Shown: positions 1 to 32,000 of the stretch, one piece after another
Layout: the number at the start of each line of letters is the position of its first letter
Position numbering within the stretch: the first letter of the stretch is position 1
Assembly: GCF_002777255.1 (NCBI RefSeq)
Contig: NZ_CP017634.1
Coordinates: forward strand, 600,903 to 632,902
Origin: Candidatus Formimonas warabiya
Lineage (GTDB): Bacteria > Bacillota > Dehalobacteriia > Dehalobacteriales > Dehalobacteriaceae
Direction: 5' to 3'
DNA length: 32,000 nt
Made by a program: the position numbers and the translations under genes
Notes under the pieces: generated by a model
What the model saw: the letters and a program-made list of their open reading frames with translations, nothing else
The model's database searches: none
Told to the model about the DNA's origin: nothing

Positions 1-2
1 GG

Positions 3-434
3 ATGAAAACCAACTGGTCCAGGATGGTGGTCCTGGTGGTTTATCTATGGAAAAACATTGGTTACAGCGTAATCATGTTTCTGGCCGGATTGCAAAATAT
101 ACCGGCTGAATACTACGAAGCGGCCAGAATAGACGGGGCCAGCCAACCGCAGGAGTTTTTCCGAATAACCCTGGTTTATTTGACCCCCACGACTTTTTTT
201 GTTTTTGTTATCTCGATTATCAATTCATTTAAAGTTTTCCGGGAGACGTATCTTATCTCCGGAGAATATCCCTATAACAGCATCTATATGCTGCAGCACT
301 ACATGAACAATATGTTCATGGCTCTGGATTACCAAAAATTGACTTCTGCGGCCTTCATTATGGCTGCCTTTATCGTGGCCGTCGTTTTACTGCTTTTTAT
401 CGTGGAGAGAAAGATCACCAACCTGATTAATTAG
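3..434 (+). CDS. ABC importer permease, carbohydrate (MalF/UgpA-type) family; the 5' end lies outside the window
   Basis: The frame is open from the window edge. It has hydrophobic TM segments and the EAA-loop signature of binding-protein-dependent importers (YYEAARIDGASQPQEFFRITL). Confidence 0.85.
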   Translation: MKTNWSRMVVLVVYLWKNIGYSVIMFLAGLQNIPAEYYEAARIDGASQPQEFFRITLVYLTPTTFFVFVISIINSFKVFRETYLISGEYPYNSIYMLQHYMNNMFMALDYQKLTSAAFIMAAFIVAVVLLLFIVERKITNLIN

Positions 435-560
435 AATCATATCTACACGAACTACAAGGAAAATTGTGCAGCGCACGGAGGGAACCACCGGAGCGCCAGA
501 TACAAGTAACTTAAAAACTTTTTTCATGGGTAGTAACAAACTTAGAACTGGTGATAGGGT

Positions 561-1454
561 GTGTGTGTGTTGAATCGTAACCACCGAATAAAAAATATAC
601 TCCGTATTACAGTTTTACTGGTACTGGCTGTCATATTCATATTTCCCCTGGCTGTAACCGTCACCAATTCATTTATGAGTGAACAGGAAATTGCTGATAA
701 TTATGACCCGGTGACGGACAAAAATTTAAGCAGCTATAACGATGACACCGCGAATCACTTCGCCCGGTTCCAGCTTATACCCGACGTGGTGGTGCTGAAG
801 CAGTATTATAACGTACTCATCAAAAAGACCCAGTTCCTTTTCATGTTCTGGAATTCCGTGCTGATTACCTTCCCTATCGTCATTGGGCAAACGATTGTTG
901 CAACCATGGCTGCCTATGCCTTTGCCAAGCTGAAGTTTAGAGGCAGGAATTTCTTGTTTTTTTTGTATATCATTGTGATGCTGATGCCATTCCAGGTAAC
1001 TCTTGTGCCCAATTATTTAATGGCTGGCCAGCTGGGCCTGCTTAATAGCCGCTGGTCCATTATCTTTCCCGGCATCTTCAGCACCTTTGGCGTATTTCTT
1101 TTAAAACAGTATATGGAGCAAATACCGGACTCCTATATTGAAGCAGCCCGGGTGGACGGAGCCAACCAGCTCCAGATTTTCCTCAAAATCATCGTGCCCA
1201 TGTCCAGGGCCGGCATAGCAGCCATGGCCATACTTGTTTTTATCGATAACTGGAACATGGTCGAACAGCCGTTGATTTTTTTACAGGATGCGGCCAAACA
1301 GCCGCTTTCACTCTATCTTTCCAGAATCATCGACGGTGAAAAAGGATTGGCCTTTGCCGCGTCCACTTTATATATGATGCCGGTGCTGCTGAACTTCCTT
1401 TACGCCGAAAAATACTTGCTGGAAGGGATCCGGCTTTCTGGAATCAAAGGCTGA
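561..1454 (+). CDS. ABC importer permease, carbohydrate (MalG/UgpE-type) family
   Basis: 297-aa ORF with multiple TM segments and an EAA loop (YIEAARVDGANQLQIFLKIIVP). The start is ambiguous (GTG 561, GTG 567 or TTG 570) and sits inside a (GT)6 run. Confidence 0.85.
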   Translation: MCVLNRNHRIKNILRITVLLVLAVIFIFPLAVTVTNSFMSEQEIADNYDPVTDKNLSSYNDDTANHFARFQLIPDVVVLKQYYNVLIKKTQFLFMFWNSVLITFPIVIGQTIVATMAAYAFAKLKFRGRNFLFFLYIIVMLMPFQVTLVPNYLMAGQLGLLNSRWSIIFPGIFSTFGVFLLKQYMEQIPDSYIEAARVDGANQLQIFLKIIVPMSRAGIAAMAILVFIDNWNMVEQPLIFLQDAAKQPLSLYLSRIIDGEKGLAFAASTLYMMPVLLNFLYAEKYLLEGIRLSGIKG

Positions 1455-1544
1455 GCAACTGGTGACTTGTTATATAAATTCTTGCACACTTACTCTACAA
1501 GGGCTAGTGTGTCGCTGCGCTAGTCCAGGAAGGGAGACAGAAAA

Positions 1545-2711
1545 TTGGGGAATGAAGCAATTGCAGGTGATGCGCAAAGAAAAAAAGTGATCGGAAAGTT
1601 AAGCCTGCTGTTCCTAATGGCGATGATCGGGTTAACTTTCTTCTCCAATACCATCAATAACTTTACTCTGCCCAGGGTCCAAACGGCCCGGCCGACGAAC
1701 GGGGCGTTAATCAAAGAAATATTCGGTGAAGGGACGGTCGAGGTCAAATCAACTCGGGAGGAATACGCAGATGCCAATTTGCGAGTAAAGGAGGTCATGG
1801 TGGAGCAGGGGGATAGGGTTAGCAAAGGCCAGCCCATCATCATCCTGGACGTGAACGAACTGAAGTCGAATTATCAGGATGAACAGGCCCGCTACCGGCA
1901 GCTGCAGCTGTCCCTGGCAGGGGCCCGGGAAGAGCAGGCGCAAAAACAAAGGGATTACGATAACCTGAAGTACCTGTTTGATAATGAAGCCGAAACGGCG
2001 GTGAACCTGCAAAATGCCGAAAAGAACCTGGTGGACGCGCAAAGAAACTGTGAGGACATTCAGCTTAATCTGGAAATACAGGCCAGAAAGGTGGATACCC
2101 TGGCCAAACAGGTGGCAAACAACGGCGTGTATACAGCGCCCGTGGACGGCATGATCACAGAACTGAATTTCGCCCAAGGGTCTATGACCAATAACTCCCT
2201 GCCCCTGTTTAAATTGGCTGATCTCCGGCAGGGGTTCCGGCTGATCGTGCCAATTGACAATGATTTGGTTGATTACGTCAAACCCGGAGATACGGTGAGT
2301 GTTAATATTCTCTCCCTGGGGGATAAAAGAACCGAGGGAAAAATTGACAAGATAGTTGAAAACAGCCAGCACAACGGAGAAGAAAAGGATTTGTGGATCG
2401 ACGTGTCTCTGGAAGGCCTGACAGGCGGCGAAAAGGGAGAAATTTATTTAAGCAAAAAAACAAAGCCTTACGCCAACCTCGTACCTAACAGCGCGGTTTA
2501 TAACGACAGCAGCGGCTCATATGTCTTCGTTCTGGAATCAAGAAAAGGACCTTTAGGTAGGTCGAACTATTTGCAAAAGGTGGAAGTAAATGTGGAAGAC
2601 AGTGATAATGAAAAGTCTGCTCTCACAGATATGGTGATGGGCGAAGTGGTGATGCAAAGCAATAAACCGGTGGAGGACGGGGATAGAGTTCTGAAGGAGG
2701 CGGCAAATTGA
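1545..2711 (+). CDS. HlyD-family membrane-fusion / periplasmic adaptor protein
   Basis: TTG start lies 8 nt after GGAAGGGAG. The protein has an N-terminal TM anchor, a lipoyl-like motif (VKEVMVEQGDRVSKGQPIIILD), a long Q/E/R-rich coiled-coil hairpin, and a second lipoyl half (YTAPVDGMITELNF) followed by a beta-barrel region. Confidence 0.75.
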   Translation: MGNEAIAGDAQRKKVIGKLSLLFLMAMIGLTFFSNTINNFTLPRVQTARPTNGALIKEIFGEGTVEVKSTREEYADANLRVKEVMVEQGDRVSKGQPIIILDVNELKSNYQDEQARYRQLQLSLAGAREEQAQKQRDYDNLKYLFDNEAETAVNLQNAEKNLVDAQRNCEDIQLNLEIQARKVDTLAKQVANNGVYTAPVDGMITELNFAQGSMTNNSLPLFKLADLRQGFRLIVPIDNDLVDYVKPGDTVSVNILSLGDKRTEGKIDKIVENSQHNGEEKDLWIDVSLEGLTGGEKGEIYLSKKTKPYANLVPNSAVYNDSSGSYVFVLESRKGPLGRSNYLQKVEVNVEDSDNEKSALTDMVMGEVVMQSNKPVEDGDRVLKEAAN

Positions 2712-4111
2712 AACCGGCCAAATCAGCCTATCCGGCCTATCTTATTCTGGCCCTGAGCATATTGGTTTTAACCTGGAGCACCGTCCTGGGGTCATCCCTG
2801 CCCGCTAAATTGGCGGATCTTGGCGGCCTGCACAAAACCAACAAAATCACCGCCACCTGGCTGAGCAACTCCCATCAGCCGGAGGCCGCCTCTTTTTCCC
2901 TGCAGAAAATGAGGCAGCTGGCTCAATACGACCTCCGGGACAATGATCTGGCTTACGCCATGGAGGCTTCAACTTCTGCCGCCTATCAAAAGAACCAGAG
3001 TCAAGCTCAGGTGCTGGGGGTGAATGACAGGTACGATCAATTCCATCAAATAAACCTAAGATCAGGCGTTTTTTTAACTTTCGAACAGGAAAACCAGCAG
3101 GTCGCCGTAATCGATGAAGATCTGGCTCAGGCTCTTTTTCAGAACTGTAATGTGGTGGGCCGGAAAATAGAACTGTATGGCCAGGAATTTAAAATAACCG
3201 GGGTGGCCGGGGCTGACCATTCCCTGATCGGGACTCTGACGGACAGGGGATACGGTACAGTGTACATACCGGTGAAAATACTGTTGGAACTGGAAGCGGA
3301 TTCCCGAATAACCTCATTGGAAGTGGAAACAAAGGATGCCGGCACCACGGGCCGCAATACCGCTGTTTTGGAAACGGCCCTGGCCTCAATCGGCCAGGAC
3401 CCCGCCAACTACAAAATCATCGATTATAACGTGGCGGGTCTCCTGATGGAACAAAATAACCTGCTGCGCAATTTCGTGGCGGGGATGGTGGCAATTGTGA
3501 TAATTTTCGGCCTGCTCAGGCGAAAAATAAGGGGTATTTATCATTTCTGCCGCCTGAGACTCCGGGATAAATATTGGTCGGAGATGATCAAGGGGGACGC
3601 CGCCAGGCTTGTGCTTGGTATGGCGGAGGTATTAGCGCTTGTTGCGGTGTTGCTGCTGCTATGGAAATTAATCAGATTTACCTTATATATTCCGCCGGAA
3701 AACATACCTAATGAACTTATTGATGTTTCATTTTGGGCTGACCTCATTAAAAACGGGATTCAAACCGGGCTGCAAAGCGCCGGATATGTAGCGCCGCCAG
3801 GAGAGGTTCAGTTGAATGTCCTTAATACCATCCAGAACTGGAACTTGTTTTTAAACATCTTTCTTGGTTGGCCGCTGTTCTTGCTGGGACTTTACCAGAT
3901 CAAGCTGTTGAAGGAAAAACTACTCAAAGTTGAAGTGTTTTGCAGCGTTTTCATGCTGGCCGCCTTAAGCCTGGGCACCGCCTTGCTGTTGATAATAAAA
4001 ATGCCTCCTGTCATAGAGACCGGGGAGGTGTTGCTGGTATTTAGCTCTATATTTTTAACCGTAAGTAAGAGGTCAGGGGACACACCTGCTGAAGCTCGGG
4101 TTAACATTTAG
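2708..4111 (+). CDS. Polytopic membrane protein with a MacB-like periplasmic core domain (atypical FtsX-type permease)
   Basis: TTG start lies 7 nt after AAGGAGG and overlaps the HlyD stop (TTGA). It has an N-terminal TM and a roughly 230-aa extracytoplasmic region with a MacB_PCD-like block (QVAVIDEDLAQALFQNCNVVGRKIELYGQEFKITGV). About five further TMs follow, but I could not see the usual FtsX loop motif. Confidence 0.6.
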   Translation: MKPAKSAYPAYLILALSILVLTWSTVLGSSLPAKLADLGGLHKTNKITATWLSNSHQPEAASFSLQKMRQLAQYDLRDNDLAYAMEASTSAAYQKNQSQAQVLGVNDRYDQFHQINLRSGVFLTFEQENQQVAVIDEDLAQALFQNCNVVGRKIELYGQEFKITGVAGADHSLIGTLTDRGYGTVYIPVKILLELEADSRITSLEVETKDAGTTGRNTAVLETALASIGQDPANYKIIDYNVAGLLMEQNNLLRNFVAGMVAIVIIFGLLRRKIRGIYHFCRLRLRDKYWSEMIKGDAARLVLGMAEVLALVAVLLLLWKLIRFTLYIPPENIPNELIDVSFWADLIKNGIQTGLQSAGYVAPPGEVQLNVLNTIQNWNLFLNIFLGWPLFLLGLYQIKLLKEKLLKVEVFCSVFMLAALSLGTALLLIIKMPPVIETGEVLLVFSSIFLTVSKRSGDTPAEARVNI

Positions 4112-4148
4112 GAAACAGGAATGTCCCCAAATAATAGGAGGGCAGCGG

Positions 4149-5279
4149 ATGGCGAGTTTATATCTGAAAAATCTATCTAAGACCTACCCCGGCAGAGTTA
4201 TGGCAGTCAGGGATTTCTCTCTGGAAATAAAGGATCAAGAATTCTTAATCCTGGTAGGTCCCTCCGGCTGTGGCAAAACAACCGTTTTAAGGATGATTGC
4301 CGGGCTGGAGGAAATTTCATCCGGTGAATTATATATTGATGACCGGCTGGTTAATGACGTGGCTGCCAAGGACCGGGATATCGCCATGGTTTTTCAAAAT
4401 TATGCTCTTTATCCCCATCTATCGGTCTATGACAATATGGCTTTTGGACTTAAGTTGAGAAAGATACCCAAGGCTGAAATCAGGAAAAATGTGCAGGAAG
4501 CGGCCAGGATTCTTGCACTTGAAGATCTTCTGAAACGCAAACCCAAGGAACTTTCCGGTGGGCAAAGGCAAAGGGTGGCCCTGGGACGGGCCATTGTTAG
4601 GAAACCCAAGGTTTTCCTGATGGATGAGCCTCTGTCCAACCTGGATGCGCAGTTGAGAGCCCAGATGAGAATAGAGATTGCCAAGCTCCATAAAAATCTG
4701 CAGACAACTTTTGTTTATGTAACCCATGATCAAACCGAAGCCATGACCATGGGCACCAGAATCGTGGTGATGAAGGATGGCCTGATCCAGCAAATTGACA
4801 GCCCGCAATCCATCTATGACCACCCGGTCAATATGTTTGTGGCCGGTTTTCTCGGTAGCCCCGGGATGAACTTTCTGGAAGTTTTAATTATAGAGCAAAA
4901 CGGCTGTATTTTTGCCAAACTGGCTGACGCCCTACTGCCTGTTCCCGCTGCCGGGGGACAAAAGTTAAAAGAGCAGGGGTATCTGGACCAGGAAGTGGTC
5001 CTGGGGATAAGAGCGGAGCATCTCTGCGGAAACGGAGATTTTTTGGACCGCCATCCCGAGTGTGCTTTGCGCGGGAGGCTGGAGTTTACCGAATTGAGAG
5101 GGGCTGAAACTTACCATTATGTAAGGATAGCTGGCAGAGAGGTGGTTGTCAGGGTGAGTCCGGAGTTGCCCGCCGAAACCGGACAGGAAGTCAGGGTGGG
5201 TTTTAATATGTCCAAGGCCCATTTTTTCGATCAAGAAAGTGAGGTGAACGTCAAATCTCTACTGAATTCTGGCTCCTGA
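4149..5279 (+). CDS. ABC transporter ATP-binding protein, MalK/UgpC/MsmX type
   Basis: AGGAGGG RBS. Walker A GPSGCGKTT, Q-loop, signature LSGGQRQRVALGRA, Walker B VFLMDEPLSNLD and H-loop VTHDQ are present, plus the C-terminal regulatory (TOBE-like) extension typical of sugar-importer ATPases. Confidence 0.9.
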   Translation: MASLYLKNLSKTYPGRVMAVRDFSLEIKDQEFLILVGPSGCGKTTVLRMIAGLEEISSGELYIDDRLVNDVAAKDRDIAMVFQNYALYPHLSVYDNMAFGLKLRKIPKAEIRKNVQEAARILALEDLLKRKPKELSGGQRQRVALGRAIVRKPKVFLMDEPLSNLDAQLRAQMRIEIAKLHKNLQTTFVYVTHDQTEAMTMGTRIVVMKDGLIQQIDSPQSIYDHPVNMFVAGFLGSPGMNFLEVLIIEQNGCIFAKLADALLPVPAAGGQKLKEQGYLDQEVVLGIRAEHLCGNGDFLDRHPECALRGRLEFTELRGAETYHYVRIAGREVVVRVSPELPAETGQEVRVGFNMSKAHFFDQESEVNVKSLLNSGS

Positions 5280-5311
5280 ATTCTGAATACTTAAAGAAAA
5301 GGGGTGTTTTG

Positions 5312-6691
5312 ATGATAAAAAACAAATGCGGAGTTGTCCTAATCCTGGTTCTGGTCCTCGGTATGGGGGTATTTACCGCCGGCTGCGGCAATACTCAGGC
5401 TGCCAGGGAAGATAATAATCCTAATTCCCTGACCATTGCGGTTGTGACCAAAGATATGTACCTGGATACGGCAGTAAAAAAGTTTGAGGAACTTCATCCC
5501 GGCGTCAGTGTGGAAGTGAAAGAATACACCTCCAGTACTTCGGAAAAAGGTGAAGGTGTCAGGGCGGCAGATCCCGGCGATATTGAAAAATATGTCACGA
5601 CTATGAATACCCAGCTCATGTCCGGCCAGGGCAGCGATATAATTTTATTAAACAACCTGCCCTATCAGACCTATGCGGATAAGAATCTTTTAGTTGACTT
5701 GGGGGGGCTGATGCAGTCGGATCAAAGCTTCGACAGGGGCAAATACTACCAAAATATTTTCAAGGCTTTAGAATATAAAGATAAACTATATGGGCTGCCG
5801 GTTAATATCGGTATCGATATGATTGCCGCCGATAGAACCTTACTGGCTGATTCCCAGGTGCAAATCGACGATAGCAACTGGGATTGGAACGATTTTGTCA
5901 AGACGGCGGAAAAGGTCATTAACGACAAGCAAAACGGGGGAACCCAGGAGATGTATGCCTTGGCCGGGATGGATGAAAAAAGACTGATTATGACTCTGGT
6001 TAAAGAAAACTATGACAACCTGGTCGATCCGGAGAAGGAAACAGCCAATTTTACCGGCCAGGAATTTCTTGATTTACTTTCCTTAAGTAAATATCTGATT
6101 GACCACAAACTGGTTAATACGGATACAGCCCAGACCAACATTATGGACATGGCCTCCCGGGGTAAACTTGTTTTTAATTTCACTTCTCTTAGTGGGTTTT
6201 GGGACCTGCAAGTGGCCAAGGCGATTTTCAGCGAGGGTGTTCAGCTTTTAAAGCCCCCCGGAAACGTGTTCTTTTCCACGGACTCTATGTATGGAATCAG
6301 CAGTAAATCAGCCAATCAAGAACTGGCCTGGGAATTTTTAAAATTTTTGGTCTCTGATGATATGATGACTCAGGGAGGAATGCCGATTAATAAGAGTGTG
6401 CTTCCCCAGATTGCCCAGAATTTCACCCAGGCTATCCAAAAAAGGGGCGGGAAAATGATGATCAAGGACGACGGCATTCCAGCTCAACCTATAACACTGC
6501 AACCCCCCACCCAGGAGGATGTGGATTACATGGAAAACCTGCTGAGTCAAGCGAAGGTCTACATCGGAACGGACCAGAAGATTATTTCCATTGTTCAGGA
6601 GGAAACCGCGGCCTTCCTTACAGGACAGAAGACAGCGGAAACGACTGCCCAATTGATTCAGGACAGGGTGAGCACATACTTAAATGAATAA
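5312..6691 (+). CDS. Extracellular solute-binding lipoprotein (family 1 SBP) of the ABC importer
   Basis: Signal peptide with lipobox (LGMGVFTAGCGN), roughly 460 aa, last gene of the same-strand cluster. ATG 5312 is preferred over TTG 5309 because of RBS spacing. Confidence 0.8.
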   Translation: MIKNKCGVVLILVLVLGMGVFTAGCGNTQAAREDNNPNSLTIAVVTKDMYLDTAVKKFEELHPGVSVEVKEYTSSTSEKGEGVRAADPGDIEKYVTTMNTQLMSGQGSDIILLNNLPYQTYADKNLLVDLGGLMQSDQSFDRGKYYQNIFKALEYKDKLYGLPVNIGIDMIAADRTLLADSQVQIDDSNWDWNDFVKTAEKVINDKQNGGTQEMYALAGMDEKRLIMTLVKENYDNLVDPEKETANFTGQEFLDLLSLSKYLIDHKLVNTDTAQTNIMDMASRGKLVFNFTSLSGFWDLQVAKAIFSEGVQLLKPPGNVFFSTDSMYGISSKSANQELAWEFLKFLVSDDMMTQGGMPINKSVLPQIAQNFTQAIQKRGGKMMIKDDGIPAQPITLQPPTQEDVDYMENLLSQAKVYIGTDQKIISIVQEETAAFLTGQKTAETTAQLIQDRVSTYLNE

Positions 6692-6701
6692 TAGGAAAAG
6701 A

Positions 6702-6783
6702 ATAAGTTCTTCATAAGAATTTATTAAGATTTTGATAAGTTGAAATTCCAACATCGCCTGCCTGATTTCGATAAGATGAAATT
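6702..6783 (+). promoter_or_regulatory. Phased ATAAG/TTAAG repeats plus an 18-bp imperfect direct repeat upstream of vanW (candidate response-regulator binding array)
   Basis: The pentamers ATAAG, ATAAG, TTAAG and ATAAG start at 6702, 6713, 6724 and 6735, exactly 11 bp apart. TTTTGATAAGTTGAAATT (6730-6747) recurs as TTTCGATAAGATGAAATT (6766-6783), with 16 of 18 positions identical. Confidence 0.4.
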
Positions 6784-6828
6784 GTCGAATCGGACAGGCT
6801 TTTAACATTCCTGAAAGGAGGCATGGAC

Positions 6829-7656
6829 ATGAAAAGGAAAAGAATTACTCAATTGTTTCCATTCTTACTACCGATCCGCAGGACACAAAGAAAATTATTC
6901 TTCTATGCCAAGATGTGCTTTGACCGGAACCACTATGCAAAAGCAAAGGATCCAGAGTTTTTGCCTTTTTGCATATATGAAACCAAGTCGAAGCTTCTAA
7001 ATGACAATACGGGCTTTGATATAAAATATCAGGAAAACAAGGTGTTTAATCTGCGCCTTGCCGCGGAGCCTGTAAATGGCATATTAATATGCCCTGGTGA
7101 AACATTTTCATTTTGGCAGCGTGTGAGATATGCCGAGAAAAATGAGCGGTATAAGGACGGTTTGTGCATGGTAAATGGCGAATTGGTCACGGTTCCGGGA
7201 GGCGGTTTGTGTCATCTCAGCAATTTTCTGTTCTGGCTGTTTCTGCATACTCCGCTCACCATTGTAGAACGGCATCCTCATCAGATTAAGGATTTTCCTT
7301 CTCCTGATGAGGATGAACCGGATGGTGTGGACGCTACGGTCCGCGAAGGGTGGTTGGATTTAAAGGTCAAAAACAACACCAATCTTACCTTCCAAATTAA
7401 GATATCCCTCAATGGACCTTACATTTATGGCTCTATTTTTATAGATCAGGCCATAGGGCATCGTTACGGGATTATTAATCGCGAAAAGAGCTATTTCAAA
7501 AAAGAAGGGAAAACCTTTGAGCGGGTTTCTGTCTGTCAGCAGAAGATAGACATCAAATCCAAACAAGTTATTTCAGAAAACCTGCTTTATACGGACGTAT
7601 ATGAAGTCGGGTATCCGCTTCCGGAAGAAACTGCTATCGCAGAAGTAAAGAAGTGA
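6829..7656 (+). CDS. vanW: VanW-family protein
   Basis: VanW-type blocks are present (PGETFSFWQRV, GGGLCHLSNFLFW) and the gene lies directly upstream of vanH-ligase-vanX. ATG 6829 sits 7 nt after AAAGGAGG; the ORF-track ATG 6823 is too close to the RBS. Confidence 0.85.
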   Translation: MKRKRITQLFPFLLPIRRTQRKLFFYAKMCFDRNHYAKAKDPEFLPFCIYETKSKLLNDNTGFDIKYQENKVFNLRLAAEPVNGILICPGETFSFWQRVRYAEKNERYKDGLCMVNGELVTVPGGGLCHLSNFLFWLFLHTPLTIVERHPHQIKDFPSPDEDEPDGVDATVREGWLDLKVKNNTNLTFQIKISLNGPYIYGSIFIDQAIGHRYGIINREKSYFKKEGKTFERVSVCQQKIDIKSKQVISENLLYTDVYEVGYPLPEETAIAEVKK

Positions 7657-7661
7657 TTGTT

Positions 7662-7736
7662 ATGAAAAAAAAAGTTGCCGTTTTATTCGGCGGATGCTTT
7701 ACAGAGTTTGAATTTTACTTGTTATATAATTTATGA
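7662..7736 (+). pseudogene. 24-codon remnant of the 5' end of a D-Ala-D-X ligase (ddl/van ligase) gene
   Basis: An ATG 5 nt after the vanW stop encodes MKKKVAVLFGGCFTEFEFYLLYNL*. This matches the conserved ligase N-terminus K(I/V)AV(L/I)FGG.S.E(H/Y)EVS and the intact ligase in this window (KIAIIFGGCSEEHPIS). Confidence 0.55.
7720..7730 (+). promoter_or_regulatory. Candidate extended -10 promoter element upstream of vanH
   Basis: TGtTATATAAT lies about 25 nt upstream of the vanH ATG, inside the ligase remnant. No good -35 element is present. Confidence 0.35.
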
Positions 7737-7753
7737 AAGGATAAATCTAAATC

Positions 7754-8722
7754 ATGGCAAAAATGGGAATTTCAATTTATGGATGCGGGCAGGACGAGGC
7801 CGTTTTGTTCCGAGAGATGGCGCCTCGCTTTGGCGTTATGCCAACTATCACAGATGCAGCGGTATCTGAAGTTAACATTGAACTGGCATTTGGAAATCGA
7901 TGCATCAGCGTCGGTCATAAAACTCAAATCACAAATTCCATTCTTCTTGCGCTCAGCCAAGCCGGTGTAAAGTATATCTCCACAAGAAGTATTGGATATA
8001 ACCATATTAATGTAAAATGCGCGGAGAGCGTTGGCATTTCCGTTGAAAATGTCGCTTATTCGCCCGATAGCGTGGCTGATTACACATTAATGCTGATGCT
8101 GATGGCGGTGCGAAATGCAAAATCCATTATCAGACGTGCAGATATTCATGATTTCAGATTGAATGATGTACGCGGGAAAGAATTACGCGATATGACCATT
8201 GGGGTAATTGGAACAGGACGCATTGGGGCAGCAGTTATGGACAGGCTGCGGGGCTTTGGCTGCCACATATTAGCCTATGACCATCGTCCCCAAACCTCTG
8301 CCGATTACGTTCCTCTTGATGAATTGTTACAGCAGAGCGATATTGTAACGCTCCATACACCACTTAACGCGGATACAAACCATCTTTTTAATCGTCAACG
8401 TATCGAGCAGATGAAGCACGGCGCGTTTATTATCAATACTGGACGCGGTTCACTTCTTGATACCGAGGCTCTTATTTCCGCGTTGGAAAGCGGTAAACTA
8501 GGCGGTGCAGCGTTGGATGTCCTCGAAGGAGAGGAAGGAGTATTCTACTTTGACTACAGAAACAAACCCATTGAAAGCAAACTGTTGTTGCGGTTACAAA
8601 AATTACCGAATGTGCTTATTACTCCGCACACCGCCTATTACACAGAACACACCTTGAGCGATACTGTTGAAAATACTATTATCAATTGCCTGAAATTTGA
8701 AAGGAGAAAGCAGCATGGATAG
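7754..8722 (+). CDS. vanH: D-specific 2-hydroxyacid (D-lactate) dehydrogenase, VanH type
   Basis: Close by-eye colinearity with VanH/VanHB, for example AYSPDSVADYTLMLMLMA, GVIGTGRIGAAV (NAD fold), GGAALDVLEGEE and ITPHTAYYTE. The stop overlaps the ligase start by 8 nt. Confidence 0.9.
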   Translation: MAKMGISIYGCGQDEAVLFREMAPRFGVMPTITDAAVSEVNIELAFGNRCISVGHKTQITNSILLALSQAGVKYISTRSIGYNHINVKCAESVGISVENVAYSPDSVADYTLMLMLMAVRNAKSIIRRADIHDFRLNDVRGKELRDMTIGVIGTGRIGAAVMDRLRGFGCHILAYDHRPQTSADYVPLDELLQQSDIVTLHTPLNADTNHLFNRQRIEQMKHGAFIINTGRGSLLDTEALISALESGKLGGAALDVLEGEEGVFYFDYRNKPIESKLLLRLQKLPNVLITPHTAYYTEHTLSDTVENTIINCLKFERRKQHG

Positions 8723-9755
8723 GTTGAAAATCGCAATTATATTCGGAGGCTGTTCCGAAGAACATCCCATCTCCGTTAAATCTGCGCAAGAGGTCGCAAA
8801 AAACCTTGATATCGAAAAGTATGAACCGTTCTATATCGGGATTACGAAAAATGGTGTTTGGAAGCTTTGTCACTGCCCTGACGCAAATTGGGAAAACGGC
8901 AGTTGCCGGAGGGCTATGCTGTCACCGGACAGAAGCGTACACGGATTGCTTGTTCTGGAGCAGGGACAATACAAAACGATCCGTTTGGATATGGTGTTTC
9001 CCGTTCTGCATGGCAAACTTGGCGAGGATGGTGCGATGCAAGGTTTGTTGGAGCTTTCCGGCATCCCCTATGTAGGCTGCGATGTCCAAAGTTCTGCTCT
9101 GTGTATGGACAAATCCCTTGCTTATATCGTCGCCAGAAACGCGGGAATTGCTACGCCAAATTTCTGGACTGTCACGGCGAACGAGAATATTGATGCCGAC
9201 CGGCTTACTTATCCCGTTTTTGTAAAGCCGGCCCGTTCGGGTTCATCTTTCGGCGTCAGTAAGGTATGTCGAAAAGAAGAATTGCTGAGTGCAGTGGAAA
9301 CCGCAAGACAGTATGACTCGAAGGTGTTGATTGAAGAGGCTGTCGTCGGCAGCGAGGTAGGATGTGCGATATTAGGGAACGATATGGATTTGATTGCAGG
9401 CGAGGTAGATCGAATTTGTCTATCTCATGGTTTTTTCAGAATCCATCAGGAGAATAAGCCTGAAAACGGTTCCGAAAACTCAACAGTAATCGTTCCCGCT
9501 GACATTTCGGCAGAGGCGCGCTTACTCGTTCAGGAGACAGCAAAAGCGGTATATCGCGCCTTGGGTTGCAGGGGACTTTCGCGGGTGGATATGTTCCTGA
9601 AGGAAGATGGAAAAGTAATACTTAACGAGGTTAATACTTTGCCCGGTATGACCTCATACAGCCGTTATCCGAGAATGATGGCAGCCGCAGGGTTAACCTT
9701 TGCCGAAGTGATCGAGCGGATTGTGTCGTTGACATGGAAAGGAAAAAGACGATGA
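8715..9755 (+). CDS. VanA/VanB-type D-alanine--D-lactate ligase
   Basis: ATG 8715 follows AAAGGAG. The N-terminus KIAIIFGGCSEEHPISVKSA, then YPVFVKPARSGSSFGV, and the omega-loop region FFRIHQENKPENGSENSTVIVPA match the VanA/B pattern (IHQE..PEKGSEN) rather than the Tyr-containing Ddl loop. The C-terminus reads NEVNTLPGMTSYSRYPRMM. Confidence 0.9.
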   Translation: MDRLKIAIIFGGCSEEHPISVKSAQEVAKNLDIEKYEPFYIGITKNGVWKLCHCPDANWENGSCRRAMLSPDRSVHGLLVLEQGQYKTIRLDMVFPVLHGKLGEDGAMQGLLELSGIPYVGCDVQSSALCMDKSLAYIVARNAGIATPNFWTVTANENIDADRLTYPVFVKPARSGSSFGVSKVCRKEELLSAVETARQYDSKVLIEEAVVGSEVGCAILGNDMDLIAGEVDRICLSHGFFRIHQENKPENGSENSTVIVPADISAEARLLVQETAKAVYRALGCRGLSRVDMFLKEDGKVILNEVNTLPGMTSYSRYPRMMAAAGLTFAEVIERIVSLTWKGKRR

Positions 9756-10360
9756 AAAATGATTTTGTCTTTGTAGACGAGTTTGTATCCGGAATACGTT
9801 GGGATGCTAAATACGCCACATGGGATAATTTTACCGGAAAACCGGTGGACGGATATGCAGCAAATCGAATTGTCGGTACGAGAGCTTTGTGCAGAGCCCT
9901 GGAAAAAGCACGAGAAAACGCCGCATCCTTTGGCTTTGGCTTGCTTCTTTGGGATGGTTATCGCCCTCAATGCGCCGTAGATTGTTTTCTGCGCTGGTCA
10001 AAACAGCCGGAAGATGGCCGGACGAAACCAAAACACTATCCGAATATTGACAGATCCGAGATAGTTGAAAAAGGATATGTGTCCGCTAAGTCGGGACACA
10101 GTCGGGGCAGCGCAATTGACTTAACGCTTTATTATTTAGCTACCGGTACACTTGTTCCAATGGGCGGTGACTTTGATTTGATGGATTCAGTCTCACATCA
10201 TGGAGCAAAAGGAATCACGCAAGTCGAAGCGAGAAACCGTCAATACCTTTGTTCTATCATGGAGGCCTGCGGTTTTATTTCATACGATTGCGAGTGGTGG
10301 CATTACATGCTGAAACACGAACCTTATCCAAACACTTATTTTGATTTTCCCATCAAATAG
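9752..10360 (+). CDS. vanX: D-Ala-D-Ala dipeptidase VanX
   Basis: ATGA start/stop overlap with the ligase. The sequence VRWDAKYATWDNFTGKPVDGY, the Zn-site motifs SGHSRGSAIDL and EWWHY, and LLLWDGYRP are present. Confidence 0.9.
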   Translation: MKNDFVFVDEFVSGIRWDAKYATWDNFTGKPVDGYAANRIVGTRALCRALEKARENAASFGFGLLLWDGYRPQCAVDCFLRWSKQPEDGRTKPKHYPNIDRSEIVEKGYVSAKSGHSRGSAIDLTLYYLATGTLVPMGGDFDLMDSVSHHGAKGITQVEARNRQYLCSIMEACGFISYDCEWWHYMLKHEPYPNTYFDFPIK

Positions 10361-10458
10361 TTGAGCCGGCCAAAGAAATTGCCAAAAGCGTTGAAAGTAT
10401 TTTATGATTCAAAAAGAAAGGCGATACCCGCCAACAAAATCAGATGAAGTAGCTGAGG

Positions 10459-10485
10459 CATCTTTTTTTACCTAACTTCTCAGAA
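10459..10485 (+). repeat. Left copy of a 27-bp imperfect direct repeat (CATCTTTTTTNACCTAACTTNTCANAA)
   Basis: catctttttttacctaacttctcagaa matches 11985-12011 at 24 of 27 positions by hand alignment. Each copy is followed by a hairpin. Confidence 0.5.
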
Positions 10486-10491
10486 AATCTG

Positions 10492-10534
10492 CCACCTATT
10501 GATAAAAAGGATTTTATCAATAGGTGGTTTCTGT
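10492..10534 (+). terminator. Rho-independent terminator downstream of vanX
   Basis: Perfect 16-bp stem CCACCTATTGATAAAA / TTTTATCAATAGGTGG with a 4-nt loop, followed by TTTCTGTTTT. Confidence 0.8.
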
Positions 10535-10705
10535 TTTGAGAGGTGTTTTGCGACTGCACTTTTACTATATCACTCCAGAGGAAATTAATTGTGTATGATA
10601 GTACTGACGTTTTTTGGAAACTTTCACTTAATCCCTATGATTTTACATATTATATATTATCAAAGGATACTTCAAAATCACAGACGGTAATGGGAGATGA
10701 AATAA

Positions 10706-11272
10706 ATGACAGATTTTAAAAGTAATTATACTCCATGTATTTTTCCAAACTCAATTACACAGGTTGCCGATATGCCCTATGCCTTGTATCTATCGCTTCA
10801 AGGAAAATATTTTGTAGGGTATGCACCTGACGTGCAATTCGTTAAAGGTAAATACGGATGGGCAGGACTAGTAAATCCTGATCATTCCTGCGTAAATCTT
10901 CATGTCTATGTATGGACAGTTACCAATTTCGGCGAATCTCCATTAAGTGCAGAAATATGGTTTAATACCAATACTCCAGAAAACTCAGTAATATCTGAGT
11001 TTACATCGCCAGCTAACACCGCTATCTGTCCTCTGCCACGGCCAAAGGTAGGAATACTTCAAGCAAATAATGTCAGCGGTCATCCGCAATGCGGTAATAG
11101 AATATCTGTCAAAAAAGTTCTTTCTGAGGTTACAATCGTCGGTGAAGAAGTCGGCAGATTTATCTTTCCGCCAGGAGGATCTTTTAGTGTTTTATTATCC
11201 AATGCCGAAGCATCAAGTCAATCAGGAATAGCAAATCTTGCTTTCGGATGGTGGGAAGAAGAAATAAAGTAG
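10706..11272 (+). CDS. Uncharacterised 188-aa protein, paralog A of a tandem pair
   Basis: GGGAG RBS and a clean ORF. No signal peptide or TM segment. It shares conserved blocks with the next gene (MPYxLYLSLQGKYF, WAGLxNP, VNLHxY, EVTIxxEEVGxFIFPPGGSF, WWEEE). Confidence 0.7.
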   Translation: MTDFKSNYTPCIFPNSITQVADMPYALYLSLQGKYFVGYAPDVQFVKGKYGWAGLVNPDHSCVNLHVYVWTVTNFGESPLSAEIWFNTNTPENSVISEFTSPANTAICPLPRPKVGILQANNVSGHPQCGNRISVKKVLSEVTIVGEEVGRFIFPPGGSFSVLLSNAEASSQSGIANLAFGWWEEEIK

Positions 11273-11296
11273 TTTATAAAAGGAGGTATTATTAAA

Positions 11297-11863
11297 ATGA
11301 AAAGCTGCAAGAAAAATGCTATACTTCTGACCAATCCGATAACCCAAATTGCCGGCATGCCCTATTCCCTATACCTGTCACTCCAGGGGAAATATTTTTC
11401 AGGCTTTACGGGAAAATTGGCGTTTGGAAATGGTAACAATGCCTGGGCCGGTTTATTGAATCCAGTCAATTCCAGAGTCAATTTGCACCTATATTTCTGG
11501 GAGGTATCCAATATAGGTCCATCACCTGTTCGGGCACGAATATATTTCAATTCCTACCCTCCTGGACAAAGAACAATAGTGAAAACGGTATTTCAAGGTA
11601 ACACTACGCTATGTCCGCCACCAAAACCGAGAATAAGACTATATCAGGCATCAGATGTAGCCGGTGAGCCAGAGGGAGGGGTCAGAGTATTTGTAAGAAG
11701 AGCTTTACCTGAAGTTACAATCGGTGATGAAGAGGTGGGCAAATTCATATTTCCACCTGGAGGGTCCTTTGTAATTTTCTTATCTAATCCGGAGACACCG
11801 GATGAACCTGCAAGTGCAACCCTTGGTTTTTCATGGTGGGAAGAAGAGGTAAATTGCCAATAA
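11297..11863 (+). CDS. Uncharacterised 188-aa protein, paralog B of a tandem pair
   Basis: AGGAGG RBS. A hand count gives 88 identical residues out of 172 gaplessly aligned positions against paralog A. Confidence 0.7.
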   Translation: MKSCKKNAILLTNPITQIAGMPYSLYLSLQGKYFSGFTGKLAFGNGNNAWAGLLNPVNSRVNLHLYFWEVSNIGPSPVRARIYFNSYPPGQRTIVKTVFQGNTTLCPPPKPRIRLYQASDVAGEPEGGVRVFVRRALPEVTIGDEEVGKFIFPPGGSFVIFLSNPETPDEPASATLGFSWWEEEVNCQ

Positions 11864-11984
11864 AAAAGGTGAGCATAAAATAGTAGGGCATTTTATTCAG
11901 TTTTAGGTACTGGGAAAAAACTTACCGGTTCCCATTGTCCATATAATATACTAATATTGATAAAAAATAGGCTAGATAGGTTGA

Positions 11985-12011
11985 CATCTTTTTTGACCTA
12001 ACTTTTCATAA
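11985..12011 (+). repeat. Right copy of the 27-bp imperfect direct repeat
   Basis: catcttttttgacctaacttttcataa matches 10459-10485 at 24 of 27 positions. It is followed by an imperfect hairpin (AAGAAGTCGA...TGGCTTCTT) and TGTATTT. Confidence 0.5.
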
Positions 12012-12310
12012 TTTTTATCGAAAGAAGTCGATTGCGGTTAGCGGTTGGCTTCTTTGTATTTAGATGGAAATCTGTATGACCAGTGGGAATCTTTATTCAA
12101 TCCAGAGGCTTTCCGAAGATAATTTGGACTTTAGGAAGATTTATTAATCAGGCAGTTAAATATGTCATACATAGGAAGGAATCGTCGATTAATATTTTTT
12201 TCGGGAATGTTCTTTGGCAAGGGTGAAGGCCCGTGATGAGGACCAAAGAGCTGAAAATCATTCAGGCATAGCCATACTGAACAAAAACAGAACATTGGAA
12301 TCGTGGAGAC

Positions 12311-12333
12311 CTGCCATAAAATGGCGGTTTTTT
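12311..12333 (+). terminator. Orphan rho-independent terminator inside the 636-bp intergenic region
   Basis: CTGCCAT-aaa-ATGGCGG (7 bp including one G-U pair) is followed by TTTTTT. No ORF ends nearby, and structured sequence lies just upstream. Confidence 0.55.
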
Positions 12334-12499
12334 AATTTTTTTAAAAATACATTACTTTCGTCACATGTAAAGCAAAAAAATTTACGATAGAATCCACCAT
12401 AGGAAATAGTGTATTTTGTGGTCAGTCTTTCGGAAGGAGAATCCCTGGACGAAAGGGGGTATGAACTCAAAATAGCTAATAAAAGAAAGGAAAGAATCT

Positions 12500-13711
12500 A
12501 TGAAAATACCAGGTAATGTTGATTTAACAATAGATTTCTGCGGCTTGAAATTACCCAATCCATTTATACTAGCCTCCGCTCCGCCAACTGCTGGTGCATC
12601 CCGGATTAAACGTGCTTTTGCACTTGGATGGGGTGGAGCAGTTACTAAAACCATCCCTCCTGACAGCATGGAAATAACTGATGTTTCGCCACGGTTAAAG
12701 GCTTTGCGTAACGATAACGGATCAATTTACGGCATGGAGAACATTGAGCTACTAAGCCCCAAACCCATTTCCTTATGGCTGGATGAAATCAGAGATATTA
12801 AGCAATGTTTTCCTCAAAACTTGTTGATAGCTAGTTTTATGGCGGAAGTGCGTAAAGAAAGATGGCAGAATATGGCAATGTCTCTCCAGAAAGCAGGAGC
12901 CGACGCCCTGGAACTGAATTTTTCCTGTCCGCACGGCATGCCGGAAAAAGGCCTTGGTTCCGCCATTGGCCAGGACGAGGAACTAATTAGTCTTATCACA
13001 TCCTGGGTTAAATCAGTGGCATCCGTTCCGGTAATTGTCAAGCTTTCTCCAAATGTTACCGATATAGGACTCATGGCCCTGGCTGCGGAAAAAGGTGGAG
13101 CAGATGGTTTAGCAGCCATTAATACAGTACAATGTCTCGCAGGGATAGATCTGGACACATTTGAACCGCAGCCATCTGTTAACGGTGTTACTACTTTTGG
13201 TGGTCTATCAGGGCCGGCAGTAAAGCCTATCGGACTGCGTTGTGTGGCGCAAATAGCTCAGAGATCCAGACTACCCATCTCTGGGATAGGCGGTATCCGC
13301 AGCTGGAAAGAGGCGGTTGAGTATATCCTGGTAGGAGCTAGTAATGTACAGATGTGCACCGAGGTAATGTTGAATGGTTATGGAATTATTAAAGGGTTGA
13401 CCGAAGGGTTGACCCAATACCTTAAAAGCAAGGGAATTGATAAAGTAGATCAACTGAGAGCTAAGGCTCTCTCAAAGCTGGTGAATCACGGGTCTCTTAA
13501 CCGTAGCTACCGTGTGTGGCCGGATTTAAATAAAGGGACCTGTAATGCCTGCGGACGTTGTGTCGTCGCCTGTCGTGATGCCGGGAGCAATGCCCTGCAA
13601 ATTACTGATTCTAAGCTCACCTTAGATATTGAGGCCTGCGACGGATGCTCCCTGTGCATAAATATTTGTCCTTCTCTGAAACAGAGTGATCCACGGGGAC
13701 GATGCAATTAA
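12500..13711 (+). CDS. preA: Dihydroorotate-dehydrogenase-like flavoprotein with C-terminal 2x[4Fe-4S] domain (PreA-type dihydropyrimidine dehydrogenase subunit)
   Basis: The N-terminus DFCGLKLPNPFILASAPP...GWGGAVTKTI resembles PreA/DPD domain IV. NFSCPHGMPE marks the active-site Cys loop, and the C-terminus carries CNACGRCVVAC and CDGCSLCINICP ferredoxin motifs. Confidence 0.8.
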   Translation: MKIPGNVDLTIDFCGLKLPNPFILASAPPTAGASRIKRAFALGWGGAVTKTIPPDSMEITDVSPRLKALRNDNGSIYGMENIELLSPKPISLWLDEIRDIKQCFPQNLLIASFMAEVRKERWQNMAMSLQKAGADALELNFSCPHGMPEKGLGSAIGQDEELISLITSWVKSVASVPVIVKLSPNVTDIGLMALAAEKGGADGLAAINTVQCLAGIDLDTFEPQPSVNGVTTFGGLSGPAVKPIGLRCVAQIAQRSRLPISGIGGIRSWKEAVEYILVGASNVQMCTEVMLNGYGIIKGLTEGLTQYLKSKGIDKVDQLRAKALSKLVNHGSLNRSYRVWPDLNKGTCNACGRCVVACRDAGSNALQITDSKLTLDIEACDGCSLCINICPSLKQSDPRGRCN

Positions 13712-13862
13712 TTTTTGCAGCGTACCATCGAAAAGATTGGGTCTTAGCAACCACCTTTCTCGCTGTTAGAAAGACTGATCAAAAATCATTGGTATGGTCT
13801 ATAACGAATATTTAGATTTAACAAAACCTTAAAAGTTAATTAAAAAATACCAAACCTTGGTT

Positions 13863-13889
13863 TTGTGTCCACATGGTGAGTGATATAAT
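13863..13889 (+). promoter_or_regulatory. Candidate extended -10 promoter for the 5'-nucleotidase gene
   Basis: TTGTGT, then 15 nt, then TGaTATAAT (TATAAT at 13884-13889), about 40 nt upstream of the ATG. Confidence 0.4.
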
Positions 13890-13930
13890 CAATTAATAAA
13901 TACATTCTTTTATTTCAGGAGGTGTAATCA

Positions 13931-16186
13931 ATGAAAAGAGTTTGGAGATTGATTATTTCATTGTCGCTGGCCTTCGTCATGACATTTGGCATGCAGCCGG
14001 GAGGTATCACTGCCATTGCAGCCGACAGCGAGCCCGGTCCCGGCGACATCGTCATCATCTATACAAATGACGTGCATTGTGGGGTAGATCAGGTCGAGGG
14101 CAATGATGGGACCGTCACAAACATCGGCTATGCCGGCGTTGCGGCTTATAAAGCAGAAATGGAGAAACAAGTAGGCGAGAATGACGTCACTCTGGTTGAT
14201 GCAGGCGATGCCTTACAAGGGGATGCCATCGGTACGCTTTCAAAGGGGCAGTACCTGGTCGACATTATGAATCAGGTCGGCTATGACATCTTTGTACCCG
14301 GAAACCATGAATTCGATTACGGCATGGATCGTATGCAGAAGTTGATGAAGAGTCTTGATGCTAAGGTGATTTCCAGCAACTTTACCAATTTAAAAACCAA
14401 AAAGCTTGTTTACGAACCTTATACCATCGTCACCTATGGCGAGGGTGCTGATGCGACGAAAGTTGCTTTTGTCGGTATTACGACACCTGAATCTTTCACA
14501 AAGTCCACACCCGCATATTTCCAGGATGACAGCGGGGAATTTATCTATGGCTTCAAAGAAGGGGATAACGGAAAAGAACTGTATGACGCCGTTCAGAACG
14601 CGGTGAACGCGGCTAAAAAGGAAGGTGCGGCTTATATCATCGCCCTCGGTCATTTAGGCATTGACGCGCAGTCCAGTCCGTGGCGTTCTACTGACGTTAT
14701 CAAAAATACCACTGGAATCGATGCGTTCATCGACGCACACTCCCACAGCACCGTTGAGAGTGATATTGTGGAGAATAAGGACGGTGAAGACGTTATTCTT
14801 ACACAGACCGGAACCAAACTGGCCAGCATCGGACGCATGGTGATAGAGGCTGACGATGGCAGGATTACCACTGATCTGATCACAGGCTACGCAAATCAGG
14901 ATGCGGCGACCGCCGGCTTTATTGCGAATATAGAAAAAGATTTTGCAGATGATTTGGCCGCAAAGGTGGGCAAAACCGAGGTGGCGCTGACGGTCAACGA
15001 TCCGGCGACGAACAAACGCATGGTGCGCGCTGGGGAGACCAACCTGGGTGACCTGTGCGCTGACGCCTATCGCTATGTTTTGGGTAATGGCAAGACCGGG
15101 GCGGAGAGCGGCCCGGCTGATATAGCCTTTGTGAACGGCGGTAACGTTCGGGCCAATATCGATGCAGGCGATATCACTTTCGGTGAAGTCATCGCTGTGC
15201 ATCCATTTAATAACGTTGGCTGCGTCGTGAAAGCGACGGGTCAGGAAATCCTGGATGCATTGGAAATGGCTGCGCGCGTGGCTCCGGTGGAGAACGGCGG
15301 ATTTTTACAGGTTTCCGGCCTCACTTATACCATTGATACTTCCGTGGCATCTACGGTAGTGGTCGATGACAAAAAGAATTTTGTAGAGGTCACAGGTGCC
15401 CGCCGCGTTAAGGACGTTAAGGTTGGGGGCGAAGCCATCGATGTAAGCAAAACCTATACATTGGCTTCGTATAACTACATGATGCTGGACGGAGGCGACG
15501 GAATCAACATGTTCCGCGATAACGAAGTCGTTGTGCAGCCTGTTTTGCTGGACAATCAGGTTCTCATCAGCTATATCCAGGACTATCTGGACGGCATAGT
15601 CGGCGATCAGTATTCCGATCCTTACGGACAAGGCCGTATTCAGGTACAAGCCGTTAGAACCTTCTCCGATACAGTCAACCACTGGGCATCCGAGGCGATT
15701 GACTTTGTGATAGAAAGAGGGCTTTTCTCCGGTACGGCAGCAGCCAAATTTTCGCCGGATGAACCTATGACCCGCGGCATGCTGGTTGCCGTACTTTACC
15801 GTTATGAGGGCATGCCACAGGGTGCGACACAGACCTTTGCTGATGTCCAGCCAGAAAAATACTACGCCGCTGCGGTTTCGTGGGCTGCACAGAATAAGAT
15901 TGTTGAGGGCATGAACAACGGCTTTTTGCCGGAGAACAACATCAGCCGCGAGCAGCTTGTCGCGATCCTTTACCGTTATGCAGCGCCGGAACAGACAGCA
16001 GGCAGTCTTGACAAATTCCCCGACGGCGCAAAGGTATCCTCCTGGGCAACAGATGCGATGACTTGGGCAGTCGGCAGCGGACTGCTCTTAGGTGACACCA
16101 ACGGGAATCTCAATCCTGCAGGAAACGCAACACGTGCCGAGGTTGCGACTATTCTGGAGCATTTTATTAAGAACGCGGAGAAATAG
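13931..16186 (+). CDS. Secreted bifunctional metallophosphatase / 5'-nucleotidase with three C-terminal SLH cell-wall anchoring domains
   Basis: Signal peptide (AFVMTFGMQPGGITAIAA). Calcineurin-like motifs YTNDVHCG, DAGDALQG and GNHEFD are present, followed by a 5'-nucleotidase C-domain. Three SLH repeats run from about nt 15659 (FSDTVNHWASEAIDF..., FADVQPEKYYAAAVSWA..., FPDGAKVSSWATDAMTWA...). Confidence 0.85.
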   Translation: MKRVWRLIISLSLAFVMTFGMQPGGITAIAADSEPGPGDIVIIYTNDVHCGVDQVEGNDGTVTNIGYAGVAAYKAEMEKQVGENDVTLVDAGDALQGDAIGTLSKGQYLVDIMNQVGYDIFVPGNHEFDYGMDRMQKLMKSLDAKVISSNFTNLKTKKLVYEPYTIVTYGEGADATKVAFVGITTPESFTKSTPAYFQDDSGEFIYGFKEGDNGKELYDAVQNAVNAAKKEGAAYIIALGHLGIDAQSSPWRSTDVIKNTTGIDAFIDAHSHSTVESDIVENKDGEDVILTQTGTKLASIGRMVIEADDGRITTDLITGYANQDAATAGFIANIEKDFADDLAAKVGKTEVALTVNDPATNKRMVRAGETNLGDLCADAYRYVLGNGKTGAESGPADIAFVNGGNVRANIDAGDITFGEVIAVHPFNNVGCVVKATGQEILDALEMAARVAPVENGGFLQVSGLTYTIDTSVASTVVVDDKKNFVEVTGARRVKDVKVGGEAIDVSKTYTLASYNYMMLDGGDGINMFRDNEVVVQPVLLDNQVLISYIQDYLDGIVGDQYSDPYGQGRIQVQAVRTFSDTVNHWASEAIDFVIERGLFSGTAAAKFSPDEPMTRGMLVAVLYRYEGMPQGATQTFADVQPEKYYAAAVSWAAQNKIVEGMNNGFLPENNISREQLVAILYRYAAPEQTAGSLDKFPDGAKVSSWATDAMTWAVGSGLLLGDTNGNLNPAGNATRAEVATILEHFIKNAEK

Positions 16187-16276
16187 GTTGGTTATATCGT
16201 TTATATAAGGCTGTTTGGTTTAAATACAATACAAGAAATTCCTTTGAAGGCAACCCGGAAGATATAAGGAGAGAGA

Positions 16277-16738
16277 ATGAAAATAAAATATGTACATACA
16301 AATATTATTGCAAAAGACTGGAAAAGGGTTTCATTATTCTATCAAAAGGTTTTTGGGTGTCAACCAATTCCCCCGCAGCGGGACTTAAGGGGAGGATGGC
16401 TAGATAAGCTAACTGGGATTCAAAATGCCCATATAACAGGGGAACACTTAGCATTACCAGGATATGATGGAAATTATCCGACTTTGGAGATTTTTTCATA
16501 TAACAGTATGATGACCGATAATCCCAAAACTGTAAATGGCGTTGGACTTGCCCATTTGGCTTTTGAGGTCGATGACGTTGCTGCCGTATTACAAAGGATT
16601 AAGCAAGAAGGCGGTGGACAATTGGGTGAATTAATAAAAACAGAATATCCCAATTATGTTACTGCTACTTTTGTTTACGCTAAAGATATAGAAGGGAATA
16701 TTATTGAATTACAAAGCTGGGAGAAAGAGAAAATCTGA
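16277..16738 (+). CDS. VOC (glyoxalase/bleomycin-resistance/dioxygenase) family protein
   Basis: AAGGAG RBS. The 153-aa protein shows the paired beta-alpha-beta-beta-beta pattern (HTNIIAKDWKRVSLFYQKVFG ... LAHLAFEVDDVAAVLQRIKQEGG ... DIEGNIIEL). Confidence 0.75.
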   Translation: MKIKYVHTNIIAKDWKRVSLFYQKVFGCQPIPPQRDLRGGWLDKLTGIQNAHITGEHLALPGYDGNYPTLEIFSYNSMMTDNPKTVNGVGLAHLAFEVDDVAAVLQRIKQEGGGQLGELIKTEYPNYVTATFVYAKDIEGNIIELQSWEKEKI

Positions 16739-16788
16739 CCCCTTCGGCTATATATGGATGGTCAAAAAATGTGCACGAGGTCTGCCAA

Positions 16789-17244
16789 TCAGGTTAGCTT
16801 GGTTCTTTCGTAAATCCATTTAGATACTGCTGCTAATACTAAACCGTAAGCTGCTGAACCAATAATATCAGTTATGACATTTCCCAGCGTACTGGTTGAA
16901 AGCCCTGGAAGATAAAAAAATATTGATAAAGCATTCAGGGTAAACCATACAAATAAGCTGTATAGCAATCCTTTTAAGAAATAGTTTTGCTTATTTAATA
17001 TCCTAAAGACTAAAAAAACAAAAAAAATACCTAAAAAACCCGTAAAGACCAAATGACTGGCTTCAGCTAAAACAGCCTCAGAAATATTCTTAGTTATGTG
17101 TCCATACATTAAGACCGATGACCAATCAAGAAAAAGTGTTTTACTTACTCCAATTCGATAAAGAATAAAGTCTGGTATCAGCATAGCTATTCCGCCAATA
17201 ACGCCGGAAACGAATCCTATAGTCATGCGATCATTTAAATTCAA
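16789..17244 (-). CDS. Small integral membrane protein (about 4 TM segments), function unknown
   Basis: TTG start lies 9 nt after AAAGGAG on the minus strand. The 151-aa protein has four hydrophobic segments and belongs to no family I can name. Confidence 0.6.
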   Translation of the reverse strand: MNLNDRMTIGFVSGVIGGIAMLIPDFILYRIGVSKTLFLDWSSVLMYGHITKNISEAVLAEASHLVFTGFLGIFFVFLVFRILNKQNYFLKGLLYSLFVWFTLNALSIFFYLPGLSTSTLGNVITDIIGSAAYGLVLAAVSKWIYERTKLT

Positions 17245-17336
17245 TATCGGATGCTCCTTTTATATTTTTATTATTTTCTTCCATAATTTTTTTGTGTATA
17301 CATTTTATTTTAAAAAAACTCAGGCCACTTGGTTCC

Positions 17337-17377
17337 CCTTTTATAATTCTCAAAAGGAGAGAGAGAATTATAAAAGG
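17337..17377. repeat. Perfect 15-bp inverted repeat with an 11-nt spacer (candidate operator or hairpin)
   Basis: CCTTTTATAATTCTC (17337-17351) and GAGAATTATAAAAGG (17363-17377) are exact reverse complements. Each arm contains TATAAT. The repeat lies about 95-130 nt upstream of the minus-strand membrane-protein gene. Confidence 0.7.
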
Positions 17378-17643
17378 CCCGGAAGGGTATCTAAACCAGG
17401 GGAGACTATTGATCTTTAAGCTGATTATATTGAAGAGTAGCAGTATTGTGTCCGCAAGCACCAAGCAAATCCTACCCTGATGTCATATGCCGTTTTTGGC
17501 CGTAGGGCCGGCCTGCCGGATTGGGAATGAGGGGAGAAAAAGATAGACCGAAACATTTTGCGGAAATCAGCGCCGGAACGGGTCGCTTCACCGGAAAGAC
17601 CGAATGAATATCTTAAAATAATCAGTCCCGGTGCGGTAACTAC

Positions 17644-17672
17644 TTGACTATTTTCCATAACCGCTTTAAAAT
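17644..17672 (+). promoter_or_regulatory. Sigma-70/SigA-type promoter for tRNA-Val
   Basis: TTGACT (17644-17649), a 17-nt spacer, then TAAAAT (17667-17672), ending 42 nt upstream of the tRNA 5' end. Confidence 0.55.
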
Positions 17673-17714
17673 AAAAATGTAAGCTTCTTGTCCACCATTA
17701 TTGTAACTCAATAT

Positions 17715-17789
17715 GGGCGCATAGATCAGCGGGAGATCGCTTGACTCACATTCAAGAGGTCGCTGGTTCGAAACCAGCTGTGCCCACCA
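17715..17789 (+). tRNA. tRNA-Val (anticodon CAC), CCA encoded
   Basis: Hand-folded cloverleaf. Acceptor stem GGGCGCA/TGTGCCC (one G-U pair), D stem GATC/GATC, anticodon stem CTTGA/TCAAG with loop CTCACAT, T arm GCTGG-TTCGAAA-CCAGC, discriminator A, then CCA. Confidence 0.9.
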
Positions 17790-17801
17790 AGGAAAGAGAA
17801 A

Positions 17802-17834
17802 ATACCAAGGGTTTTGACCCTTGGTATTTTTCTT
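17802..17834. terminator. Bidirectional rho-independent terminator (tRNA-Val on the plus strand, ATPase on the minus strand)
   Basis: The 10-bp stem ATACCAAGGG / CCCTTGGTAT has a 6-nt loop. It is followed by TTTTCTT on the plus strand and by TTTCTCTTT on the minus strand. Confidence 0.75.
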
Positions 17835-17899
17835 AAAGCGGTTTCTTTTTACGAAGTACTCCAGGTGAAATGATCTGGTTGGGACAAGGGAAATATGAA

Positions 17900-20617
17900 C
17901 TAAACCAAAATTTCACCATCTTTTTTCCTGGCTTTGATGCGATCCAATAATTTGGCAACCTCTGAGGTGAACAGGGGCACCAGGCACAACCCGAACACAA
18001 ACAACCAATCCATAGGGTTGAGGAGAGCCGTCTCGAAAACACCCCTCAAAGCAGGAATAAAGATCACAGAGAATTGCAGCAGGGTGGAGATGAGAAAAGC
18101 GTAAATAAGGCTTTTATTGCTGCGTATGCCTGTGGTGAAAAGCGATTGCTCCATACTTCGAAGATTAAATGAGTGAACAAGTTGGGACATCGCCATCGTC
18201 ACAAAAGCCATGGTATGCGCTTCCTGGACGGTTTTTCCCCAATAGAGTGCCAACCAATAAGCCAGTAAGGAGATCCCACCAATGACAAGACCCTGAATGA
18301 TGATGTTACGGCCGACCCCGCCGGCAAAAACCCCTTCCCGGGAATTGCGGGGCGGGCGGCTCATTACGCCCTTTTCAGGCGGTTCCAGGCCTAATGCCAG
18401 TGCCGGGGGACCATCCGTCACCAAATTAAGCCAAAGAATTTGCAGGGGGGTCAATGGGCTGCCCAGTCCAAAGAGAATAGAAAAAAATATCGCGGCAATT
18501 TCACCGGTATTGCAGGAAAGCAGATATTGAATTGCTTTGCGAATATTGCCATATATGGTTCGGCCTTCCTCTACGGCACTAACGATGGTTGCGTAGTTAT
18601 CATCCAAGAGAACCATATCGGAAGCTTCTTTGGCAACCTCAGTCCCTGTAATGCCCATGGCAGCGCCGATATCCGCCCGCTTAAGGGCCGGGGCGTCATT
18701 AACCCCATCTCCCGTCATAGCCACCACATGGCCCTGGGTTTTCAAAGCACGGACAATCCGTAATTTGTGTTCCGGAGATACTCTTGCATAGACAGTAACT
18801 TTATTAACGGCCTCCTTCAGCGCCTCGTCATCTATTTGTTCTATCTGCATCCCGGTAAGAATCTCATCTCCGTTATGGTAGATGCCCAATTCCTTGGCGA
18901 TTGCCAGGGCGGTGGCCTGGTGATCTCCCGTAATCATCACGGTTTTGATGCCGGCCTGCCGTCCTACCCGGACAGCGCCTTTAACTTCGAGGCGAGGAGG
19001 ATCCTGAATGGCAAAGAATCCTACGAAGGTTAGTTTGTTTTCCGTTTCATCAGGAGCGAGGTTATCAGGAATCTGCTCCCACTGGCGGATGGCCAGCGCT
19101 AACACCCGTTGCCCTTCAGCGGCAATTGCGAAATTTACTTCCAGGATACTGTTAGAGACCTTGTCTGTTAGTTCTTCGACCCCATGATCCGTTAAAAGAT
19201 GGGTACAACGGGATAAGAGAATATCCGGGGCACCCTTTGTAAATGACTTAATCTCTCCGTCAAAATTATGAAAAGTAGTCATCATTTTTCGTCCTGAGTC
19301 GAAAGGGATCTCTGCCAGACGGGGGAACTTTTGCTCGATTTCTTCTTTAAGCATACCTGCCTTGGCGGAAACTACCACCAGAGCCCCTTCCGTAGGATCC
19401 CCAATCACCTGATAGCCTTTGTCTTCCTTTTTGATACTGGCATCGCAGTTTAATACACCGCCCAGAAGTAAGAGATTAAACCTGTTATCCTTTAGCACGG
19501 AAAACAGCTTTCCTTGATTGTCCTGGAATTCACCGCTGGGAGTATAGCCCGTACCGGTTACCTGGATGTATTTGTTCATGGCATATAACTGGGTCACGGT
19601 CATTTCATTTTTTGTGAGTGTTCCTGTTTTATCGGAGCAGATATAATTTGCCACTCCCAAGGTTTCTACCGCAGGAAGCTTACGGATGATCGCATTTTTC
19701 CGGCTCATCCGGGTAACACCCAGTGCCAGAACGATGGTTACCACCGCAGGAAGCCCTTCCGGAATGGCTGCCACGGCCAGGGCAATGGCTGTCATAAACA
19801 TTTCTACCATATTTTCTCCCCGAACCAGTCCGGTAAGGAATACGGCGCAAACGATCACTCCCGCAGCGATCCCCAGAGACTTGCCCAGACGGGCCAACTG
19901 CCGCTGGAGAGGAGTGGGATCAGGAGGAGTCTCCTGGAGCAGTTGGGCAATTTTACCTAACTGGGTATTCATACCTGTTTCTACCACAATCCCTTTACCC
20001 CTGCCTCCGGTAACGGTAGTGCCTTTGAAGGCCATATTCTTCCGGTCGCCAACGGAGAGATCGTCGGTACCGAGTATTCTGATATCCTTTTCTACGGGAA
20101 CAGATTCCCCGGTTAGGGCTGCTTCGTTTAAGAATAAGGAAGCGGATTCAAATAATCTAAGATCAGCGGGGATGGAATCCCCGGCTTCCAACAAAACGAT
20201 ATCTCCAGGAACCAGCTGCCCCACATCTATCTGGGTCACACAACCATCCCGCAGCACCTTCGCATGGGGTTTCGTCATTTGCTTCAATGCTTTCAGGGCT
20301 TGCTCAGCTTTGTTTTCTTGAAATACTCCCAGGGCTGCATTCAGCACGACAATAATCAGGATGACGATGGAATCTTCCCATTCGCCCAAAAAGCCGGAGA
20401 TCAATGCTGCTCCAATGAGAATTAATACGAGAACTTCTTTGAGCTGCCCGATAAACATGGATAGAAGGCTCCGGGAAGGCGGCTCCTCTAAAGTATTGGG
20501 ACCATACTGATTTAAGCGATTTAAGGCTTCTTCCTGTGAAAGGCCTTGATCGGTCTGAGAAGAAAATCCTTTTGTAATCTCCTCAATCCTTTGGGCATAC
20601 CATTTTCTTTCCTCCAA
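17900..20617 (-). CDS. P-type cation-transporting ATPase, P2A (SERCA-like Ca2+/Mn2+) subfamily
   Basis: TTG start lies 7 nt after AGGAGG. Motifs present: TGES, the phosphorylation site CSDKTGTLT, TM4 IPEGLPAVVTIVLALG, MITGDH, GDGVNDAPALKRADIG and TM6 NLVTDGPPALALG. Length 905 aa. Confidence 0.9.
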   Translation of the reverse strand: MEERKWYAQRIEEITKGFSSQTDQGLSQEEALNRLNQYGPNTLEEPPSRSLLSMFIGQLKEVLVLILIGAALISGFLGEWEDSIVILIIVVLNAALGVFQENKAEQALKALKQMTKPHAKVLRDGCVTQIDVGQLVPGDIVLLEAGDSIPADLRLFESASLFLNEAALTGESVPVEKDIRILGTDDLSVGDRKNMAFKGTTVTGGRGKGIVVETGMNTQLGKIAQLLQETPPDPTPLQRQLARLGKSLGIAAGVIVCAVFLTGLVRGENMVEMFMTAIALAVAAIPEGLPAVVTIVLALGVTRMSRKNAIIRKLPAVETLGVANYICSDKTGTLTKNEMTVTQLYAMNKYIQVTGTGYTPSGEFQDNQGKLFSVLKDNRFNLLLLGGVLNCDASIKKEDKGYQVIGDPTEGALVVVSAKAGMLKEEIEQKFPRLAEIPFDSGRKMMTTFHNFDGEIKSFTKGAPDILLSRCTHLLTDHGVEELTDKVSNSILEVNFAIAAEGQRVLALAIRQWEQIPDNLAPDETENKLTFVGFFAIQDPPRLEVKGAVRVGRQAGIKTVMITGDHQATALAIAKELGIYHNGDEILTGMQIEQIDDEALKEAVNKVTVYARVSPEHKLRIVRALKTQGHVVAMTGDGVNDAPALKRADIGAAMGITGTEVAKEASDMVLLDDNYATIVSAVEEGRTIYGNIRKAIQYLLSCNTGEIAAIFFSILFGLGSPLTPLQILWLNLVTDGPPALALGLEPPEKGVMSRPPRNSREGVFAGGVGRNIIIQGLVIGGISLLAYWLALYWGKTVQEAHTMAFVTMAMSQLVHSFNLRSMEQSLFTTGIRSNKSLIYAFLISTLLQFSVIFIPALRGVFETALLNPMDWLFVFGLCLVPLFTSEVAKLLDRIKARKKDGEILV

Positions 20618-20711
20618 ATTATTTCCTCCTTTTAGTCTTAGTTAAAATTCGTCAATAGGGGGCACCTTTAGGGCAGATATGCTCACCTCCTCTTCATTAA
20701 ATCGGGTGCTT

Positions 20712-20848
20712 AAAAATAAAAAGACCTTTATCCCTTAAAAATAGAGATAAAGGTCTGGCTTTTTGCATGCGCATTTAATAAAGCCGGGCTTACGCCGAAA
20801 TGTCGACTTTACCTACGGTGTGAACCGCAAGCTACTCCCCTTTAAATA
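20712..20848 (-). promoter_or_regulatory. yybP-ykoY (Mn2+) riboswitch with terminator expression platform, in the leader of the P-type ATPase
   Basis: The minus strand reads UUUAAAGGGGAGUAGC..hairpin..AAAGUCGACAU...AAAAAGCCAGACCUUUAUC, giving the hallmark GGGGAGUAG and GACAU / AGACCUUU elements. The 3' P1 strand AGACCUUUAUC (20756-20746) is also the 5' arm of an 11-bp terminator stem (partner at 20732-20722) followed by UUUUUAUUUUU. Confidence 0.75.
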
Positions 20849-20868
20849 TGAAGTTAATTTTTTATTTA

Positions 20869-20896
20869 AGGATACCATAAGCAAGGAATTTGTCAA
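20869..20896 (-). promoter_or_regulatory. Promoter for the riboswitch-ATPase transcript
   Basis: On the minus strand, TTGACA (20896-20891), a 16-nt spacer ending in TGG, then TATCCT (20874-20869), which gives an extended -10. It lies about 20 nt upstream of the aptamer. Confidence 0.5.
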
Positions 20897-21104
20897 GAGT
20901 TAGAATACAGATAATTTTAATAAATCAGGTGATTGGGCACATAGAACCCCTTCTTACGGGCTTAAAAATTTTTTTAGTGGTTGCGTCACCTGATACCAGG
21001 CAAGCATAACATGTATTAGAAAACAGGGAAAGGGGCCTGTTTTTTTATGTTTTTTTCCCCGGGTTTGTGGAGAAAATAAAAAAGCATAAAAGGAGGGAAA
21101 AGAA

Positions 21105-21815
21105 ATGGAAATTTTTTTGACCCAATTGGCGGACCCGGGGTTCTGGAGCGCCGTAATTTCAATTGGTATTATTAATCTGGTATTAAGTGGTGACAACGCG
21201 GCGGTAATTGGTTTGGCCATTCGTGATTTGCCCCGTGATTTACAAAAAAAGGCAGCAATCTACGGAGCAGCAGGTGCCATTATTTTACGGGTTGTTTTTA
21301 CGATTTTTGCCACTTATTTGATATTGGTTCCCTATTTGAGCGCCTTTGGCGGTATTGTTTTAATCTGGATTACGTACAAGTTTCTTCAGCATGATGAAGG
21401 GGAAGAGAATATCAAAGCCAGCCGTGAGATTTGGCCGGCCGTCTGGACCATCGTGATTGCAGATCTTTCTATGGCCTTTGACAATGTGCTGGGGGTGGCG
21501 GGAGCAGCCCATGGAAGTGTGGGTTTGATTATTTTTGGACTGATGCTGTCCATTCCCATCCTGATTTGGGGATCCACCTGGCTGGCCGGCATGATGGGGA
21601 GATATCCGATCATTATTTATATTGGGGCGGCAGTTCTTGCGCACACGGCAGTTTCCATGATTATTCATGATCGTGCTTTGCATCTGGTCCGATATATGGG
21701 TGAAATGTGGGGAACAATCCTGCCCTGGCTGTTCGCTTTTCTCTTGTTGGTCTACGGAATAATCGAAATCAAAAAAACCTCGAAACAGCCGGCGCCAAGT
21801 TTCAAAAAAAAGTGA
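21105..21815 (+). CDS. TerC-family integral membrane protein (YjbE-like)
   Basis: AAGGAGGG RBS. The duplicated TerC signature is present (NLVLSGDNAAVIGLA and DLSMAFDNVLGVAGA), with about 7 TM segments. Confidence 0.85.
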   Translation: MEIFLTQLADPGFWSAVISIGIINLVLSGDNAAVIGLAIRDLPRDLQKKAAIYGAAGAIILRVVFTIFATYLILVPYLSAFGGIVLIWITYKFLQHDEGEENIKASREIWPAVWTIVIADLSMAFDNVLGVAGAAHGSVGLIIFGLMLSIPILIWGSTWLAGMMGRYPIIIYIGAAVLAHTAVSMIIHDRALHLVRYMGEMWGTILPWLFAFLLLVYGIIEIKKTSKQPAPSFKKK

Positions 21816-21914
21816 TAGTTGCCATTTTAAAGCCTTTAATTTAAACTGTTAGTAACAGTTTTATGCTGTAATAGCAGTTCTGGAACCAGGAACTTGCGCA
21901 ACAGGAGGCTTATC

Positions 21915-23126
21915 ATGAAGTATGTGGTGATTCTAGGAGACGGTATGGCTGACTATAAATTGGCGGCGTTTGGTAACCGAACGCCGCTTCAGCTTGCCTA
22001 TAAGCCCAATATTGACGGGCTGGCAAAAGCATCCGAAATGGGAATGGTGCGTACGGTTCCCGATGGTTTTGCTCCCGGAAGTGATGTGGCAAATTTAGCC
22101 GTATTAGGGTATGAGCCGGAGATTTATTATACCGGGCGGTCGCCCATTGAGGCGGTTAGTATGGGTGTGAATCTGGATGCGCATGATGTCGCCTTCCGGT
22201 GTAATTTGGTTACCTTATCCGGTGAAGACGATTATCAGGAAAAAATGATGCTGGATTATAGCTCCGGAGAGATTAGCACTGAGGAAGCCCGGGAATTGAT
22301 GCATGACATTAATCAGGAGCTGGGGTCAGAGCAATTTCGTTTCTATCCCGGCATCAGTTATCGCCATTTGCTGGTCTGGGCAAATGGCCGGTTTGAATTT
22401 GACCTGACACCTCCCCACGATATTTCGGATCAAAGAATTGGCCCATATTTGCCAAAAGGTGCGGGATGCGAGGTCTTGACCGCATTTATGCGCAAAAGCC
22501 TGGCCATTTTTGCCGATCATCCGGTGAATAAAAAAAGACGGCAAAGAGGACTTAATCCAGCCACCTCCCTGTGGATTTGGGGCCAGGGTAAAAAAACCGT
22601 ATTGTCGTCTTTTGCCCAAAGGTATGGGCTAGAAGGTTCGGTTGTCTGTGGGGTTGACTTGATTAAAGGGTTGGGAATTTGCGCCGGTCTTAGCGCCCCC
22701 GACGTGCCGGGAGCGACAGGAAACATTGACACTAATTTTGCGGGAAAAGCCGAGACTGCTTTGAGAGAATTAAAAGATGGGAAAGATTTTGTTTATGTGC
22801 ACGTGGAAGCGCCTGATGAAGCCGGACACCACGGAAATATCGAAGAAAAAATCAAAGCCATTGAAGAGATCGATGATAAAGTGGTGGGAAGAATTTTACC
22901 CGGATTGGATGCTCTGAAGGAGGACTACCGGGTAATGATTTTACCGGACCATCCTACCCCGGTCAGCATCAGAACCCATACCGCGGAAATTGTGCCTTAC
23001 ATGATTTATGACAGCCGGTACCCCATCAAGGGTTCCATAGATACTTATTGTGAAGAAAACGCGTTGTCTTCCGGCAGTTTCATTAAAAACGGACCGGATT
23101 TAATGACACGATTTATTAAAGGGTGA
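21915..23126 (+). CDS. apgM: Cofactor-independent phosphoglycerate mutase family protein (archaeal ApgM type; the subfamily also proposed as an alternative homoserine kinase)
   Basis: ATG lies 6 nt after AGGAGG. The sequence starts MKYVVILGDGMADY and contains HVEAPDEAGHHGN and LPDHPTP metal-site motifs. Confidence 0.8.
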   Translation: MKYVVILGDGMADYKLAAFGNRTPLQLAYKPNIDGLAKASEMGMVRTVPDGFAPGSDVANLAVLGYEPEIYYTGRSPIEAVSMGVNLDAHDVAFRCNLVTLSGEDDYQEKMMLDYSSGEISTEEARELMHDINQELGSEQFRFYPGISYRHLLVWANGRFEFDLTPPHDISDQRIGPYLPKGAGCEVLTAFMRKSLAIFADHPVNKKRRQRGLNPATSLWIWGQGKKTVLSSFAQRYGLEGSVVCGVDLIKGLGICAGLSAPDVPGATGNIDTNFAGKAETALRELKDGKDFVYVHVEAPDEAGHHGNIEEKIKAIEEIDDKVVGRILPGLDALKEDYRVMILPDHPTPVSIRTHTAEIVPYMIYDSRYPIKGSIDTYCEENALSSGSFIKNGPDLMTRFIKG

Positions 23127-23169
23127 TTCTGCGTGCAGAAGCCTCTTAATCCATGGCCGGGAGGTTTTC

Positions 23170-23901
23170 ATGACTATTTTACCAAGCAAGGAGCAGAAGG
23201 AACATTACGTTCGTGAAATGTTTGATTCCATTGCTGCCAAATATGACTTTGTGAATTCCCTGATGAGTTTGGGGATGGATCACAGGTGGCGCCGGTTTGC
23301 CGTGCACCGGGCAGAAATCCGGCCGGGCGGCGTGGCTTTAGATATCTGCTGCGGAACGGGAAAGATTACGCTGGAATTGGCAAGAAGGGTAGGACTAGAG
23401 GGGCGCGTCACAGGACTGGATTTTTCTCCCCGCATGTTGGAAGTGGCCCGTCAGGCGGTGGCAGCATCCGAGTTTAAAGAAATCATTAATCTGATCCAGG
23501 GAAATGCCCTCTGCCTCCCCTTTGAGGATAATTCTTTCGACGCCGTGACCGTAGGGTGGGGGTTAAGGAATGTTCCGGATATTTTTACCGTGGTGCAGGA
23601 AATGATGCGTGTGGTTAGACCTGGGGGAATGGTCGTCTCTCTGGATATGGCAAAACCGGAGCTGCCCGTTTTTAAACAGGCATACTGGCTCTATTTTGAA
23701 AAGATCATTCCTTTGCTGGGGAAAATTGGGGCGCACAAGGAAACGGCTTACCAGTATTTGCATCAATCCGCCCGGGTATTTCCCCACCAAAAAGAGCTGG
23801 CCCGGTTGTTTCATGAAGCAGGATTGGAGGCTGCCTGCTACCATAATCTTTGCGGTGGTGTTGTTGCCGTTGTTGAAGGTAGAAAGACACGAATTCGGTG
23901 A
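23170..23901 (+). CDS. ubiE: Demethylmenaquinone / ubiquinone C-methyltransferase (UbiE/MenG)
   Basis: VREMFDSIAAKYDFVNSLMSLGMDHRWRR is the UbiE N-terminal signature. The SAM motif ALDICCGTG and the block GMVVSLDMAKP are also present. Confidence 0.85.
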   Translation: MTILPSKEQKEHYVREMFDSIAAKYDFVNSLMSLGMDHRWRRFAVHRAEIRPGGVALDICCGTGKITLELARRVGLEGRVTGLDFSPRMLEVARQAVAASEFKEIINLIQGNALCLPFEDNSFDAVTVGWGLRNVPDIFTVVQEMMRVVRPGGMVVSLDMAKPELPVFKQAYWLYFEKIIPLLGKIGAHKETAYQYLHQSARVFPHQKELARLFHEAGLEAACYHNLCGGVVAVVEGRKTRIR

Positions 23902-23907
23902 AATGAG

Positions 23908-24705
23908 ATGATGAAATTGGCAGAGGCGGAAGATATGTCCCGGGGGTTTATTAAGTTTCTCGGGACGGCAGGGGCACGGGTTGTCATGTCCAAACAGTTG
24001 CGTTCCTCAGGAGGAATCTGGATCTGCTTGGGCAAGTGCCACCTTCTCCTGGATCCTGGCCCCGGCACTTTGATCAGGTGTTGGGAAGGTAGTCCTCCTT
24101 TGGACCCCACCCTGTTGGACGGAATTATCCTTTCGCACCGCCATCTTGATCATTCCGGGGACATGAATGTGATGGTGGAGGCCATGGCCGATGGCGGATT
24201 TCATCCGAAAGGACAGGTATTTGCCCCCGCGGACGTAATAGAAGGGCCGGAGCCGGTTTTATTTCAATATTTAAGGAGCTATACGAAAAAGATTAATGTG
24301 CTGCGGGCAGGGGCAGCTTTTGATCTCAAAGACATCCGCATTGAGGTTCCCGTGCGGCATCTCCATCCCGTGGAAACCTACGGAGTGAAATTGTTTTATC
24401 AGGATATCAGTATCTCCTGTATTACAGATACCAGGTTTTTCCCCGGGCTGATAGATGCTTATCAAGCGGATATTGTCATGATCAATATGACCTTTCTCAA
24501 ACCCTTTCACAGTGAAAAGGCTTTTCACCTGTCCGCTGAGGAAATATTACCCTTAATCTCTTGTCTGAAGCCCAAGGCTGTCCTTCTTACCCACTTCGGC
24601 AAACGGGTGATCGAGGCGGGTCCGGAAATGATCGCCGGGCAGTTGGCAAAGGAAACAGGTGTTTCGGTAATCGCGGCAAAAGACGGAATGATGTTCAATT
24701 TTTGA
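23908..24705 (+). CDS. MBL-fold metallo-hydrolase
   Basis: HRHLDHSGD (HxHxDH motif) with a downstream His/Asp pattern. The alternative in-frame start ATG 23935 (MSRGFIKFLGTAG) is equally plausible. Confidence 0.75.
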   Translation: MMKLAEAEDMSRGFIKFLGTAGARVVMSKQLRSSGGIWICLGKCHLLLDPGPGTLIRCWEGSPPLDPTLLDGIILSHRHLDHSGDMNVMVEAMADGGFHPKGQVFAPADVIEGPEPVLFQYLRSYTKKINVLRAGAAFDLKDIRIEVPVRHLHPVETYGVKLFYQDISISCITDTRFFPGLIDAYQADIVMINMTFLKPFHSEKAFHLSAEEILPLISCLKPKAVLLTHFGKRVIEAGPEMIAGQLAKETGVSVIAAKDGMMFNF

Positions 24706-24718
24706 AAAGGAGTAAACG

Positions 24719-26518
24719 ATGTCGGTAAGGGGAAATATCGAAGGTCTTTCTCAGGTGATGATCCAAAGGCTGGAATCTTCATATGATATAACCGTAGAAC
24801 GAGGTCAGGTGATCAACGTTCAGTTGGCCCAAGAAATGGCAGCTATTACCCATGCCACCAATAAAGAAATCGCGGTATACCTGGACCGGCGCGGGAAAGT
24901 GCTTCATGTGGCTGTTGGTAATGGGGATACCGTCCCTCTGGATGAGATTTCCGTCCGGAGAGGGCACCGGCGCCTGAGTGGGGTCCGCTGTATTCATACC
25001 CACCCGGGGGAAGACGGCGACCTGAGTCCGGCGGACTTAGCCGCTTTGGAAATCATGAGATTTGACTGTATGGTTGCTTTGGGTATTCTCAAAAACGGGT
25101 CCATCGGCACGATCGGGTTAGGTTTTCTGGAATTAAAAGCGTCCGAACCGGTGACCCGAAAAATGGTTTTGACCGGTTTGAGGGAATTGACAGAATACGA
25201 TTATCTGACTGACGTGGAAGAGATCGAGAAAAGTGGGGATCCCTTATTTCCTGTTGACCAAAAGTCGGTCCAGGAAAAAGCCCTTTTGGTTGCTCTCCAA
25301 ACAGAAAAAGACAACCAAACCACGCTGGAATCCTTGCATGAGTTGGCACAGCTGGCTGTCTCGGCCGGTCTTGCGGTGCTGGGGAAGGATCTTCAAAAAA
25401 GAAGCCGGCCGGATGCTGCGACCTATATTGGCCAGGGAAAAGCGCAGGAAATTCAGCTGGCGGCTCAGGCACAGGGTGCGGATGTGGTTATTTTTGATGA
25501 TGAGCTGTCGCCGGCCCAGCAAAGAAATTTGGCAGAACTGATCGGAGTCAAGATTATTGACCGGACCATGTTGATTTTGGATATCTTTGCCCAAAGGGCA
25601 TGGAGCAATGAAGGAAAGCTTCAGGTGGAATTAGCGCAACTGAAGTATTTGCTGCCCCGCCTCACCGGGCAGGGTACGGCTCTATCTCGTTTGGGAGGAG
25701 GCATTGGCACCAGAGGCCCCGGTGAAACCAAGCTGGAAGTGGATCGGAGACGGATCAGAAAGCGCATTTCCGATTTGGAACACCGCTTAGAGACGGTGCG
25801 TAAGGTCCGGAACATCCACCGCCGGCGTTGGGAAGCAATGGAGTTGCCGGTGGTCGCTTTAGTAGGTTATACGAATGCAGGCAAATCTTCTATCATGAAT
25901 TGTCTGACCGGGGCGGGCGTGTTGGTGGAAGACCAATTGTTTGCCACCCTTGATCCCACGACCCGGATTGTGGAATTGCCTGGTCACCGGTCCTTCCTCC
26001 TCACAGATACGGTTGGTTTTATTCGAAAACTGCCTCATCATCTGGTGGCGGCTTTTCGGGCTACTTTGGAAGAAACCATGGAGGCTGGTCTTTTATTGCA
26101 TGTGATTGATGGAAGCAATGATCAGGTAGACGAGCATATTTTAGCGGTGCATCAAGTTTTAACGGATCTGGGTGTCATGGGAAAACCGATGATTTCTGTG
26201 ATTAATAAAATTGATTTAATCGATAGCGATGGGACTTTGGCGCGCTTACTGCACAGAGTGGATCACGGGGTGGCTGTGTCTGCCCGGAAAAAGATGGGCA
26301 TAGACCAATTGCTGCAACAGATTGGGGAAATGCTTCCCCAACCCTTAACACTGATCAGAGTCTTGATTCCTTTTAAAAAAGCTTCTTTGGTTACGGCGCT
26401 TCATGATTATGGCCGAGTGATTAACGAAAGATATTCTGCCGAAGGAATTGAAATGGAGGCATATGTGGATCAGCGCATGAAGGGTATGCTGGAACGAGAA
26501 GGACTCCTTACGGACTAA
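24719..26518 (+). CDS. hflX: GTPase HflX with an approximately 180-aa N-terminal extension carrying a JAB/MPN-like motif
   Basis: The HflX core starts at about residue 185 ([50 protein letters not shown]). G1 is [10 protein letters not shown]3 is DTVGF and G4 is NKID. The N-terminus contains E50...H93-T-H95-P-x6-S103-x2-D106. Confidence 0.9.
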
Positions 26519-26544
26519 AAGCACAAATCAGTGCTTTTTTTCTT
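26517..26544 (+). terminator. Rho-independent terminator after hflX
   Basis: AAAAGCAC-aaatca-GTGCTTTT stem followed by a T-run, starting at the hflX stop codon. Confidence 0.8.
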
Positions 26545-26562
26545 CTTCTTTCGGGAATCTTA

Positions 26563-27561
26563 ATGAGGAAACCAAATAAATATACAAGGAGTCATGCTTT
26601 TGTGGCAAACACAATCTATTTTTTAGGCGCAGGAGCCTCAAGAGAAGCCGGAGTTCCTACGCAAAAAGAGATTTGGGAACAGATTGAGGCCGTAGGGCAA
26701 AAAACAGGAGAACAGAGAATTTGCACCCTGCTGGATTTTGCCGTCTATCTAAACTTTGGCCAACCGGGCCAAAAGGTGGCTGTTGATACGGCGGAACTGT
26801 TAACCCTCATCGACCTGGCTTTAGAACAGAATGTTTCTGTAGGAAAATACCAGGTGGAGGATTTGCGGAGCATTCGGGAGACTTTGATTCGGGTCATATG
26901 CAAAATTTTAGAGGCATCGGTGAAACCGGAACGATTAGATGTTTTTGCCGGATTTTGCACAAGATTAGCGCAGGAAGATACCATTATTTCGTTGAATTAT
27001 GATACGGTGATAGACCATATCCTTACTTCCTTTGTAGGCCAGGTAACCTATGGATTTAACTTTGCTGCCCAATTGGGAGAGGGAAGCGGTAAGAAAAGCA
27101 AAGGGACACAGCTGTTGTTAAAGCCTCATGGTTCGTTAAACTGGCGGTATTGCAGCCGGTGCAACAATATTTATCTCCTGGCCGGTGAAAAAAGCGACTG
27201 TTTTGACGGTCCGGATCAGAGGTGTCCGGCTGATGAGCATCCTCTTCTAGCCGTAGTTGTTACGCCATCTTACCGGAAACAGTTTTTAGTTCCCCAATTG
27301 CATGATGTTTGGATGCAATGTTTCCACCAGATTAAAAATGCGGATGTGATTAACTTTGTGGGATACTCTTTTCCTCCCGGGGATGTTCATATCATTCACC
27401 TGATCAAAAGGGCGGTTTTGGCCGGAGAAAAAAGGCCGGTGATAAATGTCATTTCCCGGGATTCCCAGGGCATGGTTTTTGACCGCTGCCAGAACATTTT
27501 TGCCGGTTTTAAATATTTTCAGACTTCTTTTGGTCATTATTTTTGTGATATGATTAATTAA
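26563..27561 (+). CDS. SIR2-family (sirtuin-like / SIR2_2-like) NAD-binding protein, stand-alone
   Basis: FLGAGASREAGVPT (GAGxS NAD motif), SLNYDTVID (N145/D147), KPHGSLNW (H189), then C197-x2-C200...C213-x7-C221. The C-terminus reads NFVGYSFPPGDVH. The start is uncertain: ATG 26563 has no RBS, while in-frame GTG 26602 lies 10 nt after AAGGAG. Confidence 0.7.
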   Translation: MRKPNKYTRSHAFVANTIYFLGAGASREAGVPTQKEIWEQIEAVGQKTGEQRICTLLDFAVYLNFGQPGQKVAVDTAELLTLIDLALEQNVSVGKYQVEDLRSIRETLIRVICKILEASVKPERLDVFAGFCTRLAQEDTIISLNYDTVIDHILTSFVGQVTYGFNFAAQLGEGSGKKSKGTQLLLKPHGSLNWRYCSRCNNIYLLAGEKSDCFDGPDQRCPADEHPLLAVVVTPSYRKQFLVPQLHDVWMQCFHQIKNADVINFVGYSFPPGDVHIIHLIKRAVLAGEKRPVINVISRDSQGMVFDRCQNIFAGFKYFQTSFGHYFCDMIN

Positions 27562-27623
27562 GGAAATAAATCACTCCGGTGGAAAATAAAGAGTGAAAAC
27601 TCAACCAGGGGAAACGGTGAATT

Positions 27624-28004
27624 ATGGATATTCTCGCCGTGATTAAAGAAAAGATAAATAAAAAAGAATGGATGCACTTTGTTTACCAGGAGCCCGACGG
27701 CATGATCAGATTTTATGCTGTTTTGCCCTATCTGCTCGGGCAATCCTTTTTTCAAGGCCTCACAGAGAAAGGAACCGCTTCTTTTCAGATTTCTAATGTG
27801 CTTACCGTCCAACCGCCCACAGAGAAAGTTTCCTGGCGCTTGATTTGCCGGAAAACCAGTTTGATTATTTTTCCCGGTAAGCCGGGAGCCGCCTTCTTTT
27901 ATGATTTGTCGGAAAAAGAAAAGAATCTTTTAATGCAGGCCTTTTTTTCCCGCCGGGTGATCATGATCGGTGATTTTATTTTTTTGCAGCAGGGAGAGAA
28001 ATAA
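27624..28004 (+). CDS. Hypothetical 126-aa protein
   Basis: Clean ORF with a weak GGGGA/GGTGA RBS. Its stop overlaps the next start (TAATG). No TM segment or signal peptide, and no family I can name. Confidence 0.5.
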   Translation: MDILAVIKEKINKKEWMHFVYQEPDGMIRFYAVLPYLLGQSFFQGLTEKGTASFQISNVLTVQPPTEKVSWRLICRKTSLIIFPGKPGAAFFYDLSEKEKNLLMQAFFSRRVIMIGDFIFLQQGEK

Positions 28005-28804
28005 TGTACGATTATCATTTGCACTCCACCAATTCGCCCGATGGTCGCTTATCCATAGAGGAAGTATGTGAGCTGGCTATCCAAAAAGGATTTAAAGAAA
28101 TTGCTTTTACCGAGCATTTGGATTATGACTGTCCCGGTCACATCGATTTGTTATTGGATTATGAAAAATATTCCGAAGAGATCGACCGGGCCAGAGAAAA
28201 ATATTTTGGCGCTCTAAATATTGTCAAAGGCTTGGAAATGGGGCTCCAGCCTCAGGTAATGGAGAGGAACAGGGACTTTGTCAGGAAAAATCCTTTTGAT
28301 TTTATCATTGGCTCGGTCCACCACATTGACGGCTTGCAGCTGTTTAACGGGGATTTTTGCCAGGGCAAGCGGCGTGAGGAAGCCTATCGAAGCTATTTGC
28401 AGGAAGTGGACCGGCTGGTGGAGACATTTGCTGATTTTCATGTTTTAGGGCATATGGATGTGATCCGCCGGTATCCCGGATTTGATGATCGGACCATCAG
28501 CACACGGGAATATGCCGATTTAATCGACAGCATCCTGAAGAAGTTGATCCGTTCCCACCGGGGCATAGAAGTCAATTCATCCGGATTCAGATTTAAATTG
28601 GCGGACACATTACCTACGCTAGATGTGGTAACCCGCTACCGGGAATTGGGCGGAGAAATTATCACGGTGGGGTCAGACGCCCACCGGACAGACGCCGTGG
28701 GCTATAAAATTGAGGAGGCTTATCAGGTATTGAAAACCAGCGGCTTCAATTATGTCTGCCTTTTTAGAAACGGAGCGCCAATAAAGGTTCCCCTACCTGT
28801 CTAA
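28004..28804 (+). CDS. PHP-domain phosphoesterase, HisJ/HisK histidinol-phosphatase family
   Basis: MYDYHLHSTNSPDG (HxH), FTEHLDY, GSVHHID, LGHMD and GSDAH metal-ligand blocks typical of the PHP histidinol phosphatase family. GGGAGAG RBS. Confidence 0.8.
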   Translation: MYDYHLHSTNSPDGRLSIEEVCELAIQKGFKEIAFTEHLDYDCPGHIDLLLDYEKYSEEIDRAREKYFGALNIVKGLEMGLQPQVMERNRDFVRKNPFDFIIGSVHHIDGLQLFNGDFCQGKRREEAYRSYLQEVDRLVETFADFHVLGHMDVIRRYPGFDDRTISTREYADLIDSILKKLIRSHRGIEVNSSGFRFKLADTLPTLDVVTRYRELGGEIITVGSDAHRTDAVGYKIEEAYQVLKTSGFNYVCLFRNGAPIKVPLPV

Positions 28805-28810
28805 ACGCGA

Positions 28811-28847
28811 AAGAACCCTAAACAGAGAATTGGTTCCGGGTTCTTTT
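28811..28847 (+). terminator. Probable terminator after the PHP gene
   Basis: The 8-bp stem AAGAACCC / GGGTTCTT has a 19-nt loop and is followed by TT; the U-tract is weak. Confidence 0.45.
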
Positions 28848-28946
28848 CCATCAGTTTTAACAGGATCTTAACAATAAATTAAAGGAAAAACCGCTTTTTT
28901 ATGGAACAATTGCTTTAAAACGATATTAATTATTAGGGTGGGAGAA

Positions 28947-29630
28947 ATGCAGAAAATATTAATTGTCGATGATGAAGAAAATATTGTCAGCCTGATCGAA
29001 TACAATTTAAAAAATGCCGGTTTTCAGACGATTGCAGCATATGATGGCCGTAAAGCTGTGACGATGGCCCGTGAGCAAAGGCCCGATTTGATTGTTCTGG
29101 ATGTGATGCTGCCGGGAATGGATGGCTTTGATGTGGTACGGGAACTAAGAAAAGAAAGTAACGTGCCGGTTTTGATGCTCACAGCGCGGGCGGAAGAATT
29201 CGACCGGGTCTTGGCTTTGGAGCTGGGGGCAGACGATTATTTAATTAAACCCTTTAGTACCAGGGAATTGGTTGCCCGGGTAAAAGCCATCCTGCGCAGG
29301 GTCACCAGTGAACCCCGGGAGGAGGAAAAAGCCGTGATCAAGGCCGGCCCCATTACCGTCGATGTGGAGAGACACGAGGTCCATGTGGATGAGAAAGAAA
29401 TTCAGCTTACGGCGAAAGAATATGAATTGCTAAAGCTTTTGGTCACCAACCGGGGCAGGGTTTTTTCCCGGGAAAAATTGCTGGAGCAGTTGTGGGATTA
29501 TGATTATTTTGGCGATACCCGCACCATTGATGTGCACATGAGACACCTGCGGGAGAAAATTGAGCAGGATTCCGCTAATCCCCGTTATTTAAAAACTATC
29601 CGGGGTGTAGGGTACAAGTTTGAGGAGTGA
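28947..29630 (+). CDS. phoP: OmpR-family response regulator PhoP
   Basis: The receiver domain (MQKILIVDDEENI, DLIVLDVMLPGMDG, KPF) is followed by a winged-helix domain (LTAKEYELLKLL, RTIDVHMRHLREKI, TIRGVGYKF). Context supports the call: a kinase, a Pho box and pstS lie immediately downstream. Confidence 0.85.
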   Translation: MQKILIVDDEENIVSLIEYNLKNAGFQTIAAYDGRKAVTMAREQRPDLIVLDVMLPGMDGFDVVRELRKESNVPVLMLTARAEEFDRVLALELGADDYLIKPFSTRELVARVKAILRRVTSEPREEEKAVIKAGPITVDVERHEVHVDEKEIQLTAKEYELLKLLVTNRGRVFSREKLLEQLWDYDYFGDTRTIDVHMRHLREKIEQDSANPRYLKTIRGVGYKFEE

Positions 29631-29634
29631 TCAT

Positions 29635-31416
29635 ATGTTGCGGGTGTTTCGGGGGATTAGAGGCAGAATCATTTCCACTTATCTTTTTTTAATCTTAATA
29701 TCCATGGCCGTACTGGGCATCACCTTAATCTGGATGCTGCAGAACTACTTGTTGTCAAATCTAGAAAGTAACATGGCAAATCAGGCCGGTTTAGTGTCAA
29801 ATCTGATTTCTGATCCCATTGCCCTTGGCGAATTTGACCAGGTTGACGCCCAGATCAAGGATTTGGGCAGGACCCTCCAGGCCAGAATCACCATCGTTTT
29901 GCCCAACGGCAAAGTAGTGGGGGACTCTCAATTTAATCCTTCGAATATGGAAAACCATGGTCACCGGCCGGAAATCCAAAAGGCCCTGCACAAAGAGGTG
30001 GGCGAGTATGTCAGGGTGAGCAGCACGGCCGGATTGGAAACCATGTATGTGGCGGTACCCATTGAAGCGCAAGGTCAAGTGGTGGGTGTGGCCCGAATCT
30101 CCCATCCTCTCCAAGAAATCAAGCACACTTTTCTAAAACTGCGGGGAATCCTGTTTACAGGAATTATTATTGCCACCTTTATCGCCGTTTTATTAAGTTT
30201 AAAACTGGCCAAGGGATTCACGGAGCCCATTGAAAGTATTAGTGCAGGAGCCCGTAAAATTACCGCGGGCGATTTAGATGCCCGGGTGTACTCTAGTTCC
30301 AGGGACGAATTGGGAGAATTAGGGAGTACCATTAATTATATGACGCAGACTTTAAAAGAACACATTGATGAAATATCCCAGGAAAAGAGCCGTTTGGAAA
30401 ACATTTTGCACACCATGGTCAGTGGGGTCGTGGTCCTGGATAATCACGGATTGGTGCGCATTGTCAATCCGGCTGCGGAAGAAATGTTTGGCATCAGCGC
30501 TGTGACCTCCGAGGGAAAACATAATCTGGAGGTAATCCGCCACTTTGGCTTAAACAATCAGATTGAAAAATGTCTCATTTCGGAAAAAATCATTGAATAT
30601 GAGTTTTCCCTTCGTTTTCCGGAAGAAAGGGTGATTCAGTGTTACATTGCACCGGTCTACCGGGACAAAAAGATTAGTGGAATTACCCTGGTGTTTCACG
30701 ATATTACCAAACTGCGCAAACTGGAACAGATGCGCGCGGATTTTGTGGCCAATGCCTCCCATGAACTGAGGACACCCCTGACGGTGATCAAGGGATATGT
30801 GGAAACTTTGTTAAACGGAGCCTTAGACGACCGGCAGGTGAGCGAGAAATTTGTCACGGTGATCGACGAGGAAGCTGACCGTTTGAAAAGGCTGGTAGAT
30901 GAACTGCTAACCCTGTCCCAACTGGAATCCAATCGACAGGAAGCAGAAGAGCCTGTGCTGGTATTGGGGATTATTACATTAGTGGCCGAGGAAATGAGGC
31001 AACGTTTCCAAGAAAAACAAATTGCTCTGGAATTAAATCTTCCCGGCGTTGTTCCCCAGGTGAAGGCGAATCCGGACCGGGTGAAGCAAATTTTGGTTAA
31101 CCTGCTGGATAATGCCTTAAAATATACACCTTACGGAGGCAGGGTGACGGTAGGGGCGGAGGAAGAAGAAAACTTTGTCAGAATATGTGTGCAAGACACC
31201 GGGATGGGAATTCCTTCTGAAGATTTGCCCAGAATATTTGAGCGCTTTTACCGGGTGGATAAAGCGAGAAGCAGGCAAATGGGAGGTTTTGGACTGGGTC
31301 TTTCCATTGTCAAGCATATGGTGGAAAATATGGGAGGAAGTATTCGGGTGGAAAGCACCCTCAATGAAGGAAGTACTTTTTGGTTTACCCTGCCTAAGTA
31401 TGAAGCGGTTGGTTAA
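29635..31416 (+). CDS. phoR: Sensor histidine kinase PhoR
   Basis: ATG lies 7 nt after GAGGAG. The protein has two TM segments flanking an extracytoplasmic domain, a HAMP domain, a PAS domain, the HisKA H-box FVANASHELRTPLT and an HATPase domain (NLLDNALKYT, DTGMGI, GGFGLGLSIV). Confidence 0.85.
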   Translation: MLRVFRGIRGRIISTYLFLILISMAVLGITLIWMLQNYLLSNLESNMANQAGLVSNLISDPIALGEFDQVDAQIKDLGRTLQARITIVLPNGKVVGDSQFNPSNMENHGHRPEIQKALHKEVGEYVRVSSTAGLETMYVAVPIEAQGQVVGVARISHPLQEIKHTFLKLRGILFTGIIIATFIAVLLSLKLAKGFTEPIESISAGARKITAGDLDARVYSSSRDELGELGSTINYMTQTLKEHIDEISQEKSRLENILHTMVSGVVVLDNHGLVRIVNPAAEEMFGISAVTSEGKHNLEVIRHFGLNNQIEKCLISEKIIEYEFSLRFPEERVIQCYIAPVYRDKKISGITLVFHDITKLRKLEQMRADFVANASHELRTPLTVIKGYVETLLNGALDDRQVSEKFVTVIDEEADRLKRLVDELLTLSQLESNRQEAEEPVLVLGIITLVAEEMRQRFQEKQIALELNLPGVVPQVKANPDRVKQILVNLLDNALKYTPYGGRVTVGAEEEENFVRICVQDTGMGIPSEDLPRIFERFYRVDKARSRQMGGFGLGLSIVKHMVENMGGSIRVESTLNEGSTFWFTLPKYEAVG

Positions 31417-31445
31417 GAAAAGGTTAATTCGGGGTAAATATTGCG

Positions 31446-31472
31446 AAAAAAAGAGGCGGCAGCCTCTTTTTT
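31446..31472 (+). terminator. Rho-independent terminator after phoR
   Basis: AAGAGGC-ggca-GCCTCTT stem, flanked by an A-run and followed by TTTT. Confidence 0.75.
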
Positions 31473-31473
31473 C

Positions 31474-31512
31474 TTAACCTATTCTTAACAAAGCGGTAAT
31501 ACTAGATTTACA
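31474..31512 (+). promoter_or_regulatory. Pho box: four PhoP-type hexamers at 11-bp periodicity upstream of pstS
   Basis: TTAACC (31474), TTAACA (31485), GTAATA (31496) and TTTACA (31507), each separated by 5 nt. This matches the Bacillus-type TT(A/T/C)ACA direct-repeat architecture. Confidence 0.65.
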
Positions 31513-31576
31513 CAGGCGCGGTAAAGTGTATTCAGATCAAAATTTACCAAAAAATTTAAAGGAGGAACTTAAGTAC

Positions 31577-32000
31577 ATGTTTTCGAAGAAGTTGGGAAAA
31601 TTTGCTTTACTATGCTTATTGATGGTAGCTTTGGTGGCAGCCGGATGCGGCCAGAGTGGGGATCAGGATGCCACCCAAAATGATACCCAGGAAGAAGAAC
31701 AAGGTACAGAAACTTTATCGGGAAATATTCAATTAGCAGGATCCACCTCTGTGCAACCCTTAGCGGAAGAGTTGGCCAATGTATTTATGGAAAAGAACCC
31801 CGGTGTTAAAATTGATGTCCAGGGCGGAGGTTCCGGCGCCGGAATTAAGGCTGCTGCTGAGGGAGTTGCCAACATCGGCATGTCTTCTAGAGAATTGAAA
31901 GAAGATGAGGGCGGATTAGGGCTTGTGCCCACAGTCATAGCCAAGGACGGGATTGCCGTGATCGTAAATTCTGCCAATAAAGTAGAAGGTCTTACCAAGG
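31577..32000 (+). CDS. pstS: Phosphate ABC transporter substrate-binding lipoprotein PstS (3' end outside the window)
   Basis: Not in the supplied ORF track. My own translation from the ATG 8 nt after AGGAGG gives MFSKKLGKFALLCLLMVALVAAGCGQ (lipobox)...LAGSTSVQPLAEELA...VQGGGSGAGIKAA..., which is open to the window end. Confidence 0.85.
   Translation, partial: MFSKKLGKFALLCLLMVALVAAGCGQSGDQDATQNDTQEEEQGTETLSGNIQLAGSTSVQPLAEELANVFMEKNPGVKIDVQGGGSGAGIKAAAEGVANIGMSSRELKEDEGGLGLVPTVIAKDGIAVIVNSANKVEGLTK

What the first reader, a model, noticed from the sequence alone, without database searches (positions are those of the whole stretch)
7657..7753. Scar of a second D-Ala-D-X ligase gene between vanW and vanH, suggesting a mosaic van cluster
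Five nt after the vanW stop, an ATG opens a 24-codon frame, MKKKVAVLFGGCFTEFEFYLLYNL*. Its first roughly 17 residues reproduce the conserved N-terminus of Ddl/Van ligases. Compare the intact ligase in this window, KIAIIFGGCSEEHPIS, and from memory VanG, KKIAVIFGGNSTEYEVS. In vanG-type operons the ligase gene follows vanW directly, whereas in vanB-type operons vanH follows vanW. The simplest reading is that a vanH-ligase-vanX (D-Lac) module recombined into, or replaced, a vanW-ligase arrangement and truncated the older ligase. The junction also creates a TGtTATATAAT promoter-like element in front of vanH.
Basis: partly seen in the sequence, partly recalled or inferred. Interest (0 to 1): 0.7.

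Follow-up and report, generated by a model that had tools for sequence, protein, structure and literature searches.

The report
Fossil vanG ligase stub before vanH
Between vanW and vanH there is a decayed stub, the first 20 codons, of a vanG-type D-Ala-D-Ser ligase gene; it marks where a D-lactate resistance module (vanH-vanI-vanX) was spliced behind the vanW of a D-serine-type operon, a tidy but non-functional record of how vancomycin-resistance clusters are built.

Summary
Five bases after the vanW stop (7654-7656), ATG 7662 opens a 24-codon ORF (7662-7736). Its first 20 codons, and the stop-spacer-start arrangement before them, match the 5' end of ligase genes that directly follow related vanW genes. 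The best match is L095: 43 nt at 95%, E 9e-14, an intact NCBIfam VanG followed by VanXY-G-like and VanT-like genes. L002 gives 30 nt at 97%.

The window comes from Candidatus Formimonas warabiya. Its intact ligase is VanI-type. Its VanW nests with 95-100% bootstrap among VanW proteins of vanG-type operons, whereas vanH, ligase and vanX are closest to other vanHAX modules. The cluster is therefore mosaic.

The stub recurs in four more lineages in different states of decay: a premature stop, a frameshift with a 23-nt deletion, and loss of its 5' half. It is a pseudogene relic, not a conserved leader peptide.

The classic vanH-less vanI clusters of Desulfitobacterium and Desulfosporosinus keep 25-65 nt of the vanH 3' end in front of vanI. 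They probably derive from this arrangement by deletion.

The promoter claim is not supported: there is no -35 box, and the element is absent from two lineages. Which parent was the recipient remains open. Interest is moderate.

The parts
6700..6822 (+). Conserved van promoter/leader region ('P'). It holds the direct repeats CATAAGAATTT / ATTAAGATTTT / GATAAG, a terminator-like hairpin (about 6756-6799) with a T-run, and then the vanW ribosome-binding site.
   Evidence: It is 90-98% identical to regions upstream of vanW (L097, L081, L107, L005), vanH (L101, L110), vanX (L092) and an ABC permease gene (L087). The hairpin folds at -20.3 kcal/mol, z -2.7. There is no Rfam family. Promoter function is inferred, not shown.
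6823..7656 (+). vanW (the annotated start is probably M3 at 6829). It is of vanG-operon ancestry.
   Evidence: Pfam VanW, 5e-37. NCBIfam vanW-gen 460 bits; vanW-G 331 against vanW-B 311. It is 100% identical to the F. warabiya VanW. In the NJ tree it is sister to the G-linked L002, L003 and L005.
7657..7721 (+). Relic of a vanG-type ligase gene: the original vanW-vanG spacer (TTGTT), the ATG at 7662, and codons 1-20.
   Evidence: 43 nt at 95% to the L095 vanG 5' end (E 9e-14) and 30 nt at 97% to L002. The L095 and L002 ligases are NCBIfam VanG.
7662..7736 (+). 24-codon ORF left by the relic. Its TGA (7734-7736) abuts the vanH Shine-Dalgarno sequence.
   Evidence: Translation. The ORF is intact in L100, truncated in L097, frameshifted in L098 and half-deleted in L108.
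7722..7753 (+). Junction plus the vanH leader. 7722-7732 (TTATATAATTT) is of ambiguous origin and may be the tail of a P leader. 7733-7753 (TATGAAAGGATAAATCTAAATC) is the vanH ribosome-binding region, which travels with vanH.
   Evidence: 22 nt are identical upstream of vanH in L107, and a similar sequence occurs in L101, L110 and L017, where no stub is present.
7754..8722 (+). vanH (D-lactate dehydrogenase).
   Evidence: NCBIfam vanH_gen 570 bits against a cut-off of 540. It is 85-97% identical to VanH in many taxa.
8715..9755 (+). Intact D-Ala-(R)-lactate ligase, VanI-type.
   Evidence: NCBIfam VanI 732 bits against a cut-off of 700. It is 83-92% identical to the ligases of Desulfitobacterium and Desulfosporosinus vanI clusters.
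9752..10360 (+). vanX (D-Ala-D-Ala dipeptidase).
   Evidence: NCBIfam VanX 398 bits against a cut-off of 320.

Best explanation
Bases 7657-7721 are a pseudogene relic: the ribosome-binding spacer, start codon and first 20 codons of a vanG-type D-Ala-D-Ser ligase gene that once followed this vanW directly, as in vanW-vanG-vanXY-vanT operons. An illegitimate recombination joined codon 20 of that gene to the leader of a vanH-vanI-vanX (D-lactate) module. This produced P-vanW-(relic)-vanH-vanI-vanX.

The relic has no enzymatic role and is drifting, with point changes, indels and deletions in sister lineages. vanH is most likely transcribed together with vanW from the conserved van promoter region upstream of vanW (inferred). 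The leftover 24-codon ORF may still be translated and ends on the vanH Shine-Dalgarno sequence (inferred, untested).

The same arrangement appears to be the founder of the VanI family of clusters. Later deletions removed the relic plus vanH, giving the classic vanH-less vanI clusters, or removed vanW (L108).
For: Shown:
- Nucleotide homology of the stub and its junction to intact vanG 5' ends placed directly after related vanW genes.
- The L095 and L002 ligases pass the NCBIfam VanG cut-off and have VanXY-G-like and VanT-like neighbours; the window ligase passes the VanI cut-off.
- 50 of the 80 genome loci have vanW followed directly by a ligase about 45% identical to the window ligase (tallied from the tblastn layout).
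- VanW is sister to G-linked VanW at 100/95/100 bootstrap, while the VanW proteins followed directly by vanH (L013, L026, L017) lie in a different part of the tree.
- Identities are discordant: against L017, VanW is 53% but vanH, ligase and vanX are 76, 82 and 81%.
- The stub is present in L100, L097 and L098/L099, and its 3' half in L108/L109, each with a different lesion.
- The intergenic stretch diverges about as much as third codon positions, and gaps concentrate there: 3-30 gap columns per pair, against none in vanW or the ligase and at most 10 (vanH of L097) or 3 (vanX of L098) elsewhere.
- vanH 3' tails are retained in front of vanI in L081, L085, L087, L001, L092 (20 codons, 90%) and L093.
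- Stub-bearing loci sit both near the base and in the crown of the ligase and vanH trees.

Literature context: vanW, vanY and vanZ were never found in streptomycetes, whereas this VanHA clade roots among Actinobacteria (PMC11273654, PMC9689679).
Against: - The direction of the event is unresolved. The same promoter region P occurs in front of vanW in this family and in front of vanH in L101 and L110. So a promoterless vanW-vanG' piece inserted into a P-vanH leader, or a cross between two P-bearing operons, fits equally well.
- No other vanG-operon remnant (VanXY, VanT) is present in the window.
- Recombination is rampant in this family; the L005 vanW is itself chimeric. Tree-based ancestral-state arguments are therefore soft.
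- The NJ trees are simple distance trees.
- No expression data exist for any statement about transcription or translation.
Confidence: 0.88

Rival explanations
1. The short ORF is kept as a functional upstream ORF. Ribosomes that translate it terminate on the vanH Shine-Dalgarno sequence and couple vanH translation to vanW, or otherwise tune vanH expression. On this view the gene fossil has been co-opted.
For: The ATG and an AAGGAG ribosome-binding site are retained in L100 and L097, weakened to AAGAAG in the window. In the window, L100 and L098 the ORF ends at the same TGA, whose last base abuts the AAAGGA Shine-Dalgarno sequence, 17 nt before the vanH ATG. This holds in L098 despite a 1-nt and a 23-nt deletion.
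Against: L097 has a premature TAA about 36 nt upstream of that TGA. L108 has lost the start and 5' half. The vanI clusters and L101, L110 and L017 express vanH or vanI without it. Three of four ORFs ending at one stop is weak evidence, because roughly 1 in 3 is expected per indel set. The peptide sequence is not conserved.
Confidence: 0.12
2. The junction created a new promoter (TGtTATATAAT) that drives vanH-vanI-vanX independently of vanW.
For: A perfect TATAAT hexamer lies at 7725-7730. It is conserved in L097 and reads TATGAT in L100.
Against: The consensus scan calls no + strand promoter anywhere in 6600-7900. There is no -35-like hexamer at 16-18 nt. The TG lies 3 nt before the hexamer rather than 1. 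A transcription start about 7 nt downstream would fall inside or just before the Shine-Dalgarno sequence. The element is deleted in L098 and L108. A conserved promoter region lies upstream of vanW, and no terminator-like site was found anywhere in the scanned stretch 6600-7900, which covers vanW and the start of vanH.
Confidence: 0.1
3. The stub is a duplicated copy of the 5' end of the window's own vanI ligase gene, or of a housekeeping ddl, rather than of a vanG-type gene.
For: All Ddl and Van ligases share the (I/V)A(I/V)(I/L)FGG motif. GGC also occurs in VanA, VanB and VanI ligases.
Against: blastn finds no match between the stub and any vanI-type ligase start in the related loci. At the peptide level the vanI-type starts match only 12-14 residues at 57-58% identity. 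By contrast, 43 of 45 nt, plus the vanW-stop/spacer arrangement, match vanG of L095. The TEYEVSL motif (here TEFEFYL) is that of the vanW-adjacent, VanG-type ligases, against SEEHPISV in VanI.
Confidence: 0.02
4. The similarity arises by chance in an AT-rich intergenic spacer.
For: Pfam reports no hit for the 24-aa peptide.
Against: E 9e-14 at the nucleotide level, at exactly the syntenic position. The stub recurs in five lineages.
Confidence: 0.005

Closest known systems
vanG-type operons (vanU/R/S-vanY-vanW-vanG-vanXY-vanT; D-Ala-D-Ser)
   Same: vanW is followed directly by the ligase gene. The stub reproduces the vanW stop/spacer/ATG and the first 20 codons of such a ligase. The window's VanW is phylogenetically nested among VanW proteins of these operons.
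   Different: Only 60 nt of the ligase gene survive. There is no VanXY or VanT in the window. The working ligase here is a D-Ala-D-Lac enzyme.
vanI cluster of Desulfitobacterium hafniense and Desulfosporosinus (Kruse et al. 2014, PMC4229326)
   Same: The ligase passes the NCBIfam VanI cut-off and is 83-92% identical. VanW is 81-90% and VanX 91-94% identical. The same promoter region is present.
   Different: The published vanI cluster is defined by lacking vanH. The window has an intact vanH plus the vanG stub. The vanH-less clusters retain 25-65 nt of the vanH 3' end and so look like deletion derivatives. The papers retrieved here do not mention these remnants.
vanB-type operon order (vanY-vanW-vanH-vanB-vanX)
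   Same: The gene order is the same: vanW-vanH-ligase-vanX. PMC9689679 lists F. warabiya as vanRSYWHAX.
   Different: VanW-B and VanB model scores are far below their cut-offs (311 against 610; 542 against 750). The loci here with the vanB-like order have only 8-21 nt between vanW and vanH and no stub (L017, L026), or about 300 nt and no stub (L013). Here the order arose independently, by fusion.
Gene remnants at recombination junctions of mosaic resistance operons (general phenomenon)
   Same: A truncated 5' gene fragment marks the breakpoint between modules with different histories.
   Different: No such vanG remnant in a D-Lac cluster turned up in the papers searched. That search was limited.

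Membership tests
vanG-type D-Ala-D-Ser ligase gene (as a remnant) | Sequence homology to VanG-class ligases rather than to other Ddl or Van ligases | tested here: met
   The best nucleotide and peptide matches are the 5' ends of the L095 and L002 ligases, which score 578 and 537 bits against the NCBIfam VanG cut-off of 495. The fragment itself is too short for the model.
vanG-type D-Ala-D-Ser ligase gene (as a remnant) | Position directly downstream of vanW with the operon's junction | tested here: met
   The GTGATT(G/A)T(T/A)ATG stop/spacer/start arrangement is shared with L095. 50 of the 80 loci show vanW followed directly by a ligase.
vanG-type D-Ala-D-Ser ligase gene (as a remnant) | Complete ATP-grasp ligase (about 345 aa) able to make D-Ala-D-Ser | tested here: not met
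   Only 20 homologous codons remain, followed by 4 unrelated codons and a stop. It is a pseudogene relic, not a gene.
vanG-type operon | VanXY and VanT (serine racemase) are present | tested here: not met
   tblastn of L095 and L002 VanXY and VanT against the window gives nothing below E 0.7.
vanI cluster (Kruse 2014) | VanI-type D-Ala-D-Lac ligase | tested here: met
   NCBIfam VanI 732 bits against a cut-off of 700.
vanI cluster (Kruse 2014) | No vanH within the cluster | tested here: not met
   An intact vanH lies at 7754-8722. The window is a vanH-containing relative, or precursor form, of that cluster.
vanB-type operon | VanB ligase and VanW-B subfamily | tested here: not met
   VanB scores 542 against a cut-off of 750; vanW-B scores 311 against 610.
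Regulatory leader peptide / conserved uORF | The ORF and its peptide are conserved among homologous loci | tested here: not met
   L097 has a premature stop, L098 is frameshifted, L108 is half deleted, and the vanI clusters, L101 and L110 lack it entirely.
Sigma-70 promoter at the junction | -35 and -10 hexamers at 16-18 nt spacing, or a properly spaced extended -10 (TGnTATAAT) | tested here: not met
   The scan finds none on the + strand. TATAAT at 7725-7730 has no -35 box, and the TG is 3 nt away. Activity itself is not testable with these tools.

The most novel reading that the evidence does not exclude
P-vanW-(vanG relic)-vanH-vanI-vanX, as seen in this window, is the founding arrangement of the whole VanI family. 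A D-lactate core whose published phylogeny places it among actinobacterial VanHA displaced the D-serine core of a Firmicute vanG operon in a single event that left this fossil. The puzzling vanH-less vanI clusters then arose from it by at least three independent deletions. In addition, the relic ORF may have been co-opted as a coupling uORF for vanH.
Probability: 0.45. Interest if true: 0.55.

Novelty: new member of a known kind. Interest (0 to 1): 0.45.

Why it matters
Van clusters are known to be mosaics of a conserved vanHAX core and accessory genes of different origin, but physical breakpoints are rarely visible. This 60-nt fossil pins one such event to the nucleotide: codon 20 of a vanG-type ligase was joined to the vanH leader. 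It shows that a D-Lac module can replace a D-Ser module behind the same accessory gene, and possibly the same promoter.

Together with the vanH tails in front of vanI, it also explains the 'vanH-less' vanI clusters of Desulfitobacterium and Desulfosporosinus as degraded derivatives rather than a separate design. This is useful for annotating and classifying environmental van loci. It has no direct clinical consequence, and no plasmid copy was found.

Tried and rejected
- Pfam on the 24-aa peptide gave no hit because the fragment is too short.
- GC and skew profiles across 5-12.5 kb showed no breakpoint.
- An exact-protein look-up of the 277-aa VanW found nothing, because the annotated protein starts at M3.
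- I first thought that 7737-7756 carried the tail of a second, vanB-type vanW, because it resembles the end of L017's vanW. I rejected this. The same GAAAGGATAAATCTAAATC precedes vanH in L107 and L101, where no vanW is upstream, so it is simply the vanH ribosome-binding leader.
- I considered L005 (P-vanW-vanG) as the intact ancestor that already carried P. I rejected it as evidence because its P and first ~200 nt of vanW are 83-98% identical to the window while the rest is 55-66%. It is a recent chimera.
- A possible 6+6 nt trace of the stub after the vanW of L107 (TGATTG..GTTGCC) is too short to count.
- Rfam found no family in 6600-7900.
- megablast of the cluster against plasmids found no match.
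- The single-protein scan of metagenome contigs returned only 8 loci.

Full report
**Observation.** The window carries vanW (6823-7656), vanH (7754-8722), a D-Ala-D-X ligase (8715-9755) and vanX (9752-10360). All four were confirmed with Pfam and NCBIfam. In the 97-nt spacer, ATG 7662 lies five nt after the vanW TGA. The VanW protein is 100% identical to that of Candidatus Formimonas warabiya.

**Is the similarity real?** Yes. blastn-short of 7657-7753 against 1.1 Mb of fetched loci hits the first bases of the ligase gene in L095 (43 nt, 95%, E 8.7e-14) and in L002 (30 nt, 97%, E 2e-8). Both of those ligase genes directly follow vanW genes 73% and 70% identical to the window's.

The junction itself is conserved. 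L095 reads ...GAGGAGTGATTATATGAAAAATGAAAAAAACAAAGTTGCCGTTTTATTCGGCGGATGCTCTACAGAGTATGAGGTTTCTCTC. The window reads ...AAGAAGTGATTGTTATGAAAAAAAAAGTTGCCGTTTTATTCGGCGGATGCTTTACAGAGTTTGAATTTTACTTG. Homology runs through codon 20 (7719-7721). FTEFEFYL is STEYEVSL with four single-step replacements at positions that all the vanW-adjacent ligases listed here keep, which indicates relaxed constraint. Full-length VanG from L095 finds 7665-7721 as a second HSP in the window (E 5e-4).

**What kind of ligase was it?** The L095 and L002 ligases pass the NCBIfam VanG cut-off (578 and 537 bits against 495). L095 continues with VanXY-G-like and VanT-like genes, so it looks like a vanG-type D-Ser operon, although those two neighbours score below their NCBIfam cut-offs. 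The window's intact ligase passes the VanI cut-off (732 against 700) and is only 46% identical to those VanG proteins. The stub is not a copy of the window's own ligase start: the vanI-type starts match only 12-14 residues at 57-58%, with no blastn match.

**Mosaic structure.** Among 80 genome loci with VanW relatives, 50 show vanW followed directly by a ligase about 45% identical to the window's. Only three, L017, L013 and L026, show vanW-vanH-ligase-vanX. The window's VanW is 70, 64 and 60% identical to the G-linked L002, L003 and L005, but only about 50% to the H-linked VanW proteins. Its vanH, ligase and vanX, however, are 76, 82 and 81% identical to L017. In a bootstrapped NJ tree the VanW of this family is nested as (L005,(L003,(L002, this family))) with 100/95/100 support. 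The VanW proteins followed directly by vanH (L013, L026, L017) lie in a different part of the tree. There is no GC or skew break.

On the right, TATGAAAGGATAAATCTAAATCATGG is identical upstream of vanH in L107, and similar in L101, L110 and L017, where no stub exists. The vanH module therefore starts by about 7733, leaving 7722-7732 ambiguous.

**Relic or leader peptide?** The stub recurs in other vanW-vanH-vanI-vanX loci:
- L100 has an intact 25-codon ORF.
- L097 has a 1-nt insertion that creates a premature TAA.
- L098/L099 have a 1-nt and a 23-nt deletion.
- L108/L109 retain only seven vanW codons and the 3' half of the stub in front of vanH.

These are shown. Divergence in the spacer equals that of third codon positions. 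Gaps concentrate there: 3-30 gap columns per pair, against none in vanW or the ligase and at most 10 in vanH (L097) or 3 in vanX (L098).

A weak hint of residual use is that three of four ORFs end at the same TGA abutting the vanH Shine-Dalgarno sequence. I rate a coupling-uORF role at about 0.12.

**Promoter claim.** TATAAT at 7725-7730 is perfect, but it has no -35 box and its TG is 3 nt away. The scan calls no + strand promoter in 6600-7900. The element is missing in L098 and L108.

A much better candidate lies upstream of vanW (about 6700-6822). This roughly 120-nt region has OmpR-type direct repeats and a terminator-like leader hairpin (-20.3 kcal/mol, z -2.7). It is 90-98% identical in front of vanW, vanH, vanX or an ABC permease in many related loci. 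Co-transcription of vanW and vanH from it is inferred, not shown.

**Wider consequence.** The closest VanW relatives (81-90%) belong to classic vanI clusters in Desulfosporosinus youngiae, D. lacus, Desulfitobacterium hafniense DP7 and metagenomes. In these, vanW is followed directly by vanI with no vanH. All of them keep the vanH 3' end in front of vanI: about 25-35 nt in L081, L085, L087 and L001; 20 codons at 90% in L092; and another junction in L093. vanH, and the stub with it, was therefore deleted there, at several different breakpoints.

Stub-bearing loci are both near the base (L098) and in the crown (window, L100, L097) of the ligase and vanH trees. The window's arrangement is thus probably ancestral to the VanI family. 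Kruse et al. (PMC4229326) describe the absence of vanH but no remnants. PMC9689679 lists F. warabiya as vanRSYWHAX and calls the D. hafniense loci 'bizarrely recombined' and 'degraded', without mentioning a ligase stub.

**What stays open.** The direction of the fusion is not settled. P occurs in front of vanW here and in front of vanH in L101 and L110. L005, which has P-vanW-vanG, is a recent chimera. Two routes remain possible: a vanHAX module replacing vanG-vanXY-vanT in a P-vanW-vanG operon, which fits the literature on actinobacterial cores and Firmicute accessory genes (PMC9689679, PMC11273654); or a vanW-vanG' piece inserted into a P-vanH leader. No expression data exist.

**Verdict.** This is a well-documented gene fossil in a mosaic van cluster: a new example of a known kind of feature, of moderate interest, with a useful by-product for understanding the vanI clusters.

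Noticed in passing
window 6700-6822; also L101 3890-4000, L110 3890-4000, L081 4897-5000, L107 3753 and 7927, L092 1372, L087 9059: A region of about 120 nt is 90-98% identical across many related loci. It holds the direct repeats CATAAGAATTT / ATTAAGATTTT / GATAAG and a terminator-like hairpin with a T-run in the leader. It sits in front of different genes: vanW, vanH, vanX and an ABC permease. It is probably the VanR-dependent promoter of this family, with a possible attenuator. There is no Rfam match.
   Followed up: partly
L081 5826-5857, L085, L087 5805-5847, L001 6817-6851, L092 5820-5903, L093 5829-5976: The 'vanH-less' vanI clusters of Desulfitobacterium, Desulfosporosinus and metagenomes retain 25-65 nt of the vanH 3' coding end directly upstream of vanI. 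There are at least three different deletion junctions, so vanH was lost by deletion.
   Followed up: partly
L108 3960-4000 (and L109): In a Syntrophomonadaceae-type locus, P is followed by the first seven vanW codons, then the 3' half of the vanG stub, then vanH-ligase-vanX. This is a vanW deletion derivative of the same ancestor.
   Followed up: partly
L005 5880-6250: The vanW of a vanG-type operon (Halothermothrix MAG) is chimeric. P and the first ~200 nt are 83-98% identical to the window, while the remainder is 55-66% identical. This indicates recent recombination between cluster types.
   Followed up: partly
window 3-6691; L087 9059-10831; L091 1150-1300: Six genes lie upstream of vanW: two permeases, an HlyD-like gene, a large membrane protein, an ABC ATPase and a solute-binding protein. 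They correspond to the 'six-gene insertion in vanW' reported for F. warabiya (PMC9689679). In D. hafniense DP7, a P copy plus 10 vanW codons precede a permease 94% identical to window ORF 3-431. In L091 a full vanW abuts the same permease. This ABC system may belong to the VanR regulon.
   Followed up: partly
L110 8024-8377 (and L111 6079-6432): Another truncated ligase lies in a related cluster: a 117-aa ORF with only the Dala_Dala_lig_N domain, after vanX-murF.
   Followed up: no
window 10706-11272 and 11297-11863: Two tandem paralogous DUF6143 genes (188 aa each) lie directly downstream of vanX. Their function is unknown, and they were not seen next to the other loci examined.
   Followed up: no
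window 28938-31416: No vanR or vanS is adjacent to the cluster in the window. The only response-regulator and kinase pair is 47% and 30% identical to the VanR and VanS of L002 and, judged from its 598-aa length alone, may be a PhoR-type kinase (no domain scan was run). The literature places vanRSY upstream of the window.
   Followed up: no
L107 (Oxobacter pfennigii) 3753-4000 and 7927-8969: The locus has two P copies. One, with a degenerate vanW start, lies about 150 nt upstream of vanH. The other is in front of an intact vanW placed after vanX-vanY. The layout is a circular permutation of the window's gene order.
   Followed up: no

Follow-up and report, generated by a model that had tools for sequence, protein, structure and literature searches.

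What do two adjacent genes of equal length encode when they lie beside a glycopeptide-resistance cluster, and does that position bear on their role? The pair, here called A and B, lies in a window of 32,000 nt (the whole stretch of DNA that was analysed) from Candidatus Formimonas warabiya, contig NZ_CP017634.1, positions 600,903–632,902 (GCF_002777255.1). The original prediction described two soluble, beta-rich paralogues of unknown function, each with a strong ribosome-binding site, forming an autonomous two-gene unit next to the van cluster. Two open reading frames of 188 codons for amino acids are present at the expected positions, preceded by GGGAG in the case of A and GGAGG in the case of B (Table 1). 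A and B share one reading frame, interrupted by a single stop codon, and the intergenic spacer of 24 nt implies that they are co-transcribed.

Table 1. Coordinates of the gene pair and of the signals and repeats around it, numbered from the first nucleotide of the window.
Feature	Start	End	Strand	Details
27-nt direct repeat, left copy	10459	10485	+	CATCTTTTTTTACCTAACTTCTCAGAA; repeat family D3; 24/27 identical
Hairpin terminator	10491	10528	+	17-bp stem and T-run; closes the upstream vanX unit and insulates the gene pair
Sigma-A-like site, TTGGAA-16-TATGAT	10614	10641	+	9/12 match; probably not a functional promoter
Sigma-K-type promoter candidate	10623	10654	+	-35 TTCAC, 18-nt spacer, -10 CATATTATA; 51 nt before ATG
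Sigma-K-type -35, CAC	10625	10627	+	AC at 10626–10627
Sigma-K-type -10	10646	10654	+	CATATTATA
Ribosome-binding site of A, GGGAG	10692	10696	+	9 nt 5′ of ATG; kept in relatives
DUF6143 paralogue A	10706	11272	+	188 aa, 20.6 kDa, pI 5.3; 'gene-1' clade
Ribosome-binding site of B, GGAGG	11282	11286	+	10 nt 5′ of ATG
DUF6143 paralogue B	11297	11863	+	188 aa, 20.7 kDa, pI 8.8; 'gene-2' clade
27-nt direct repeat, right copy	11985	12011	+	brackets the gene pair with the left copy

BLASTP aligned A and B without gaps over 176 positions, 89 of which are identical (51%; 67% positives, 0 gaps, E 1e-66), in agreement with an earlier hand count of 88 shared residues in 172. The sequence blocks that had been singled out as conserved (MPYxLYLSLQGKYF, WAGLxNP, VNLHxYxW, CPxPxP, EVTIxxEEVGxFIFPPGGSF and WWEEE) were all found, and they fall on invariant or nearly invariant columns of an alignment of 30 close homologues. 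Of the columns in that alignment, 35 are invariant and a further 27 nearly so, and many of these lie in loops. The expectation of soluble proteins without a transmembrane segment is borne out by maximal 19-residue Kyte–Doolittle means of 0.84 for A and 0.92 for B, neither of which has a hydrophobic segment. A and B are genuine soluble, beta-rich paralogues. The combination of an acidic A and a basic B is not consistent across 20 pairs, and charge complementarity was abandoned as an argument for A–B pairing.

Both proteins are full members of Pfam family PF19640 (DUF6143), for which neither a structure nor a publication has been described. A matches the profile with E 5.7e-47 and 160.4 bits and B with E 6.8e-43 and 147.2 bits, against a gathering cut-off of 27 bits, and both cover profile positions 13–180 of 182. 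NCBI annotation names such proteins 'DUF6143 family protein'. The Pfam search that had been suggested therefore led to a DUF and to no well-characterised family; 'unknown function' holds in that the family is still uncharacterised, but the pair belongs to a family that is already catalogued. A search of NCBIfam profiles gave no usable functional match, a profile search of the PDB with the two sequences gave none either, and no enzyme was matched by A or B in the Pfam, NCBIfam or PDB sequence searches. Likewise, the reported lack of a recognisable catalytic or nucleotide-binding motif was confirmed, and no His, Asp or Cys is invariant in the 30-sequence alignment. The literature searched, including work on the spore surface of C. 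sporogenes and C. botulinum, contained no mention of DUF6143 or of CLOSPO_03614 from C. sporogenes ATCC 15579.

DUF6143 is a small family of single-domain proteins of about 180 residues. All 363 homologues collected have one domain and 166–223 residues. An exhaustive search yielded 237 clusters at 50% identity, none with a member longer than 263 residues and none fused to another domain, so that homologues overall span 166–263 residues. Host names are those of Bacillota bar three labels outside the spore-forming Bacillota (Alloiococcus sp. CFN-8, Pseudomonas sp. ISL-84 and a cyanobacterial MAG, labels as deposited). They include Clostridium, Paenibacillaceae, Salipaludibacillus, Paenisporosarcina, Dendrosporobacter, Pelotomaculum, Desulfotomaculaceae, Epulonipiscium and Lacrimispora, lineages that we take to be endospore-forming. 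Among the carriers are C. sporogenes and Group I strains of C. botulinum, as well as numerous Bacillota from the environment. The gene also occurs in two industrial acetogens, C. ljungdahlii and C. autoethanogenum, where ADK14460.1 / AGY77678.1 stand next to a paralogue. Conservation is strong, with 41–49% identity to members in Bacilli, Negativicutes and Desulfotomaculia, and across the classes of Bacillota DUF6143 is chromosomal and conserved by vertical descent.

Tandem genes are not the rule in the family: only 25 of 87 sources have retained the A/B pair, and the remaining sources are single-copy. The A and B clades are each kept across many species, and the pair represents one old duplication in which the order A-then-B is fixed.

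AlphaFold2 (AF2) models were obtained for both proteins with pLDDT values of 88.6 (A) and 90.8 (B) and a pTM of 0.83. In agreement with the beta-rich fold guessed earlier, the predicted fold is all-beta and jelly-roll-like, with 10–11 strands and one short helix. An N-terminal arm of about 23 residues, with pLDDT below 70, precedes a compact domain of about 165 residues. The arm contains a cysteine in 155 of 173 members (90%), and the NTxxCPxP position in the core is a cysteine in 126 of 169. Fold searches of both models against the PDB returned only non-significant jelly-roll matches; among them are lectins (concanavalin A) and enzymes of the cupin type, at TM 0.14–0.31. The Ena2A fibre 9i0y was also among the fold matches, with a probability of 0.98 and a TM of 0.54 on the target, at an E of 0.019, which is not significant. 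The best fold matches came from uncharacterised proteins of phages (Foldseek E 1e-7 to 1e-6, TM 0.65–0.71).

Similarity between the locus and its relatives begins at the promoter -35 element; in L006, the closest relative, it dies away about 45 nt past the stop codon of B. The flanking genes differ in every lineage examined, and together with these limits of similarity this upholds the description of the pair as an autonomous two-gene unit. The strong upstream terminator and the long AT-rich downstream gap (636 nt, 35% GC) are both present as described. The 27-nt direct repeat that brackets the pair occurs twice in the window, compared with 0 matches expected from shuffles, and is absent from 86 other DUF6143 loci; an insertion may have left it as a scar, or it may reflect duplication of a terminator region. 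An Rfam scan of the whole window returned a tRNA only.

No conserved gene neighbourhood was found among 137 open reading frames flanking DUF6143 homologues. These match 156 different Pfam families, no family recurring more than four times. Phage or integrase genes are absent from the window and do not recur among the neighbours of homologues, and the window contains no sporulation genes. Scattered genes without a fixed context are typical of coat genes. Two anecdotal observations concern individual loci: in Clostridium sp. JN-1, cotJA-cotJB-catalase lies 2 kb from a DUF6143 gene, and on a Bacillus albus megaplasmid an exosporium-leader-peptide protein adjoins a DUF6143 copy.

Sigma-K is the late mother-cell sigma factor of RNA polymerase in endospore formation, and coat, exosporium and appendage proteins are made at that stage. 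The region upstream of A contains a candidate sigma-K-type promoter that overlaps the TTGGAA-16-TATGAT site previously proposed as the promoter of the pair. The pattern tTCAC-N16-17-CATAtaATA was found upstream of DUF6143 in 31 of 74 non-redundant loci, compared with 13 of 606 controls (odds ratio 33, Fisher p 4e-23); the controls were regions upstream of other open reading frames in the same loci, and both counts come from a cleaned, non-redundant set. With a relaxed pattern the counts rose to 50/74 and 36/606 (p 4e-34), and about a third of the loci have no match even to this pattern inside 140 nt. The strict form AC-N16-17-CATANNNTA, which underlies the count of 31 of 74, occurs in 33 of 79 upstream regions before cleaning, where shuffles predict 0.6, and patterns for sigma-E, -F and -G occur in 0 of the 79. 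An unbiased k-mer enrichment, for which an earlier control set that included alternative start calls of DUF6143 open reading frames was used, placed CATAT, TTCAC, ACATA, TACATA, TTCACC and CATATAAT at the top of the upstream words. The published sigma-K consensus combines a -35 AC with a CATATAAT-like -10, and the -35 of sigma-E is ATA (PMC3789822).

Within the window, AC-N16-18-CATANNNTA has three matches, which is about chance level, and the case for sigma-K therefore rests on conservation among orthologues. The 18-nt spacer of the window's site is one above the canonical 16–17; it is 16 nt in L006 and 17 nt in L007, the other of the closest relatives. In the loci of Lacrimispora and Hungatella, a proline-rich open reading frame of about 100 residues comes first and DUF6143 second, and it is the proline-rich frame that has AC-N16-CATATAATA upstream. 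Scanned as a positive control for the sigma-K pattern, the non-DUF open reading frames that carry it form a mixed set (cupin, YetF/DUF421, Staygreen, patatin, subtilase and FtsX). DUF6143 family members have a conserved motif of sigma-K type in their upstream regions; from these sequence patterns, transcription of the pair is predicted to depend on sigma-K.

Taken with the predicted fold, the promoter suggests a model in which A and B are late mother-cell, sigma-K-type-driven structural proteins of the spore surface, belonging to the coat, the exosporium or an appendage and possibly co-assembling. We consider the chances of this model to be about even. A single sigma-K-type promoter of their own would drive both A and B in the mother cell at a late stage of sporulation. 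Lacking an export signal, the products would be synthesised in the mother-cell cytoplasm and then laid down on the surface of the developing spore. There, A and B would co-assemble as structural subunits, and the Cys-bearing arm may be disulfide-linked to a neighbouring subunit, as in the Ena fibres of Bacillus. Spore location, A–B assembly and disulfide cross-linking are each proposals of this model.

The endospore appendage subunits Ena1A and Ena1B (DUF3992; S-/L-ENA) are, as is predicted for A and B, small single-domain proteins of beta-sandwich or jelly-roll type; both families occur in spore formers, DUF6143 by host name. They are tandem paralogues in one operon with 39% identity, compared with 51% for A and B. 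A Cys-bearing N-terminal extension, flexible in Ena and predicted to be so in DUF6143, is combined in both with further cysteines in the core. However, A and B have no DUF3992 match in Pfam at E <= 1, the DUF6143 domain is about 50 residues larger and its arm has no Cys-Cys motif. The fold match to Ena2A falls short of significance, and fibre formation by A and B would be a prediction. The likeness to Ena is one of possible working, not of family membership.

Two further comparisons bear on the spore-surface model. The F-ENA proteins (DUF4183) of Bacilli and Clostridia, themselves a former DUF, are small beta-sheet proteins with an N-terminal docking peptide that are widespread among spore-forming Bacillota and assemble on the spore surface (PMC12357932). 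A and B have no DUF4183 match in Pfam, and F-ENA subunits are of about 10 kDa and linked to collagen-like anchor genes, which were not found among the neighbours of DUF6143 genes. Coat and exosporium genes of the sigma-K regulon of C. difficile (cotA, cotE and bclA1-3) have a -35 AC and a -10 CATAnnnTA (PMC3789822). Genes of this regulon have that promoter architecture in common with DUF6143 genes, which show it at strict spacing in 31 of 74 loci and with one extra nt in the window. Scattered genomic positions and products without a signal peptide are further shared traits, but in sequence DUF6143 resembles none of the named coat proteins.

Different roles would follow if the pair were read from its neighbours or from its sigma-A-like site. 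That it belongs as an accessory to the neighbouring glycopeptide-resistance cluster, vanW-vanH-ligase-vanX, is extremely unlikely: the pair does follow vanX on the same strand at a distance of 346 nt, but the 17-bp-stem terminator stands between them, the pair has its own candidate promoter, and linkage of DUF6143 to van genes occurs in 0 of 85 other distinct loci. Other genes flank the pair even in L006 and L007, the closest relatives, and van-type families do not recur in the set of 137 neighbours. Because flanking genes are not conserved, the adjacency to vanW-H-ligase-X appears coincidental, and the position 'next to the van cluster' that was originally emphasised has no functional meaning. 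An ordinary accessory module with a vegetative function unrelated to sporulation, transcribed from the housekeeping sigma-A promoter TTGGAA-16-TATGAT, is the view implicit in the original prediction and an unlikely but more serious alternative. A sigma-70-like site with 9 of 12 matches is indeed present, as was claimed, the 18-nt sigma-K spacer is non-canonical, and the sigma-K -10 CATAtaATA itself holds a TAnnnT core, which would make some recognition by sigma-A possible. Nevertheless, the upstream region holds 11 sigma-A-like sites, compared with 7.0 ± 2.1 expected, and TATGAT is not conserved even in L006 and L007, whose orthologous loci are 78–88% identical, and it is the overlapping sigma-K-type motif that is conserved across orthologues instead. 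Sigma-A-like sites are not enriched upstream of DUF6143, at 9/74 (12%) compared with 97/667 (15%) in the earlier control set, the one containing alternative DUF6143 start calls. Furthermore, there is a strong preference for CA before TAnnnTA, the position of the G in sigma-A TTGACA is C in 32 of 53 aligned sites and G in 2 of 53, and the hosts of DUF6143 are spore-forming lineages by name.

Other readings turn on the proteins themselves. Expression of sigma-K type in the mother cell would suit equally well a non-structural role, in which A and B are enzymes, lectin-like binders or assembly factors acting on spore polysaccharide, cortex or coat; the promoter evidence is identical, and we regard this role as unlikely. 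The 35 invariant columns, many in loops, might just as well belong to a site of ligand binding or catalysis, the loop motifs NPxxS, NTxxxPxPxP, PPGGS and WxEE suggest a conserved site, and the weak PDB neighbours include lectins and cupin enzymes. Against this, those fold matches fall short of significance, the proteins have neither an invariant His, Asp or Cys nor a catalytic or nucleotide-binding motif that can be recognised, the sequence searches matched no enzyme, and a conserved flexible Cys arm is hard to explain in a soluble enzyme. A phage-derived or defence cassette, such as a domesticated protein of the virion surface or the remnant of a prophage, would account for the best structural neighbours and for the bracketing 27-nt repeat. 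The best fold match is phrog_5335 (Pantoea phage LIMEzero ORF57, with about 100 relatives; TM up to 0.71), where the chain closes with a similar beta-hairpin whose last residues are W-[FW]-E-[EDG]. In siphophages of Citrobacter and Klebsiella, the fold forms the C-terminal domain of one protein, encoded inside the head-gene block, directly after the major capsid and head-fibre/head-decoration genes. However, no sequence-level homology between phrog_5335 and DUF6143 was detected: tblastn against 50,697 phage records gave no match, a PHROGs search gave no match better than E 0.36 and hhalign against the phage family gave a probability of 2.3%. PHROGs and Pfam annotation of the phage protein gave 'unknown', and sequence homology to it was rejected on these searches. 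The hosts of the phages are Gram-negative, PADLOC models gave no match, phage and integrase genes are lacking from the window and do not recur near homologues, and DUF6143 is chromosomal and vertically conserved; a phage or defence origin is thus highly improbable.

A more specific form of the spore-surface model can be put forward, though we rate it as quite improbable as a whole. In this form, DUF6143 proteins would be the subunits of a new spore-surface fibre, appendage or two-dimensional lattice, in which A and B co-polymerise where a lineage has the tandem pair, the arms form disulfides and the fold is shared with phage proteins. Such an assembly would be common among Clostridia, present in some Bacilli and Negativicutes and absent from the usual model organisms. 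Its fold would perhaps be of common ancestry with the phage proteins encoded among siphophage head genes.

Clostridial spore coats, exosporia and appendages consist largely of proteins without a Bacillus subtilis counterpart and, to our knowledge, many components of the clostridial spore surface are still to be identified. For the window, the practical upshot is that the pair should not be annotated within the van cluster. For the family, the conserved sigma-K-type promoter makes the anonymous DUF6143 a concrete, testable spore-surface candidate. If the model is true, DUF6143 would be a new structural family for spore biology and a possible spore-display scaffold or detection target, and it would add to the cases in which a jelly-roll fold resembling that of viruses serves in a surface layer of cells.

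The two adjacent 188-codon open reading frames under study, A and B, lie on the forward strand at the predicted positions, each behind a Shine–Dalgarno sequence (GGGAG 9 nt 5′ of A; GGAGG 10 nt 5′ of B). They are paralogues that align without gaps (BLASTP: 89/176 identities, 51%, E 1e-66). Both match the whole of Pfam model PF19640 (DUF6143) at 160 and 147 bits (E 5.7e-47 and 6.8e-43; cut-off 27 bits), whereas NCBIfam, PHROGs and PADLOC searches with both proteins gave no matches. Described beforehand as being of unknown function, A and B do have a DUF assignment, and are new members of a catalogued family that is nonetheless uncharacterised. Among 5.8 billion proteins, a word-indexed search returned 363 homologues; those among the matches listed are 166–223 aa long, every one matches PF19640, and they are named only 'hypothetical' or 'DUF6143 family protein'. 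When 1.84 billion representatives were searched exhaustively with HMMER, 237 clusters emerged at E ≤ 1e-3, none with a fusion to another domain or a length above 263 aa. The term 'DUF6143' is unmentioned in the searchable literature. The motif blocks picked out in the original prediction are invariant or near-invariant columns of a 30-sequence family alignment, and neither protein has a hydrophobic segment (maximum 19-residue Kyte–Doolittle mean 0.84 and 0.92). The 24-nt spacer between the genes is too short to hold a separate promoter. A and B are almost certainly real DUF6143 genes forming one bicistronic, autonomous unit unrelated to the van cluster. The window's A protein is acidic (pI 5.3) and its B protein basic (pI 8.8), a charge pattern dropped as an argument because it is inconsistent across pairs.

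The main new result of the analysis is a conserved sigma-K-type promoter, sigma-K being the late mother-cell sporulation factor. An element of the form tTCAC, 16–17 nt, CATAtaATA recurs upstream of DUF6143 genes, and was spotted by taking the 140 nt 5′ of the first such gene from every locus. Its strict form, AC-N16-17-CATANNNTA, occurs in 33 of 79 DUF6143 upstream regions, where shuffles predict 0.6 (maximum 3 in 200). After removal of redundancy it occurs in 31/74 regions versus 13/606 upstream regions of other ORFs from the same loci, cleared of DUF6143 alternative starts (odds ratio 33, Fisher p 4e-23); a relaxed pattern gives 50/74 versus 36/606 (p 4e-34). Within 450 nt the strict pattern is found in 38/78 cases, compared with 2.1% of random windows. 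Sigma-E, -F and -G patterns occur in 0/79 of the regions. Unbiased k-mer enrichment ranked CATAT, TTCAC, ACATA, TACATA, TTCACC and CATATAAT highest. The element is assigned to the sigma-K type because it fits the promoter given as CATATAAT with AC in a passage of Saujet et al. (PMC3789822).

The window holds three matches to AC-N16-18-CATANNNTA, about the chance level; the match before A would be insignificant alone, and the significance lies in conservation across orthologues. The window's sequence is conserved with that of its relatives from the −35 element through the 5′ UTR, the DNA further upstream being unrelated. The spacer is 18 nt in the window, one base above canonical, and 16 and 17 nt in the relatives L006 and L007. 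A and B are probably expressed from a sigma-K-type promoter, that is, late and in the mother cell. A UTR block, GGATACTTCAATATCA, is conserved in the closest relatives' upstream regions (L006–L012) and may be a regulatory element or leader structure. Just 3′ of B is a second sigma-K-type match, after which come only ORFs of 47 and 58 codons; L006 does not conserve it, and its occurrence is within chance expectation. In Lacrimispora and Hungatella loci, DUF6143 comes second, after a proline-rich ORF of roughly 100 aa (MPPFPPYGNPPGGP...FWFFPIQIWR...) that also precedes it in Paenibacillaceae-labelled MAG loci and has no Pfam match. As it carries its own sigma-K-type box, AC-N16-CATATAATA, this ORF may be expressed together with DUF6143 and encode another uncharacterised spore protein.

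Coordinates of features in the window and in other loci
Feature	Source	Position	Strand	Remark
vanW	Window	6823-7656	+	Upstream of A
D-2-hydroxyacid dehydrogenase (vanH-like)	Window	7754-8722	+	Upstream of A
D-Ala-D-X ligase	Window	8697-9755	+	Start overlaps dehydrogenase gene
VanX dipeptidase	Window	9734-10360	+	Start overlaps ligase gene
27-nt direct repeat	Window	10459-10485, 11985-12011		24/27 identical
Terminator	Window	10491-10528		17-bp stem
Sigma-K-type element	Window	TTCAC 10623-10627, CATATTATA 10646-10654	+	18-nt spacer; 51 nt 5′ of ATG
5′ UTR with conserved block	Window	10655-10705		−10 to RBS
A	Window	10706-11272	+	DUF6143
B	Window	11297-11863	+	DUF6143
Second sigma-K-type match	Window	11920-11948	+	ACTTACCGGTTCCCATTGTCCATATAATA, spacer 18; in 636-nt gap
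Terminator-like hairpin	Window	12311-12327		Leader of PreA-like gene
PreA-like gene	Window	12500-13711
5′-Nucleotidase/metallophosphoesterase	Window	13931-16186		751 aa
ORF with borderline SIR2_2 match	Window	26563-27561		332 aa
Proline-rich ORF	L035, L037, L041, L043, L045, L048	about 5630-5940
Phage protein, roughly 280 aa	L088 / L090	3647-4495 / 3659-4489		Citrobacter and Klebsiella siphophages
DUF6143 and exosporium-leader genes	L091	6980-7516, 8297-8935

Record titles of the 80 genome loci name Clostridium, Papillibacter, Haloimpatiens, Tissierellaceae, Lacrimispora, Hungatella, Anaerocolumna, Sedimentibacter, Caproiciproducens, Epulonipiscium, Paenibacillaceae, Salipaludibacillus, Paenisporosarcina, Dendrosporobacter, Phosphitispora, Pelotomaculum, Desulfotomaculaceae and Syntrophomonadaceae. 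These names belong to endospore-forming groups in several Bacillota classes. Three labels do not fit, namely Alloiococcus sp. CFN-8 (3.9 Mb; L028), Pseudomonas sp. ISL-84 (L030) and a cyanobacterial MAG (L010); their DUF6143 proteins cluster with Bacillota proteins, which suggests mislabelling or bin contamination. The DUF6143 pair of Clostridium sp. JN-1 has a cotJA-cotJB-Mn-catalase operon 2 kb away. A single DUF6143 gene was found among 72,556 plasmids, on the 490-kb Bacillus albus megaplasmid pBC1 (L091); this divergent copy, which lacks the MPY motif and arm cysteine, adjoins a gene for an 'exosporium leader peptide-containing protein'. Both neighbourhoods agree anecdotally with a sporulation link.

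Across the window and 86 fetched loci, hmmsearch found two adjacent copies in 25 sources and one copy in 62. In a neighbour-joining tree, first genes form one clade and second genes another, so the pair stems from a single old duplication in which A always comes before B; L032 shows an independent duplication. The pair is kept by the window's lineage and part of Clostridium sensu stricto, and single-copy genes of the C. sporogenes/C. subterminale/Haloimpatiens group adjoin the B clade. That both copies have been retained for so long suggests that their roles are distinct or cooperative.

The anticipated beta-rich fold is borne out by AlphaFold2 models built with family alignments (A: pLDDT 88.6, pTM 0.83; B: 90.8, 0.83). 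Their predicted topology is identical: a disordered N-terminal arm of ~20 residues, a single short helix over the invariant PYxLYLSL motif, then 10–11 beta-strands. Foldseek found nothing in the PDB at E ≤ 1e-3 for either model; weaker matches are low-TM jelly-rolls (viral capsids, concanavalin A, cupins, nucleoplasmin-like domains), including the Ena2A spore-appendage fibre 9i0y (E 0.019, probability 0.98, TM 0.54 on the target). In the 173 members examined that bear both end motifs, the arm ahead of PYxLY is 23 residues long at the median, and 155 (90%) have at least one cysteine in it, its position varying; cysteine also occupies the core NTxxCPxP site in 126/169, and 40 members, most of them B-type, carry one after WWEE. 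Similarly, the Bacillus tandem paralogues Ena1A and Ena1B combine a jellyroll core with a flexible 15-residue N-terminal connector, and disulfides link the cysteines of that connector to those in the core of adjacent subunits (bioRxiv 10.1101/2020.08.21.260141). A related principle, with an N-terminal hook, is used by the DUF4183 F-ENA fibres found in Bacilli and Clostridia (PMC12357932). Neither A nor B matches DUF3992 or DUF4183 in Pfam; the likeness is a mechanistic analogy and not a sign of membership.

A vegetative function driven by sigma-A would accord with the promoter originally predicted, TTGGAA-16-TATGAT, which overlaps the sigma-K-type element and matches 9/12 sigma-70-like positions. 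L006 and L007 have lost its −10, however, and the region's 11 sigma-70-like matches barely exceed expectation (7.0 ± 2.1). Sigma-A-like sites occur in 9/74 DUF6143 upstream regions versus 97/667 comparison regions, and at the position of the G in sigma-A's TTGACA, C occupies 32 of 53 aligned sites and G only 2. A role in the van cluster is poorly supported. The strong terminator noted upstream ends that cluster, which has no adjoining VanRS genes, and the long AT-rich gap (636 nt, 35% GC) does follow B, leading to a PreA-like gene. DUF6143 flanks in other genomes are wholly different: the nearest up- and downstream ORFs of 70-odd loci (n = 137) match 156 different Pfam families, none recurring more than four times, and L006 and L007 have other neighbours though their proteins are 78–88% identical. 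The module is therefore autonomous, as proposed, and its place beside van coincidental. The direct repeat enclosing it, where shuffles predict 0 matches, is absent from the 86 other loci; the copies' likeness reaches about 45 nt, a hairpin follows each, and the repeat could have arisen as the scar of an insertion or by duplication of a terminator region. The PreA-like dihydroorotate/dihydropyrimidine dehydrogenase (C-terminal 4Fe-4S dicluster) has a long leader in which no Rfam family was detected. Beyond it, three C-terminal SLH domains imply that the 751-aa enzyme is S-layer-anchored at the surface. The 332-aa ORF, with a borderline SIR2_2 match only (E 2.6e-5), precedes a 126-aa ORF without a match and a PHP-domain protein, and might be defence-related.

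A phage-derived or defence cassette is likewise poorly supported. Foldseek gave 67 matches at E ≤ 1e-3 to predicted viral structures (best TM 0.65–0.71, E about 1e-7), all uncharacterised phage proteins of 160–200 aa or domains of larger ones. The top match, Pantoea phage LIMEzero ORF57, belongs to phrog_5335 (no assigned function; 107 phage records), whose C-terminal hairpin, like that of DUF6143, ends W-[WF]-E-[EDG]; hhalign gave 2.3% probability, leaving common ancestry unsupported. In Citrobacter and Klebsiella siphophages, this domain is the C-terminal half of a protein encoded directly after the genes for the prohead protease, the capsid-decoration/-stabilising protein and the major capsid protein (the Citrobacter phage also has a head-fibre gene before it), a position that hints at a head-surface family. 

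Many invariant loop residues would suit a non-structural mother-cell protein, an enzyme or binder. The favoured reading, that the pair is a structural component of the spore surface, is rated at even or slightly below, and an Ena-like, disulfide-locked co-polymer of A and B, proposed by analogy, is unlikely. As far as the searchable literature shows, the sporulation link, fold description and cysteine-arm feature are unpublished, and all three are computational inferences. The DUF6143 pair offers spore biology a good lead that lends itself to testing.

Follow-up and report, generated by a model that had tools for sequence, protein, structure and literature searches.

The window, as we call the whole 32,000-nucleotide stretch of DNA from Candidatus Formimonas warabiya analysed here, contains a SIR2-like gene directly behind hflX, followed by a gene for a small protein and a gene for a PHP phosphoesterase (Table 1). 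The sequence-only reading had proposed these three genes as a terminator-bracketed cassette with a possible anti-phage role. We place about even confidence in a different explanation, that the locus is vertically inherited chromosome carrying a stand-alone defence-type SIR2 enzyme and no self-contained three-gene defence cassette. The three genes do not constitute a conserved system because the order of hflX and the SIR2 gene is fixed, the two co-diverge and the genes downstream are variable.

Table 1. Features between hflX and phoPR in the window (positions counted from its first nucleotide)
Feature	Position	Strand	Basis or remark
hflX, long form, 599 aa	24719..26518	+	ORF call; directly upstream of the SIR2-like gene
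Intrinsic-terminator-like hairpin AAAAGCAC/GTGCTTTT plus T-run, after hflX	26517..26548	+	Terminator scan
Conserved box TTTCGGGAATCTTAAT	26549..26564	+	Downstream of the hflX terminator, ahead of the SIR2 start
SIR2_2-family NAD-site enzyme gene, 319 aa from the most likely start (GTG)	26602..27561	+	Longest possible ORF starts at ATG 26563
SIR2/small-gene spacer	27562..27623	+	Conserved AGGAAATWATT...CCGSTGGAA string
Small protein gene, 126 aa	27624..28004	+	ORF; lineage-restricted
HisJ-family PHP phosphoesterase gene, 266 aa	28004..28804	+	Start overlaps the small-gene stop
Hairpin after the PHP gene, GAAAGAACCC...GGGTTCTTTT	~28809..28847	+	Weak terminator candidate
Pho-box-like direct repeat TTAACA-GGATC-TTAACA	28857..28873	+	Pattern search; upstream of phoP
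phoP and phoR, two-component system	28938..31416	+	ORFs; conserved downstream neighbour of the block

The three forward-strand ORFs are present (26563-27561, 27624-28004 and 28004-28804), and the last two share one base in a TAATG overlap that recurs as TAGTG in two related loci (L011 and L012). The flanking genes have orthologs in which domains were identified (GTP-bdg_N, GTP-bdg_M and MMR_HSR1 for hflX; Response_reg/Trans_reg_C and HAMP/PAS/HisKA/HATPase_c for phoP and phoR, respectively). Domain and PADLOC models detected no HerA, TIR, SLOG, APAZ or pAgo genes in the 32-kb window, and no integrase, transposase or restriction-modification genes were found in it. The SIR2-like gene is embedded in a syntenic block of housekeeping genes, and its surroundings are free of mobile and defence genes.

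Related loci were compared in 13 lineages (the window, L001, L004/L007, L006, L008, L009, L010, L011, L012, L089, L090, L091 and L092). The SIR2 gene lies directly behind hflX in all 13, a set retrieved through a SIR2 protein search to which lineages without the gene would be invisible. Retrieval anchored on hflX yielded one close-clade locus (L093), where the SIR2 gene is also present directly behind hflX. Across the 12 related loci compared, hflX is 62-70% identical, and the pairwise identities of SIR2 and hflX are closely correlated (r = 0.97 over 66 pairs). The dN/dS ratio is 0.07-0.18 for SIR2 and 0.05-0.11 for hflX, and the SIR2 gene looks vertically inherited and under purifying selection. 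Downstream of long-form hflX genes with 41-54% identity the SIR2 gene is absent, which suggests that this clade acquired it once.

What follows the SIR2 gene is variable. The PHP gene is found behind it in nine of the 13 lineages and is missing from four, and the small gene is present in four and absent from nine. All three genes occur together in the window, L011 and L012; the PHP gene occurs without the small gene in L006, L010, L089, L090 and L091, and the small gene without the PHP gene in L092. Elsewhere the SIR2 gene leads directly to phoP (L001 and L009) or to an 82-aa ORF and an MBL gene (L004/L007). The triad is thus seen in only three lineages; in others the SIR2 gene stands by itself or is joined by just one of the two, PHP or the small gene, and partner roles for the small and PHP proteins are not supported since both genes come and go. 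The sequence-only reading had itself named a conserved housekeeping deacylase gene at this position, without the small ORF in relatives, as speaking against its proposal, and as regards position and the missing small ORF this is largely the picture that emerged.

The SIR2 gene most likely starts at the GTG given in Table 1, to judge from the aligned sequences: all 16 close homologs (304-330 aa) begin their alignment there, a conserved AAGGAG sits 8-10 nt 5' of it, and the upstream ATG falls within the conserved non-coding box. The motif numbers assigned earlier therefore shift by 13. In the numbering of the 332-aa ORF, GAGAS, NYD, HG and CxxC were all recovered at the residues first assigned to them, and the description of a SIR2-like, single-domain protein that keeps its NAD-site residues and lacks a fused sensor holds. 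Invariant in 76 family sequences are G9, G11, N132, D134, H176, G177 and S178 (GAGxS, N-Y-D and H-G-S). The protein barely exceeds the Pfam SIR2_2 cut-off (24.8 bits versus 24.5), and matches PADLOC SIR2 models to 4.6e-13, the best being Aga_SIR2 class II. The family profile matches the SIR2 chains of SIR2-HerA at 2e-18 to 5e-15. The AF2 model (pLDDT 91.7) has the SIR2 NADase subunits of SIR2-HerA as its closest solved folds in Foldseek (probability 1.0, TM 0.60-0.66). The proposed link to defence NADases was upheld, the nearest characterised relatives being SIR2-HerA, KomC, SPARSA, DSR2 and ThsA. The supplements of an F. warabiya metaproteomics paper mention neither SIR2, histidinol-phosphatase nor HflX.

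A housekeeping role, in which the protein would be a lysine deacylase or mono-ADP-ribosyltransferase acting on cellular targets and its insert would bind substrate as in classical sirtuins, appears rather unlikely to us. The fixed position, the strict co-divergence with hflX and the low dN/dS agree with such a role. Classical sirtuins are also among the fold matches (E 1e-8 to 1e-6), and one distant homolog (L037) adjoins acetyl-CoA synthetase. Moreover, an invariant Cys3-Asp insert follows the catalytic His (C184-x2-C187...C208-x2-D211); its motif spacing suggests a zinc-ribbon-like element and matches the spacing of classical sirtuin zinc modules. However, only some half of the wider family possesses this cysteine cluster, and the protein scores below the cut-offs of the classical Sir2 Pfam model (16.2 bits versus 24) and the NCBIfam CobB models (14-18 bits versus 221-320). 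Its SLNYDT and GVPTQKEIW motifs belong to the SIR2_2 type, the latter standing where sirtuins have the GIPxFR loop, and its nearest matches in fold and sequence are NADase subunits.

The more distant SIR2 homologs (23-31% identity) have variable neighbourhoods rich in defence genes. No family is common to the immediate neighbours of the 72 homologs inspected; these neighbours include type I methyltransferases, pAgo, AbiJ/AbiTii, TIR_2, XhoI, Mrr and integrases, with two family members adjoining pAgo genes.

The 126-aa small protein had been described as belonging to no known family, and it indeed has no significant match among Pfam, NCBIfam or PADLOC models. The WYL/SH3 likeness suggested for it found no support from HMMs or a PDB profile search, and its AF2 model is unusable (pLDDT 49). 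The gene is real and lineage-restricted: homologs with 41-51% identity occupy the same position in L011 (where the protein is P0098), L012 and L092, and its dN/dS is 0.26-0.36. An alignment of the SIR2/small-gene spacer from the window and these three loci revealed the conserved string listed in Table 1.

The third protein is, as anticipated, a PHP enzyme (Pfam PHP, 4e-27), and TIGR01856 places it in the HisJ family (hisJ_fam; 176.6 bits versus a cut-off of 90.2). It aligns over its full length with the Lactococcus lactis histidinol phosphatase 4GC3 (3.4e-38), and its NCBI product name is 'histidinol-phosphatase HisJ family protein'. With the equivalog model PRK05588 it stays below the cut-off (186 versus 321). 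A check for another phosphatase of this type in the genome returned a second, slightly more canonical HisJ paralog (P0188), and neither paralog is located in a his operon. The PHP gene has a dN/dS of 0.09-0.12. PHP orthologs with at least 54% identity always adjoin the SIR2 gene where the contig is long enough (gaps of 33-48 nt), so a functional link between SIR2 and PHP is possible.

These observations bear on the proposal of a new three-gene anti-phage system, with the SIR2 NADase as effector, the small protein as sensor and the PHP protein processing a nucleotide-derived product. It can draw on the kinship with defence NADases, the repetition of the triad in L011 and L012 with an identical one-base overlap, the purifying selection on the small gene and the conserved spacer string. 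We nevertheless consider it quite improbable: the triad is confined to three of 13 lineages, PADLOC models match neither the small nor the PHP protein, the locus belongs to the syntenic core and shows neither a defence island nor a mobile element, SIR2 co-diverges with hflX, and the PHP protein is an ordinary HisJ-family member.

The terminators said to bracket the cassette fared unequally. A hairpin with a T-run does follow hflX; the hairpin proper (26517-26538) folds at -8.6 kcal/mol (z = -4.7), and hairpin and T-run are readable at the matching place in at least 11 of 13 relatives. 'Strong' is too much for a stem of 8 bp in which three pairs are G-C. The terminator is credible because it is conserved among relatives and not because of the terminator scan, which called fewer terminator-like sites overall (7) than were called in shuffled sequences (10.9). 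The forward-strand scan has no terminator-like site between the three genes, as had been claimed. Behind the PHP gene a hairpin exists (-14.1 kcal/mol, z = -2.2), but it is only weakly above chance: 5 of 200 shuffles fold equally well, its loop is long and the scan made no call. This downstream bracket is not kept in relatives, where the gap from the PHP or SIR2 gene to phoP is only 2-56 nt. Strings resembling TTTGGGAAW...YTAAT lie 8-12 nt past the T-run in most relatives, and the box TTTCGGGAATCTTAAT is a possible promoter or operator element; a promoter scan called no sigma-70-type promoter there.

The short gaps to phoP raise the further alternative that SIR2 and PHP belong to the phosphate-starvation phoPR transcription unit and scavenge or remodel nucleotide- or NAD-derived phosphate. 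In L090, L006, L001 and L009 the PHP or SIR2 gene precedes phoP within this distance with no terminator, phoPR and pst genes come next in all four, and PHP enzymes are phosphoesterases. We regard this as very unlikely. The window has a hairpin and its own Pho-box-like repeat between PHP and phoP, which resembles the Bacillus PhoP box consensus and marks a separate phoPR promoter in F. warabiya. In no locus did a pattern search detect such a repeat ahead of the SIR2 gene. SIR2 chemistry yields no phosphate, and adjacency carries little weight where the wider region is syntenic in any case. A tie to HflX, for example NAD-dependent modification of HflX or the ribosome under stress, would explain the invariant adjacency in every close locus and fits a Nitrospira MAG homolog that also adjoins hflX (L067), yet it is highly improbable given the conserved terminator between the two genes, the common occurrence of long-form hflX without a SIR2 gene, the position of 71 of the 72 distant homologs away from hflX and a search of the available papers that gave no SIR2-HflX connection.

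Under the explanation that we prefer, that of a stand-alone defence-type enzyme on vertically inherited chromosome, the constant element is the single-domain SIR2_2 enzyme, its gene lying directly behind the hflX terminator in every Formimonas/Dehalobacterium member found. The ancestor of the lineage would have captured it once from the defence-type SIR2 gene pool, and it would then have been retained under purifying selection. The enzyme is predicted to bind NAD+ and cut the nicotinamide-ribose bond, and NAD+ glycohydrolase or ADP-ribosyl transfer of the ThsA / SIR2-HerA type seems more probable than lysine deacetylation. It probably works alone or as a homo-oligomer. Transcription of the SIR2 gene may begin in its own start region past the hflX terminator, and in several relatives probably runs into phoPR. 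The small and PHP genes would be optional passengers on this transcript: the former a young, lineage-restricted gene putatively coupled in translation to the PHP gene, the latter encoding a phosphomonoesterase of the HisJ family, for which a histidinol-phosphatase paralog is the simplest reading. Vertical inheritance of the SIR2 gene does not by itself exclude an immune role, and a fixed stand-alone defence or stress NADase is possible.

Among known systems, the best profile and fold match is the SIR2 subunit of SIR2-HerA (Nezha; PDB 8sub, 8uae, 8j4u, 8w9l and 8yhx), with which the protein shares a SIR2_2-type NAD pocket with Asn and His. However, identity is only 14-18%, neither the window nor any relative has a HerA ATPase, and the window protein is shorter (319 aa versus about 380-430 aa) and contains the Cys3-Asp insert; its gene is chromosomally fixed whereas SIR2-HerA is patchy. 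The match with pAgo-associated SIR2 proteins (Aga_SIR2; SPARSA SIR2-APAZ, PDB 8in8) is restricted to the SIR2 core, and the APAZ domain and pAgo gene are absent from the window and close relatives. Thoeris ThsA, DSR1/DSR2 and KomC NADases resemble the window protein in their SIR2 fold and N...H catalytic pair, but match it less well (E 1e-3 to 1e-6); the window protein has neither a SLOG nor a large sensor domain, and the partners ThsB and KomAB are missing. Classical sirtuins (CobB, Sir2Tm and Sir2Af) share the Rossmann SIR2 fold and a zinc-ribbon-like Cys cluster after the catalytic His; the window protein differs in its sub-threshold Pfam and NCBIfam scores, its SIR2_2-type cofactor-loop and NID motifs, and an Asp at the fourth zinc ligand position. 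The PHP protein aligns at full length with the HisJ phosphatases of L. lactis (HPP, 4GC3) and Thermus thermophilus (2YXO, 3.3e-24) and keeps their His/Asp/Glu metal-ligand positions in the alignment, differing from them in its PRK05588 score and its location outside a his operon.

We gathered relatives of the locus by looking up close homologs (50-63% identity) and by scanning species-representative genomes and metagenomes, which together yielded 13 related lineages and one further locus (L093). In this set, most of which was retrieved with the SIR2 protein itself so that losses of the gene would escape it, the SIR2 gene directly follows hflX in 13 of 13 lineages and in L093, within the block apgM-ubiE-(MBL)-hflX-SIR2. 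The content downstream of the gene varies. It is followed directly by phoP in D. formicoaceticum (L001) and in L009, by a PHP gene and then phoP or other genes in L006, L089, L090, L091 and L010, by a small gene and the PHP gene in the window, L011 and L012, by the small gene and an unrelated minus-strand ORF in L092, and by an 82-aa membrane-like ORF, an MBL-fold gene and an IS element (rve transposase) in L004/L007. DUF1540 and Coat_F spore-coat-type genes also replace phoPR in L004/L007; the interval 3' of SIR2 is therefore a variable spot. The SIR2, small and PHP genes, which the sequence-only reading had treated as one anti-phage unit, occur together in just 3 of the 13 lineages; the PHP gene is present in 9 and the small gene in 4. 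A SIR2 gene fixed behind hflX, mostly without the small ORF, is the arrangement that this reading itself had named as speaking against a three-gene defence system.

Pairwise identities of the SIR2 protein and HflX are closely correlated (r = 0.97, 66 locus pairs), and dN/dS is 0.07-0.18 for SIR2, 0.05-0.11 for hflX, 0.09-0.12 for PHP and 0.26-0.36 for the small gene. No SIR2 gene was found 3' of long-form hflX at 41-54% identity. The simplest history would be one acquisition in the ancestor of the clade, followed by vertical descent.

The longest form of the SIR2 ORF encodes 332 aa, and the protein in the database has 319. The alignment of 16 close homologs (304-330 aa) begins at GTG 26602, this codon is preceded by a conserved AAGGAG, and ATG 26563 falls within a conserved non-coding box; on these grounds the gene most likely starts at GTG 26602 and encodes 319 aa. 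The SIR2 motifs first read from the sequence are all present, and their residue numbers shift by -13 with this start. The conserved box (TTTSGGGAAW-N1-3-YTAAT) lies 8-12 nt past the T-run of the hflX hairpin and 5' of the SIR2 start, is found at the same place in L001, L006, L009-L012 and L089-L092, and differs from the sigma-70 consensus; it may be an alternative-sigma promoter or an operator. The spacer between the SIR2 and small genes carries a conserved AGGAAATWATT...CCGSTGGAA in the window, L011, L012 and L092, the four lineages with a small gene.

The cassette had been described as bracketed by terminators, and this proved correct on one side. The hairpin after hflX (-8.6 kcal/mol, z = -4.7) is followed by a T-run, and at least 11 of 13 relatives show a hairpin and T-run directly after the stop of hflX. 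It is this conservation that makes the terminator credible, as the scan overall gave no surplus of terminator-like sites (7 found vs 10.9 in shuffles). Inside the three-gene block the scan called no + strand terminator-like site, in agreement with the earlier description, and the coupling of the last two genes by TAATG is likewise present as a one-base overlap, retained as TAATG or TAGTG wherever the small gene is accompanied by PHP. The downstream bracket did not hold: the hairpin after the PHP gene is weaker (z = -2.2, long loop) and was not called by the scan, and the bracket is absent in relatives. In L006, L090, L001 and L009 just 2-56 nt and no terminator lie between the SIR2 or PHP gene and phoP, so that SIR2(-PHP)-phoP-phoR probably forms a single transcript there. 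In the window, a Pho-box-like perfect direct repeat (TTAACA-GGATC-TTAACA), which resembles a Bacillus-type PhoP box, follows the post-PHP hairpin ahead of phoP; similar repeats also occur 3' of the PHP gene in L010.

Features of the window (nucleotide positions) and motifs of the 319-aa SIR2 protein (residues)
Feature	Position	Strand	Remark
Glycopeptide-resistance-type cluster	6823-10360		vanW, vanH-like D-2-hydroxyacid dehydrogenase, D-Ala-D-X ligase and vanX dipeptidase genes in a row
DUF6143 genes	10706-11863		two tandem paralogs, 188 aa each
tRNA gene	17715-17786	+	sole Rfam match in the window
HflX N-terminal region	24719-25170		first ~135 residues
Hairpin after hflX	26517-26538		followed by T-run
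Conserved box	26549-26564		TTTSGGGAAW-N1-3-YTAAT
SIR2 ORF	26563-27561	+	ORF call, longest form
Spacer, SIR2 to small gene	27562-27623		AGGAAATWATT...CCGSTGGAA
Small ORF	27624-28004	+	ORF call
PHP ORF	28004-28804	+	ORF call
Hairpin after PHP	~28809-28847		uncalled by scan
Direct repeat	28857-28873		TTAACA-GGATC-TTAACA
GAGAS	residues 9-13		SIR2 protein
NYD	residues 132-134		SIR2 protein
HG	residues 176-177		SIR2 protein
CxxC	residues 184-187		SIR2 protein

The SIR2 protein is a borderline pass for PF13289 (SIR2_2; 24.8 bits vs a cut-off of 24.5), and falls below threshold for the classical Sir2 family PF02146 (16.2 vs 24 bits) and far below it for the NCBIfam CobB models (14-18 bits vs 221-320). 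PADLOC SIR2 models match it down to 4.6e-13, the best being Aga_SIR2 class II. Using a profile of 76 family sequences against PDB, we found the SIR2 chains of SIR2-HerA as best matches (2e-18 to 5e-15), followed by KomC, SPARSA, DSR2, FAM118B, ThsA and classical sirtuins. The AF2 model (pLDDT 91.7, pTM 0.90) matched many SIR2 structures in Foldseek with probability 1.0, with the SIR2 of SIR2-HerA on top (TM 0.60-0.66, 14-18% identity) and classical sirtuins at E 1e-8 to 1e-6. Eleven residues (G9, G11, P19, N132, D134, K174, H176, G177, S178, G254 and D261) are invariant in 76 of 76 sequences, so the NAD pocket seems to be intact. All close-clade members keep C184-x2-C187, C208 and D211; in the distant family, about half of the members have the cysteines. 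The chain consists of one domain and contains no SLOG, TIR, APAZ or HerA-type region. Profile, fold and invariant residues agree with the initial description of a protein that carries the NAD-site hallmarks of SIR2 enzymes and no fused partner domain.

Distant homologs (72, at 23-31% identity) are spread across many bacterial phyla and some archaea. Clustering of the five genes on each side of the SIR2 gene, at the 84 loci where the gene could be located, showed no neighbour family shared outside the close clade, and a conserved partner of the distant homologs was rejected. Immediate neighbours include type I methyltransferases, pAgo (adjoining in only two loci), AbiJ, AbiTii, TIR_2, XhoI, Mrr, PIN_8, integrases and a reverse transcriptase. 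The SIR2 of the Formimonas clade thus seems to derive from a family usually found in variable regions rich in defence genes. Individual distant homologs lie between RibD and acetyl-CoA synthetase (L037, 8001-8867 and flanks) and beside a 1253-aa reverse-transcriptase protein and a DUF4062 protein (L015). The sole distant homolog adjoining hflX, on the opposite strand in a Nitrospira MAG (L067, 6114-8819), is probably there by coincidence.

The small protein has no family match in Pfam, NCBIfam or PADLOC, and a profile search of PDB gave no relevant match. A word-indexed search returned only the protein itself, as would an orphan or artefactual ORF, but full HMMER matched the homolog P0098 of L011 at 8e-27, and tblastn and BLASTP found homologs (41-51% identity) in L011, L012 and L092, always directly 3' of SIR2. 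From these comparisons the small gene is real, but young and narrowly distributed. Residues 47-85 also match P0099-P0103, which are long CDSFLYLILTVNDT-type repeat proteins, repeatedly (E down to 7.5e-19 summed over 11 repeats); we judged these matches spurious. The loose WYL/SH3-like resemblance suggested for the first half of the protein found no backing in Pfam, where none of the four members matched WYL at E up to 10, or in the PDB profile search, and an AF2 model made with two sequences (pLDDT 49) is too poor to interpret.

By its profile match to TIGR01856 (hisJ_fam, 176.6 bits vs a cut-off of 90.2) and its full-length alignment to the histidinol phosphatases of L. lactis (4GC3) and T. 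thermophilus, the PHP protein is a member of the HisJ family. Metal ligands conserved relative to 4GC3 are H5, H7, D13, H38, the E in GLEMG, H106, the H in GHMD and the D/H in SDAH. The protein remains under the cut-off of the equivalog PRK05588. The genome does hold another hisJ-type phosphatase, as the sequence-only reading had asked: the paralog P0188 is 40% identical to the window protein and scores slightly higher for hisJ_fam (196 vs 177 bits). Neither gene has a his operon context, and that of P0188 (L087/L088) is flanked by a chemotaxis receptor gene on one side and serine dehydratase genes on the other. On every contig of sufficient length, close orthologs of the window protein (at least 54% identity) are accompanied by SIR2 homologs, and their clade has so far been seen only beside the SIR2 gene. 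SIR2 and PHP may, given this co-occurrence, be functionally linked; as the whole region is syntenic, adjacency is weak evidence for such a link.

The window otherwise contains transporters, a van-like cluster, metabolic genes, TerC, apgM, ubiE, hflX and phoPR, and we found no mobile-element or defence genes in it. Composition did not indicate a clear foreign island (GC 0.42-0.46 in the cassette vs 0.45-0.52 in the flanks), and Rfam gave no family for the cassette or its surroundings. F. warabiya is reportedly mentioned in a paper on vanHAX genes outside the Actinobacteria (PMC9689679). HflX is a 599-aa long form whose N-terminal region carries a JAMM/MPN+ metalloprotease motif (E27...H93-T-H95-x7-S103-x2-D106), invariant in 7 relatives. 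In PDB, AMSH-type JAMM deubiquitinases were the only matches to the profile, and they aligned at the motif (E ~0.35); the RadC and Prok-JAB Pfam models matched at ~0.03; all are sub-threshold yet mutually consistent. The long form was found in 20 further metagenome loci (35-54% identity), and a link between JAB-like HflX and SIR2 was rejected, as the long form is widespread without SIR2. The literature search returned no HflX-SIR2 link, and supplements of F. warabiya metaproteomics mention none of these proteins by name.

Taken together, the initial sequence observation is largely right, and its interpretation as three-gene defence is unsupported. The best-supported reading is a stand-alone, lineage-fixed SIR2_2 enzyme with predicted NAD-cleaving activity and accompanying passenger genes. 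Such an enzyme would be of defence-type ancestry, its gene would have become fixed behind hflX in one lineage with a putative transcription start of its own, and the genes 3' of it would be optional passengers. Its role may lie in immunity or stress response, or in modification of cellular proteins. We consider it unlikely that a defence-type SIR2 NADase was domesticated as a permanent chromosomal gene across the Formimonas/Dehalobacterium lineage, either as a stand-alone immune or stress switch that depletes NAD+ and has a new mode of activation, or as a previously undescribed module with the small protein and the diverged HisJ-like phosphatase.

SIR2-domain NADases are usually regarded as mobile, partner-dependent immune effectors. 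In contrast, the enzyme described here is a close cousin without a partner, in core synteny, vertically inherited and under purifying selection. The locus is a useful warning that domain content by itself does not suffice for calling a defence system, and the enzyme may be a defence protein that a host lineage has fixed or put to a new use. If it is an active stand-alone NADase, its mechanism of control would be of interest; if it modifies proteins, it would extend the known chemistry of SIR2_2 enzymes. Without experiments, current understanding would change little in either case.

Compared with the named systems, SIR2-HerA (Nezha) is set apart by its ATPase: no HerA-type or other ATPase gene adjoins the SIR2 gene in the window or the 13 related lineages. 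Thoeris differs in the SLOG domain of ThsA, which this single-domain protein lacks, and in the TIR gene (ThsB), absent from the window. Short pAgo systems (SPARSA) have an APAZ domain and an adjacent short pAgo gene, both absent in the window and the close loci. DSR1 and DSR2 carry a large C-terminal sensor (~1000 aa in total), whereas the protein here has only 319 aa and its DSR2 match is confined to the SIR2 core. Classical sirtuin deacylases (CobB) are separated from it by the PF02146 and NCBIfam CobB thresholds, which it does not reach. With the SIR2_2/SIR2 superfamily it shares a borderline profile match just above threshold, the GAGxS loop, the catalytic Asn/Asp and His, and the SIR2 fold.
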